Positions 1-48,097 of a stretch of DNA of 48,097 bases are shown piece after piece. A model generated the notes under the pieces. It was not told where the DNA came from. It ran no database searches and saw only the letters and a list, made by a program, of their open reading frames with translations. How positions within the stretch are numbered: the first letter of the stretch is position 1; each line of letters starts with the position of its first letter. The position numbers and the translations under genes were made by a program. The DNA is from a virus (taxonomy: Duplodnaviria; Caudoviricetes): positions 1 through 48,097 of the IMG/VR virus record IMGVR_UViG_3300025723_000004, one strand, 5' to 3'.

Positions 1-127
1 AACTTAGCCAATTCCAGTGCGCTCATAGGTTTGTAGTTGATAAGCCGCCACCAACACCGATTTTTGTCAAATTTAACCCCTACCAGCGCGGCAGGGCTGG
101 CGGTGCCAAAGTCTTGCCCGTAATACT
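1..127. repeat. 127-bp direct terminal overlap, identical to 47971..48097 (circular contig)
   Basis: Exact match by inspection; 127 is a common assembler k-mer size; terL reads in frame across the junction. Confidence 0.95.
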
Positions 128-941
128 CCCTGTATGGCAGTTTCATGTAATCGGCAAACTTAATAGGCTTTACTTTCTTAAGCACTTGCCCTTTGCGCCC
201 ACTGGATGAATAGCCTTTGATGGCAGTAAGGTAGTAATGGACGTTATAGTTAGGGTCGTCAGGGTTGCCATAGCTTTCGTAGCGGTTTACCACATGATCG
301 GGCAAATACTCGTTATCTTGGTACACCGAGCAAATAGACACCACGCCGGATATTTCCTTGGGCACTGGTTCAAAATAACCGTCATGGGCTGGTACCGCAA
401 CCAAGTTAAAGTATCGTTTTAGGATAAAATGCCCCGTGTCAGGCGTGTTAAGGATGATAATAACCAAACAGCCTTCTTTGCGCAAGCTATCCACAAACGT
501 GTTAAACTTGTCCACGTCCGTAATATCCTCGCCTTCTTCAATCACGGCAATATCAATATCACTGGCACCTTTCAGGTTAGCCCGCTTTTGGTTATCAGAA
601 GCCCTAAAGCCTTTCGTGTAAATAAGCGTTTTGCCGGTTTTCTTGTCTTTTAGCTCCGTCTCATTTTTGGTAAAAAAGCGGCTTAAGGCCCCTTTTTCGT
701 TGGCGGTGTCATACCTCGCCCATATCTCATTTAGGATAGTATCTTTAATCAGCGCCTTTTCATCCCGGATAATTACGCAGCGTTTTTTAAGCATCGTGGC
801 GGAGAAAGCAATAAACTTGCTTATCTCATAGGTCTTTCCGCCACCCCTGCCGCCAATACATACCACCGTGTGGGTTTTTGGCGGCAAATTATAGAGCGGT
901 TCAAACTTTTTGCTTTTTTGGATGATGGCTTCAACTTCCAT
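1..941 (-). CDS. terL: Terminase large subunit, N-terminal part (PBSX-like); continues at 47970 down to 47571, about 446 aa total
   Basis: Manual translation from ATG 941: MEVEAIIQKSKKFEPLY...IGGRGGGKT (Walker A)...IAVIEEGED (Walker B)...YYGQDFG (RNase H motif), in frame with ORF 47571..47996; start overlaps the terS stop. Confidence 0.93.
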   Translation of the reverse strand, partial: MEVEAIIQKSKKFEPLYNLPPKTHTVVCIGGRGGGKTYEISKFIAFSATMLKKRCVIIRDEKALIKDTILNEIWARYDTANEKGALSRFFTKNETELKDKKTGKTLIYTKGFRASDNQKRANLKGASDIDIAVIEEGEDITDVDKFNTFVDSLRKEGCLVIIILNTPDTGHFILKRYFNLVAVPAHDGYFEPVPKEISGVVSICSVYQDNEYLPDHVVNRYESYGNPDDPNYNVHYYLTAIKGYSSSGRKGQVLKKVKPIKFADYMKLPYREYYGQDFGTASPAALVGVKFDKNRCWWRLINYKPMSALELAK

Positions 942-1420
942 TATTTGAAAGTGATTTTGATTTTATCGGGCAGCAGGGCTTCGCCGTCTTTGCCTGTTAT
1001 CTCGGTTTTGGCTGGGGCATAGTCCCCTTCCATCTTGTTCAACTCGGCAATAGCTTTTAGCCTGTCGGCCTGGTCAGGCTCCACGGCAAACTCTTTAATC
1101 TCTCCAGCAATTACAAAGGGGCGTTTAACCTTTATTTGGCCTTTGATAATCTTGGTAAGATATTCCTTTCGCTCGTTTGCGCTCATTATAGCCATTTTAC
1201 GGGCTTTAATAGCCTCGGCGGTGTCTACTGCGTCCAGCTCCTTCTTTATCGCCTGCTTGCGCTCCGTATGCTGCCTATTGGCCTCTTTCCATAGGCGGTC
1301 AAAGGTTCGGGTTGATAATTGCCATGCCTTGCCAACCTTTGCCAATGCTTTGCCACGGTCCGCGCCAAATTCAAGTTCTTTTATGATTGCATCAATAATA
1401 TGTTGGTTTCTGCCTGCCAC
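941..1420 (-). CDS. terS: Terminase small subunit
   Basis: N-terminal HTH-like region, ADRLKAIAELNKMEGDY, C-terminal KTEITGKDGEAL; immediately upstream of terL. Confidence 0.85.
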   Translation of the reverse strand: MAGRNQHIIDAIIKELEFGADRGKALAKVGKAWQLSTRTFDRLWKEANRQHTERKQAIKKELDAVDTAEAIKARKMAIMSANERKEYLTKIIKGQIKVKRPFVIAGEIKEFAVEPDQADRLKAIAELNKMEGDYAPAKTEITGKDGEALLPDKIKITFK

Positions 1421-1428
1421 GCTACAAA

Positions 1429-1445
1429 GTAAAGAATTTATTTAC
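1429..1445. promoter_or_regulatory. Late-gene palindromic box, copy 1 (GTAAAGA-ATT-TATTTAC), upstream of terS
   Basis: One mismatch to a palindrome repeated at four other late-gene starts. Confidence 0.7.
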
Positions 1446-1682
1446 TTTTACCGTCAAAAACGTAGTTTTAACGCTTTCTAACACCCATTTTTATGTAACA
1501 GCACTTCGCGGCCCGGTAATGTGGGGCAACCTGAAATATAAATCCCCCGGCGTTCAATGTGGTGTTGTTTCGCGGCTCATTGGCCATTTTAATGGAAATG
1601 CTTCAACCATTTGGAATATTTTTTGGCGTTTTTTGTGAATATTTTTTGGCGAAAAGTGTGTTAGAGAAAATTGGCAGGCCGT

Positions 1683-2090
1683 TCACACTTCAATAATTTC
1701 TATGTTTAATTCGGCTTTCATCAGCTTCTTTTTTAGCCTGTACACGGCCAGTTTTCGAGTAACCGACGATTTTGCATCTTCTACAATTAACTCCCCATTT
1801 CGAGTATAAGTAAAATCTGCGATAAATTTACACACAGACAATTCAAACGGCGTTTGGCAGTGCAGGTGCGTTATCTCTCCGGCGGCTTGCATGGCCCGTA
1901 ATTGAATGTACCTTTTGGCTTCCTTTGTGCTTTGAAACTTTTTCCCGTCCAACTCAACGGGTACGTTATTGTACTTGTTTTTTTTTGGAGTCCGCAGCTT
2001 TTCGGGTTCCCCCCACAGGTGCGCATTATCCGGCCTTTGACCTGCGGCGGTGTTTTTAAATTGGTCTAAAGTGATGGGCGCACGCTTCAT
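1683..2090 (-). CDS. DUF1064-like PD-(D/E)XK nuclease (possible resolvase)
   Basis: NKYNNVPVELDGKKFQSTKEAKRY, FIADFTY, IVEDAK motifs. Confidence 0.8.
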   Translation of the reverse strand: MKRAPITLDQFKNTAAGQRPDNAHLWGEPEKLRTPKKNKYNNVPVELDGKKFQSTKEAKRYIQLRAMQAAGEITHLHCQTPFELSVCKFIADFTYTRNGELIVEDAKSSVTRKLAVYRLKKKLMKAELNIEIIEV

Positions 2091-2506
2091 ACAACTTTTT
2101 TGTAAATAGTTTCTGTCTTCGCATTAAAATCAACGAGCTGTTTTTTATTGGCAGCTCTTTGAAGCTTACTAACTTGGCGGCGCAAAAGCTTGTTTTCAAT
2201 CTTTATCCGTTTGCTTTCAGAAATGCCGATTATGGCCTTAAGGTGCATGAGCGGTTCGTAAAACTCTCGGTCCTTTGTAAAAACAGCATTTTCGCAATTT
2301 TTTAAGGCTGGCAATACGGTGCTATGGTCGTATCCGCCTAACAACTTGCCAATATCCTGTAAGCTCAAAATGGTACTGTTGTATAAAAAGTACATGCATA
2401 GGTGGCGCGGGATGATATATTCCCTTTTCCGGCATTTTGTCGTGATATACTCAGGCGTTATGCCGAAATAATCACAAACCGTCTCAATAATTTGCTGTGG
2501 GGTCAT
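2087..2506 (-). CDS. Stand-alone DnaA C-terminal (domain IV) HTH protein with a C-terminal coiled coil
   Basis: IIETVCDYFGIT...RKREYIIPRHLCMYF...SLQDIGKLLGGYDHSTV matches the DnaA domain IV signature; tail KIENKLLRRQVSKLQ. Confidence 0.85.
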   Translation of the reverse strand: MTPQQIIETVCDYFGITPEYITTKCRKREYIIPRHLCMYFLYNSTILSLQDIGKLLGGYDHSTVLPALKNCENAVFTKDREFYEPLMHLKAIIGISESKRIKIENKLLRRQVSKLQRAANKKQLVDFNAKTETIYKKVV

Positions 2507-2515
2507 ACTTATTGG

Positions 2516-2746
2516 TTATAGCCATCCAAATGGCTGGTTAATAAATTCGGTTTCTAACTTGCCAAAAATCTTTGGCGTTTCATAATTCTCGTGATGCTTC
2601 GGTGTCAAGACTTTTTTAGATTTCAAATACTGGCTTCGGCACTTTCTGCACATCGGGTAATCCTGGTCAAACCGGTTGTTTTTAGTTTCTTGGGTTTTAC
2701 AGATTGCGCACGTGCTGGCCAAGCTGGGGTCAAAAGGTGTTCTCAT
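2516..2746 (-). CDS. Small CxxC...CxxC zinc-finger protein
   Basis: CAIC and CRKC motifs; tightly packed in operon. Confidence 0.6.
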   Translation of the reverse strand: MRTPFDPSLASTCAICKTQETKNNRFDQDYPMCRKCRSQYLKSKKVLTPKHHENYETPKIFGKLETEFINQPFGWL

Positions 2747-2926
2747 TTAAAAAAAATTTACTTCTGCACACATTTTTTCAAATTCCGTTTGGTTGTTTTT
2801 TTTTGCTTTGGCAAGTTTGACCGCTTTTTTGCCCCTGCAAGGGTTGCAAATGTTGGCCCCATACCGAAATTTTACATCGCCCTCCACGGCTTTGCACTTG
2901 GTGCAGGTTTTACGAATTTGATACAT
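2747..2926 (-). CDS. Small CxxC...CxxC zinc-finger protein (59 aa, below the ORF-track cutoff)
   Basis: Manual translation MYQIRKTCTKCKAVEGDVKFRYGANICNPCRGKK...; fills the gap between neighbours. Confidence 0.6.
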   Translation of the reverse strand: MYQIRKTCTKCKAVEGDVKFRYGANICNPCRGKKAVKLAKAKKNNQTEFEKMCAEVNFF

Positions 2927-2929
2927 TGC

Positions 2930-3814
2930 TTACCCCCTTAGGTCGTCCCCTTTAATGGTGATATTGTTAAACATTTCTCGCATCCGGCTGCGCACCCGGT
3001 ACCCATACCGCTCTTGAATTTCGTCACCGCCGATATTGGTCGTAATAATCAAACGGTTAAAAGGTCTTTTGTTCAGGTAGTATCCTTCAATAAAATCCTT
3101 AAACCAACACACGTCGGTGCCATAATGCTTGACGCTGGGTGTTTCGCTGCCCATATCATCGAGCAGGGTAATACGGTCGGTGTTGATTTCGCAGAAGCCA
3201 TTCAGGCGCACCCGTTCCGTTATCTCAATCAGCGAATAGATGACAATCGGGCAAAGCGGGTTGTTTTTTACAGCCTCGATCGTTTTGGTTTTACCAAGGC
3301 CGCTGGTTCCCATCACTAGCAACCCTTTTTGGAAAGAAAATCCGAGTTCTGTTTCAAATCGCGCGTCGGCAGCAAGAAAGTAGCACAAGGCTTGTATGTA
3401 AGCTGCGTTTGTTTGTTTGTCGTACACAAAGTGGCCACACTCGTTGAGGAAATAAGCTTTTATTTCCGCCCAAAACCGGCCTGCGGTCCAGCTGCGCCGC
3501 AATTCCTCGGCTTTTTTCTGCTCTCTTTCCCTTTCGCGTTGCCTGTAGGCTTTATCCTCTAACGCCCATTTTTTGCGTTCATTTGCCGACCGTAACACTT
3601 CGGCAATATCAATTTTGGCAAGCCAATCTTGCTCTGTCGGGAATTGGCCCAATAGCTCCATTTTGCGGCCGTAAGATTTTTTTAGCTGCATAACTGCATG
3701 GTTTATGGCCGCTTGTTTTTCCTCATCCGTCAGCACCTCACAGGGGTTGGAGGCGGCTACCAGGCTGCCCGGTGTTTCCAGTGCGGGCAGCAGTTCCCCG
3801 ATTTGTTGTGTCAT
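2930..3814 (-). CDS. P-loop ATPase, DnaC/IstB-like helicase loader
   Basis: GTSGLGKT Walker A, LLDDMGSE Walker B, ITTN, RVRSRMREMFN; likely start MTQQIG at 3814, following the initiator. Confidence 0.85.
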   Translation of the reverse strand: MTQQIGELLPALETPGSLVAASNPCEVLTDEEKQAAINHAVMQLKKSYGRKMELLGQFPTEQDWLAKIDIAEVLRSANERKKWALEDKAYRQREREREQKKAEELRRSWTAGRFWAEIKAYFLNECGHFVYDKQTNAAYIQALCYFLAADARFETELGFSFQKGLLVMGTSGLGKTKTIEAVKNNPLCPIVIYSLIEITERVRLNGFCEINTDRITLLDDMGSETPSVKHYGTDVCWFKDFIEGYYLNKRPFNRLIITTNIGGDEIQERYGYRVRSRMREMFNNITIKGDDLRG

Positions 3815-4559
3815 TTTTGTTAGAATTGGTGATTGAATCGAATTTTTGAGACAAAACCGGCAATTCAAAATTGATTTGTAGCCACGTGTCATGCTCCCAA
3901 GCTTTTTTGAAAAAATAGGCCAGCGATTTAAGGGCTTGTTCCTCCGTCCATTCCCGTCCTTTGGCCGCACTTAGCTTTTTTAGCCGGGTGACAATGGATT
4001 TAAGTGCTTTCCCCTTGGTTGCGTCAAAACTTGGCGGCGCGGAAAATTGTTTTTCGTAAAAATCAAACCAGCATTTACAAAGCAATTTCCAGTAATCAAT
4101 TTCTTTTTTTTCAGAGGTGCCGCCCTCTGGCGGCAAATGAGATTTAGAAGTATTTAGTTTAGTCTTGTCTAGTTTATTAATAGTACCCATTTGTGTCGGC
4201 TTTGTGTACCCATTTGTGTTACCGTTTGTGTATGCTTTTGCCTCCGCACTTGTGTCCGTATTATGGACACAAAAGAATATTAACTTATATTCTGCGCACA
4301 GATTACCGCCGCGTTGCTTCCAGTTAAGGCGTCCTTTTTGCGTGAGTAAATTTCTGGCTTCGTACAGTTCAGACCGTTTGAATCCTGTTTTAGATTCAAT
4401 GATTGATATGGCTACCGTGAATGATTCTTCCCATCCAGCTTTATTTGCTATGTGCATCAAACTATGCCATAATGCAATTGCCGATTTTGGAACTTGATTC
4501 GTTTCGAGCCAATCGTAGAACATGTTTATTTCCGAGATGTAGTTAATATTCCGTTTCAA
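3738..4559 (-). CDS. Phage replication initiator (DnaD-like N-terminal winged HTH)
   Basis: NYISEINMFYDW...ALWHSLMHIANKAGW...ARNLLTQKG; internal short repeats typical of an ori-containing initiator; upstream of the loader. Confidence 0.75.
   Translation of the reverse strand: MKRNINYISEINMFYDWLETNQVPKSAIALWHSLMHIANKAGWEESFTVAISIIESKTGFKRSELYEARNLLTQKGRLNWKQRGGNLCAEYKLIFFCVHNTDTSAEAKAYTNGNTNGYTKPTQMGTINKLDKTKLNTSKSHLPPEGGTSEKKEIDYWKLLCKCWFDFYEKQFSAPPSFDATKGKALKSIVTRLKKLSAAKGREWTEEQALKSLAYFFKKAWEHDTWLQINFELPVLSQKFDSITNSNKNDTTNRGTAARTGNTGQPGSRLQPL
4145..4273. repeat. Putative replication origin: TTTGTGT iterons plus AT-rich tract inside the initiator gene
   Basis: TTTGTGT-like units at 4190, 4201, 4213, 4225, 4237 (degenerate) and 4249; inverted copy at 4267; AT-rich 4145..4183. 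Confidence 0.65.
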
Positions 4560-4613
4560 CTTTAAATCTTCTTTTGGGGATATGCTTAAAAACTGACTGA
4601 CTAACTTAAAAAC

Positions 4614-5417
4614 CTACCTGTATAGTGGAAAATCCCTTACCTGTAATGCCAAAGGAAATTCTTCAATGTTGCCGCCGTGTCGGTCACTCATTTTTAATTG
4701 CTTGGCTAAGTGGGTACCCATCTGCTTTACAAAAACAGCTATATTGTTAACTTTACAATCGTTCACGATAGTTTCTATCCAAGATAGCTCACAGGGCCTG
4801 TAGCGGTATTTACCTGTTTCATTGCCACTTTCCCCGCCGACAATTACCCAATCAAACGCAGGCAATATGTGCCAATGTTCACCAATTGCTTCAACCGTTG
4901 GTTTCCATAAATTAATTTCTCCATGCAACGGCTCCAATGAAAGAAACTTTACCTTGCTTCGTACCATTGATAAATCCACCATTCGCCGTATGCTGCTTTG
5001 GCTTCCCACACTGGTGCCCAGCCAAACGTTGTGCCACCCTTCACCCCAATCGAGGGGAAGATGGTCAGCAATGCGCTCCGGCCTTTTGGTAAGTATTTGA
5101 AAAATAAGGTGCGGGCATTTCCTAATTATGTCCCACATTTCAGACCTATAGCTATCGATTGCCGGGTGAAACACATCAGTAAGGGAAGAAGTGAATATCA
5201 GCGGCCTACCATGCCAAACCTTACTGTAGTTATCTTTGTAATGCAGCGGCATATTAAAGACCGTTTTAGTCCTTACTACTTCTAAAGGATTGTACCGTGT
5301 GTTATCAAAGCTATCGCGGTACATATAGCAAAATTTGCAATCCTCGTCAACTTTGGTGCATCCCCTGGCGATGTTCCAAGTAGCATCGGTCCATTGAATA
5401 TTTGATTTTTCTGCCAT
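4614..5417 (-). CDS. Phage Gp37/Gp68 (DUF5131) family protein
   Basis: SNIQWTDATWN..GCTKVDEDCKFCY, FQILTKRPER, NVWLGTSV, FLSLEPL, DWVIVGGESG. Confidence 0.9.
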   Translation of the reverse strand: MAEKSNIQWTDATWNIARGCTKVDEDCKFCYMYRDSFDNTRYNPLEVVRTKTVFNMPLHYKDNYSKVWHGRPLIFTSSLTDVFHPAIDSYRSEMWDIIRKCPHLIFQILTKRPERIADHLPLDWGEGWHNVWLGTSVGSQSSIRRMVDLSMVRSKVKFLSLEPLHGEINLWKPTVEAIGEHWHILPAFDWVIVGGESGNETGKYRYRPCELSWIETIVNDCKVNNIAVFVKQMGTHLAKQLKMSDRHGGNIEEFPLALQVRDFPLYR

Positions 5418-5420
5418 TGT

Positions 5421-7346
5421 TTAAGCTGTTTTGCGTTTATTAGTGAACAAAATGTTTTGTGCCATGGCCTCACACCAAGCCTTTACAACGTGGGGTACCA
5501 CACTGTTGCCGATAAACTTTTTCTGGTCTGATTGGTTGCCAGCTAAATGGTAGGAAGATGGGAAGCCCTGAATTTTTAAAAGCTCTGTTACCCGCAGCAT
5601 GCGCATTTTGATGTCGACCAAGCTATACACGGCCATAAACTGCTTAATCTTAACCATGATTTCACTGTCGGTTTCGTAGATACATACTGCCACGGGGCCA
5701 TGCTCAACCTGTACGAAGCTTAACGGGGCTTTATCTTGCCGGGCTACTATCACGCAGCAGGGCTGGTTAATATCGCACGGGTTACCACCCCACCCGGGGT
5801 TTATTAGGTAGTGGTGCCTGCGGCTGGCCATTAATGTCGGTGCAACGCCGTCAACAGATTGCGGGTTGTTGGTAAAATTGCCCGGCAATATGAAAGGGGA
5901 CACCTCCACCAGCCTGTGCTTATCCGTTGGCATTATGGTTCCTGCGGGTACGTCAATGCTTTGGTTTTGGCTTTTTGAATAATGCTTGTCAACAAAAAAT
6001 TCAGGTTTCAATAAAGCCAGCTTATCGGCTGTGAGTAAAGTCGGCGCAGGTTCTGTCACCTCATTACACTTGCTGCTATGGTTATAGTTGACTAAAAACT
6101 CCGGCTGTACAAGAGCGCAGCGGTCTTTGGTGGGGATGGTTGGCGCGGGGCTGTCAACGCTGCTGATGTTATCGCCATTGCCATAATAGGCAGCAAGAAA
6201 TTCCGGCTGGGCAAGATATAGCCTGTTTTGTGTCGAAATAACTGGTGAAGGTTCATCTACCGAGGGGGCGTTGTACCGCCCATTTGCGCTGCGGCTGTTG
6301 TACTTTACCAAAAACTCAGCCTGCACCAAGTCTTGGTTGCCTCCGGTTGCAGTAAGTGTACGTGCAGGTCCATTAGTGTCCACCAATTTACTGTTAGGTT
6401 CACCGTTATGCCGTTGCACAATAAACTCTGTCTGCACCAATGTTTGGCCACCAAATGTGGTTATTGTGCCTGTAGGCTGATCAACTGCTGTTACTTTTCC
6501 CGCAGGCCGTCCGCTAAAATATTTGCTTATAAATGCCGTATTACCTTTTGCAATAAACTTTACCAAGCCAGCATATATACGCTCCAGTGTTTTTTCGCTT
6601 AGTGCCTTTTTACGGGTAAAAATGCTTTCGCCTTGGTCTGAAAAATCCAGCACTTCCTTTACGGCCTTCCATTGCTGCAAATCTCCGTACATGCCATTTT
6701 TGGAAGGTTTTTTTGAATGGGTGGCCGTGGGCCATGCGATGGGTAACCATGGCTTAGCAAACACACCAAACAGTCGGTTGCGGCTGGTATATGCCCCAAA
6801 GTTGGCACTGTTTAATTCCTTCCATTCATCCACATAACCCAATTCGCAAATGGACTTCTTCCACCGCATCCAGTCGCTGCCGTTTTTTCGGCTTAAAGGC
6901 TTGCCGTTTTCATCCAATGGCCCCCAGCTCATAAACTCAACGACATTCTCAATCTGAATGTAATCGGGGTTAAGGGCTTCAATATACCGGTGCAGATGGT
7001 CGGCCAATGTCCGGCTATCGGCATCACGAGGCTGGCCGCCCTTAGCTTTGCTGAAATTGGTGCACTCCAAAGAAGCCCATAAAACCAAATAAGCATCGGG
7101 GTATACGGCTTGCCAATGGTTAGTAACAGCTGTAAGTTCAGTTAGGTCAAGCGTCCTGATATCTTCTTCAAAATGCTTCACCTCAGGGTGGTTCATCCAA
7201 TGGCTTTCAATAGCTTTAGGGTCATGGTTGACACAAGCAATTACCTTAGCGCAATGGTCACCGTCAATGTTTGCCTGGACAAAGCCTGTGGTTGTTCCAC
7301 CAGCTCCACAAAAAAGATCCACGATTAAAAATGTAGGTGTGTGCAT
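5421..7346 (-). CDS. C5-cytosine DNA methyltransferase with a long repeat-containing variable region
   Basis: Motif I DLFCGAGG, motif IV variant ASLECTNFS, motif VI ENV, motif VIII TSRNRLF, motifs IX-X QGFP...IGNSV. Confidence 0.9.
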   Translation of the reverse strand: MHTPTFLIVDLFCGAGGTTTGFVQANIDGDHCAKVIACVNHDPKAIESHWMNHPEVKHFEEDIRTLDLTELTAVTNHWQAVYPDAYLVLWASLECTNFSKAKGGQPRDADSRTLADHLHRYIEALNPDYIQIENVVEFMSWGPLDENGKPLSRKNGSDWMRWKKSICELGYVDEWKELNSANFGAYTSRNRLFGVFAKPWLPIAWPTATHSKKPSKNGMYGDLQQWKAVKEVLDFSDQGESIFTRKKALSEKTLERIYAGLVKFIAKGNTAFISKYFSGRPAGKVTAVDQPTGTITTFGGQTLVQTEFIVQRHNGEPNSKLVDTNGPARTLTATGGNQDLVQAEFLVKYNSRSANGRYNAPSVDEPSPVISTQNRLYLAQPEFLAAYYGNGDNISSVDSPAPTIPTKDRCALVQPEFLVNYNHSSKCNEVTEPAPTLLTADKLALLKPEFFVDKHYSKSQNQSIDVPAGTIMPTDKHRLVEVSPFILPGNFTNNPQSVDGVAPTLMASRRHHYLINPGWGGNPCDINQPCCVIVARQDKAPLSFVQVEHGPVAVCIYETDSEIMVKIKQFMAVYSLVDIKMRMLRVTELLKIQGFPSSYHLAGNQSDQKKFIGNSVVPHVVKAWCEAMAQNILFTNKRKTA

Positions 7347-7382
7347 TATGCGGTTTCTTTTAAAAGGTCAAATAATGTTATT

Positions 7383-8381
7383 TTACATTTCGCTTGCTTC
7401 TGTTTCAAATTCCAATTCCTGTTGAACAACATTTTTATTTTTCGACTCGGCAAGATTTTTAACGGCCTGTTTAAAATAACTTTCTTTTAATTCTACGCCT
7501 ATCCCATACCGGCCATTTACAACGGCCTCAAATGCCTCACTGCCTACGCCCATATAAGGCGTAAAAACAACTTCCTTAGGATTGCTGTATAATTCTACGC
7601 ACCGGCCAATAACATCAAGCTGCAAAGGGTGTACGTGTTTTTCGTCGTCTTCGTCTTTGCTTTCCCTAAACGGCAAAACATTGTCTATCCTAATATCATC
7701 CCATACGCTGGAGGCGTACCGTTGCCAAATAATATGAGAGAGTTTATTTGTTTTTGGATCATCCCAATTTTTGTACTTTTCTTTTAAAAGTTGAAACGAA
7801 CCATATTTTTTTTCCATGGCCGGCAAAAGAGGCGTAGCCCCCATATATTCAGAAAGGCCTACAGGGTGGGTAACTGGGGTTATAATTTTACCCCGCCTTT
7901 TAAATATAAGTAAATAATCCGGCATAGCGGTAAAGCACTCCGTGCTATCCTCTACAATTAATTTGTGCATAAGGCTTTTTACCATTGTCCTCATCCGAAC
8001 CTTTAAAGGCTCTTTCCAAATAGTTACAGTGTTTTTCCAGTCAAACCCGTGTTTAATGTGAATTTTTTTAACCTCATGCGGAAAATCAAAAAACTCTGTT
8101 ACCCTTTCGGGTATAAGGTCGGCAACGTGTACGCATGTTATGCGCCCCGGCTTCGTAACCCTTGCGATTTCCGCAACATGAAATTCGTATTGCTTTAAAA
8201 ATTGCTCTTTTGTTTCACAGTTGCTTAAATCGTTTTCGCTGCTACTGTAGTTGTATAAACCGCCAAACGGGGGGCTATAAATTGAAAGGTCAATACTTTC
8301 TGATGGCATTTGAGACATTACGTACATGCAATCACTATTGTATATGGCGTAATTGTCGGTAATCAATTTGTCCTTTATCAT
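7383..8381 (-). CDS. N4-cytosine/N6-adenine DNA methyltransferase (beta class)
   Basis: Catalytic SPPF precedes SAM-binding FTPYMGVGSE; KHVHPLQ. Confidence 0.9.
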   Translation of the reverse strand: MIKDKLITDNYAIYNSDCMYVMSQMPSESIDLSIYSPPFGGLYNYSSSENDLSNCETKEQFLKQYEFHVAEIARVTKPGRITCVHVADLIPERVTEFFDFPHEVKKIHIKHGFDWKNTVTIWKEPLKVRMRTMVKSLMHKLIVEDSTECFTAMPDYLLIFKRRGKIITPVTHPVGLSEYMGATPLLPAMEKKYGSFQLLKEKYKNWDDPKTNKLSHIIWQRYASSVWDDIRIDNVLPFRESKDEDDEKHVHPLQLDVIGRCVELYSNPKEVVFTPYMGVGSEAFEAVVNGRYGIGVELKESYFKQAVKNLAESKNKNVVQQELEFETEASEM

Positions 8382-8382
8382 G

Positions 8383-9768
8383 TTATGCTGTTTTTAAAAA
8401 TGCGGGTAAAATAAATGGCTGGTTAAACTCTTTATCTTTTATCTCGTATGACTTGTTAATATTTGCGTTGAGCTTTGAAAATAATTCATTAGCTTTTTCG
8501 CCTTTTGCCACAAGGCTTTGCAAAACCCTTTCTTGGCCCTCAGAATATGGCACATCAACAATAACGCTGCGCTTTTGCCCAAACCGCCAAAATCTTCTAA
8601 TTGCCTGGTAATATTTTTCGTAGCTAAAATCAGGGAAATAAACAGTATGGTTGCAATGCTGCCAGTTCAATCCAAAAGCTGTCATTTTAGCTTTAGTAAT
8701 TAGCTTTTTAATATTACCCTCAAAAAAGTTGGTTAATAATTCCTCTTTTTCGTCAATATCCATACTACCCTTAATCTGGTAAGCATCTTTATCCAGCTTT
8801 TGCAATAAATCACCCTCCGGATTCAAATTGCACCAATAAACGCTTGTTTCATGTGGGCGGGAAAGTTCTACCGCCATCTCGCACCGGCGTTCAATAGTGC
8901 TTTTTTGCTCCATCCTTATTTCGGATTGCGTTCTTGCGGGAATGGTAAACATTGACATCTGCCCGTCTGCCCGTACGTTTATGCCGCCATCGCATTTATG
9001 AAAATTTGTAATTAATTCAGGCAGAATATGGCGGTCATTTGAAAACCCTAAATCGGATGGCTGGCGCATTGAAATACTCCATCCGCTAACCCATTCAAAA
9101 AAAGCATTTTTGGCGTGGCCTTTCAACACCCATTCGGTGCCTATGTTCATTGGGCTTACGGTATCCTCGTTGTTTTTAAAAAACTTGGTAAGCATGTCGG
9201 TATATCCTAAATACCCCAGTGCTTCGCTACTGGTGCCTAATTCTATAAAATCGTTAGGGCTGGGGGTTGCTGTAAATAAAAACCGGTATTTTACTTTTTT
9301 CAAAAAACTTGTTACAACGCGTTTTATTTCGCCCTCAAAATTCTTAAGAATACTGCTTTCGTCGCATATTACGCACTCAAAATCGGACGGGTTAAAATAA
9401 TGCAACCTTTCATAATTGGCTATTACTATCTTTTTTGTGTACTTGCCATTTTTTGAATATTCAATATCATCAATGTAAAATTTGTTAGCCTCTCTTACAA
9501 ACTGAAAAGCAACGGCAAGGGGGCAAATAATTAAAATAGGTTTATTAGTATGGCGAGCATAATTTACGGCGATAACAAGCTCTATGTAAGTCTTCCCTAA
9601 GCCAGTATCAATAAAATCAGCACACCGGCCTTTTTTAATTGAGTATTCAGTAATGTAAGATTGAAAATCAAACATGCTATCCGGAATCCATTTAACAGGT
9701 ATTCCGTAATTGTTTTTAGTATGTTTTTTTGAAAAAATCAAATCGTTATAAATATCTATTGCTGCCAT
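8383..9768 (-). CDS. SNF2-like superfamily 2 helicase
   Basis: DTGLGKT, DESS, TATPSPN, FGLNWQ, QAIRRFWRFGQ. Confidence 0.88.
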   Translation of the reverse strand: MAAIDIYNDLIFSKKHTKNNYGIPVKWIPDSMFDFQSYITEYSIKKGRCADFIDTGLGKTYIELVIAVNYARHTNKPILIICPLAVAFQFVREANKFYIDDIEYSKNGKYTKKIVIANYERLHYFNPSDFECVICDESSILKNFEGEIKRVVTSFLKKVKYRFLFTATPSPNDFIELGTSSEALGYLGYTDMLTKFFKNNEDTVSPMNIGTEWVLKGHAKNAFFEWVSGWSISMRQPSDLGFSNDRHILPELITNFHKCDGGINVRADGQMSMFTIPARTQSEIRMEQKSTIERRCEMAVELSRPHETSVYWCNLNPEGDLLQKLDKDAYQIKGSMDIDEKEELLTNFFEGNIKKLITKAKMTAFGLNWQHCNHTVYFPDFSYEKYYQAIRRFWRFGQKRSVIVDVPYSEGQERVLQSLVAKGEKANELFSKLNANINKSYEIKDKEFNQPFILPAFLKTA

Positions 9769-9820
9769 ACTTTTTGCTTTTTAAATAAATTCAGAAACTC
9801 GTCAACTATATTGGTTTTGA

Positions 9821-10051
9821 TTACCTAAATATTTCCAGTTGCACAAATGGTTCTTTTTCGACAATTGGCTTTTTAAAGTTGGGGCATGTGCATTTTTCAA
9901 ATTTGAAAGCATCAGCCATTTCAACGGTGCAGCCTTGCTTAATATACCGTTTTTTATCTTTGTGCCAATCATCATCGGTGTGGCACTCCGGCTCGCAGCA
10001 TGCTGCAAATACTTTACCGCATGGGCATTTTATTTGTTGTACTTTGTTCAT
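9821..10051 (-). CDS. Cys-rich hypothetical protein
   Basis: Likely start MNKVQQIKCPCGK directly after the upstream stop. Confidence 0.55.
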   Translation of the reverse strand: MNKVQQIKCPCGKVFAACCEPECHTDDDWHKDKKRYIKQGCTVEMADAFKFEKCTCPNFKKPIVEKEPFVQLEIFR

Positions 10052-10052
10052 G

Positions 10053-10313
10053 TTAAAAAAGTTGTGTTTGTAATTGGTGTTTTTTCTTGGCAGCAGCAAC
10101 GGCCACTTTCTTGGGTTCCTTTTCCTGAATAATTTCAACCGGTCTTTCAATCAATTCAATTGTCAAATCTTCTTGTACTACTGAAAACCGGCCTTTATCC
10201 CCTTCCACAATTAGCACATTTCCATGCCTGCTTATTATTTTCACTGTGTCGCCCTGTAAGCCGTATGTTATGCTGGGGTCAAATGTGCTTCGTATCGTTT
10301 TTGCAAGTTTCAA
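10053..10313 (-). CDS. Hypothetical protein (small, possibly SH3-like)
   Basis: Coupled to neighbours; GDTVKII...NVLIVEG..GRFSV pattern. Confidence 0.6.
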   Translation of the reverse strand: MKLAKTIRSTFDPSITYGLQGDTVKIISRHGNVLIVEGDKGRFSVVQEDLTIELIERPVEIIQEKEPKKVAVAAAKKKHQLQTQLF

Positions 10314-11050
10314 AACGGCTGCTTGTTAAAATCTATAAATATTCCAGCATCAGCCACATGTACTGTCTTGCCTGTTAATTCTGTTATTTCACGCTGGAAT
10401 AATTGCGCATCGCTGTTGCTATCGGAAAGGTGTATAAGCACAATGTTGTTTACCCGGCTCAAATCGTTTGCCCGAAGCAGGTCCTTGCATGTGTTCAGCT
10501 CCATGTGTGCTGTCAATATCCTGTTGCGTAAAAACTCCGGGCTGGCCCCGTCTACAACCTTTTTATCAATAATTGCTTGGCTGTAGTTGCACTCAATGAT
10601 CATGTTGTTTAAATTCTTAAAAACATAACCTGAATAATAAGTGTCCGTGAGAAAAAGCACACTGCCAGTTTCAGGATGGAAAATGATAAAACCCAACGGC
10701 TCGGCAGCATCATGCTTCACGTCAAAAGCCATGATTTTAAAATTACCCACTTGGGTTACTTCCTTATTGCCTATCACTAAAGCGCGGCTGCTATCCAATA
10801 CGCCGCTGGCCGTTAATGTTCCTTTGCTGGCAACAACATTGATACCTGCCTGCATAACTTCGGCAATACATTTGTTGTGGTCGTTATGCTCATGGGTAAC
10901 CAAGCAACCAGCAACCTTGGCAATCTTATAGTTCAAGGCCTTTTTTATTTTGGCGAAGTCAACGCCACACTCAATAATGATAGCTTCATTGTCATTCTCA
11001 AGAATATAACAATTGCCCTTGCTGCTGCTGCCAAGTATTTTTAAAATCAT
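10310..11050 (-). CDS. MBL-fold metallo-hydrolase (YycJ-like exonuclease)
   Basis: LGSSSKGNCY, THEHNDH, HDA, FLTDT, IECNY, LIHLS. Confidence 0.9.
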   Translation of the reverse strand: MILKILGSSSKGNCYILENDNEAIIIECGVDFAKIKKALNYKIAKVAGCLVTHEHNDHNKCIAEVMQAGINVVASKGTLTASGVLDSSRALVIGNKEVTQVGNFKIMAFDVKHDAAEPLGFIIFHPETGSVLFLTDTYYSGYVFKNLNNMIIECNYSQAIIDKKVVDGASPEFLRNRILTAHMELNTCKDLLRANDLSRVNNIVLIHLSDSNSDAQLFQREITELTGKTVHVADAGIFIDFNKQPF

Positions 11051-12006
11051 TAGTCCCAGGGATTTTTGTTGTCGTTGTTAAATATTTCTTGCTTAGTAGC
11101 CTTAGAGCCAAGGTTTGCCGGCTCGGGTGTTGGCGCAGGCGATGGGTTGGCTTGCTGCACCGGTACCGGGATTGATTCCGCTGGCGCGGCTTGCACATCA
11201 TCACCAAAACCAATCGATTCTTTATTGGCGTTGTTTGAAATTTGCAGCTTCATTTCCCCCTCGGCCTGTTTACCCTTCATGCTCAAATCGCCGTCATCAA
11301 ATAAGTCGGCATCACTACTGCTGTTAACAGGTATTTTCAAAGCCCTGTTAATCACTGTGCGGCAGGCCATTTGGTCAGGAAAATTTATATGGGCTTTTGA
11401 GTTGCCCTTGGCATTACCCATCATCCAGCTGGCCTTGATTTGCACCATCGTCATTATTTCATACTCAACAGTGCCGTCTTCATAAGTAACAATAGCATAG
11501 GCTCCCTTTAATTTGTTGACGTTGATGTTATCAAATTCTTGGTCGTGCTGGGTAACGGTAACTATACCAGTCCGTAAATCGCGGGTATATTTAAACACAT
11601 CCCCTTCGTAGATTGGCACCCCAACGGCATCAATTACTCCGGCAACCCGTTTGCTAATGGCTATCTGCCCGAAATAGCTTTTTTGCATCAGCAGTGTATT
11701 ACCCATTACAATGAAGTAACATTGCTTTTTTACTGGGCTCAGGCCTTGTAAAACCATATCCAAAAGCGCATTGGCAATACTCTCAGGTGTACAGCAAGTA
11801 AGCGCTGGCACGCCGCTCATATTATTGGTTTGCTGTATCAGCAGCCAAGCGGAGCGCAGGGCATTTTCCGTGCTGTAATTTGGTGGCACGATAATGCTTT
11901 TGCTTTCTTGCAGCGCATTCACCTTAAGCATTACGGCATCCAATGTGTTTTCGCCAAACTGCTTAGGCTTTGGATTAGGGTTTGGCTGTTGTGTAACTTC
12001 AGACAT
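11050..12006 (-). CDS. recT: RecT-family single-strand annealing protein
   Basis: SIANALLDMVLQGLSPVKKQCYFI, SYFG, QMACRTVINRALK. Confidence 0.9.
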   Translation of the reverse strand: MSEVTQQPNPNPKPKQFGENTLDAVMLKVNALQESKSIIVPPNYSTENALRSAWLLIQQTNNMSGVPALTCCTPESIANALLDMVLQGLSPVKKQCYFIVMGNTLLMQKSYFGQIAISKRVAGVIDAVGVPIYEGDVFKYTRDLRTGIVTVTQHDQEFDNINVNKLKGAYAIVTYEDGTVEYEIMTMVQIKASWMMGNAKGNSKAHINFPDQMACRTVINRALKIPVNSSSDADLFDDGDLSMKGKQAEGEMKLQISNNANKESIGFGDDVQAAPAESIPVPVQQANPSPAPTPEPANLGSKATKQEIFNNDNKNPWD

Positions 12007-12034
12007 ATATTATTGGTGTTAAAAAGTGAATAAT

Positions 12035-14083
12035 CTAAATGGCAACCCTATCAAAAAGAGCAACGGTTGCGTACTCCTGCGGCTCTACCCTTAAAGCCTT
12101 ATCGTTGCTCACCACAAGGCGTACCAGCTGGCTTTCCACTTCAATAAGGGTGTTTACACTTTCCGCGTTATCTACCCATATAGGGGCTGAAATATTATAG
12201 TGCTGGCAAAGGGTGTTGATGATATCCAGCCCGGCGTTAATCCTTGCTGCGTTGTTTGCATCGCTAAACGGCACCAATCCACCCGGGCCAGGTACTAATG
12301 TCTCGCAGCATTCCACCTCACCGCCGTTTATTTGCTTTTCAAAAAGCTTGAAGGATACATATCTAAAACGGCCGTTGATGCGGTTTACCAATGTTTCCAT
12401 TTTGGCTTTGGTAAATTCAGCAATAGCATTTTCGTAGCCTTCAAGGTCAGCCAGCTGTTGCGCAAATTCGCTTTGCTGCTTTTCCAGTTCGGCCAAGCGG
12501 CTTAACGCCGTTTCCCGAGCATCCTTGCTGGCAAGCTGACGTTTCAGTTGGTCAATCTCTGCGGTAATTTCAGCCTTTCGGGTGCGGAAAGAAGATAAGT
12601 CAATGGTTGTGCCTGTTGGCTTGCTTAACTCGTATTCAAGCCCGGCAATAATGGTGTTGACAGTAGTATACTCGTAGCTTTCAGAAAGTAAGCGTTCAAT
12701 CTCTGCCGCCGAGTCAAGATTAAATGCCTCGTGTTCCGCTTTTAATTCGGTAATTTTTAACTCCAACTCGGCGCGCTCAGCTTCCAACGTTTCAATCTCC
12801 GTTGTTTTATCAGCGATTGTTTTATTCTCCAAAGCAATCTTGTTGCTGTAGTCGGCACCAGCTTGCTTGATGTCAGCCAGCCGGTTTTGATTGTCAGTGT
12901 TGAAGCTTGCAGTAAGCCTTTCTTTTTCCGCCTCTACCTTTTCAGGCGCAAATGGGGTTTTGCAGGCAGGGCAGCAAAATTTACCCTCTTCAAAAACCAG
13001 CTGCTTTTCATTTTCGGCCACCCATTCATTTCGCTTGGAAGCGAGGCGTTCAGCGTATTGTGCCGCTTTTACCTTAGCAGATTCCAAGCTCTGCTGTGCG
13101 TTGTGAATGGATGTTAAAACAATTGAATTGCGGCTGGTCAGTTCTTTTATAGAATTGGTCCGCACGTTTTTAGCCTCATTAAACTTGGCTTTTACTTCAA
13201 ATTCAATATTCTGCCGTTCCGTCTTGTGTGCGTGCAGGTTAGCTTGTTTTTTTTGTAGCACCTCATTGGCAGACTGCTGGGCTTTGCTGGCATTAACCAT
13301 CTCCTCGTCAATCGCCTGCAGGCGGGATTGGCGTGCAGCAATGGCAGCATTTATTTCGGAGTAATCAACCGCACCTGGCATGCTCCGCCGTACTTCATCT
13401 ATGCGTGAAGGGATAAGCGTTAATTCGTCCTTTAGCTTTTTCTTTTTGGCCCCGATTTCCGCCCGGTATTCCTCAACCGTTTTGCGGGACTTAAAGGCAT
13501 TACCCAATGCTGCAACCTGGGGGCGGTTTTCTGGTGTGCTTATTTGGTCTAACACAACAGCGTTATCAATATGCCCGGCAATCTTTAACAAGGTCTCCCG
13601 GCGCTGTTTCCAGCCGTATTTTGCCGAGTTAAAATATAACGGGTTGGTAACTAATTTGAACGTGTCCTCGTTGATCAGTTCGCTTATTTTGGCAGCAAAC
13701 TTTGTAGCCTGCATTGGCACGTCATTCCAAAAGAACAAGTTGTCATTGCCGTTAAAAAAGAGATCTGTTCCGCCACGGCGCTTTTCCCATTTTTCGCGGA
13801 GGATCTTCTTGATGGTAACCTCTTCATCGTTAATTAGGAAGACACCGCCAACCTCATGCTCCAATTGTGGGATAATCTCTCCGTTTTCGTCCAAAGTCTT
13901 AATCCCAAATTTGGAATTGTCGCTGCTATCTTTGTCAAACAGCAGCCAAAAAAAGCCGTCAATAAGGGAGGTCTTGCCTGTGGCATTGTCGCCAAAGACG
14001 TTCGTTGACTGGTGCAGGTCAATTTCAAAGTGGCGAATGCCTTTAAAATTTCGGTACCATAGTTTCAATGCTACAATTTTCAT
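12035..14083 (-). CDS. Rad50/SbcC-like AAA ATPase with long coiled coil and zinc hook
   Basis: NFKG, GDNATGKT Walker A, central CPAC, PIWVDNAES Walker B/D-loop. Confidence 0.88.
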   Translation of the reverse strand: MKIVALKLWYRNFKGIRHFEIDLHQSTNVFGDNATGKTSLIDGFFWLLFDKDSSDNSKFGIKTLDENGEIIPQLEHEVGGVFLINDEEVTIKKILREKWEKRRGGTDLFFNGNDNLFFWNDVPMQATKFAAKISELINEDTFKLVTNPLYFNSAKYGWKQRRETLLKIAGHIDNAVVLDQISTPENRPQVAALGNAFKSRKTVEEYRAEIGAKKKKLKDELTLIPSRIDEVRRSMPGAVDYSEINAAIAARQSRLQAIDEEMVNASKAQQSANEVLQKKQANLHAHKTERQNIEFEVKAKFNEAKNVRTNSIKELTSRNSIVLTSIHNAQQSLESAKVKAAQYAERLASKRNEWVAENEKQLVFEEGKFCCPACKTPFAPEKVEAEKERLTASFNTDNQNRLADIKQAGADYSNKIALENKTIADKTTEIETLEAERAELELKITELKAEHEAFNLDSAAEIERLLSESYEYTTVNTIIAGLEYELSKPTGTTIDLSSFRTRKAEITAEIDQLKRQLASKDARETALSRLAELEKQQSEFAQQLADLEGYENAIAEFTKAKMETLVNRINGRFRYVSFKLFEKQINGGEVECCETLVPGPGGLVPFSDANNAARINAGLDIINTLCQHYNISAPIWVDNAESVNTLIEVESQLVRLVVSNDKALRVEPQEYATVALFDRVAI

Positions 14084-14140
14084 ACTTTCGTTTTTTTTGT
14101 TTTTGTTTTAATGAAGGCGTAGTGTCCATCTACGCTTTTT

Positions 14141-14332
14141 TTATTTGCCCTGTAGGGTTTCCTTTTTTGTGTTAACCAGCAGCCGTAATTCCAATACTTC
14201 TTGGTCTGCGCCAAAGCGCATGTATAAAGTATCTTGGATAAAAAGCTCGCAGCATTCCAGCTGCTCAATGGTGATAGAGCTTGCTATCCATTTTTGTACT
14301 GTTTCAACTGCGGTATCTTTTGTTAATTTCAT
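14141..14332 (-). CDS. Hypothetical protein
   Basis: ATG at 14332 with an A-rich leader; early-operon orientation. Confidence 0.55.
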   Translation of the reverse strand: MKLTKDTAVETVQKWIASSITIEQLECCELFIQDTLYMRFGADQEVLELRLLVNTKKETLQGK

Positions 14333-14400
14333 ACTCAAATTTTTAAAAACGGCAGGCACTTACCCGGCCCGTAATGTGTCCGGCACCCTCTGTGATGTTG

Positions 14401-14474
14401 TTGCACTGGCTGGATTCGAACCAGCGTTTTCGGGATTATGAGACCCGCGAGATTGTCCGCTTCTCTACAGTGCG
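14401..14474 (-). tRNA. tRNA with CAT anticodon, initiator (fMet)-like; no encoded CCA
   Basis: Cloverleaf CGCACTG/CAGTGCA (C1:A72 mismatch), D stem GAGA/TCTC (A11-U24), anticodon arm CGGGT-CTCATAA-TCCCG, T arm GCTGG-TTCGAAT-CCAGC. Confidence 0.88.
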
Positions 14475-14710
14475 TTATATTCAGGTATATGCGCTTCAAT
14501 CATTTTTTCAAACTGTTCTACCATCGTCCGGTATTGCTTTGTTTTATAACCCCTTGCTGTTTTTTGGGGTTGAAGAACATGCACCTTTTGGTAAGCCAGC
14601 ATATTTTGTATCAGTTCAAAATCAAGTAATGCATGTTCATCGCTGATGGCACCGTCCCGGCACACTTTAAAAAGTATTGCATCCTCTCTTTCTTGCTTTG
14701 TAATTGCCAC
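14465..14710 (-). CDS. Hypothetical protein
   Basis: Probable GTG start at 14710; stop lies inside the 5' end of the tRNA. Confidence 0.55.
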   Translation of the reverse strand: MAITKQEREDAILFKVCRDGAISDEHALLDFELIQNMLAYQKVHVLQPQKTARGYKTKQYRTMVEQFEKMIEAHIPEYNAL

Positions 14711-14823
14711 TGTATTGATTTTGTTTTTTATAAAGCCGCCCCGCAATCCAACATATATTTAAAGCGGGGCCGGCTTGTGTCACCCGCATTTATAAACCGC
14801 CCAGGTAACAAGCGAAAGATTTT

Positions 14824-14850
14824 AAAAGCCCCGTTAGGAATAACAGGGGC
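14824..14850 (-). terminator. Intrinsic terminator-like hairpin
   Basis: GCCCCTGTTA-TTCC-TAACGGGGC followed by TTTT on the minus strand. Confidence 0.55.
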
Positions 14851-14885
14851 ATACTCAAACTAACCCCTTGTCCTAAAAAAACTCT

Positions 14886-15014
14886 TTAATGCAAATGCCT
14901 AAACTTTTTATCCTGTTCCTGAAAATCGTTCGGCACTTTTAACGCCCCCAAATAGCAGGCGGCCATTACTGCCCCGCCAATGGCCATTACTGAAACAATG
15001 ATGTCAAAAAGCAT
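14886..15014 (-). CDS. Small single-TM membrane protein (42 aa)
   Basis: Manual translation MLFDIIVSVMAIGGAVMAACYLGALKVPNDFQEQDKKFRHLH. Confidence 0.5.
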   Translation of the reverse strand: MLFDIIVSVMAIGGAVMAACYLGALKVPNDFQEQDKKFRHLH

Positions 15015-15033
15015 AATCGTTAGATTTTAAATG

Positions 15034-15252
15034 TTAGTAAACTGGTTCCGCTTTCCCGTTGGCATTTACTGTAAAATCGCCAATCACGTTTACAATGCCT
15101 TTTGCCCGGCGCATGCAGTACTGGTAAGAGTTTTCACATTCCTTAATCTTCATATCGCACCATTCATTATCCAATCCGCCTTTTTTACACGCCTCAATCA
15201 ATTCCGTTGTAGCTTTCCAGCCCTCGGCGGCCGCTAACCATTGGTTATCCAT
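15034..15252 (-). CDS. Hypothetical protein
   Basis: ATG start overlapping the upstream gene end. Confidence 0.6.
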   Translation of the reverse strand: MDNQWLAAAEGWKATTELIEACKKGGLDNEWCDMKIKECENSYQYCMRRAKGIVNVIGDFTVNANGKAEPVY

Positions 15253-15592
15253 GTGGGTTATATTTTACAATGAATGTTTTTTTGCTGTACGTGCTAACCT
15301 CAACAACCAATGGCAGGCGCATTTGATAAATAAGGCTGTTAGTTTCCTTTACCGCATTATCGCGGCTTGCCTCTGTTGCTTCGTAGATTAAGCAGTTGGG
15401 AAACCGTGAGCAAACAATGCCCATGATGTTGAAAAGGGCATCAAAACTGCTCTTAATCTCCTCGTCAATAAGGGCTTTCGCGCCTTTTAGGCTTGCAAAG
15501 CAGTTATCGCCAACCTGGTACCCACCTTGCGCCTTTTCTTTAATAATGGCGCCTTTGTACTCAATGTTGTTAATGGTTCTGTTGGCAGCCAT
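15245..15592 (-). CDS. Hypothetical protein
   Basis: ATG-started 115-aa ORF in the early operon. Confidence 0.6.
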   Translation of the reverse strand: MAANRTINNIEYKGAIIKEKAQGGYQVGDNCFASLKGAKALIDEEIKSSFDALFNIMGIVCSRFPNCLIYEATEASRDNAVKETNSLIYQMRLPLVVEVSTYSKKTFIVKYNPHG

Positions 15593-15668
15593 AAGGCCGG
15601 TAATGTGGTGGTGAAGCGTAACTGCCTCAGGGTGCTGGTAGTGTGCTGTGTGCCTATGGTGTTGTTTT

Positions 15669-15827
15669 TTAGAAATGGTTTAAAAGGCTTTCTTCGTAAC
15701 ACTCGGCAGCTTGTAAGGCTGCATCCATGGCCGTGTTGCTGTTTTCAAAATCAAGGCCGCCAGTCTCCGGCAGTATATCGCCTTTGGTTTGTAGCTGCCA
15801 TAATTCGTAGGGGGTTAAATTTTCCAT
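15669..15827 (-). CDS. Small acidic hypothetical protein
   Basis: Likely start MENLTPYELWQLQTKGDILP at 15827. Confidence 0.55.
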   Translation of the reverse strand: MENLTPYELWQLQTKGDILPETGGLDFENSNTAMDAALQAAECYEESLLNHF

Positions 15828-15832
15828 GGCGT

Positions 15833-15985
15833 TTATTTGATTTGGATGGATGAAACCCGTATCATCGCCCAGCTGTACCAATCACCAATAAATGCCAGTG
15901 CAGGGTAAGCTATCACGCTAACATGCGGGGTAACCACATGCAGCATCTTAATGCGTTGCTTTTTTGGCGGTATTACTGTTATCAT
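15833..15985 (-). CDS. Small hypothetical protein (50 aa)
   Basis: Manual translation MITVIPPKKQRIKMLHVV...; ATGA overlap with the upstream ORF. Confidence 0.4.
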   Translation of the reverse strand: MITVIPPKKQRIKMLHVVTPHVSVIAYPALAFIGDWYSWAMIRVSSIQIK

Positions 15986-16083
15986 GGCTTGTTGGTTTTT
16001 ACGGCGTTGTTAACATCGGCCACTATCCATTCTACGAACAATTGTTCCAGCGGCGTCAGGTCGGGTGTTGTTTGGGGTGTCAT
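15982..16083 (-). CDS. Small hypothetical protein (33 aa) directly after cro
   Basis: MTPQTTPDLTPLEQLFVEWIVADVNNAVKTNKP; coupled at both ends. Confidence 0.4.
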   Translation of the reverse strand: MTPQTTPDLTPLEQLFVEWIVADVNNAVKTNKP

Positions 16084-16086
16084 GGC

Positions 16087-16311
16087 TTAGGCTAATATTT
16101 CGTTGCGTTCCTTAATACGGGTCTGCAAAAACTTCAACAGCTTGGTGCCAGTATCTACTTTTTTAACGCAACCTTGCAGGTAGCGCATCACTGTCATTAT
16201 GTCTATTTCCAGCTCTTTAGCAGCTTTGCGCCTGTCTTCGGCGGTTACTTCCGGCTTCAATTGGGTTATGCGCTCGGTCAACTTGTGAATTATCACTTCT
16301 TTGCTTTGCAT
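16087..16311 (-). CDS. cro: Cro-like HTH regulator
   Basis: RRKAAKELEIDIMTVMRYLQG HTH; divergent from cI. Confidence 0.7.
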   Translation of the reverse strand: MQSKEVIIHKLTERITQLKPEVTAEDRRKAAKELEIDIMTVMRYLQGCVKKVDTGTKLLKFLQTRIKERNEILA

Positions 16312-16346
16312 AATTTTTGCTTACTTTGTTACTGTTTTCTATACAG

Positions 16347-16354
16347 CAAATATA
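16347..16354 (-). promoter_or_regulatory. Bacteroidota -7 promoter element (TATATTTG) for the early/cro operon
   Basis: Exact TAnnTTTG about 35 nt upstream of the cro start. Confidence 0.65.
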
Positions 16355-16414
16355 AGAGCATTTGTTCTAAACTACCAAATCTTTAAGAACATTTTTTAGA
16401 ACTTTTTTTAGAGC
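16355..16414. promoter_or_regulatory. Candidate repressor operators in the immunity region
   Basis: Near-palindrome AGAGCA-TT-TGTTCT (16355..16368) and AGA(A/G)C units at 16386, 16398 and 16410. Confidence 0.45.
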
Positions 16415-16425
16415 TAATTAAAAAC

Positions 16426-17136
16426 ATGGTTATAAAACCGGATATATTAAAAAAAACACGCATAGCAAAAGGGCTTTCTCAACAGGAAGTTGCTGATTAT
16501 ATCGGGGTTGCACAACGCACTTATAGCATGTATGAAGACGGTAGCCGAAATCCAAAGGTTGATAAAGTGGTTTTATTGAAGCAAATTTTAGACCTGAATG
16601 AAAATTCAAATGTTCTAAATGAGAGCAAGGTAGAGCAGCCCAAAGAAGATTTTTTAACAATCCGGCGCAATAAAAAACTTTTATACAATGCCTTTATGGT
16701 GCCGTTGATACCAGTAAAAGCGCAAGCCGGGTACATACGGGCGCACGACCAAACGGTATTTATGGACACCCTTGAAAAATATGCTTTGCCCCCTGGTGTC
16801 GACCCGCTGGGCGCAATATGGGCTTATTGGGAAGTGCAAGGCGATAGCATGGAGCCAACACTATCAGATGGTGATTATATACTCGCTACGCAAGTGCCGC
16901 GCATGGACTGGGACCAGCTTAGGAATTTTTATACCTATATTATAGTAACAGATGAAAGGGTGCTGATTAAAAGAATATTTTGCCAAAACCCGCTGGAATG
17001 GGTATTAATTAGTGATAATGAAGAACGGTACCCCCAGCAACTGTTGCCCGTGGAATACGTCCGGCAGGTATGGGTATTTAGGCGGCACATTAACAGCAAG
17101 GTTCCGCCGCCAAAGAAATTTGAAATTAAAGTGTAA
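16426..17136 (+). CDS. cI: CI-type repressor (XRE HTH plus S24 peptidase)
   Basis: LSQQEVADYIGVAQRTYSMYEDG; VQGDSMEP catalytic Ser; LIKR catalytic Lys. Confidence 0.92.
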   Translation: MVIKPDILKKTRIAKGLSQQEVADYIGVAQRTYSMYEDGSRNPKVDKVVLLKQILDLNENSNVLNESKVEQPKEDFLTIRRNKKLLYNAFMVPLIPVKAQAGYIRAHDQTVFMDTLEKYALPPGVDPLGAIWAYWEVQGDSMEPTLSDGDYILATQVPRMDWDQLRNFYTYIIVTDERVLIKRIFCQNPLEWVLISDNEERYPQQLLPVEYVRQVWVFRRHINSKVPPPKKFEIKV

Positions 17137-17209
17137 TCAAAAACCTAAATTATTTTTTATGGAGAAATTTCCATAACTCCACAATTCCATAACCAAAAAA
17201 CCTAAATAT

Positions 17210-17413
17210 ATGCGTTCAGATGATTTGCTTTTAATAGCTGCGTTGGCTTTAGTAGCCAATGCGATTGTGCTTTATTTCATTATTAACTCCGCCACTGCTT
17301 CAAAGAAAAAAGTGAAAATAATGGAGGCGCAATTACTTTTGCTTGCTGAAATGGCCAAAAAGCAAGGCGTTGAGGTGGACGAAATCACCAAAATTATTAA
17401 CCGAGCCAAATAA
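17210..17413 (+). CDS. Small membrane protein (candidate superinfection exclusion)
   Basis: One N-terminal TM helix; lies in the lysogeny operon; function inferred from position only. Confidence 0.55.
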   Translation: MRSDDLLLIAALALVANAIVLYFIINSATASKKKVKIMEAQLLLLAEMAKKQGVEVDEITKIINRAK

Positions 17414-17685
17414 TGCACATTCTCATTGAAAAGCCGCCAAATAACTTGATAAGAGGCACTGTTCACTATGATAATTTTCAATTCATGATTGATAATTATT
17501 TGGCAAAAGTAAAATATCAAGTCATGTGGAACCTGCGAAGCATTGAGAAGGAAATAGAAAAAGAGGGCGGCACAATAATTATTAGAAAATTTGGTAAAGT
17601 AGACTTAACAGGCTTTTCCCCGGCACTTAGCCAACAAATATTAGCACTTATCGCAGAAGGCATCAAACAGGGCCACTGGGGCTAA
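17413..17685 (+). CDS. Hypothetical protein
   Basis: TAATG coupling with the upstream gene. Confidence 0.6.
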   Translation: MHILIEKPPNNLIRGTVHYDNFQFMIDNYLAKVKYQVMWNLRSIEKEIEKEGGTIIIRKFGKVDLTGFSPALSQQILALIAEGIKQGHWG

Positions 17686-17697
17686 ATCAACACAATT

Positions 17698-17946
17698 TTG
17701 GACACTACCACCACAGACGGGCGCATGCTGCAACTTATAGAGATGCTACAGGCCAAAGGCATTATCCGCTTTGAAAAAGAGTTTACGGATGCCATCGGCA
17801 TGCAAAAACAGGTATTGCCAGCCATCAAACGGGGTGCACAGTCTTTTCGTGTCCACCATATCCAAAAAGCCTGTGAGCTGTATAAAGTAAACGCCAACTG
17901 GATATTTGGTTTACAAAACACGCCTTTTAGGGCAAAAACCACTTAA
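17698..17946 (+). CDS. HTH-like DNA-binding protein
   Basis: EFTDAIGMQKQVLPAIKRG...ACELYKVNANWIFG resembles an XRE fold. Confidence 0.6.
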   Translation: MDTTTTDGRMLQLIEMLQAKGIIRFEKEFTDAIGMQKQVLPAIKRGAQSFRVHHIQKACELYKVNANWIFGLQNTPFRAKTT

Positions 17947-17949
17947 GCC

Positions 17950-19524
17950 ATGGATGCCATCGGCTACGCCCGCCTTTCCGACAAAAACGAGTCTTCCAAC
18001 TCCATCAAATCGCAGGTGAAGCGCATTGAGGAATATTGCGCCGCCAATAAACTCACTTTGCTAAAAACTTTCATTGATGATGGCCGCAGCGGATGGACAT
18101 TTGACCGCCCGGGCTTTAAAGAGCTGGAACAGTTTTGCAAAAAGAATAAGGCCGTGCAGTACTTGGTTATTCCCCATTTTGACCGATTCAGCCGCACGGA
18201 CCCAATTGATGCCATGGTAAAGGAGCGGTATTTCCGCGACACGCTCAACGTGAAAGTGTTGCAGGTGAGTGAGCCGGTGGATATTGACGTGAATAACCCC
18301 ACCTACCTGATTGTAAGGTTTATGCAGGCTTTTGCCAGCAATGAGGAAAGAAACAGGATAGTAGATAGGACCATTACCGGTATGCGCTACAGCTTATCAC
18401 AGGGCCGGTATTGTTCTAATGCGCCGTTTGGGTATAAAAATAGCCGGGATGAAATGGGCAAGCCTTTGCTTATCGTCGACGAAGAACGCGCCCCGGTGAT
18501 ACGGTTTATTTTTAACCAGTACTTAAAAGGGGAGGGGCTGGAAGAAATTGGCCGCCTGGCAAAAGCCAAAGGTTTTACACGCAGCGGTAATTCAGCCATC
18601 ACCCGGATATTACAAAACCCGATATATGCAGGGCTGGTAAATGTACCGGCCTATAAAAACCAGCCTGCACGGGTGGTAAAAGGCTTGCATGTACCCATTG
18701 TTTCAGAAAATGATTATTATATGGCCATGGACAAACTGAGCGGTAAGAATTTCCGCCACCAAAATAATGAGGCAGTACCCTTGCGGGGGGTGGTTAAGTG
18801 CCATTGCGGTAAGCTGTTGACGGCGGCCCCCAGCAAGAGCAAGACGGGCAAGTATTATTGGTATTACTTCTGCAACGACCACCGCAAGGCTAATTTTAGT
18901 GCCAACAAAATGCACGGGCAGTTATTGGCCATACTGGATGAATTGACGATGGATAAAGAGAGTGCGGAACGGATTGCAGCGGCCTCCCGGGCTGCCATTA
19001 ACGAGCAAATTAATACCAGCACTAAACAGCTTATGAAATTGGATTTGGCCATTCAAAAAGCTGGACATGCCATCAGCGCCATTGAAGAAAAGTATCTATT
19101 GCAACCCGATATTAGTCAAGCCACGTATAATAAGGTGATAAAGGAAAAGCGCATACAGTTGAACGAATTACAGGCCCAGCGGGCGGCTTTCAGCACGGAT
19201 GCATATGTTTTATTGGAGCAGCTCAATATCGCCTTATCCACGCTTACCAGCCTGCGCCAGCGGTACGAACAACTGGACGTGCTGCACAAACAAATTTTTT
19301 TTAAACAAGGGTTCGGTTCAAACATGACCTATACAGACGGGATATATCGAACTCCATTTATTAACCCCATTTTTAACGCTAACGCATTGGTACTAAAAGA
19401 AAAAGGGCTGCTCATTATAGAGCAACCCTCTGAAAATATCGCATTGGATAATGAATGTGCCGCTGGCGGGACTTCTACCGAACTGGCGGCGTTGTTTGCG
19501 CTGGCGAAACTATTTGTGGCGTGA
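17950..19524 (+). CDS. Large serine recombinase (integrase)
   Basis: GYARLS catalytic Ser, DDGRSG..FDRPG, DRFSR, APFGY, LQNPIYAG, zinc ribbon KCHCG...YYFC..H, coiled coil. Confidence 0.93.
   Translation: MDAIGYARLSDKNESSNSIKSQVKRIEEYCAANKLTLLKTFIDDGRSGWTFDRPGFKELEQFCKKNKAVQYLVIPHFDRFSRTDPIDAMVKERYFRDTLNVKVLQVSEPVDIDVNNPTYLIVRFMQAFASNEERNRIVDRTITGMRYSLSQGRYCSNAPFGYKNSRDEMGKPLLIVDEERAPVIRFIFNQYLKGEGLEEIGRLAKAKGFTRSGNSAITRILQNPIYAGLVNVPAYKNQPARVVKGLHVPIVSENDYYMAMDKLSGKNFRHQNNEAVPLRGVVKCHCGKLLTAAPSKSKTGKYYWYYFCNDHRKANFSANKMHGQLLAILDELTMDKESAERIAAASRAAINEQINTSTKQLMKLDLAIQKAGHAISAIEEKYLLQPDISQATYNKVIKEKRIQLNELQAQRAAFSTDAYVLLEQLNIALSTLTSLRQRYEQLDVLHKQIFFKQGFGSNMTYTDGIYRTPFINPIFNANALVLKEKGLLIIEQPSENIALDNECAAGGTSTELAALFALAKLFVA
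19458..19474 (-). other. Putative attP core resembling a tRNA 3' end
   Basis: Minus strand AAGT-CCCGC-CAGCGGC-A = part of T loop, T-stem 3' arm, acceptor 3' arm and discriminator. Confidence 0.5.
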
Positions 19525-19534
19525 GTGCTAAAGC

Positions 19535-19882
19535 TTAATTTTCAATATTTGGCCTGAAATTTTTACGGTTTTTTAAAGCCAAAGCCTCCTGAATGCTCAT
19601 ATCTTTTTCTTGTGTTGCGCTCCAGTTGTCCCGCATCATACGGGCAAATTCATGGCCGCTTTCAAAAGGCACAAGCATCGGGAATAAATACAGGGCTTCG
19701 CACATTTGCAGGTACTGTTTTAGCACCGGCCAAAATAACCCGCGCTCAAAAGCGTTTATTGTTTTCCTTGCCAATCCCGTGCGGTCGGCAACATCTTGCT
19801 GTGTAAGCTTAAGTTCTAACCTGCGTTGTTTAAAAAAACCCGCTATATGTAAGCGGGCCTCTTCTAAAACTTGTTCGTTCAT
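19535..19882 (-). CDS. XRE-family HTH regulator
   Basis: RRLELKLTQQDVADRTGLARKTINAFERG. Confidence 0.85.
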   Translation of the reverse strand: MNEQVLEEARLHIAGFFKQRRLELKLTQQDVADRTGLARKTINAFERGLFWPVLKQYLQMCEALYLFPMLVPFESGHEFARMMRDNWSATQEKDMSIQEALALKNRKNFRPNIEN

Positions 19883-19883
19883 A

Positions 19884-20342
19884 TTAATTATTTTTTAAAG
19901 ACAAAAACAATTTTCTAAGCTTGTCAAAAGCAACCCACGATGCAGCTTTAAATGGTTCGTTTTTTTCAAATTGGGCTTTTATTTCAGCTTCTTGAACGTT
20001 TTTTTCTTTTACCCAAGCTGCATAAGCCTTGCCCCTTTTTACCTTCCAAGTTTTCGGTATATAATCAAAAGATTTTTCTGTAATAAAACTATTGTTCAGC
20101 TCAATTTCTTTTTGCAAAGTTTCAATTTGCATCAACATTTCTTGCGTTAAGTTAACTTCATATACACCAAAAAAACGGTCGCTATCGGAGCATGTGGCAG
20201 ATTTCCAATAATCAACATTGGTAGGGTAATTTCTTGCAGCGGGGTATATTTTGCATCCAAAATAATTGCCATTGTGTAATAAAAAAACTGAAGGTTGGTT
20301 AAGGTAGTACTCTGTGCTGATGATAACGTGTGCTTGTGTCAT
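19884..20342 (-). CDS. Hypothetical protein, AT-rich, co-transcribed with the XRE gene
   Basis: Likely ATG at 20342; stop 1 nt before the XRE start. Confidence 0.6.
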   Translation of the reverse strand: MTQAHVIISTEYYLNQPSVFLLHNGNYFGCKIYPAARNYPTNVDYWKSATCSDSDRFFGVYEVNLTQEMLMQIETLQKEIELNNSFITEKSFDYIPKTWKVKRGKAYAAWVKEKNVQEAEIKAQFEKNEPFKAASWVAFDKLRKLFLSLKNN

Positions 20343-20391
20343 TTTGTTTTCGCGGTGTTTATTGAGTTGCCCCCTCATCTGTTTTGTTACA

Positions 20392-20415
20392 CAAAGATAG
20401 TAACAAATTTGTTAC
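20392..20415 (-). promoter_or_regulatory. -7 element TATCTTTG with abutting perfect palindrome GTAACAAATTTGTTAC
   Basis: Exact TAnnTTTG at 20392..20399; 16-bp palindrome at 20400..20415. Confidence 0.65.
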
Positions 20416-20637
20416 AAAGTGCAATACTGACAAAATATTTTAAAAATATTTTTTTGGGTTGCTATTTTGGCAAAATTGATACCATGGCTAAAGCGTTGTG
20501 AATTAAATAGTTAAATAAAAAATGAGTTGTTAAATACAGCTAAATTAGCCCATGGCTTTAACGGGTGCTCAAAATGGCGTTTTTTAGGCGTGAAAATGGC
20601 TGAAACATAATAACTATAAGGAGTTTAACGGGTGCCC

Positions 20638-20666
20638 AAAAAAAAGCCACCAATTACGGCGGCTTC
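20638..20666 (-). terminator. Intrinsic terminator ending the tRNA/ncRNA unit
   Basis: AAGCCGCC-GTAATT-GGTGGCTT followed by a T run. Confidence 0.75.
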
Positions 20667-20668
20667 AA

Positions 20669-20818
20669 TTTCCTGGCCTTACTACTAATGCTTTTTACAA
20701 ACATTTTCACTCGGCCTTATGTGTAATTTGTAACCATTAAGCTTGCGGACCTTTACCGCCGAGTTATATTAATGTTCGCCACTCCTCGAACTTGTTTTGT
20801 TACGCTTAGGTTATTTCG
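20669..20818 (-). ncRNA. Candidate structured ncRNA between the tRNA and the terminator
   Basis: Nested helices GCGAACATT/AATGTTTGT and ACTCGGC/GCCGAGT; no ORF in the track. Confidence 0.4.
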
Positions 20819-20890
20819 TTGCGCAAATGGGATTTGAACCCATGACCTGTAGGTTATGAGCCTACCGAGCTACCACTGCTCTATTGCACA
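20819..20890 (-). tRNA. tRNA with CAT anticodon, initiator-like; no encoded CCA
   Basis: TGTGCAA/TTGCGCA acceptor, D stem GAGC/GCTC (A11-U24), GTAGG-CTCATAA-CCTAC, ATGGG-TTCAAAT-CCCAT. Confidence 0.92.
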
Positions 20891-20893
20891 AAG

Positions 20894-20901
20894 CAAATAT
20901 A
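20894..20901 (-). promoter_or_regulatory. -7 element TATATTTG directly upstream of the tRNA
   Basis: Exact TAnnTTTG, 3 nt before tRNA position 1. Confidence 0.65.
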
Positions 20902-20919
20902 CAAACATTTTTACAAAAC

Positions 20920-20948
20920 AAAAAAGCCACCCTTAAAAAAGGGCGGCC
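20920..20948 (-). terminator. Intrinsic terminator after the nuclease gene
   Basis: GGCCGCCCTT-TTTT-AAGGGTGGCT followed by TTTTT. Confidence 0.75.
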
Positions 20949-20972
20949 AAACCACTACATGAGAAAAACTAA

Positions 20973-21587
20973 CTATTTAAACGGGTTATACTCCAGCTTG
21001 TTTATTAAGTCGGCAACCGGCACATCTTGCACTGTGTCGCTGTTGTCATTCGGAAATATCATGCAATGGGTAATATTATGCGTTGTTAGGCTTATGACGG
21101 CCTTAAAACAATAATAAGGCACAAACGCATGGCCTATCTTTTTGCTCCAGCCATAGCCTCCGCAGATAATTAATAAACTATCCGTTTGGCTTTCTTTGCG
21201 GATAATAGTTTCCCAATGTTTCCAAATTCCCCGGTTTAAACGGGGTGTTTGTGGCAAGCAGTTGTAAAAATGAAAAGTAAGGCGTTCGCGGTCGCAATCG
21301 GCGGCCTCGTCCTCCGCATTGCATAAATGGCCTTCATCATAACCGCTGGCTGCATAATCCGCCGCCGTTGCACTGCTGTCAAGCCCATCCGTGGTAAACC
21401 GCATACCCGACCGTGAGCAATCGCCGCCGCCCTGGTACAGCTTATAGGTTACATACAATGGCTCATGCAAATGGTAACTAAAATAACTGGTGTACACCTC
21501 GTTTTTAATCACGGTGTCCACGGTTTGCGAATTGCAAATTATTGGTACTATAAGTACCCAGATTAAATGGTAAATATTTTTTTTCAT
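20973..21587 (-). CDS. DNA/RNA non-specific endonuclease (NucA/EndA-like) with signal peptide
   Basis: SGYDEGHL (DRGH-like), NCLPQTPRLNRGIW; hydrophobic N-terminus ending CNS-Q; own TAAATTTG element just upstream. Confidence 0.85.
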   Translation of the reverse strand: MKKNIYHLIWVLIVPIICNSQTVDTVIKNEVYTSYFSYHLHEPLYVTYKLYQGGGDCSRSGMRFTTDGLDSSATAADYAASGYDEGHLCNAEDEAADCDRERLTFHFYNCLPQTPRLNRGIWKHWETIIRKESQTDSLLIICGGYGWSKKIGHAFVPYYCFKAVISLTTHNITHCMIFPNDNSDTVQDVPVADLINKLEYNPFK

Positions 21588-21656
21588 GGTTCAAATTTAC
21601 TCCCCATTGGGTGTAATAATAATACGTTTACTTTTTTATATTACAACGGGTATAAT

Positions 21657-21884
21657 TTATTTTTTAGGAATTTCTTGTAGGCTGATAAGCTTGTCAATAT
21701 ACCACTTTGCTTTGCGCAAGTCTTCCACGCCGTTTTTTCTTTTCCAACGCCATAAATATTTAATAGCATTGCCAGTACACATGGCCTCTATGCCAGTTAA
21801 TTCGGTGACAGCAGATTCAATTGCGTCAATGCATTCAATATTGCCGCTGGTATAATGGGCGGGATGGTTTACGTTGTCTTTCAT
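21657..21884 (-). CDS. DUF3310 family protein (T7 gp1.7-like)
   Basis: DNVNHPAHYTSGNIECIDAI, GNAIKYLWR, EDLRKAKWY. Confidence 0.9.
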   Translation of the reverse strand: MKDNVNHPAHYTSGNIECIDAIESAVTELTGIEAMCTGNAIKYLWRWKRKNGVEDLRKAKWYIDKLISLQEIPKK

Positions 21885-21885
21885 A

Positions 21886-23022
21886 TTAAAATAAATGTGT
21901 TATTGTCGCAATACGGCCGTGTTCGGGATGGTGAACAAACGCCTCAATAGCTTTGGGAGCATGCTGGTAACCGTTACGGTGGTGCCAGCTGTCGGCCCCG
22001 CTCGCACTTCTCAACGTCTGCACCGTTACGCTCATGTGGTCCTTGCCTCTAAAATGATGCAAATGATTGGTGTAAAAATACCGGTGTTTGCATGCGCCCC
22101 AAAATTCCGCTTCGTGCGCCATGAGCAAAGGCAAATCCGCCTCTTTAGCCCCGTCGCCGTGTGATGTACCTATCAGGTTTTTGTAATACCTAAAATACTT
22201 TCGGTGCGCCGGGCTGACATTAAAGGTAATGCCCTCACAATTCCTGAACCACGCTTCTATGGTTTGCGCCAGCATAAAACCACTTACATAGTCATGGTTG
22301 GACGGGTCATATTGCACGTGCACCGGGGCCACTGTCAATAAGGTTTCTATGCACTCAATTAACAGCTTTTGGGCAATTTTAAAAGCATCAAACCACATTA
22401 ATTCGCTATCCTGAAAAGTGCCGCTGGTAGTAGTGCTTTTGGCATTGTCAACGTGCAAAATATCATTTCCTATAATCAGTAGTATTTTTTCAGCATTGAA
22501 AGAAGCCGCTTTTTGAATACAACCCTCAATGCCAGCTTTTACTCGTTCAATAGCTATTTGGTGGTTATATTCGTCTCCCGTTTCAAAAGCCCGGCAAAGT
22601 TTACCTATATGAATATCAGCGGGGGAAATTACCAGCAAGTGGGCATCTTGTATTTGTGGGTATTTTATAATGGGGTACCTGGGCGCGTATTCTTTCATTT
22701 CAGCAATAACGCTGTCTTTCAATTCCCATAGATGGATTTCTTTACCCTTTACAAATACCGAAAAATGTTTGCCTTTATGCCAATAGTGCTTAACATCTTC
22801 AACAGGTATCCCCTTTTCTTCGCATTCTTCAATAAGGGCTGGGTGGTTTTTATGCCGCTTCGTGCGGTCAAATGCTGGCAACTTGCCCTCTTGGCGTAAA
22901 AATGTTTTTTGCTTTAATACATAGCCAGCGGTAGAGTTGAACATTTTGGCGATGGCTTCACTATCCTTGTTGGGGTCTTTTAATATTTCGGCCCGTATTT
23001 GGTCTTGCAAAGTTTCTGCCAT
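21886..23022 (-). CDS. Calcineurin-like metallophosphoesterase with N-terminal HTH-like extension
   Basis: DIHIGK, GND, SNHD, SHGD, NHLHH motifs. Confidence 0.8.
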   Translation of the reverse strand: MAETLQDQIRAEILKDPNKDSEAIAKMFNSTAGYVLKQKTFLRQEGKLPAFDRTKRHKNHPALIEECEEKGIPVEDVKHYWHKGKHFSVFVKGKEIHLWELKDSVIAEMKEYAPRYPIIKYPQIQDAHLLVISPADIHIGKLCRAFETGDEYNHQIAIERVKAGIEGCIQKAASFNAEKILLIIGNDILHVDNAKSTTTSGTFQDSELMWFDAFKIAQKLLIECIETLLTVAPVHVQYDPSNHDYVSGFMLAQTIEAWFRNCEGITFNVSPAHRKYFRYYKNLIGTSHGDGAKEADLPLLMAHEAEFWGACKHRYFYTNHLHHFRGKDHMSVTVQTLRSASGADSWHHRNGYQHAPKAIEAFVHHPEHGRIATITHLF

Positions 23023-23030
23023 AACTACAT

Positions 23031-23285
23031 TTATTTAGGTTCCGTCTGTTGCCAAGTTTTACCCATAAAAAAAGTAAGCGTGTCGCTCCATTCCCTGCCC
23101 CAAAGTACATGCTCCGTTTTGTGCCGAGAAGAGTAAAGATGAATATTACACAACACCCTTGCGCCTCGGTAGCAAGTACTATATTTAATAACTGTCATGG
23201 TGGTTAAATCATCCTCTACAAGTTCACGGTCGGCGGCACACCCTAACGTTAACAGTATCAAAGCGATAAAAATATATTTAGCCAT
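23031..23285 (-). CDS. Putative lipoprotein
   Basis: MAKYIFIALILLTLG-C lipobox from ATG 23285. Confidence 0.55.
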   Translation of the reverse strand: MAKYIFIALILLTLGCAADRELVEDDLTTMTVIKYSTCYRGARVLCNIHLYSSRHKTEHVLWGREWSDTLTFFMGKTWQQTEPK

Positions 23286-23322
23286 AACTACGGTTTTTAG
23301 GTAGGTTTTGGCAAGCAATATT

Positions 23323-23508
23323 TTACGTAATCCCCAACATATCTTTAATAAAATCAACGCCTTTGTAAGGGTCTTCCGGCCCTTCTATCTTGTGAAACGT
23401 AATAAACTTTTTTATTACTATTTGCTTTGCCTCGCGCTGGCTTTCTGCTGTCACGGGCATCCAAAGTTTTTTGCCGTTCAACTCGAAAAAAACCTTGTAG
23501 TTTTTCAT
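23323..23508 (-). CDS. Hypothetical protein
   Basis: ATGA overlap with the endolysin stop; MKNYKVFFELNGKK. Confidence 0.6.
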   Translation of the reverse strand: MKNYKVFFELNGKKLWMPVTAESQREAKQIVIKKFITFHKIEGPEDPYKGVDFIKDMLGIT

Positions 23509-24314
23509 ACACCTAAGGCTTTTAAAGTGTCCGGGCCACATTTACCATCCACGGCCAGTCCCTTGCTGCCCTGAAATAGTTTAACGGCGTTTTCCGTGTG
23601 GCCTAAATAATTGCCGGTGATATACTTGGCTTCCAAAAATCCCAAGTTGCATAGCTTGGTTTGTATAAGCGTAACCGCTGCGCCAGTCATAATGGGCGTA
23701 GTGTTTTTGTAGATAACCTGCGGGGCAGGTTCAGGTGTTGCCACTGGCTCCAAACCATTACCGCTAAGTAATTCCACTACGTCATTATACAGGCTCGCAA
23801 ACCCTTTTATTTCGCCCTTGTCGGCCACGGCATTATCGTCGCCCAGTATCCATTTTTTGTTGTATTGGTCATACAACTCAGCTCCGCTGGTTACGCCCGG
23901 CGCACCTACAAACATATTTCGGTTTAGAATGTACACGGCCATGGAAGAAGCGCAATCCTCCCACGCTTTAAAAACGCAAAAGCGGCGTTTGTTTTTCATG
24001 CCATCCACAAAAACGGTAGTATAGATAACGTTTTGCGCATATTTCCATTTGCCGACGTCGGCTTGGAAATTGAAAGGGTTGGTGCCTGCCGTTACCTTGT
24101 TCAAGCGGCTGCTCTCCCAATAAGCAATAGACACATGCGCCGCAACCTGGTCAAAGTTGGTATACAGCGTTTTTGCGTGCGCAATAAAGTCGGCCTGCGG
24201 TATAGCACCCATGAACGGCTTAATCTCCGGCAGCTCATCATAAGCATTTGGTACGTCTTGGGTTAATGGGACCGTTAAAATTGTACTCATGCCATTCTGT
24301 TTTTCCTCAACCAT
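23505..24314 (-). CDS. Endolysin: glucosaminidase(GH73)-like domain plus C-terminal peptidoglycan-binding domain
   Basis: AYWES...NPFN...RRFCVF; C-terminal IQTKL..LGF...TENAVKLFQ..GLAVDGKCGPDT (PG_binding_1 pattern); next to holins. Confidence 0.78.
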   Translation of the reverse strand: MVEEKQNGMSTILTVPLTQDVPNAYDELPEIKPFMGAIPQADFIAHAKTLYTNFDQVAAHVSIAYWESSRLNKVTAGTNPFNFQADVGKWKYAQNVIYTTVFVDGMKNKRRFCVFKAWEDCASSMAVYILNRNMFVGAPGVTSGAELYDQYNKKWILGDDNAVADKGEIKGFASLYNDVVELLSGNGLEPVATPEPAPQVIYKNTTPIMTGAAVTLIQTKLCNLGFLEAKYITGNYLGHTENAVKLFQGSKGLAVDGKCGPDTLKALGV

Positions 24315-24379
24315 TGTTGGTATTGGTAAGGGGTTATAAAATCATTTTGGTAAAGCCAAGCGACTATTGTACGCATAGG

Positions 24380-24979
24380 TTAAATATTGGTGAACAATGC
24401 TTTTAAACCTCCGACTTTAAAAAAGTGAACCACTTTTAAACCTATAACGGTAATTAGTGCGCCAATGGCTGCCAGCGCGATTATGCGCCATATATTACGC
24501 CTGTGTTTCAGTTGGCCTTGTATTGTATCGTTTGCGCCCTTAGCCTCGGCTAATGCCAGCTTATAGCTGTATGCAGTGTCTGTGGCCTCTTGTAACCTAC
24601 GCTCGTCTACTAACTGCACCTTTACGCTGTCGTGTATGGTTACTTTTTTTGTTATGGTTTGCGTAACCGTGTCGTGTATGTAGTTAGTATGCTCTAAGTG
24701 AACGCCGGGCAAAAATTTATACGCCGTGTCGGTGGTGTTAATGGTGTCGTGTAACAACTGCACTACGCTATTTTTTACGCACGGGTTCAACCTTGCCCAG
24801 TCTGCGCCCACTCTATTAAAGGCAGAGGCGTTAACCTCTACCTTTTGGATGGCTTTTGATATCGGGCTGCATCCGCTAAAATGCAGCATAAAAGCTAACA
24901 GCACGGCGGCTGCAATAACCCATTTTATTATGCTTAAATAGTTGGGTTCGTTACTTGGCGGCAGGGCTGCTGTTTTCAT
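24380..24979 (-). CDS. Putative unimolecular spanin
   Basis: N-terminal hydrophobic helix ending in lipobox FSG-C and a C-terminal TM helix; between holin and endolysin. Confidence 0.6.
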   Translation of the reverse strand: MKTAALPPSNEPNYLSIIKWVIAAAVLLAFMLHFSGCSPISKAIQKVEVNASAFNRVGADWARLNPCVKNSVVQLLHDTINTTDTAYKFLPGVHLEHTNYIHDTVTQTITKKVTIHDSVKVQLVDERRLQEATDTAYSYKLALAEAKGANDTIQGQLKHRRNIWRIIALAAIGALITVIGLKVVHFFKVGGLKALFTNI

Positions 24980-25202
24980 CGCTGGTGGTTTTTTGTGCAA
25001 ATTGAGATACCGCTACAATGGTTGCGCCCACCCAAATAAACGTGCTGCCAATAGCGGCCAGCTTAGCGGGTACATTGTGGATGGTGGCAAAGGCTGTACC
25101 TAAACCGCCAATGCCCACACCAATCACTTGCAGCTTTTTAAAAAATGCAGGCACATCGCTTGTTAACCTGTTAAAAGCTTCGGGAAAAAAACCTTTTTTC
25201 AT
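24951..25202 (-). CDS. Holin (2 TM)
   Basis: PAFFKKLQ followed by two hydrophobic helices; lysis cassette position. Confidence 0.7.
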   Translation of the reverse strand: MKKGFFPEAFNRLTSDVPAFFKKLQVIGVGIGGLGTAFATIHNVPAKLAAIGSTFIWVGATIVAVSQFAQKTTSDENSSPAAK

Positions 25203-25208
25203 AATTGT

Positions 25209-25421
25209 TTATTTTTTGTAGTGATAATGTTTTTTTCTTAACCATTCATTGCGCCATTTCCACAAGGTATATAACCCCGTAACAGTACCGGCGAATATTG
25301 CAGCAATACCTGCCAAATCGCTGATTGAGGGGTTAATCCTACCAAGTAGATACAATAGTATTGCGCATGCCGCGCCCCCTTTGCTCTTCCCGTCTGGCCC
25401 ATGTATTTGCAGGTGCTCCAC
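25209..25421 (-). CDS. Holin/antiholin-like membrane protein
   Basis: Hydrophobic segments with a basic C-tail. Confidence 0.55.
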   Translation of the reverse strand: MEHLQIHGPDGKSKGGAACAILLYLLGRINPSISDLAGIAAIFAGTVTGLYTLWKWRNEWLRKKHYHYKK

Positions 25422-25479
25422 GTATATTGTTTTTTAATGCTTAGGAGAAAAATTATTAATTGCAAAAAAATGTAGTTTT

Positions 25480-26754
25480 TTACGGGATAAGCAAATTATT
25501 TGCATATAACCCCATCGTTTGTTCAACCGCCCAAACAGTGTTTGCAAATGCAGGTTGCCCGGCTATTGCATTTGGATGTTCCCAAGTCGAACTTGTTTCA
25601 CTGGCAAGGCAATATGTCGCGTTTGCCGGATAAGCCGTTGATACATCTGAAGCCGCCAAATCCCAGGTTGGATTAGCTGTTTTTAATTCACTAATAGCTG
25701 CCGCTAAGTCTATGCGATACGATTGTATAATTGTTTTGCCCGAGTAATCACTATTGCTTCCACTATACGATGCATTAGCCGATGACACGGCACTGTTTGG
25801 TATGCCTGGGTGGATAAAAGACCCTTTTGGGTTGATATGGAAATACGCTGTTATAATCTGCTTTAAAGCCTTTTTGTAAATTCCGTCAGTACCATGTGAC
25901 GGACACAAGTTAGCGGTGCCTGAAACAGTATCATTCATGCCAAGGCTACACCTTACCAAGTTTGCATATTTAAACGGCGTGTCAAGGTGGCCGTTTGCCA
26001 CCTTCCAAGCCCACTGGCTTGTAGTTGTGCCTGCAATTCCTATATTACGTGTTAGCACGTCAAACCCCGCAGCTTGGTACTTTCTTTGCAAAATCATCGG
26101 CCAACTTCCTGTTATAGTTCCACTGGCAAGTTCAACGATTGGAAGAGCGGAGGACAATTCTGTTTGCCCACATAGGGAATCGCCTATTTGCAATATCTTG
26201 TACTTTGCATCGTAGTTATCGCCCATCCACAATTGACACCCTTCAAATGTTAGTTGCCAGTTTACACCCGTAGTAGAATTTACAGCCCAATAGAAATCAA
26301 GGTATTCCCCACAATTTAGTATTAATGGATTTTTAGAGAAATCTATGGTATAGAAACCACCGCTTGAGCCAGGTATATTGCCATTATAAACTTGGTAAGC
26401 TGTTGAAAGATACACCGTGCCAGTAGTACCGTCAAGCGTATTGTTCAAACTTAAATACTTGAAAATATGCAAGTCAGCAGCGCCGGATGCCTGTATGTTG
26501 ATTTTGTCAATAATTACCTTTTTTCCAAATGGACATTGCACAACAAGAAATTGAGCATTTTCTGCATTGGCTGTAACAGTACCAGGCGTAGCATACAGCC
26601 ACCCATTCTTATCAGTTATTCCACTACCGGGGGTTCCCCAGCCACCTGTACTATTTTTATCAAGCAATGGTAACGGAAGCCCGTAATGTTGACGCTGCCA
26701 TTCTAGGGTTGTTGGTTCATTTATCAATCTACTAACTAGTGCTGGTAATGACAT
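25480..26754 (-). CDS. SGNH/GDSL hydrolase-domain protein
   Basis: Block I IGDSL, block II GIAG, block III LGMND, block V EHPN; likely ATG at 26754. Confidence 0.8.
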   Translation of the reverse strand: MSLPALVSRLINEPTTLEWQRQHYGLPLPLLDKNSTGGWGTPGSGITDKNGWLYATPGTVTANAENAQFLVVQCPFGKKVIIDKINIQASGAADLHIFKYLSLNNTLDGTTGTVYLSTAYQVYNGNIPGSSGGFYTIDFSKNPLILNCGEYLDFYWAVNSTTGVNWQLTFEGCQLWMGDNYDAKYKILQIGDSLCGQTELSSALPIVELASGTITGSWPMILQRKYQAAGFDVLTRNIGIAGTTTSQWAWKVANGHLDTPFKYANLVRCSLGMNDTVSGTANLCPSHGTDGIYKKALKQIITAYFHINPKGSFIHPGIPNSAVSSANASYSGSNSDYSGKTIIQSYRIDLAAAISELKTANPTWDLAASDVSTAYPANATYCLASETSSTWEHPNAIAGQPAFANTVWAVEQTMGLYANNLLIP

Positions 26755-26765
26755 ATATGAAATGT

Positions 26766-28664
26766 TTATTGTTGTACGAATTTTGTAAGGTTCCAAATAC
26801 CTGAATAATAGCTATATGCGTATTGTGCAGGATAGCCGCCTGCATTCACTGTATCATTTGCAACAAAGAATTGCTGCGAAATGGATGTGTTAGTGGTAAG
26901 GGATGCAGCCATATTTGCGTAGGTGCTGCATGTCCAATATTGGGTGTTGCCGATTGTATAGTACGAGCCTGTTGCTGTGGTTTTATATGTTATGATGTTG
27001 CCAGAAGTAGCGGGTAAAGTATCATTGTAAGTGTTCGTGCCAGGGTCTGCCGGGATAAGATATGTTGTGCCGCTGCCCGACCCTTGGAAATATAATTTTT
27101 TGCCAAATGCAAAACCGGGCGATTGATTAAACTTTATACCGTTGTTAGCATATAAGTTTAGTTGATACGGCGAAATATTTAAAGTGGCACCGCCACCTAT
27201 ATAAGCGGAATCGGCACCGTTTAAATTAAATACCATTTTGTGAGGGCCTACAGTGTTGTATGTGGTTGAGCTTTGAAAAATGGCATTATTTGTTGTGATA
27301 TTATTGTTGGTTAATGTTGTTTGCAATGTAGGAATGGCAGTGGCCGCACTATCGGCAATGCGCCTAGCGGTTTGCTGGCTTGTTACACTGTTTGTATCGG
27401 CAAAAAGGGTTATGTATTTGCCTGGTAATGCGGCGAATGCGCTAAGGCCATAGCCGGTACTGATATCGCCAGCACTCCAACCGAAATTGGTTGTACCATC
27501 GGCAATGCTATCCATGTTCAGCCGCGCAAAGCTTTTGTAGCCGTTCCAATAATAGCCGGGTGTATTGGGCGGGGTAAGGCTGCCGCCGCCTGCGCTTACA
27601 ATGTCGGAAGGTTTTAGGTGTATAATCTCCCCACGGCCTGTAGTGTCTTTACCTAATATTACCAACCCGGCGGGGTTGTTGTACTTGGTTAAAAAACGGG
27701 TACGCCCAGCACTATCTACCCAAAATGGTTTTATAATACTTGGATTGTTGGTTGAAGCACCAAATAATAATCCCACGCCCGTGCTGTCTAATTGCAAACT
27801 GTGGTCAGAAACTTCAATGGGTGTGGGATTATTAATGTAATAGTTATAACGCAACACACTTTTGTTTGGGAAAAGGTCAAATTCATTATAAAAACCTCTT
27901 GACGGTGTAATATTCCCTTGGTTATTGAGGAATGCATAATTGGTGTCAAAATGTGCAGTAACACCTCCGATGCCAGTAGGCCCATAACCATACATTTCCC
28001 ACATGTGGCCGTAGTTATATATGCTGTGGTCGTTGCGTAAGGTGTCGCCATCAGGGACCGTCATTGTATGTTCCCATGTCGCATTGCCAACAACCCTATT
28101 CAAACTATCTTTTAAAGCGGTGTGTGTTACATAACCGGTGCCTGTACTATCCTTTTTTAGCAAAAAATACCCCGTTACGCCGGAGGTATCTAACTGTATA
28201 TTAATGTTTGGATAGCTGCCCGTGACCACTATACCAAGGCTGCCCGTTATATTCACTGGTACCGGCGCTGTGGGCAACGTTGCTAACTGGCCTAAACCAT
28301 TGATGTATTGGGTACTGTTGCCCGCTGGTATAAGCAGGTAACTTCCAAGCTTGTAAGTCAGGGTAGCGGTGTCAACCTTGCCGTTAACGCGGTTGCTCAG
28401 GCTAGTGGTGTCTATGGAAACGCCGCCTGCCACGCCGTAATAATTGCCCCGGCTGTAATAATACAGGCTATCGCCTTTTACAAATACTTGCGGGGTGGTG
28501 TCTGCATCATTCCTCACAAAAGCATACTTGCGGGGTACATGCAATGCGCTGTCAGGCTTAAATCGGTTGGCCCATACGCCGTATGTGTTGTTTTTAGATG
28601 GGTATTGCGCAAAAGCCGCGAAAGCAGAAAAAAGTATAATGGTGAGGAATAATAGCTTTTTCAT
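26766..28664 (-). CDS. Signal-peptide-bearing beta-rich protein (fibre-like or surface protein)
   Basis: MKKLLFLTIILFSAFAAFA-Q; Thr/Gly/Asn-rich, GNSTQYINGLG and TLQTTLTNNN motifs like those of fibre proteins. Confidence 0.6.
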   Translation of the reverse strand: MKKLLFLTIILFSAFAAFAQYPSKNNTYGVWANRFKPDSALHVPRKYAFVRNDADTTPQVFVKGDSLYYYSRGNYYGVAGGVSIDTTSLSNRVNGKVDTATLTYKLGSYLLIPAGNSTQYINGLGQLATLPTAPVPVNITGSLGIVVTGSYPNINIQLDTSGVTGYFLLKKDSTGTGYVTHTALKDSLNRVVGNATWEHTMTVPDGDTLRNDHSIYNYGHMWEMYGYGPTGIGGVTAHFDTNYAFLNNQGNITPSRGFYNEFDLFPNKSVLRYNYYINNPTPIEVSDHSLQLDSTGVGLLFGASTNNPSIIKPFWVDSAGRTRFLTKYNNPAGLVILGKDTTGRGEIIHLKPSDIVSAGGGSLTPPNTPGYYWNGYKSFARLNMDSIADGTTNFGWSAGDISTGYGLSAFAALPGKYITLFADTNSVTSQQTARRIADSAATAIPTLQTTLTNNNITTNNAIFQSSTTYNTVGPHKMVFNLNGADSAYIGGGATLNISPYQLNLYANNGIKFNQSPGFAFGKKLYFQGSGSGTTYLIPADPGTNTYNDTLPATSGNIITYKTTATGSYYTIGNTQYWTCSTYANMAASLTTNTSISQQFFVANDTVNAGGYPAQYAYSYYSGIWNLTKFVQQ

Positions 28665-28673
28665 GGTATAAAA

Positions 28674-28690
28674 GTAAATAAATTATTTAC
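28674..28690. promoter_or_regulatory. Late-gene palindromic box, copy 2 (GTAAATA-AAT-TATTTAC)
   Basis: Perfect 7-bp arms, 9 nt upstream of the ATG at 28664. Confidence 0.75.
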
Positions 28691-28729
28691 TGTTTTTAAA
28701 TTATTTGCTTGTAACCAATATTTCTTGGT

Positions 28730-30112
28730 TTAAATCCTTATGTATATGTATTCGCCGGTATTGTTTGGCCGGGTTTCGCTGGTCAAGGCGGAAAAATCAA
28801 CCTTATAACTTTTTGATGTCTTGCCTTGTCTTGAGCCATGGCCGCCATTGCCCGCCACATTAGAGGTAGACGCGCCTGGCATATCTGTTGTAGTGCCACC
28901 GTAAGGAAATAACACATCCGAGTTAACCCCCATGCCGTTTAAATGGGCGTGCTGCATCACGTCTTGCTGCTGGAATGTGCCGGGGCTTGCGCCAACGGCT
29001 TTCCTAAACCCGTATGCCGTCAAATCGGGCAGTGTAAATGTTGTGGAACCATCACCATTGCCAAAAAAAGCCTTGTTAATATAATTGCCGCTTCCGTCTT
29101 GGTTGCCCCAAATTGATTGTGCAATCAGCTGGGCACTTCCCGATATTTTTGCCCACAACCTGGCATAAGTTGTGCGCGAAACGGTTTGCCCGTTGGCTAA
29201 TAAGGCATTTAGTTCATTCGGAAAATCGCTGGCAAACTTGCGGCCCACTTCATCCACCCCTATACTGCAATAATCCACCTGCCATTTACTGTTGGCTTTA
29301 AACAACTTTAGCTGCTCATTTTGCCCCAGCACGACACTGGCCACAGTGCCATTGCGTTGTATAAGGTCGCTACCGCTGGCAACTATACCCACATTGATAT
29401 GCGAACCGCCCGCACTGTAGAAATACATCACGTCATAATCCGTCATAGTGCTGAGCGGTGGCAAGGTGGCGGCAAAATAAGCGGATGCCCCTTGTAGATA
29501 AATAGCTTTGTTTTTATAGCTGTTATCCAAAGATGTGTTGGCGGTAAGTGTTACCCCGGATGATATTAAAGCAGGCTGCGGGGGTGCTGTTTGTGCGCTT
29601 TGTGGGAAAAAATGCAAGATAAACACTTGCCCTGCTTGAAAGGTTTCGCCATCAGTAAGTGTAAAGTTATTATAGCTATCCAAAGAATACTCCGCGTTAG
29701 CATCGGGCGGCGCAATCATGGTGCCAGTGCCTCTGTTTTCAAGGCTATAATACCAGCCCGCTAATGAATTGGAAGGGTCGGTATATTTGGTGCCGCCAAT
29801 ATCAATACCGGTGTCGCGTCCGGCCATCAGCACCAAATCAGCCCGTAAGGCAATGGTATTGCTTAAAGCGGTAAAAGTGCCACTGTTACGAACTATACCG
29901 CTGGCGGTACCGTCGGTGCTTTCCCACAGCTTCACAATATAGGCCACGCCATAGGTAAGCCCGTCAAACTCTATTTGTATAGGGTCGCCGTACGGCTTTG
30001 ACGGAATGACTGTTTGAAGCAGTACTGTAGGGGCGGAGGCCGCATAAAGGGCCACCACAAACTGATTGCTGCTTACATCTAAGGTAGCCTGTATGGATAA
30101 GTTTACTTTCAT
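28730..30112 (-). CDS. Tail fibre protein with collar domain
   Basis: ANGQTVSRTTYARLWA, FGNGDGSTTFTLPDL, QHAH, ETRPNN. Confidence 0.85.
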   Translation of the reverse strand: MKVNLSIQATLDVSSNQFVVALYAASAPTVLLQTVIPSKPYGDPIQIEFDGLTYGVAYIVKLWESTDGTASGIVRNSGTFTALSNTIALRADLVLMAGRDTGIDIGGTKYTDPSNSLAGWYYSLENRGTGTMIAPPDANAEYSLDSYNNFTLTDGETFQAGQVFILHFFPQSAQTAPPQPALISSGVTLTANTSLDNSYKNKAIYLQGASAYFAATLPPLSTMTDYDVMYFYSAGGSHINVGIVASGSDLIQRNGTVASVVLGQNEQLKLFKANSKWQVDYCSIGVDEVGRKFASDFPNELNALLANGQTVSRTTYARLWAKISGSAQLIAQSIWGNQDGSGNYINKAFFGNGDGSTTFTLPDLTAYGFRKAVGASPGTFQQQDVMQHAHLNGMGVNSDVLFPYGGTTTDMPGASTSNVAGNGGHGSRQGKTSKSYKVDFSALTSETRPNNTGEYIYIRI

Positions 30113-30114
30113 GG

Positions 30115-33100
30115 CTAATTACTTACTTCAAGGTTAATAATATTAGAATTGTCGGTCTCGCTATCGTTGTTCACATTGGGGCCAAAGTAGTTTGCATCTG
30201 TGGTGATTAGCATGGTGCTACCACTTGCTGCGCCGCTTGCGGTTACAACAATGCCGTCAATGTCTTTAGCTTGCCGTATTTCTGTTTTCAAATACTTTTT
30301 AGGGCTGCCCTCTAAAAATGTTAATTCCCATTCTGCCCCATCGTTTAAAGTGTATTGCTTCCCTTCAATCATAACCGTGTCAAGCATCATGATCCGGTTG
30401 ATTTTTTTTGCAATGTAATCAGGCACACCATCGGCTAAGCCTATCCAAAGCTCATCCACTTCATACGGAAAGGCATTTAATAGGGTGATGTCTTCAGGCT
30501 GGTCAATATAAAATGCCGCTTTGAATTTTGGTTTCATTTTATTGTCAATAAAACCCAATGTGCGTAAAGAAAATGTTTCGCCGTTTTCAAAAATGGCGCT
30601 CAGCTTATTGGAGCTGTTGGAATATTCAAATAAAATGGTGTTTGGCCAATCGGATTGTACATTCAGCCCTTCACTAATCATAGAAGCGGTGGCGCCGCCT
30701 GTTCCGGCTGTTACCGTCATGTAATACCCTCCGGCCGTAAGCCCTGAAATGTTAATATAGCCCTCCCACAAGTAATAAGGCGTGGAATTAGTAGCTACCA
30801 AAGAAAGGGTTGTGCTGCTTATTAATACGCCTTGGTCATTCAGTATATTAACGGCAACAGGCGCAAGCCCATTGGTAAAAAATTGTAGAAAAACAATATC
30901 GTTTGTTTGCAGCGGGTTAAAGTAGCCCGTTTGATTAACCCATTTACTAATTTGCTCACTATACCAAAACAAATCACGGTCTTTGGTGTGGTACTTAGCC
31001 CCCAGCACTTGCCCGGCTGGTACAAATTGTATGGGTGAAGTAAACGCACACCATATTGAGTTAGGTGCCATAATTAAGTTATTTAAGCCGTCAATTTTTA
31101 AATCAACCAAATCACTCAGGTTGACGGCGGGTGATAGCAATAGTTTCCATGTTTGGCTTTCATTTAGTGCCGGCCGCTGCTTTACGTCAATGGGGAAGCC
31201 GTACAGTTGTTTGCCGCCGTAGGTAAAAGAAATATGCGCATTGGCTGCCTCGGCCATTAAAGAGCTAAAATTTATAGGCACCTGCGTTTCAAACTCCACA
31301 TAATAAGGGTAAGCCAATGGCTGCCCAAATGATTGAACCAACACGTCGGCATTTTCGCGGTAGTTAATATTTTGGTAGGTGGTTTCTAAATATTGGTTTT
31401 TGGTAAGGGTGAGAAACTGCAAAGACTGGCCCACCTGGTTAAAAATACCCATGGCTATCCGCCCCGCCCATTTCATTAGTAAGCGTTTAGGCGTTAAATC
31501 CTCAATATTGTACGGTGCGCCGGGGCCTGTTGTGATAGGGGTATTGCTGTTGGGTAAATTTCCCAATAAGGCAGGGATGCCCGTAATAAAATCATACTGC
31601 ACCCGTTTGAGCGCATAGGCCTTGATTGTTTTGGACGTAAAGGTTAAAGTGGCATTAGCAATGCCTGCATTCAGTACTTCTGTAGAAGCAACTACAAAAA
31701 TAATGTCGCCAATCGCAAAATCTTTGCTATATGCCAATTGCACATTTTGCAGGCTGGCCGTGTTGGGGACGGTAACACTTTCCACCACAACCCCGTTAAC
31801 AAAAAGCCTGAGTGTTACGTGCTGCAGGCTGCCCGTTTGCATGGCCACGGAAAACAAAGAGGATATATCAAATGAAGCATTAATAAGCAGGCTATCAAAC
31901 AGGAAATATTGAAAACCGTAACTAACCACGGGCTGGATGGCAGGGTTAGGCTCCGGGTTGGTTGGGTTAACTATGGGCATGGCCAACATTTGCACGGCGG
32001 TACCGGTGTCTATGTTTATCACGCCGCCACTATCCGCCGTCCAATAACTACCTGCGCTTCCTAATGCAAGATTGCAGGTAAGGTCGGATATAGAACCGTT
32101 GAGGCTCATGGATGCCGTGGCATAGATGCTATCACCCTCGCTGAATAACCCCGTTAAATCATATTCAACACCTGTGCCGCTATTGGTGGCCGTTCCGGTC
32201 GTTACCGTGTTTACCGTGTTGCTTCCTATTTTGGTGGCCGGGGCATTGGCCGTGGTAACGCTGGTAAGCACACACACACCCTTTACAAAAAGCTTTATGG
32301 TGATGGTATCCGCTGGCAGCTTGGTAACGCTGTTATAAGGTAAGCCGTTTAGGTTGCCGGAAAATACAAACTTTAGGGGGATGGTAGCTGAATAGCCAGG
32401 GTAACAAAAAACAAAAATAGAAGGGTCGTTAAACATGCCAAAATAACTACCAATCAAGTTTTGGTAATTGATACTCTGCATGCTCCTGTTGGATAATAGC
32501 GCAATATTACCGTTGGCAGCGTTCAGCGGGTCGGTTATGCCGTTGCCTGCATACGTTGCCTGCTCAAAGTCATATATAAAGCTGTTAGGGTCTGTGTTGA
32601 TAATAAAAACATCATTATCACCGCTGTTACGGGTGGTTGAAGTGTCGGCAATATCCGCCCGTAAGCGTTCAATGCCGTAAGGGTCGGCTCTATAGGGGCT
32701 GATAATCTCTAACGGCTTTTGAAGTGTTTTAATAGGTGCCACCCATTCGGCGGTAGTATTATACTCATACTTTCCGGCCTTTTGGTCGTACGATTGCGAA
32801 CGGTACCCGATTTTGAGACCATTAAACATATATTCCTCTGCCAAATATATTTTCAACTTAGAAGCTTCGCCGATATCAAACTGGTTTGCCTCCGTGTTAA
32901 ATACATACCCCAGCTGCTCTAAGAATATTGCTTCCCCCAAACTATCTAACTGTTGGTTGCCCAATGAAGCACACAGCACGGTTGACATGGCCGTGTAAAA
33001 ATCTTTAAGGTTGGTCTTTATCGCCGGGCCGTAAGCAATGGTGAGTTTATTACTTGGCTGCTGGCTATTGGTTTGGTAGCTATGAAAATATTGTTGGTAG

Positions 33101-34308
33101 TTGGCATCGCCGCTCGCACGGATGGCATCGCCGCTGGTAATAACCAAGTTAAGGTTATTTTGCAAAAGCTGGCTGTTAGGCTGGTAGCTAAATACTTGGT
33201 CGGTGGTGCTGGCAGCAAGGCAGATGTTTTTAACCAATAGCCTGAATAAGTCCCACGCCGTTACCCCCCAAACAGTTGTTTGTTGAGCTTGTGAAGAAAA
33301 CGTAAAGCTAAAAGCACCATTAGTAACAGCCATCGGGTGGCGCGTGTTGGTATGGACCAGTGTAAAAAATGCCTTTTCATTGGCGGCTAAATCAAAGGTT
33401 TTATCAAATGATATTATTTGGGGGCCTTTGATATAGTTGTTGTACGATAATACCACGGGCGCACGGGTGGCATCGCTCGTGTAAATAATCACGCTGCATA
33501 TATCTTCTTCATCGGCATTATAGGGCCGCACATTCAATTGTCCTTTGCAACGGATGGTAGTTTTGGAGGTTTGGTAAAAAATATAGTTTCCTGCACCCCC
33601 TGCGCTGGCAATAGCCTGCGTTACTTGTGTCGCATTTACCGCCGTGGCAGTAGCATCGTTATGCACCACCCCGTAATTGTCCCCCGTGTTTTCAGAAAAG
33701 AAGATTGGCAAAAACCATGCATCGGAGTGCCCAGCATCGCCCGTAACCTGCATAAAAGACACCCTGTAAAAAAAGGTATCCTCCACCCGCATGCCGTCAA
33801 AGTTTACCTTAATATTTTCCGGGATACTGCCATCAACCGGTATTTCAAAATTCATCGTTTCGTAAGCCTTCAACAGCTGCACGATGCCGCCCTCCATGCC
33901 GTTCAACTCCATGCCCTCGTTGATGATGTCTTTAAATTTAGTAAGGTCAAGCTGGCACTTGTTATACAGCGTGTATTGCGGTTTGGTTGCAGTAAACGGG
34001 TTGTACTTAAGGGTGATGAGCGTTAACGGTGTTTCAATGCCCCGCTGCGTGTATAAAAACTGCTTTACAATTTGGTAAGCATCCTTAACAAGCTTCAACG
34101 GGGTGGAATAGCTGCGGTTTAAGCCATAGTACACCATATTACGGCCAAAACCAAGCTCAATATTCATCCAGCCGTCCGGCGCGGCCTTAAGGTTTACATC
34201 AATGCCACTTTGAATAGAGGCTTTTTGCACATTGCCGTTGTTATCCACATACCAGCATAAGCCCGTGGCCGTTTCCGCAAGAAAGAATATAAAAGGTTTG
34301 TTTTGCAA
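30115..34308 (-). CDS. Large tail tip/baseplate-hub-like protein
   Basis: 1397 aa, beta-rich, directly after the tape measure gene. Confidence 0.65.
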   Translation of the reverse strand: MQNKPFIFFLAETATGLCWYVDNNGNVQKASIQSGIDVNLKAAPDGWMNIELGFGRNMVYYGLNRSYSTPLKLVKDAYQIVKQFLYTQRGIETPLTLITLKYNPFTATKPQYTLYNKCQLDLTKFKDIINEGMELNGMEGGIVQLLKAYETMNFEIPVDGSIPENIKVNFDGMRVEDTFFYRVSFMQVTGDAGHSDAWFLPIFFSENTGDNYGVVHNDATATAVNATQVTQAIASAGGAGNYIFYQTSKTTIRCKGQLNVRPYNADEEDICSVIIYTSDATRAPVVLSYNNYIKGPQIISFDKTFDLAANEKAFFTLVHTNTRHPMAVTNGAFSFTFSSQAQQTTVWGVTAWDLFRLLVKNICLAASTTDQVFSYQPNSQLLQNNLNLVITSGDAIRASGDANYQQYFHSYQTNSQQPSNKLTIAYGPAIKTNLKDFYTAMSTVLCASLGNQQLDSLGEAIFLEQLGYVFNTEANQFDIGEASKLKIYLAEEYMFNGLKIGYRSQSYDQKAGKYEYNTTAEWVAPIKTLQKPLEIISPYRADPYGIERLRADIADTSTTRNSGDNDVFIINTDPNSFIYDFEQATYAGNGITDPLNAANGNIALLSNRSMQSINYQNLIGSYFGMFNDPSIFVFCYPGYSATIPLKFVFSGNLNGLPYNSVTKLPADTITIKLFVKGVCVLTSVTTANAPATKIGSNTVNTVTTGTATNSGTGVEYDLTGLFSEGDSIYATASMSLNGSISDLTCNLALGSAGSYWTADSGGVINIDTGTAVQMLAMPIVNPTNPEPNPAIQPVVSYGFQYFLFDSLLINASFDISSLFSVAMQTGSLQHVTLRLFVNGVVVESVTVPNTASLQNVQLAYSKDFAIGDIIFVVASTEVLNAGIANATLTFTSKTIKAYALKRVQYDFITGIPALLGNLPNSNTPITTGPGAPYNIEDLTPKRLLMKWAGRIAMGIFNQVGQSLQFLTLTKNQYLETTYQNINYRENADVLVQSFGQPLAYPYYVEFETQVPINFSSLMAEAANAHISFTYGGKQLYGFPIDVKQRPALNESQTWKLLLSPAVNLSDLVDLKIDGLNNLIMAPNSIWCAFTSPIQFVPAGQVLGAKYHTKDRDLFWYSEQISKWVNQTGYFNPLQTNDIVFLQFFTNGLAPVAVNILNDQGVLISSTTLSLVATNSTPYYLWEGYINISGLTAGGYYMTVTAGTGGATASMISEGLNVQSDWPNTILFEYSNSSNKLSAIFENGETFSLRTLGFIDNKMKPKFKAAFYIDQPEDITLLNAFPYEVDELWIGLADGVPDYIAKKINRIMMLDTVMIEGKQYTLNDGAEWELTFLEGSPKKYLKTEIRQAKDIDGIVVTASGAASGSTMLITTDANYFGPNVNNDSETDNSNIINLEVSN

Positions 34309-34330
34309 TGGGTGTTATTATGTGGTAAAA

Positions 34331-34347
34331 GTAAATATTTTATTTAC
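34331..34347. promoter_or_regulatory. Late-gene palindromic box, copy 3 (GTAAATA-TTT-TATTTAC)
   Basis: Perfect arms in the 47-bp gap between tape measure and tail tip genes. Confidence 0.75.
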
Positions 34348-34355
34348 TATAATCC

Positions 34356-37300
34356 CTATTCCTTTACCGACCGACGTATGTAGTCATTCCAATTGCCATC
34401 CGCTTTAAAAATAACCGTAGGGGGCTTTTGCTTTTCTACCAGTTTCGTTAAAAGCCTGTTGTTTTGCTTCAATGCCCCGTTAATTTGTTTTAACTCGGTG
34501 TTGTCGTGTTTTTCAACAGTAAAATGGTCGGCCATGGAACGCACAAGGGCAATATTCATCAGGTCGTTGATGGTATTTTCGTTGATAGGGGTAACTTTTG
34601 AACCTGCTGCCAAATCGGGCAACAACATGGCTTTATCCGCTATGAACGTGCCACCCGGCGTTTGTACCAGTTCTTTAAACTGCCCTTCGCCCACAATAGC
34701 AGGGCCGCCCGGGTGAAAGTCGGTACCATCGGCATATTGTGGGATGGGTTTGGCTGCCACAGCTGCAATTTGCGCCGCTCCAATAGCTGCATTAATCGCC
34801 ACAAAAGGCATACCCCCCGTTAATGGAAATTGCGCTACTGCCCCGGCAATAGCTTCGGCTGTGTGTACAGCAATGGAAAGGATGGCCGCCGCCTTATCAA
34901 ATTTGGCCTTTTTAATATCTTCCTCTTTGGCCTGTTTTTGCAAAGCCGCTTTTTGCTCGGCGGCTTGTTTTTCAGTAATCAGCAGGGCGGAACGTTTTTG
35001 TTGTTCGTTTAAAGTGCTACTATTAATGGCGGACAATTCGGCCTCCCTGCGCCGGTCAATCAATGCTATTTCCGCTTCAATCCTTGCTTTTTTACGTTCA
35101 AAAGCACTGTCTTCAATGCTGATAATCGCCGTCATGGCTTCTTTAGAAGCTTCCACCTCTTTAGCCCTTACTCCTTTGGTTATATCTTCGGGCTTGCCTA
35201 AGTTGGCCTTTTGGTTTTGCAGCTCGGCCACTTGTTTTTGCATGGCAGCGGTTAAAGCAGGGTTTAAACTACCCATGGCATCAATCTGCTTGTTAATGCT
35301 GGCAATGGTGGCATCTATAGCCTCTACGGCATATTTCTTTTGAATGTCTTTTAACCGTTTTTCATAGACCTCTTTGCTAATGGCCCCCTTATTGTACGCT
35401 TGTGTAAGGGCTGTTTGCTCTTCCAAACTACGCTGTTGGACAGTGTCAACGGCAATCTGCCCGTTTTCTTTATCTTTGGCCAACTCGGATTTTTTGCGCT
35501 CATCACGCTTTTTAATCATGTCCTCGGCAATTTTGGCACTATCCTCGGCCTGTTTTTTTAAACCTGCTTGGTATTGCTCATTCGCCTTGTCCTGTAGGCC
35601 TGTAATCGTTTTATTGCGCTCTTGGTCAATTTCCGTAAGCTTGGTGACCGTGGCCACATGCACGGCCTGAGCTGCTTTCCCTTTCAGTTCACCAGTTTTA
35701 ATTTCTTGTGCCGCTTCATCCTGGGCCAGTTTCTTTTGCAGGTTGAAAAACGTGCTGTAAGCTTCGCTACGTTCTTGCAAGCTTAACCGTTCATTTTCGG
35801 CGATGGCTTTTGCTTGCTGGATAGCTTGCTCGGTCAATGCTTTTTGTAAATCAAAGGCGGAGGTGTCGGTTTTTTTATCGCCCTTGCCACTGTCTCCAGC
35901 AAAATCAAATTTATTAGCCTTGGCCAGCGTGGCGGCATCTTCCATCAATTTATTAGCAGCGGCCTCAAATTTCTTTTGCAAATCAGTATCCTTTTTTGCC
36001 CTATCCGCTGCATCTGCAAGGCCTTCTTTAACAGCATCTCCCATGGCTTTTTTATCTCCAAAACCGTATTTAATACCGGCCCATGACTTTTCCCAATAAG
36101 AGGCTTCTTTATCTTGGCTATCAACTACCGCTTTGGCTGCCAGCTCACCGGCTTTTGCATATAAGCCCATGGCCTCGGCTTTCAGCATGGTAAACTTTAT
36201 ATAATTCTCCGCTTGGTCGGCTGTCTTTTTTTCCGCTTCGTTCAAATCTTTTGCATAACCAATGGTTTTGCCGATGGTGTCATTGTAATGCTCGAGCGTC
36301 TCTTTTTTATCCAATACCCCAGCATTAGCCAACTTAAACTCTTCTTTCATTTGGTCAACTTGCGCCACCGCTTCGCCCATTTTATCAGTGGCACTTTTTA
36401 CGGCCTCGTTGTACATTTTCATTGCCTCGGCATCATCTTCAATGGCCTTGCCGTTGTCTTTTGCATTTTCGGATGACTTACTAAACGCACTGGCCAGCAT
36501 TGGCAGTAAAACAAGAATAGCACCAATGCCCGTAGCCATCAGCGCAAAGCGCAACGCCACCATAGCGCCGCTTAGTGCCGTTGTTGCTACGGTTGCCTCA
36601 CCTTCTGCCACTGCGCCTGCCTCTGTAGCGGCTGTGTTTGTTGCCTGCGCCGTGGTTCCTTCGCCTAACACAAAGTTTTTAATACGTTGGGCCGCCGCAC
36701 TTGCAACGGTAGCTATTGCGCCCTTTTTTTGCCATAATTCATTCAATTCATTTAAGCCCTGCATTACCATCATTACGGCAATCAAGCTATTTAACCGCTT
36801 TTGCACCTTTTCATCACCATCTGCAAACATGGAAGCAGCACCTGCGCCCACAGCATACGCCCCGGCCAACCCTTTGGCGGCCACCGTGGCAGCTTGTAAC
36901 GCTGGGGCCGTGGCTTCCATTAGCTTTTGGTTTTCCTTAAAACGAGTTAGCTCCCTTGCCGCATTGGCGGCCTGTGCCTGTAATTCCCTAAACATGGCGG
37001 TATCCTGTTGCCCGGTGGATGCCAATGTTTGTAAAGCCCGCTCAGTATTACGCAATTCCATGGACAAAGAAGCAAAACCGTTTACTTGGCTTTCTACCAG
37101 TGTGGTCAGCATGCCAATTTCTTGCGATAGCCTTTGCGCCTGTGCGCTTTCGCCTTGGCCGGCCTGCCGCAATTCTTCCAGCTTGGCCACGTTTTCACTC
37201 AATCCTTTTTGCAGCACCGTCAACGCTTGGGTAAAGTTGCGCACCCCCTCGGTAGGGTAATTACCTACATTGCCCTGTGAATTACCAATGGATTTATTAT

Positions 37301-37979
37301 GTGCCAATACTTGCTCATGCAGTGCACCTGTGTCGGCCTGTAACTGTTGGCCCATTGGGCTTGCCCGTTGTTCTGCACTTAATGCTTTATAAGCCTTGCG
37401 CATCTGCTCTAACCGCTGGGTCATTTCATCAATAGAACCTTCGGCGGCTAATATCTCTTTGTTTTGGCTCCTAAAAACAGAGGTTATTTGCGATATTTCG
37501 GTTTTAAGCAGCTCATTTTTACGGGTGAGGACACTCACGCGCTCATTGTAGGTGTCAAAGTCAATACTACCCTGTTTAAGATCTGCGCTATACTCTTTCA
37601 TGTACCGGCTTATCTCTTGCTGCCGGAGCTTCAAGTCTACCAACCGGGCTGCATTTTCCTGTATGCTGCGGGTATTGTCTTTATAAGCCGCTGATATTTC
37701 CCTGTTGGCGGTTAATGCCTCCTGTACAGCTTCCGTGGTGGCCGTATAGGCAGCGTCTGAGCTTTCCATGGCTTTTTTTACATTGGCTGCGGCCTCGGCG
37801 GTTTTGGCCGATTCTGCACGGAAAGCGGCCATCCCTTCCGTCATATTCTTAAACCCTTCCCCATTGCCCATGTTCATAATGGACTCTCTTAGCTTGTCCA
37901 GCCATTCGGTAAGGTTATCAAATTCTTTTTTTACCGCTGCGGTATCAATGATGCTATCTATCCGTTCTGTGTTTGGCAT
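34356..37979 (-). CDS. Tape measure protein
   Basis: 1207 aa, Ala/Lys/Glu-rich helical, hydrophobic segments, C-terminal YADGT..HPGGPAIVGE; tail-module position. Confidence 0.88.
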   Translation of the reverse strand: MPNTERIDSIIDTAAVKKEFDNLTEWLDKLRESIMNMGNGEGFKNMTEGMAAFRAESAKTAEAAANVKKAMESSDAAYTATTEAVQEALTANREISAAYKDNTRSIQENAARLVDLKLRQQEISRYMKEYSADLKQGSIDFDTYNERVSVLTRKNELLKTEISQITSVFRSQNKEILAAEGSIDEMTQRLEQMRKAYKALSAEQRASPMGQQLQADTGALHEQVLAHNKSIGNSQGNVGNYPTEGVRNFTQALTVLQKGLSENVAKLEELRQAGQGESAQAQRLSQEIGMLTTLVESQVNGFASLSMELRNTERALQTLASTGQQDTAMFRELQAQAANAARELTRFKENQKLMEATAPALQAATVAAKGLAGAYAVGAGAASMFADGDEKVQKRLNSLIAVMMVMQGLNELNELWQKKGAIATVASAAAQRIKNFVLGEGTTAQATNTAATEAGAVAEGEATVATTALSGAMVALRFALMATGIGAILVLLPMLASAFSKSSENAKDNGKAIEDDAEAMKMYNEAVKSATDKMGEAVAQVDQMKEEFKLANAGVLDKKETLEHYNDTIGKTIGYAKDLNEAEKKTADQAENYIKFTMLKAEAMGLYAKAGELAAKAVVDSQDKEASYWEKSWAGIKYGFGDKKAMGDAVKEGLADAADRAKKDTDLQKKFEAAANKLMEDAATLAKANKFDFAGDSGKGDKKTDTSAFDLQKALTEQAIQQAKAIAENERLSLQERSEAYSTFFNLQKKLAQDEAAQEIKTGELKGKAAQAVHVATVTKLTEIDQERNKTITGLQDKANEQYQAGLKKQAEDSAKIAEDMIKKRDERKKSELAKDKENGQIAVDTVQQRSLEEQTALTQAYNKGAISKEVYEKRLKDIQKKYAVEAIDATIASINKQIDAMGSLNPALTAAMQKQVAELQNQKANLGKPEDITKGVRAKEVEASKEAMTAIISIEDSAFERKKARIEAEIALIDRRREAELSAINSSTLNEQQKRSALLITEKQAAEQKAALQKQAKEEDIKKAKFDKAAAILSIAVHTAEAIAGAVAQFPLTGGMPFVAINAAIGAAQIAAVAAKPIPQYADGTDFHPGGPAIVGEGQFKELVQTPGGTFIADKAMLLPDLAAGSKVTPINENTINDLMNIALVRSMADHFTVEKHDNTELKQINGALKQNNRLLTKLVEKQKPPTVIFKADGNWNDYIRRSVKE

Positions 37980-37980
37980 C

Positions 37981-38682
37981 TTACTTTTGGTTTAACTGTT
38001 TTTCTAAAGAGGCACTATGACGCTGGTAATTTTTAACAATGGATACGAAGCGGCTTACCGTTACCACATGGGTATTTATATGCATTTTGGCGTATAATTC
38101 AATCGACACAATAAAATCATCAAAGTATTGCCTGGTTATCGTAACGCCCGTTTCATTACCCCTTAGCTTTTCCAAATCGGCGGTGTCGCGTTCTTGCTGC
38201 AGCATCCAGCGTTTAATTTTAGCCTCGGCTTTCCCCAACCATATTTTTTGTAATTCAGGCGTGTCGGGGTAATTGGTATCTATGGCTCCCAGCCCGCGTA
38301 ACAGGTTATACACTTCCGGCCCTTGGCGGTAGCTGGTATATTTTTGGATGGCCGCCAGCTTTTTTAACTTAAAATCAGCCAAAGCAATTTTTTTTACCAA
38401 ACGCACGATTTCTTTTTGGGTATCGCTGCCCGTACCGTCTATGTATTGCTCATAAATGTCATGCCATGCAGCGGATAACTCCTCAACCGTAAATGTTCCC
38501 CTAATCACCAAACCGCTATAATCATTATCACACAAGCAGGTAATAAATGCATGCAGGCTAAGGCTGAAAAAAGTATGTAATAACCTCGGCAATGGTGTAG
38601 CCTCTTGTGATGGCGGTGGTAAAGGCGCACCGGAAATATCCCGTGTCCGCTTTACAAATGGCCAATATCTTTTTTTGCTCAT
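37981..38682 (-). CDS. Hypothetical protein, tail assembly chaperone position
   Basis: Directly upstream of the tape measure gene; start uncertain. Confidence 0.55.
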   Translation of the reverse strand: MSKKRYWPFVKRTRDISGAPLPPPSQEATPLPRLLHTFFSLSLHAFITCLCDNDYSGLVIRGTFTVEELSAAWHDIYEQYIDGTGSDTQKEIVRLVKKIALADFKLKKLAAIQKYTSYRQGPEVYNLLRGLGAIDTNYPDTPELQKIWLGKAEAKIKRWMLQQERDTADLEKLRGNETGVTITRQYFDDFIVSIELYAKMHINTHVVTVSRFVSIVKNYQRHSASLEKQLNQK

Positions 38683-38767
38683 ACGCTGATTTTATGGTGA
38701 TGGCTTTTAACTTGGTGTAATCGCGTTGTTTGGCCTGTGCCCGCGCTATGCAGCCCCAGCATTCCAT
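38558..38767 (-). CDS. Small hypothetical protein overlapping the next ORF
   Basis: ATG immediately after the upstream TAA; MECWGC. Confidence 0.4.
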   Translation of the reverse strand: MECWGCIARAQAKQRDYTKLKAITIKSAYEQKKILAICKADTGYFRCAFTTAITRGYTIAEVITYFFQP

Positions 38768-39217
38768 TTAATTAAAGGTTAATAGTGTTTTTGCTTCAAT
38801 GGTTTCTTTCAGCTTTGGGAAAAAGGCGTTTTCTATATATACCCCCCTGTGGTCATCATTCAATCCGAAAATAACAGAGCCATATTGTTGCTCTAATTTG
38901 GGGGCATAATCCACACCGTCGGCCCCTGTTTCAATTTCGTCTTTAGTGACGTTGCTTTGTATGGACCGGTAAAAATTGCCCGTTAGCTTTAAGTCAGGCA
39001 CCCCAAAACCCGGGCGGCTGTTTAATTCGTGTTTGTAATTGGCATACAGCTCGTTTCTGTAAGCCCCAATTTCTTCGCCTTTGCTGTTTTTACCCTCAAA
39101 TAGTTGTTGTTGCTGCTGGTCTTGGTAATCCGGCAGGGTGTTTTGAATGGCATCGTGGATGTCATTTTCAACATTAACCGCTTGTAACCGCTTAAGCATT
39201 GCCGCAACTGTAGTCAT
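38768..39217 (-). CDS. Neck/tail completion protein (virion morphogenesis-like)
   Basis: DLKLTGNFYRSI...LEQQYG..IFGL; position in the tail module. Confidence 0.6.
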   Translation of the reverse strand: MTTVAAMLKRLQAVNVENDIHDAIQNTLPDYQDQQQQQLFEGKNSKGEEIGAYRNELYANYKHELNSRPGFGVPDLKLTGNFYRSIQSNVTKDEIETGADGVDYAPKLEQQYGSVIFGLNDDHRGVYIENAFFPKLKETIEAKTLLTFN

Positions 39218-39220
39218 ATA

Positions 39221-39252
39221 AAACAAAGGCGGTGGTTAGCCGCCTTTTGTTT
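39221..39252 (-). terminator. Terminator/attenuator hairpin after the tail tube operon
   Basis: AAACAAAAGGCGG-CTAACCA-CCGCCTTTGTTT. Confidence 0.55.
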
Positions 39253-39436
39253 ATTGGGTTAAAGAAATAGGTTTTGAAATCGCCTCGCAGGTATCATACA
39301 CCAGCCCCAGCGCAGCTTCTTTGTCGGAGGCATTGCAGATGGCTTTTGCCTGCGGGCAGGTGGTAAACTCCTCGCGCTCCATGGACACCACCCATTCAAT
39401 TAACCAGTCGGTGCCGTCTATTTTTATTGTTTTCAT
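39251..39436 (-). CDS. Small hypothetical protein after the tail tube gene
   Basis: ATG start, 61 aa, operon spacing. Confidence 0.55.
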   Translation of the reverse strand: MKTIKIDGTDWLIEWVVSMEREEFTTCPQAKAICNASDKEAALGLVYDTCEAISKPISLTQ

Positions 39437-39445
39437 ACAATGTTA

Positions 39446-40399
39446 TTAGCTGGCAACGATGGAAACTAAACCAGTGCTTTCGTAAGGAGATACGTTTAGG
39501 GCAGCCAACTCGGTAGGGCCTACCAGGTTAATATCAACGTGGCCGGTGCCTACTGTTGGGTAGTTTGTTGCACCTACAACGATGTTAAACCCGCCGCTTA
39601 CGCTGTCTTGTGTTACGCCGGTAATGGTTAAGCTGGCACCTGTCTCATGGTTTTTTGCAGTCCATGCACCTACGGCCGCCAATTGTGTACCATATAGCGA
39701 ACTCATTAATGTACCCTCGTTGGTAGTGGGTATCACAGTAAAGGTTTTAGCGGTGGCGTTGGTTTTGCTGGCCAATACCACGTTCTGAATACCTTCCAGT
39801 GTGTCTACCACGTCAAAGCCTGGGTTTTTAATGTACGCGCCGTTATCCATTAGGTTAATGGGGTAAAATACAATACTGGTCCAGTATTCGGTATTCTTTT
39901 TACCGTCATTAATCATGAAAGGGTCGGTATACAGCTCAATCAATGGAATGCCGGCAATGCCTGCACCATCAGAAGCGGTGTAGTTGCTGCCCCAAAGCTG
40001 GTTGTTGCCATCCACAAACAATACAGACCAGTTGCCGCCGTTGAATGAGCGCAATGACTTAAGCAACTCATAGCCGCCCACATTGAAACGGAACGACCAT
40101 TTGTAAACAGGGTCACGTACGGTCTTCTGTCCGCCGTAGCTGAATTGCTCTACTACCCTTTTTTCGCTGTCGTCTTTGAAATCAACGAACGGGCCTACAG
40201 GGTAAATGCGAAGGCCTTTGCTGTCATTCAGTGCATCAGCATTCAGCTTTGTTTGCAAAGTCGCCGCCTGGGTGGCAGTGATAAAATAGTTAGGCGGGCA
40301 TATAATCATGCCCACAATGTTTTTTATGTCCGCATAGCAAGCCCCCACACCAGTGTTAGCCGGTGCCACAAGGCATTGAAGCGTGTTTACTGAAGCCAT
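39446..40399 (-). CDS. Major tail (tube) protein, putative
   Basis: 317 aa beta-rich with a C-terminal Ig-like extension; synteny. Confidence 0.65.
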   Translation of the reverse strand: MASVNTLQCLVAPANTGVGACYADIKNIVGMIICPPNYFITATQAATLQTKLNADALNDSKGLRIYPVGPFVDFKDDSEKRVVEQFSYGGQKTVRDPVYKWSFRFNVGGYELLKSLRSFNGGNWSVLFVDGNNQLWGSNYTASDGAGIAGIPLIELYTDPFMINDGKKNTEYWTSIVFYPINLMDNGAYIKNPGFDVVDTLEGIQNVVLASKTNATAKTFTVIPTTNEGTLMSSLYGTQLAAVGAWTAKNHETGASLTITGVTQDSVSGGFNIVVGATNYPTVGTGHVDINLVGPTELAALNVSPYESTGLVSIVAS

Positions 40400-40426
40400 G
40401 GTAAATAGTTTTTTTGATGTTAAAAA

Positions 40427-40984
40427 TTAGCACGCAGGGTTTACCTGCGGCTGGTATAGTAAAGAAAAATTGATACGGAAACAATGGAAGCCCTGCATAT
40501 CGCGGTATTTTACGCCGCTGGCTTTTTTCCAACCAGAATACTCTTTAAACACTTCTTCAATGCCCTGCACATACCCGGTCATAGTAAACCCATACTTAAT
40601 ATAAAACAGCAGGCTTTCAACGTCTGCCCGGGCTTCTTCGTCGGCACGGGTAGTAAAAGTTGGTTTTATGCGGTTTAGGTTTACCATAAACACAACAAAC
40701 ACTTTGGCTGTAGAGTCGCCCGCCTTATAAGGCGTTACATCATCCACGCCAAAAAACGAAAGCGCCGCCAACGTATCATCAAAATACACCTCTCTGTAAT
40801 CAGTAATAGAAGTAAACACTTCCGGCGTAAAACCGTCCGCCGTTTGGTTACGGTATGCTCTCCCAAATTGCTGATACGAGCTGGACGAGGTTCCCCATTT
40901 TGCGGATAGCTTGTTATACAGGTATGTTTGCATACTCTGTATTGGTATATCAATACCCGCCGGAAGTGTTTTAATGTTATTCAT
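40427..40984 (-). CDS. Head-tail joining/tail terminator-like protein
   Basis: Synteny; C-terminal FHCFRINFSLLY strand. Confidence 0.5.
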   Translation of the reverse strand: MNNIKTLPAGIDIPIQSMQTYLYNKLSAKWGTSSSSYQQFGRAYRNQTADGFTPEVFTSITDYREVYFDDTLAALSFFGVDDVTPYKAGDSTAKVFVVFMVNLNRIKPTFTTRADEEARADVESLLFYIKYGFTMTGYVQGIEEVFKEYSGWKKASGVKYRDMQGFHCFRINFSLLYQPQVNPAC

Positions 40985-40985
40985 A

Positions 40986-42134
40986 CTAATAACTGAAAGC
41001 GTCAATGATAGGCGGCGGTGTGCCGTATATGTTTACTTGGTCTGTGTCGTGCGAAATGGAAACAGGCTTTTTGCGTGGGAATAACTCGTTTTTTACCCGG
41101 GTGGCTTCCTTGGCAATACGCTCTTTCAACCCCGCACTGAATGGGTGCTGCTCCGTAGATTGCGCCGTGTTTAAGTCGCTGTATAACACCTTGGTCTGCT
41201 CCGCCATAATACGTTGGTCTTTGTTGGTGCGCGTATTGTTTTGCAGCATCTCAATAACATCAGCGGCCATTTGCAGGCCTATAAGGTTATCAAATAACCA
41301 GGCATTATCTACTATCAACTGTGTGTAGTCTCTAAAAGCCGTCATTTGGATGTTAAAGCCATGGGTTTTAATGGTAAAGGATACATTGTTTACATCAATC
41401 CCGTGGCCGCTTACCGTTGGCAGCTCTATAGGCACTAATCCAAAGTTGTAGCAGGTGTTAAAGTTTTGGATTATCTCATTGATGGCAACCGCGCTGCCTA
41501 AATCATTTTGAAAGTACCCAAAGTAATAACAGCCCGATTTATTACTGTTGCCTGCATAACTTAACATCTGCCCAATATTCACTACCGTTTGCTGATTAGC
41601 CAATGCAGATACCGGAATGGTAGCGATAGGCGTAGTCGGCGCGGTGTCGTGAAATAAATACAGGTTAAACGTTACATTGGCATTGAACTTTAGGGCCACG
41701 TTATCAATTTGGCAGGTAACATCAAAATGTTTAGACGGCGTGATGCGCACACCGCAAAAAACACCGGTGTTGAGGTTTAAATAATCTTGGCGGCCAAACC
41801 TTTCAAACATGAGCTTTTTTTCCAGCATCTCTTTTTTATTGATGACACCGGAAAGACATTTTAAAATAACATCCGTTTGCAGGTTTTGCAAATAGGTATT
41901 AAAGTTGGCCGCACCGATATTACTATCCTCCTGAGAAATCCAAATGTTGTACACATTAACCGCCTTATGGATGGCTTCAAATACAGGCGAATAGGTATCG
42001 CCACCGGGCCATACATTGTTACCCGTAAGGGTAAAAGGAAAGTCGGAGCGGGTAGGCTGCCGCCAACGCCGCCTGTTCATCAGTGCGGCCATAACATCGG
42101 CTACCCGGTACCCATTGCTGTAGATGATTGCCAT
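40986..42134 (-). CDS. Virion structural protein (head-tail connector-like)
   Basis: Position after the capsid genes. Confidence 0.5.
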   Translation of the reverse strand: MAIIYSNGYRVADVMAALMNRRRWRQPTRSDFPFTLTGNNVWPGGDTYSPVFEAIHKAVNVYNIWISQEDSNIGAANFNTYLQNLQTDVILKCLSGVINKKEMLEKKLMFERFGRQDYLNLNTGVFCGVRITPSKHFDVTCQIDNVALKFNANVTFNLYLFHDTAPTTPIATIPVSALANQQTVVNIGQMLSYAGNSNKSGCYYFGYFQNDLGSAVAINEIIQNFNTCYNFGLVPIELPTVSGHGIDVNNVSFTIKTHGFNIQMTAFRDYTQLIVDNAWLFDNLIGLQMAADVIEMLQNNTRTNKDQRIMAEQTKVLYSDLNTAQSTEQHPFSAGLKERIAKEATRVKNELFPRKKPVSISHDTDQVNIYGTPPPIIDAFSY

Positions 42135-42135
42135 A

Positions 42136-42603
42136 TTATCGGTTATAAGGGCTTATGTAATACCTTGCGGTGTACGAAAATTGCACGGGCGCGCTTACCG
42201 TGCCTGAACTAACCGCCTGCACCAAGTAATACACAAACGGCACCGTATTTTTGGTAAACTGCGCCACGTTGGTATAAGTAGGCGTTATCGGCCCCAAATA
42301 ATATTGCGTGCTGGTAATGGTAGGGGTGCTTACATACGCTGCGGAGTCGGTCAAAGCATAGTTGACACCGTCGGTAGAGCTGTATAAGTAAGCCTTGCCC
42401 GCCAATGTGCCGGAAAGCTTGTTTACGCTTACCTGAATACCCAAAGCAGAATAGCCGGAAGTTGCTGGTATTACCCTGCTTACTGTATCGGCATTGGTGA
42501 GGGTATCACCCGCTTGCAACGGGAATTTGTACGCATAACCCGATTGCGCATGGCTGATACAAACAGAGGCTACCAAAGAAAGAATGAATAAAAGCTTTTT
42601 CAT
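42136..42603 (-). CDS. Signal-peptide-bearing beta protein directly after the major capsid gene
   Basis: MKKLLFILSLVASVCISHA-Q; beta-sandwich-like mature part. Confidence 0.65.
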   Translation of the reverse strand: MKKLLFILSLVASVCISHAQSGYAYKFPLQAGDTLTNADTVSRVIPATSGYSALGIQVSVNKLSGTLAGKAYLYSSTDGVNYALTDSAAYVSTPTITSTQYYLGPITPTYTNVAQFTKNTVPFVYYLVQAVSSGTVSAPVQFSYTARYYISPYNR

Positions 42604-42671
42604 TGTTTGTTAAAATATGGGGCTGTTTAGGCCCCTTGTTATAAAATGGTTTTTACTGTGTTACCTACAAA

Positions 42672-43721
42672 TTAAGACTGTGATTGTCCAAATTCATAGA
42701 TAGGTGTTTCACCGCTTACGCTGATAGGGGCAGTGTTAAAGGCAATATCCACAGACAATTCTAAGTCCATGTGAATATCTTGCACGGTACCGCCAGCGGC
42801 TGAGGTGTCTTGTTTTTGCGCCCAACCACGAACGGCATAAGTGAGGCCAATACCTGAGGCATCAGGCACTATGCCAAATCCACCGTTGTAGCTTTCGTAG
42901 TCTCCGAAGCCGTCCCTGTTGATTTTTGGTATCCATGGGATAACAGCAAAAGAGGCCTGTGGCAGCACGATGGCGCAACCATTAGGGTAAGCCTCGGCAA
43001 CTTCATTACCCAATACCTCATGCTCCATAATCCCGTTAGGGTTGTAACTTTGGAATTGGTAAGCCAAGTTTTGGGCATTGCCGTTGCCTTGGTACATGTC
43101 AAACTGCGCCTGCTTGAAAATGCGAGGGTCGGCCACTACGTCCAATTTGTCGTAGTATTTGTTTTGGCGCATTACGCTTGCCGCATTTTGGAAGAAGAAA
43201 TTTAACTGGTCGGCGGAGTTTTCAAAAGCAAAAGTGGTACCATTCCACAAGGCGTTTCTTGCAGCGGTTGTGTAAGGGGCTGTTTGTGTACGGTTATTAT
43301 GCAGCTGCTGCACAATGTAGGTACCAATACGCTCACGCAATATCCTTTGCTTGTCCATTATCATGTGGTCCAGCAAAGTCATGGTGTCAAACACGTTGTC
43401 CATGCCTACCTGCATGTTAATACCCAAAGGCTCGCTGAAGGTTACCCACGAAAGGCTTATCTGCCCTGAGTCGCCTTGTACGCCTGAAGGTGCATAACTA
43501 CGTGCCGTGCCATTGGTGGCGGCTGTCTTTTTAAGGTAGTACGTGTAAACACTCCTTTTGTCGGATTGTTTTATTTGCTCTACGTTAGCCAGTATGTAAT
43601 CACTGTACGTAAGAGCTTGGCGCAAAATGGGGTTTTGAAGCTCCCTCAATTCCGCTGCGTTGTATTTTCTGTTAATTTTTGACTGAAAGGCCAATAGGGC
43701 CGATGCGACGAAATTTGCCAC
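42672..43721 (-). CDS. Major capsid protein
   Basis: 349 aa after the scaffold gene; own promoter and leader; downstream hairpin at 42619..42635. Confidence 0.75.
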   Translation of the reverse strand: MANFVASALLAFQSKINRKYNAAELRELQNPILRQALTYSDYILANVEQIKQSDKRSVYTYYLKKTAATNGTARSYAPSGVQGDSGQISLSWVTFSEPLGINMQVGMDNVFDTMTLLDHMIMDKQRILRERIGTYIVQQLHNNRTQTAPYTTAARNALWNGTTFAFENSADQLNFFFQNAASVMRQNKYYDKLDVVADPRIFKQAQFDMYQGNGNAQNLAYQFQSYNPNGIMEHEVLGNEVAEAYPNGCAIVLPQASFAVIPWIPKINRDGFGDYESYNGGFGIVPDASGIGLTYAVRGWAQKQDTSAAGGTVQDIHMDLELSVDIAFNTAPISVSGETPIYEFGQSQS

Positions 43722-43855
43722 TGTGTTTAGATTTACACAAGTGAACTAAGCAACCTGCTTATAATGCTGTGGGTAACCTACCCGTCAAATTTTGGGACAC
43801 CGTCCCGGTGGATTGTGAGGCACCGCCCCGTTGGATTTGAAAAGCACCGCCTTTC
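43719..43855 (-). ncRNA. Structured 5' leader: five GGU-loop hairpins at 23-24 nt period plus a start-codon hairpin
   Basis: GAAAGGC-GGT-GCTTTTC, GGGGC-GGT-GCCTC, GGGAC-GGT-GTCCC, GGGTA-GGT-TACCC, TAAGCA-GGT-TGCTTA. Confidence 0.75.
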
Positions 43856-43868
43856 GGGGATAAAAGTA

Positions 43869-43885
43869 GTAAATATTTTATTTAC
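43869..43885. promoter_or_regulatory. Late-gene palindromic box, copy 4 (GTAAATA-TTT-TATTTAC)
   Basis: Perfect arms, between the terminator and the capsid leader. Confidence 0.75.
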
Positions 43886-43898
43886 CAAAATAATTTAA

Positions 43899-43928
43899 TA
43901 AAAAGCCCCCTGTAAAAACAAGGGGCTT
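43899..43928 (-). terminator. Intrinsic terminator after the portal-scaffold operon
   Basis: AAGCCCCTTG-TTTTTA-CAGGGGGCTT followed by TTT. Confidence 0.7.
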
Positions 43929-43974
43929 GGCCATAAGCAACATGCACAAGAAAAAAGAAGGTTATATTCCGGAA

Positions 43975-44181
43975 TTAAACAGTTCTTAACACGGTGTCTT
44001 TTTCCGGTGATATTTCAATGATATAATGCTCAGAAGATTTAGTTCCTTGTATTAACCCAATCAATATACCGCCATCTGCACAAAGCCGAATACCGTGTAC
44101 CATGTACGGATTTTGGTCTATGTCTGTTTTTAAATAAACGATTTGCCCAAAATCAAACGGTATGTCAATCGTGGTTATCAC
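43975..44181 (-). CDS. Small hypothetical protein
   Basis: TAGTG coupling with the scaffold stop; FDFGQIVYLKTD SH3-like pattern. Confidence 0.6.
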   Translation of the reverse strand: MITTIDIPFDFGQIVYLKTDIDQNPYMVHGIRLCADGGILIGLIQGTKSSEHYIIEISPEKDTVLRTV

Positions 44182-45020
44182 TATTCTTTAAAGTCAAAAT
44201 TTGCGTTGGTGTCGGTAATCTGTTTAAGTAATGCCTGCGCCTGTTGGCCGTTTTCGCTCATACCATTGGCGGCAAGGTGTTCTTTAAATTGTTTCATGTT
44301 AGAAATACCCAGCGGGTTGCCCTTGCTGTCGCCGGCTGCCCGTCCGCCAGGTGCAGGGGGTGCAGGTGTTGCGGCTTTACCCAGTTTCCTTTCTTCCACA
44401 AAACCCACCAAAGCATCTTTTACTGGTATTGGTTTCATGTCGGTTTGGTTGGCCACTACTTTACCATCACGCTTTACCACTAATTGCCCGTCCTGTTCTG
44501 TTATCTCGTTGTTCATCTTAATAATAGCCACCCACTCTTGATTAGTCAGGTTGTCGGGCTTGCGGTCAATCGTGTGGCTTAATATCTCCGTGTCAAGCTG
44601 GGCCATCTTGGCCGCTTTAATGGATGCCTCTTTTTCAGCGGTCAGGTTGGTAAGGTTTGCCCGTAGTTGCTCAATAACACTGTCTTTTTCGCGCACTTTG
44701 TCGCTCTCCTTAATACCAGCATCGGCAATTACCTTTTTTTGGTATTCGGCAATAAACTTTTTGCCGTCCTTGCTGCCCTCTCCCTCATAATCAAGGCCAA
44801 CGGCCTCTTTCAGTTCCTTTACAGCAATTTCTTTGCCTGCTTTGATGCCCACGGTTTTCATGCTTTCATCACGGCTGGTCAATTCCACGTCCGTAAACAC
44901 TTTAACCTCAGGCACATCAAAATCGGCCTCCTTGTCGTCCTTGATAGCTGCAATCAGCTTATCAACATCAAAGCCTTTCAGCAAGGCTTTTAACTTATCG
45001 GCGGTAGCTTGTTTTAGCAT
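44181..45020 (-). CDS. Capsid scaffolding protein, putative
   Basis: Charged coiled coil, Pro/Gly linker, C-terminal helix; upstream of the capsid gene. Confidence 0.7.
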   Translation of the reverse strand: MLKQATADKLKALLKGFDVDKLIAAIKDDKEADFDVPEVKVFTDVELTSRDESMKTVGIKAGKEIAVKELKEAVGLDYEGEGSKDGKKFIAEYQKKVIADAGIKESDKVREKDSVIEQLRANLTNLTAEKEASIKAAKMAQLDTEILSHTIDRKPDNLTNQEWVAIIKMNNEITEQDGQLVVKRDGKVVANQTDMKPIPVKDALVGFVEERKLGKAATPAPPAPGGRAAGDSKGNPLGISNMKQFKEHLAANGMSENGQQAQALLKQITDTNANFDFKE

Positions 45021-45021
45021 G

Positions 45022-45603
45022 TTACTTGTTTAGGAGTATGTTAATATCGGTTTCCAAATCCAGCCCCTGAGCGATGGCCCATTCCTTATAGGTAATCAGG
45101 TCGCCGTTTTGGTTAGCGCCTTTTAGCAATAAGAATTTAAACTTACCATCATCACCCGCGCCTAAGGCAAAGGCGTTTTGAGAGAGTGCACCGCGTGGCT
45201 CAATAAACTTGGGAGCCAGCTTTTTACCCAACTCCCAGCCGACGATAATAACAGCCTTGGTGCCGGGATTGTAGGGGTTGATGACTTCTTTTTTGATGAT
45301 GCGGCTTTCAAACTCGTCAAACCACTTGTAAAATGGGTGGTTATCCTGTTCAGCCTTTATTTGCTCCGGCGTTTTGTGCTTTTTGTTAGCAACAACGGCG
45401 GCAACTGGTTTGGCGGGGGCCACTGGCGCGGGCGGTTCTTTGTGCGCCGCAGCTTGCACCTCGGCTATTTTTGCAGTCATTTCCGCAATATCCTCGTCAG
45501 AGAACTTGCGCCCGTCGCTGCGAAGGGCTTCGTTAAGTTCATCGCCGGTTAACCCGCCATATTCCGCGATGATAGATTCTAAGCGTTTGTAATGGATTGG
45601 CAT
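45022..45603 (-). CDS. Hypothetical head-module protein
   Basis: Two domains joined by a Pro/Ala linker; operon spacing. Confidence 0.6.
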   Translation of the reverse strand: MPIHYKRLESIIAEYGGLTGDELNEALRSDGRKFSDEDIAEMTAKIAEVQAAAHKEPPAPVAPAKPVAAVVANKKHKTPEQIKAEQDNHPFYKWFDEFESRIIKKEVINPYNPGTKAVIIVGWELGKKLAPKFIEPRGALSQNAFALGAGDDGKFKFLLLKGANQNGDLITYKEWAIAQGLDLETDINILLNK

Positions 45604-45613
45604 AATTTTTATT

Positions 45614-45817
45614 TTACATTTTAATAATCCGGCTTTGTTTTTGGTCGTTGGCCGCCTTTAGCTGCGAAAGCACGTTAATTGTGTTCACGTACTCCAAAAG
45701 CTCTTTGGAAAGCTTCACCAACTCTTTTGCCGGAATGTTTTCAGTTTTCAAAATGTGGTCTTCGGCATCGTTAGCAGCTTTGCTAACGGCCTGTATGTGT
45801 TTTTCTATAATACTCAT
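45614..45817 (-). CDS. Small hypothetical protein
   Basis: ATGA overlap with the portal stop. Confidence 0.55.
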   Translation of the reverse strand: MSIIEKHIQAVSKAANDAEDHILKTENIPAKELVKLSKELLEYVNTINVLSQLKAANDQKQSRIIKM

Positions 45818-47514
45818 GCTGCTGCTGTTTCGGTTAAAGAGGCTACCTCTTCAATAATAGAGGCTATTTTAGGCTGCACGTAGGCAATCAATGCCATACG
45901 TAAAGCATCGTCATTTTTCATAATCCAATCCATATCCGTTAGTGTGCTTGCCCATTCGCTGAAATATGTCTTACAGGCTTTATCCTCATTGGTAATAGAT
46001 AAAGCACTCACCTGTGCCACCGTCATGTGTACCCATGGCTCTACCCGCATCTGTTTTAAGGCTACCTGCAATTGGATAGGGCTGCTGCAATACTTGGATT
46101 CGTAGTAATCTGTCAACAAGTCATCCAGCACACTTTGCGCTGCACCCGAAGTCCTTGCTCTGTTGTATTTATCCCAAACAGAATCAGGGGCCTCAATGGC
46201 ATAGCGGTCGCCATACTTTATTTCGCAGCCTTTGTAAGAACTGCCATACATCAACCCGGCGCACAGCTCAACGATAAAGGTTTCAATACTCTCGCACCAA
46301 TGGGAATAAGCACACAGGGCAATCTGCATGGCGCCATCCTCATGCACTACCTCGGTGGCGGTTTTATCATCCTTGGCCGCCTTTAACTGGGGTTTCATCT
46401 TTGGCAATACGCCCCATTTGGTAAAATAAGCCTGTTCATATAGCCTGTCAAGGTCTTGTGTGGCTAAATCCCACGCTTCAATAGGTGGCGTAGAATAACC
46501 GTCAAACTGTGTAGGGATGGAGATTTTGCCGTCCATGCTTTCCGGCATGGGGATAACGATTTCATCGCGTACGCTGGAACGCTTTTGAAAACCGGTGCCT
46601 TTACAATCGGGGCAATCGTTGCCGCCCACGGCCCTTGTACCTTGGCAAGTAGGGCATACTGACTGCATGCGCCAGTGTTTGGGGAACATGTGCAAGTTCT
46701 TCCATATCTCAAACACGCTGTTTTGGGTAAGGATGGAGTTTGCCAGCTCTACAATTACGCTATCGGGGCTAATAAACAGGTCTGAGTTAAACTCGTACAT
46801 GTCAGATAGCACCATTGCCGGGCAGGTTAAAAACAGGTTAGGCAGTGTTAATTCCGGTATTTCGGTAACCTCTTTGCCATCCCACATCACAATCTTATCC
46901 GTTACCTGGTCAACAACCCTGTAATATTTAGACTGTTGCGGCTGGCTTTTCATGCGGTCCAGTATATCACTGGAGCTTTGCGCTTGTAAAGAATATTCCG
47001 CAGCTTCTTTGTTGGAAAGCGTAAATATTACCAACTCGCATTTACGGCCGCTCAGCTGGTAGTAAAAAATATCTGCACTGCTTTTGTACGTTGGGTACGG
47101 CATACCGTCATTACCTATTTCCAAATATACCAGCCCGTTAGGGTCTATGTGGTAGCCGTCTAATCCTGTTGTGGCAATCCAGCGGCGCAGGCTCATACCT
47201 TTACGGATATTCGCACAAAAGGCGGTAAACTGTTTTAGCTGGTTGTCAGGCAGGTTGATAATGGTAGAGCCACCTTTTGCCGAAAACACCTTTGCAATGG
47301 GTGCATGTAGCCGGGCGAACATATCCCGGTTAGAACGGGAATATTTTTGGCGGATGTTCTTTTTTTGCTCGGTCTCAAATTCGTCCATCGTTTCAATAGC
47401 ATCGGCCATCCCTTTGCCAGTAATATGCATGTTAAGCCGCTTTGATTGCTTTTGTGCTTCAATCAATTGCTGCCTTAGCGGATTATTGGCGAATATGTCG
47501 TTAAGATTGGCCAT
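45814..47514 (-). CDS. Portal protein with DnaJ-type zinc-finger insertion
   Basis: Follows terL, about 566 aa, KTATEV motif; CPTCQGT...CPDCKGTG; likely ATG at 47514. Confidence 0.8.
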   Translation of the reverse strand: MANLNDIFANNPLRQQLIEAQKQSKRLNMHITGKGMADAIETMDEFETEQKKNIRQKYSRSNRDMFARLHAPIAKVFSAKGGSTIINLPDNQLKQFTAFCANIRKGMSLRRWIATTGLDGYHIDPNGLVYLEIGNDGMPYPTYKSSADIFYYQLSGRKCELVIFTLSNKEAAEYSLQAQSSSDILDRMKSQPQQSKYYRVVDQVTDKIVMWDGKEVTEIPELTLPNLFLTCPAMVLSDMYEFNSDLFISPDSVIVELANSILTQNSVFEIWKNLHMFPKHWRMQSVCPTCQGTRAVGGNDCPDCKGTGFQKRSSVRDEIVIPMPESMDGKISIPTQFDGYSTPPIEAWDLATQDLDRLYEQAYFTKWGVLPKMKPQLKAAKDDKTATEVVHEDGAMQIALCAYSHWCESIETFIVELCAGLMYGSSYKGCEIKYGDRYAIEAPDSVWDKYNRARTSGAAQSVLDDLLTDYYESKYCSSPIQLQVALKQMRVEPWVHMTVAQVSALSITNEDKACKTYFSEWASTLTDMDWIMKNDDALRMALIAYVQPKIASIIEEVASLTETAAA

Positions 47515-47540
47515 ACCTGAAAGATATTTGACATTCAAAA

Positions 47541-47557
47541 GTAAATAAATTATTTAC
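47541..47557. promoter_or_regulatory. Late-gene palindromic box, copy 5 (GTAAATA-AAT-TATTTAC), overlapping an exact TACTTTTG -7 element
   Basis: Perfect arms; minus strand reads ...TATTTACTTTTG. Confidence 0.75.
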
Positions 47558-47570
47558 CAAACATAAAAAT

Positions 47571-48097
47571 TTATTGCGTAGTGATTTCAAAGCGTTTTTT
47601 ACCCCGCTGGTCATTCACAACATACCCCACGGCATCAATATGGTGGTTATAAGCATCCTCAGGGTCATTGGTGTAATTGCCGTACTTATCTTGGGCATAG
47701 ATGTAGTTATTTATTTCGTGCCATGCCTCGGCGTGTTCTTCCACGCAATACAGCTCCATACCGTCCATTAAGGCAATACGTTGGCTGATAGCGTCTGCAC
47801 CTTTTACGCAAGGCACCACATAAAAGCCTTTTAAAATGCCCGGGTATTTGGCCGCATCATCTGCGCTCACCTCATGCAGCTTAAACCCGTGTTTAAGTTT
47901 CATAATGGCTTTAGCGTCGGCATTATCGGCAATTATCCTATCCGCTGGGGTAAAACCTAAGGTGCAATACAACTTAGCCAATTCCAGTGCGCTCATAGGT
48001 TTGTAGTTGATAAGCCGCCACCAACACCGATTTTTGTCAAATTTAACCCCTACCAGCGCGGCAGGGCTGGCGGTGCCAAAGTCTTGCCCGTAATACT
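47571..48097 (-). CDS. terL: Terminase large subunit, C-terminal nuclease part
   Basis: IIADNA, EINNY, PEDAYNHHIDAVGY; in frame with 1..941. Confidence 0.93.
   Translation of the reverse strand, partial: YYGQDFGTASPAALVGVKFDKNRCWWRLINYKPMSALELAKLYCTLGFTPADRIIADNADAKAIMKLKHGFKLHEVSADDAAKYPGILKGFYVVPCVKGADAISQRIALMDGMELYCVEEHAEAWHEINNYIYAQDKYGNYTNDPEDAYNHHIDAVGYVVNDQRGKKRFEITTQ
47971..48097. repeat. Terminal overlap copy, identical to 1..127
   Basis: Exact match. Confidence 0.95.

Follow-up and report, generated by a model that had tools for sequence, protein, structure and literature searches.

A conserved array of G-centred hairpins in the major capsid gene leader of a family of tailed phages

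Results

The window, by which we mean the whole 48,097-base record analysed here, is a complete phage record with terminal repeats of 127 nt; it encodes an integrase and a CI-like repressor, which identify the phage as a temperate tailed phage. Its head module is encoded on the minus strand (Table 1). The major capsid gene was assigned from the 48.7% identity of its product with the annotated major capsid protein of phage Pan5 (L007, ON968456.1) and from a match of the family profile to the PDB 9ww9 capsid protein (E = 1.6e-14). A Flavisolibacter protein sits in the cluster of a 59%-identical capsid, a 45% relative comes from Puia, and members of the capsid family occur in 10 of the 401 Chitinophaga-family genomes, so the host is probably a member of the Chitinophagaceae. 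The 68-aa ORF between the scaffold gene and the terminator matched no protein family; the scaffold-capsid interval is a hot spot of small inserted ORFs in many loci, and these always lie upstream of the terminator-promoter-array unit. Two tRNA genes are found at 14401-14474 and 20819-20890 (-), and the gene in the cement position, 42136-42603 (-), begins with a stretch that by eye is hydrophobic and signal-peptide-like.

Table 1. Features of the head module and the capsid leader, in positions of the window
Feature	Position	Strand	Remarks
Head module gene order		-	portal, 67-aa ORF, 193-aa gene, probable scaffold, 68-aa ORF, terminator, leader, major capsid, cement, adaptor
Small conserved gene between portal and scaffold, 193 aa	45022..45603	-	candidate reader
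Probable scaffolding protein, 279 aa	44181..45020	-	candidate reader; assigned from position and helical/coiled-coil model
Inserted ORF between scaffold and terminator, 68 aa	43975..44181	-	outside the array element
Intrinsic-terminator-like hairpin, then U run	43903..43928	-	11 pairs; top-ranked site
Bacteroidota-type promoter match	TTTG 43889-43886, TACTTTTA 43868-43861	-	overlaps palindromic box
Palindromic box, 19 bp	43886-43868	-	one of five minus-strand copies
Hairpin 1, centre 43847	43839..43855	-	7 bp, one G-U; GGU loop
Hairpin 2, centre 43823	43817..43829	-	5 bp, one G-U; GGU loop
Hairpin 3, centre 43800	43794..43806	-	5 bp; GGU loop
Hairpin 4, centre 43777	43771..43783	-	5 bp; GGU loop
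Hairpin 5, centre 43754	43747..43761	-	6 bp; GGU loop; ends 25 nt before start codon
Start-masking hairpin	43719..43743	-	pairs all three GUG bases; -8.1 kcal/mol; 8-nt loop
Major capsid protein gene, 349 aa, GUG start	42672..43721	-	phrog_7231

Between a Bacteroidota-type promoter box and the capsid GUG lie five GGU triloop hairpins with a period of 23-24 nt. The initial annotation had described these hairpins, and its centres, GGU loops and loop-closing pairs (C-G in three, A-U in two) were all confirmed on the minus strand, as was its observation that the stems differ while pairing is kept and that the non-Watson-Crick pairs are G-U. Dinucleotide shuffles of the 144-nt leader gave at least three same-loop triloop hairpins in 0 of 20,000 cases (maximum two), and no other 144-nt stretch with more than two such hairpins was found on either strand in the rest of the 48-kb genome. 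For 43700-43900, the z-score of plain folding reaches only -1.71. Hairpins 1, 3, 4 and 5 are retained in the whole-leader fold with pair probabilities of 0.62-0.99, and hairpin 2 is opened (probability 0.00), early coding sequence pairing instead (-50.2 kcal/mol for the whole-leader fold versus -40.0 kcal/mol for the local fold).

The upstream terminator and the palindromic late box that had been noted ahead of this unit are both present. The terminator presumably ends the upstream scaffold transcript. TTTG sits 17 nt upstream of TACTTTTA, a combination that we take to be a match to the Bacteroidota housekeeping promoter; the late box overlaps it, and the putative transcription start is placed from this match. 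Hairpin 1 begins about 5 nt past the promoter box, so that it probably forms the 5' end of the capsid mRNA, with the array filling the 5' leader. No terminator-like site was predicted in the interval from the array to the capsid start; such sites occur downstream of the capsid start, at 42635-42619 and 39247-39225. The location of the capsid-gene box between the two promoter elements suggests that it is an operator for a late regulator. Five copies of the box precede late genes in the window (1446, 28691, 34348, 43886 and 47558, minus strand), and similar boxes precede the arrays of many relatives, where closer promoter matches occur, e.g. TACATTTG and TAACTTTG. In L024 and L136, arrays are present where promoter box and terminator were not found; thus uncoupling from the scaffold operon is not the whole rule.

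Capsid homologs were gathered from viral, metagenome and genome collections (116 loci). After 20 exact leader duplicates and three others were dropped, 93 loci with distinct leaders and sufficiently long proteins were kept, and nine added genome regions brought the set to 102, in which some near-duplicates remain. None of the 76 candidates from a genome scan with the close alignment was a relative, and a viral scan with the L206 capsid as query found nothing. In the clade of the window, 13 of the 14 capsid leaders contain two to five NG(U/C) triloop hairpins (shuffle p ≤0.014 each), so the refutation test proposed earlier, in which homologous leaders would lack the array, did not refute it; L054 is the only clade leader without any triloop hairpin. 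Phage Pan5 has four GGU hairpins in its capsid leader. Of 38 gaps between hairpins, 30 span 21-25 nt, and in the clade the loop is GGU in 28 of 44 units and UGU, AGU, CGU, UGC or CGC in the rest, as found with a detector demanding NG[UC]. A different common element (AUAAA, a hairpin and GGUUGUAUAU) occurs in the capsid leaders of L054, L082 and L133, twice in L054.

Inside a single genome, the loop is constant while the stems differ. Across the 44 units, each of stem positions 1-5 shows 3-6 pair types, and the fifth pair, which was left out of unit selection, occurs in 42. The covariation check proposed for related leaders came out in favour of the structure: in a ten-leader alignment of the last three hairpins, two-sided changes were present at 12 of 14 base pairs, 94.9% of cells were paired (slid controls, 17-59%) and 0 of 500 shuffles reached any covariation measure, the stretches having been picked around known hairpins, so that this is not a blind test. 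This shorter alignment, where L017 and L047 have hairpin 1 shifted by one column, was used for covariation after a whole-region MAFFT alignment misaligned the units. Single non-canonical pairs on the sense strand are five G-U versus one A-C in clade A, and 15 G-U versus two A-C over all classes, where 11 represent one related class C position. The linkers are A-rich, with A at the first three positions in 40, 33 and 29 of 55 units.

More distant capsids retain the array design under other loop types. Flavobacterium-type phages carry GGUA-led loops of 4-6 nt with a period of 23-25, and a long-loop class, found in Chitinophaga, Flavipsychrobacter and Parabacteroides prophages, carries purine-led loops of 6-9 nt with a period of 26-27. 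All loop classes have a G-centred core in common, and the array is kept across capsids down to about 25% identity. Triloops are present also in two or three distant lineages, and tree-based change counts indicate that the triloop is probably the ancestral type. For 47 loci, the distribution of loop class takes two changes, the minimum, on the capsid and scaffold trees and four on the portal and small-protein trees, a congruence that would follow from plain linkage too, since the array lies between the capsid and scaffold genes. One host family holds both types (triloop in six genomes, long-loop in three), and a single loop type spans Chitinophaga and Parabacteroides.

The array is specific to the capsid gene. 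With one detector, at least two motif hairpins were found in 57 of 102 capsid leaders (25, 22 and 10 by class), a count that is partly circular because the classes were defined from the same leaders; free of this circularity, the controls gave 0 of 395 for other leaders (scaffold, portal, small gene, cement, adaptor and tail tube; scaffold 0/88, tail tube 0/63) and 0 of 92 for antisense. Some of the 45 loci that score below two hairpins have other loops by eye. None of the six loci in which the capsid gene starts no more than 34 nt from the scaffold stop has an array, and lack of room alone may account for this in short intergenic regions. Within 5-9 kb of flank, it is the sole cluster in seven of eight clade loci, none being called in the eighth. 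Scans of DNA alone with narrow patterns led to the same place: all four arrays among 62 matches, and the one array among three matches of a second scan, precede the capsid family of the window, and in 151 host-family genomes one of 11 matches was an array, located in a prophage capsid leader.

The capsid GUG start has A at -3, -6, -12 and -13. In the accessible part of PMC7797042, A at these positions is the initiation signature of Bacteroidota, and structure around the start region reduces initiation. The start-masking hairpin holds -12 and -13 in its loop and -3 and -6 in its stem. This hairpin had been taken for a sixth unit pairing the start codon; pairing of the GUG was upheld, and membership of the repeat was not, as its 8-nt loop is different. 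Eight of the 14 clade leaders have a separate start hairpin of -4.6 to -8.6 kcal/mol, differing in sequence and pairing one to three start-codon bases; it is weak or missing in the other six and in the Flavobacterium-type class. The start-masking hairpin covaries in the window's subclade. The array, by comparison, lies outside the ribosome site in all loop classes, where the last hairpin ends 20-55 nt before the start codon and never overlaps it; in 11 of 17 triloop leaders this end is 21-28 nt before the start, and in the others it is farther upstream. A conserved long-range OFF fold with the coding start is weakly suggested by pairing that is slightly better with own than with swapped coding sequence (p = 0.017 in A, 0.014 in B and 0.28 in C), a signal that is driven by few loci, has no common structure and is uncorrected for relatedness. 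In long-loop leaders, a hairpin frequently spans roughly -25 to -5 and masks the A-rich region, not the start codon (L127, L128, L131, L025-L027, L069, L129, L073, L136 and L035).

Conserved loops on freely changing stems imply a ligand, and the occurrence of triloop and long-loop types within one host family favours a phage-encoded reader. The candidate readers are the capsid protein, the scaffold and the small portal-scaffold protein. The scaffold candidate has Atlas neighbours with Phage_scaffold (16%) and DUF6651, and its model gave no PDB match. The small protein holds a mildly basic domain of about 65 aa, present in 80 of 93 loci and confidently modelled (pLDDT 88.6), for which fold searches gave no match (best Z 3.9) and the Atlas comparison was uninformative. 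It is the only candidate with net positive charge in most groups, the scaffold and capsid proteins being net acidic; neither it nor the scaffold matches a known RNA-binding fold. In the capsid, scaffold, small protein, portal and adaptor alignments, no columns track loop class above controls, and no residues track array loss above control groupings. In L023, L081 and L119, extra copies of the small gene immediately follow the capsid gene; in L125 they precede it.

Discussion

The array is a real, conserved and uncatalogued cis-regulatory RNA element. The comparison of capsid leaders with Rfam that had been proposed yielded no family at the gathering threshold: the Rfam 15 search of the window returned two tRNAs only, the best other hit (E = 0.33) being far below gathering, and that of 20 related loci returned one tRNA and no GP20-a or GP20-b. 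We found no description of such an array in a literature search from which most subscription papers fell outside. GP20-a, GP20-b and other candidates are structured but uncharacterised RNAs located immediately upstream of phage head genes, and the accessible part of the paper on them mentions five candidates upstream of a major capsid domain (PMC10690425); the array may be among its 10,006 candidates.

Several known systems bear a likeness to the array. The CsrA/RsmA targets and CsrB/RsmZ resemble it in that many short hairpins offer one loop motif to several protein copies (PMC4347634, accessible part). The CsrB analogy of the initial annotation fails, since CsrB/RsmZ loops are GGA whereas the array loops are NGU (all five GGU in the window), and CsrA was found in neither the one phage genome nor the five prophage-carrying host genomes searched, which are possibly incomplete (control positive in 3 of 14). 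In addition, the array is a cis-leader fused to the coding sequence, whereas CsrB/RsmZ is a free-standing small RNA with its own terminator, and, unlike CsrA targets, the array has no Shine-Dalgarno overlap. In the coat operators of RNA phages (MS2, PP7) and in T4 gp32/RegA, a structured leader is recognised by a phage protein; the MS2 operator is a single hairpin with a bulged A that contains the start codon, and the activator Com of phage Mu activates mom by opening a start-masking stem. These systems use one site at or adjoining the start, whereas the array belongs to a tailed DNA phage and offers two to five periodic units that stay outside the ribosome site, and its hairpins, in contrast to the MS2 operator, are unbulged, multiple and end at least 20 nt upstream. 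A pseudoknot forms the T4 gp32 operator (PMC10690425, accessible part). Covariation, constant loops and spacing, strand bias and gene specificity support part of the initial interpretation, a multivalent protein-binding RNA platform at the capsid gene. The scaffold of P22 controls its own gene. There, a head-assembly protein is thought to sense assembly and control translation (10.1101/2022.12.13.520362, accessible part), a likeness to the array that extends to the logic and not to the site, which is on the scaffold mRNA in P22 and on the capsid gene here, no scaffold leader (0/88) having the motif.

The reading that we favour, with somewhat less than even confidence, is that the array docks several copies of a phage head protein and thereby raises capsid translation. 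The capsid gene, with its own promoter behind a terminator, would be uncoupled from the scaffold operon, and the reader would be made from that operon, with the scaffold as first choice and the small portal-scaffold gene as second. The reader would recognise each stem plus its NGU loop and load cooperatively at steps of about 23 nt; once bound, it would protect the mRNA 5' end and/or open the start-masking hairpin, and capsid output would be matched to the supply of the assembly partner. A masked start on a gene that needs high translation, together with a non-blocking strip of hairpins, fits activation better than steric repression. Where the start-masking hairpin is missing, activation would act via stability or ribosome recruitment.

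Autogenous repression, the main rival, is possible, though we consider it doubtful. Free capsid, or free scaffold, would nucleate on the hairpins and block the start site by spreading over it or stabilising its hairpin, and prohead assembly would remove the repressor. Restriction to its own gene is the usual pattern of autogenous control, and the element does occur at the capsid gene only; loop class fits the capsid and scaffold trees equally well, and periodic spacing suits an oligomerising protein. Against this, the hairpins stop 20-55 nt short of the start codon, unlike an occluding operator, the start-masking hairpin would be redundant, and the capsid protein is net acidic and has no class-tracking residues.

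It is unlikely that a host factor is the reader. In that case the 30S subunit, ribosomal protein bS1, or a protein of the RRM or cold-shock type would use the hairpins and A-rich linkers as a standby site or enhancer, or as a shield against 5'-end decay, making capsid translation constitutively high. The A-rich linkers and a G-centred loop in all classes, readable by one host protein, would suit this, as would the failure of sequence and fold comparisons to pinpoint a phage reader; bS1 may matter in Bacteroidota (PMC7797042, accessible part). Yet prophages within one host family differ in loop type, a single type is found in both Chitinophaga and Parabacteroides, the array is absent from other late genes in high demand, the tail tube gene for instance (0/63), and the only array among the 11 narrow-pattern matches in 151 host genomes is a prophage leader. 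RbpB is described as having a preference for single-stranded regions, and binding of G-containing tetraloops by it found no support (PMC11697453, accessible part).

The favoured docking of a head protein could be extended to an RNA-templated head-assembly checkpoint, in which scaffold oligomers on the array would switch capsid translation on and catch the nascent chains, loop and reader co-diverging as an orthogonal code for each phage lineage; we regard this as quite unlikely. The array may also have a role as an assembly RNA.

An antitermination signal, by which RNA polymerase would be modified as it enters the capsid-tail operon, seems improbable. The nut and put elements are promoter-proximal RNAs that promote terminator read-through. 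The array of the window lies close to the promoter, where a long late transcript is predicted to begin, and terminator-like sites follow farther on; its lineage-specific loops may resemble boxB. The array was not found after the other four late boxes, however, its distance to the start codon is conserved, it occurs without a promoter box in L024 and L136, and the start-masking hairpin points to translation.

We attach very little credence to the earlier suggestion that the array is a decoy or antitoxin, or is processed to a small RNA, and would neutralise a capsid-triggered host defence, although the units are periodic and would be co-expressed with capsid. Type III antitoxins such as ToxI are near-identical tandem repeats that fold as pseudoknots, whereas the array units differ in their stems and are absent from the 20 largest repeat families shown. 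The array has no terminator before the gene and is continuous with the capsid reading frame, has no Rfam match, and persists to about 25% capsid identity, which would exceed the usual defence arms race. Loop-linker pseudoknot covariation is absent (p = 0.31 in A, 0.41 in B and 0.12 in C, linkers swapped among units); a letter shuffle (p = 0.014 in A, 0.028 in B) indicated at most slight generic complementarity, and a loop-linker mini-pseudoknot was rejected. Least probable of all are DNA-level operators or cruciforms, which the interrupted palindromes adjoining the promoter might suggest, as the arms vary freely within one genome provided pairing is kept and single non-canonical pairs are mostly G-U on the sense strand.

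To our knowledge, the matching of capsid protein to scaffold in tailed phages is poorly understood beyond P22. The array is a defined RNA element that can be mutated, exists in three natural loop variants and comes with a short list of candidate readers. Since prophages are available in cultured Chitinophaga and Parabacteroides strains, and the isolated phage Pan5 has the GGU form, the question is directly testable by loop swaps. The array would also add a rare example of translational control that operates where no Shine-Dalgarno sequence is present, and hairpin-protein pairs specific to each lineage could become orthogonal RNA tags.

Pan5 is described as a Pseudanabaena cyanophage, and its head module and leader are those of the Bacteroidota-type family. 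The accessible part of the Pan5 paper notes co-existing bacteria and leaves Bacteroidota unmentioned (PMC9837993); its true host may be a co-cultured bacterium. Host labels may also be wrong for L126, a phage contig that belongs to the family but lies in a Methylococcaceae-labelled bin, and for L008, a 'Rhodobacteraceae phage' record.
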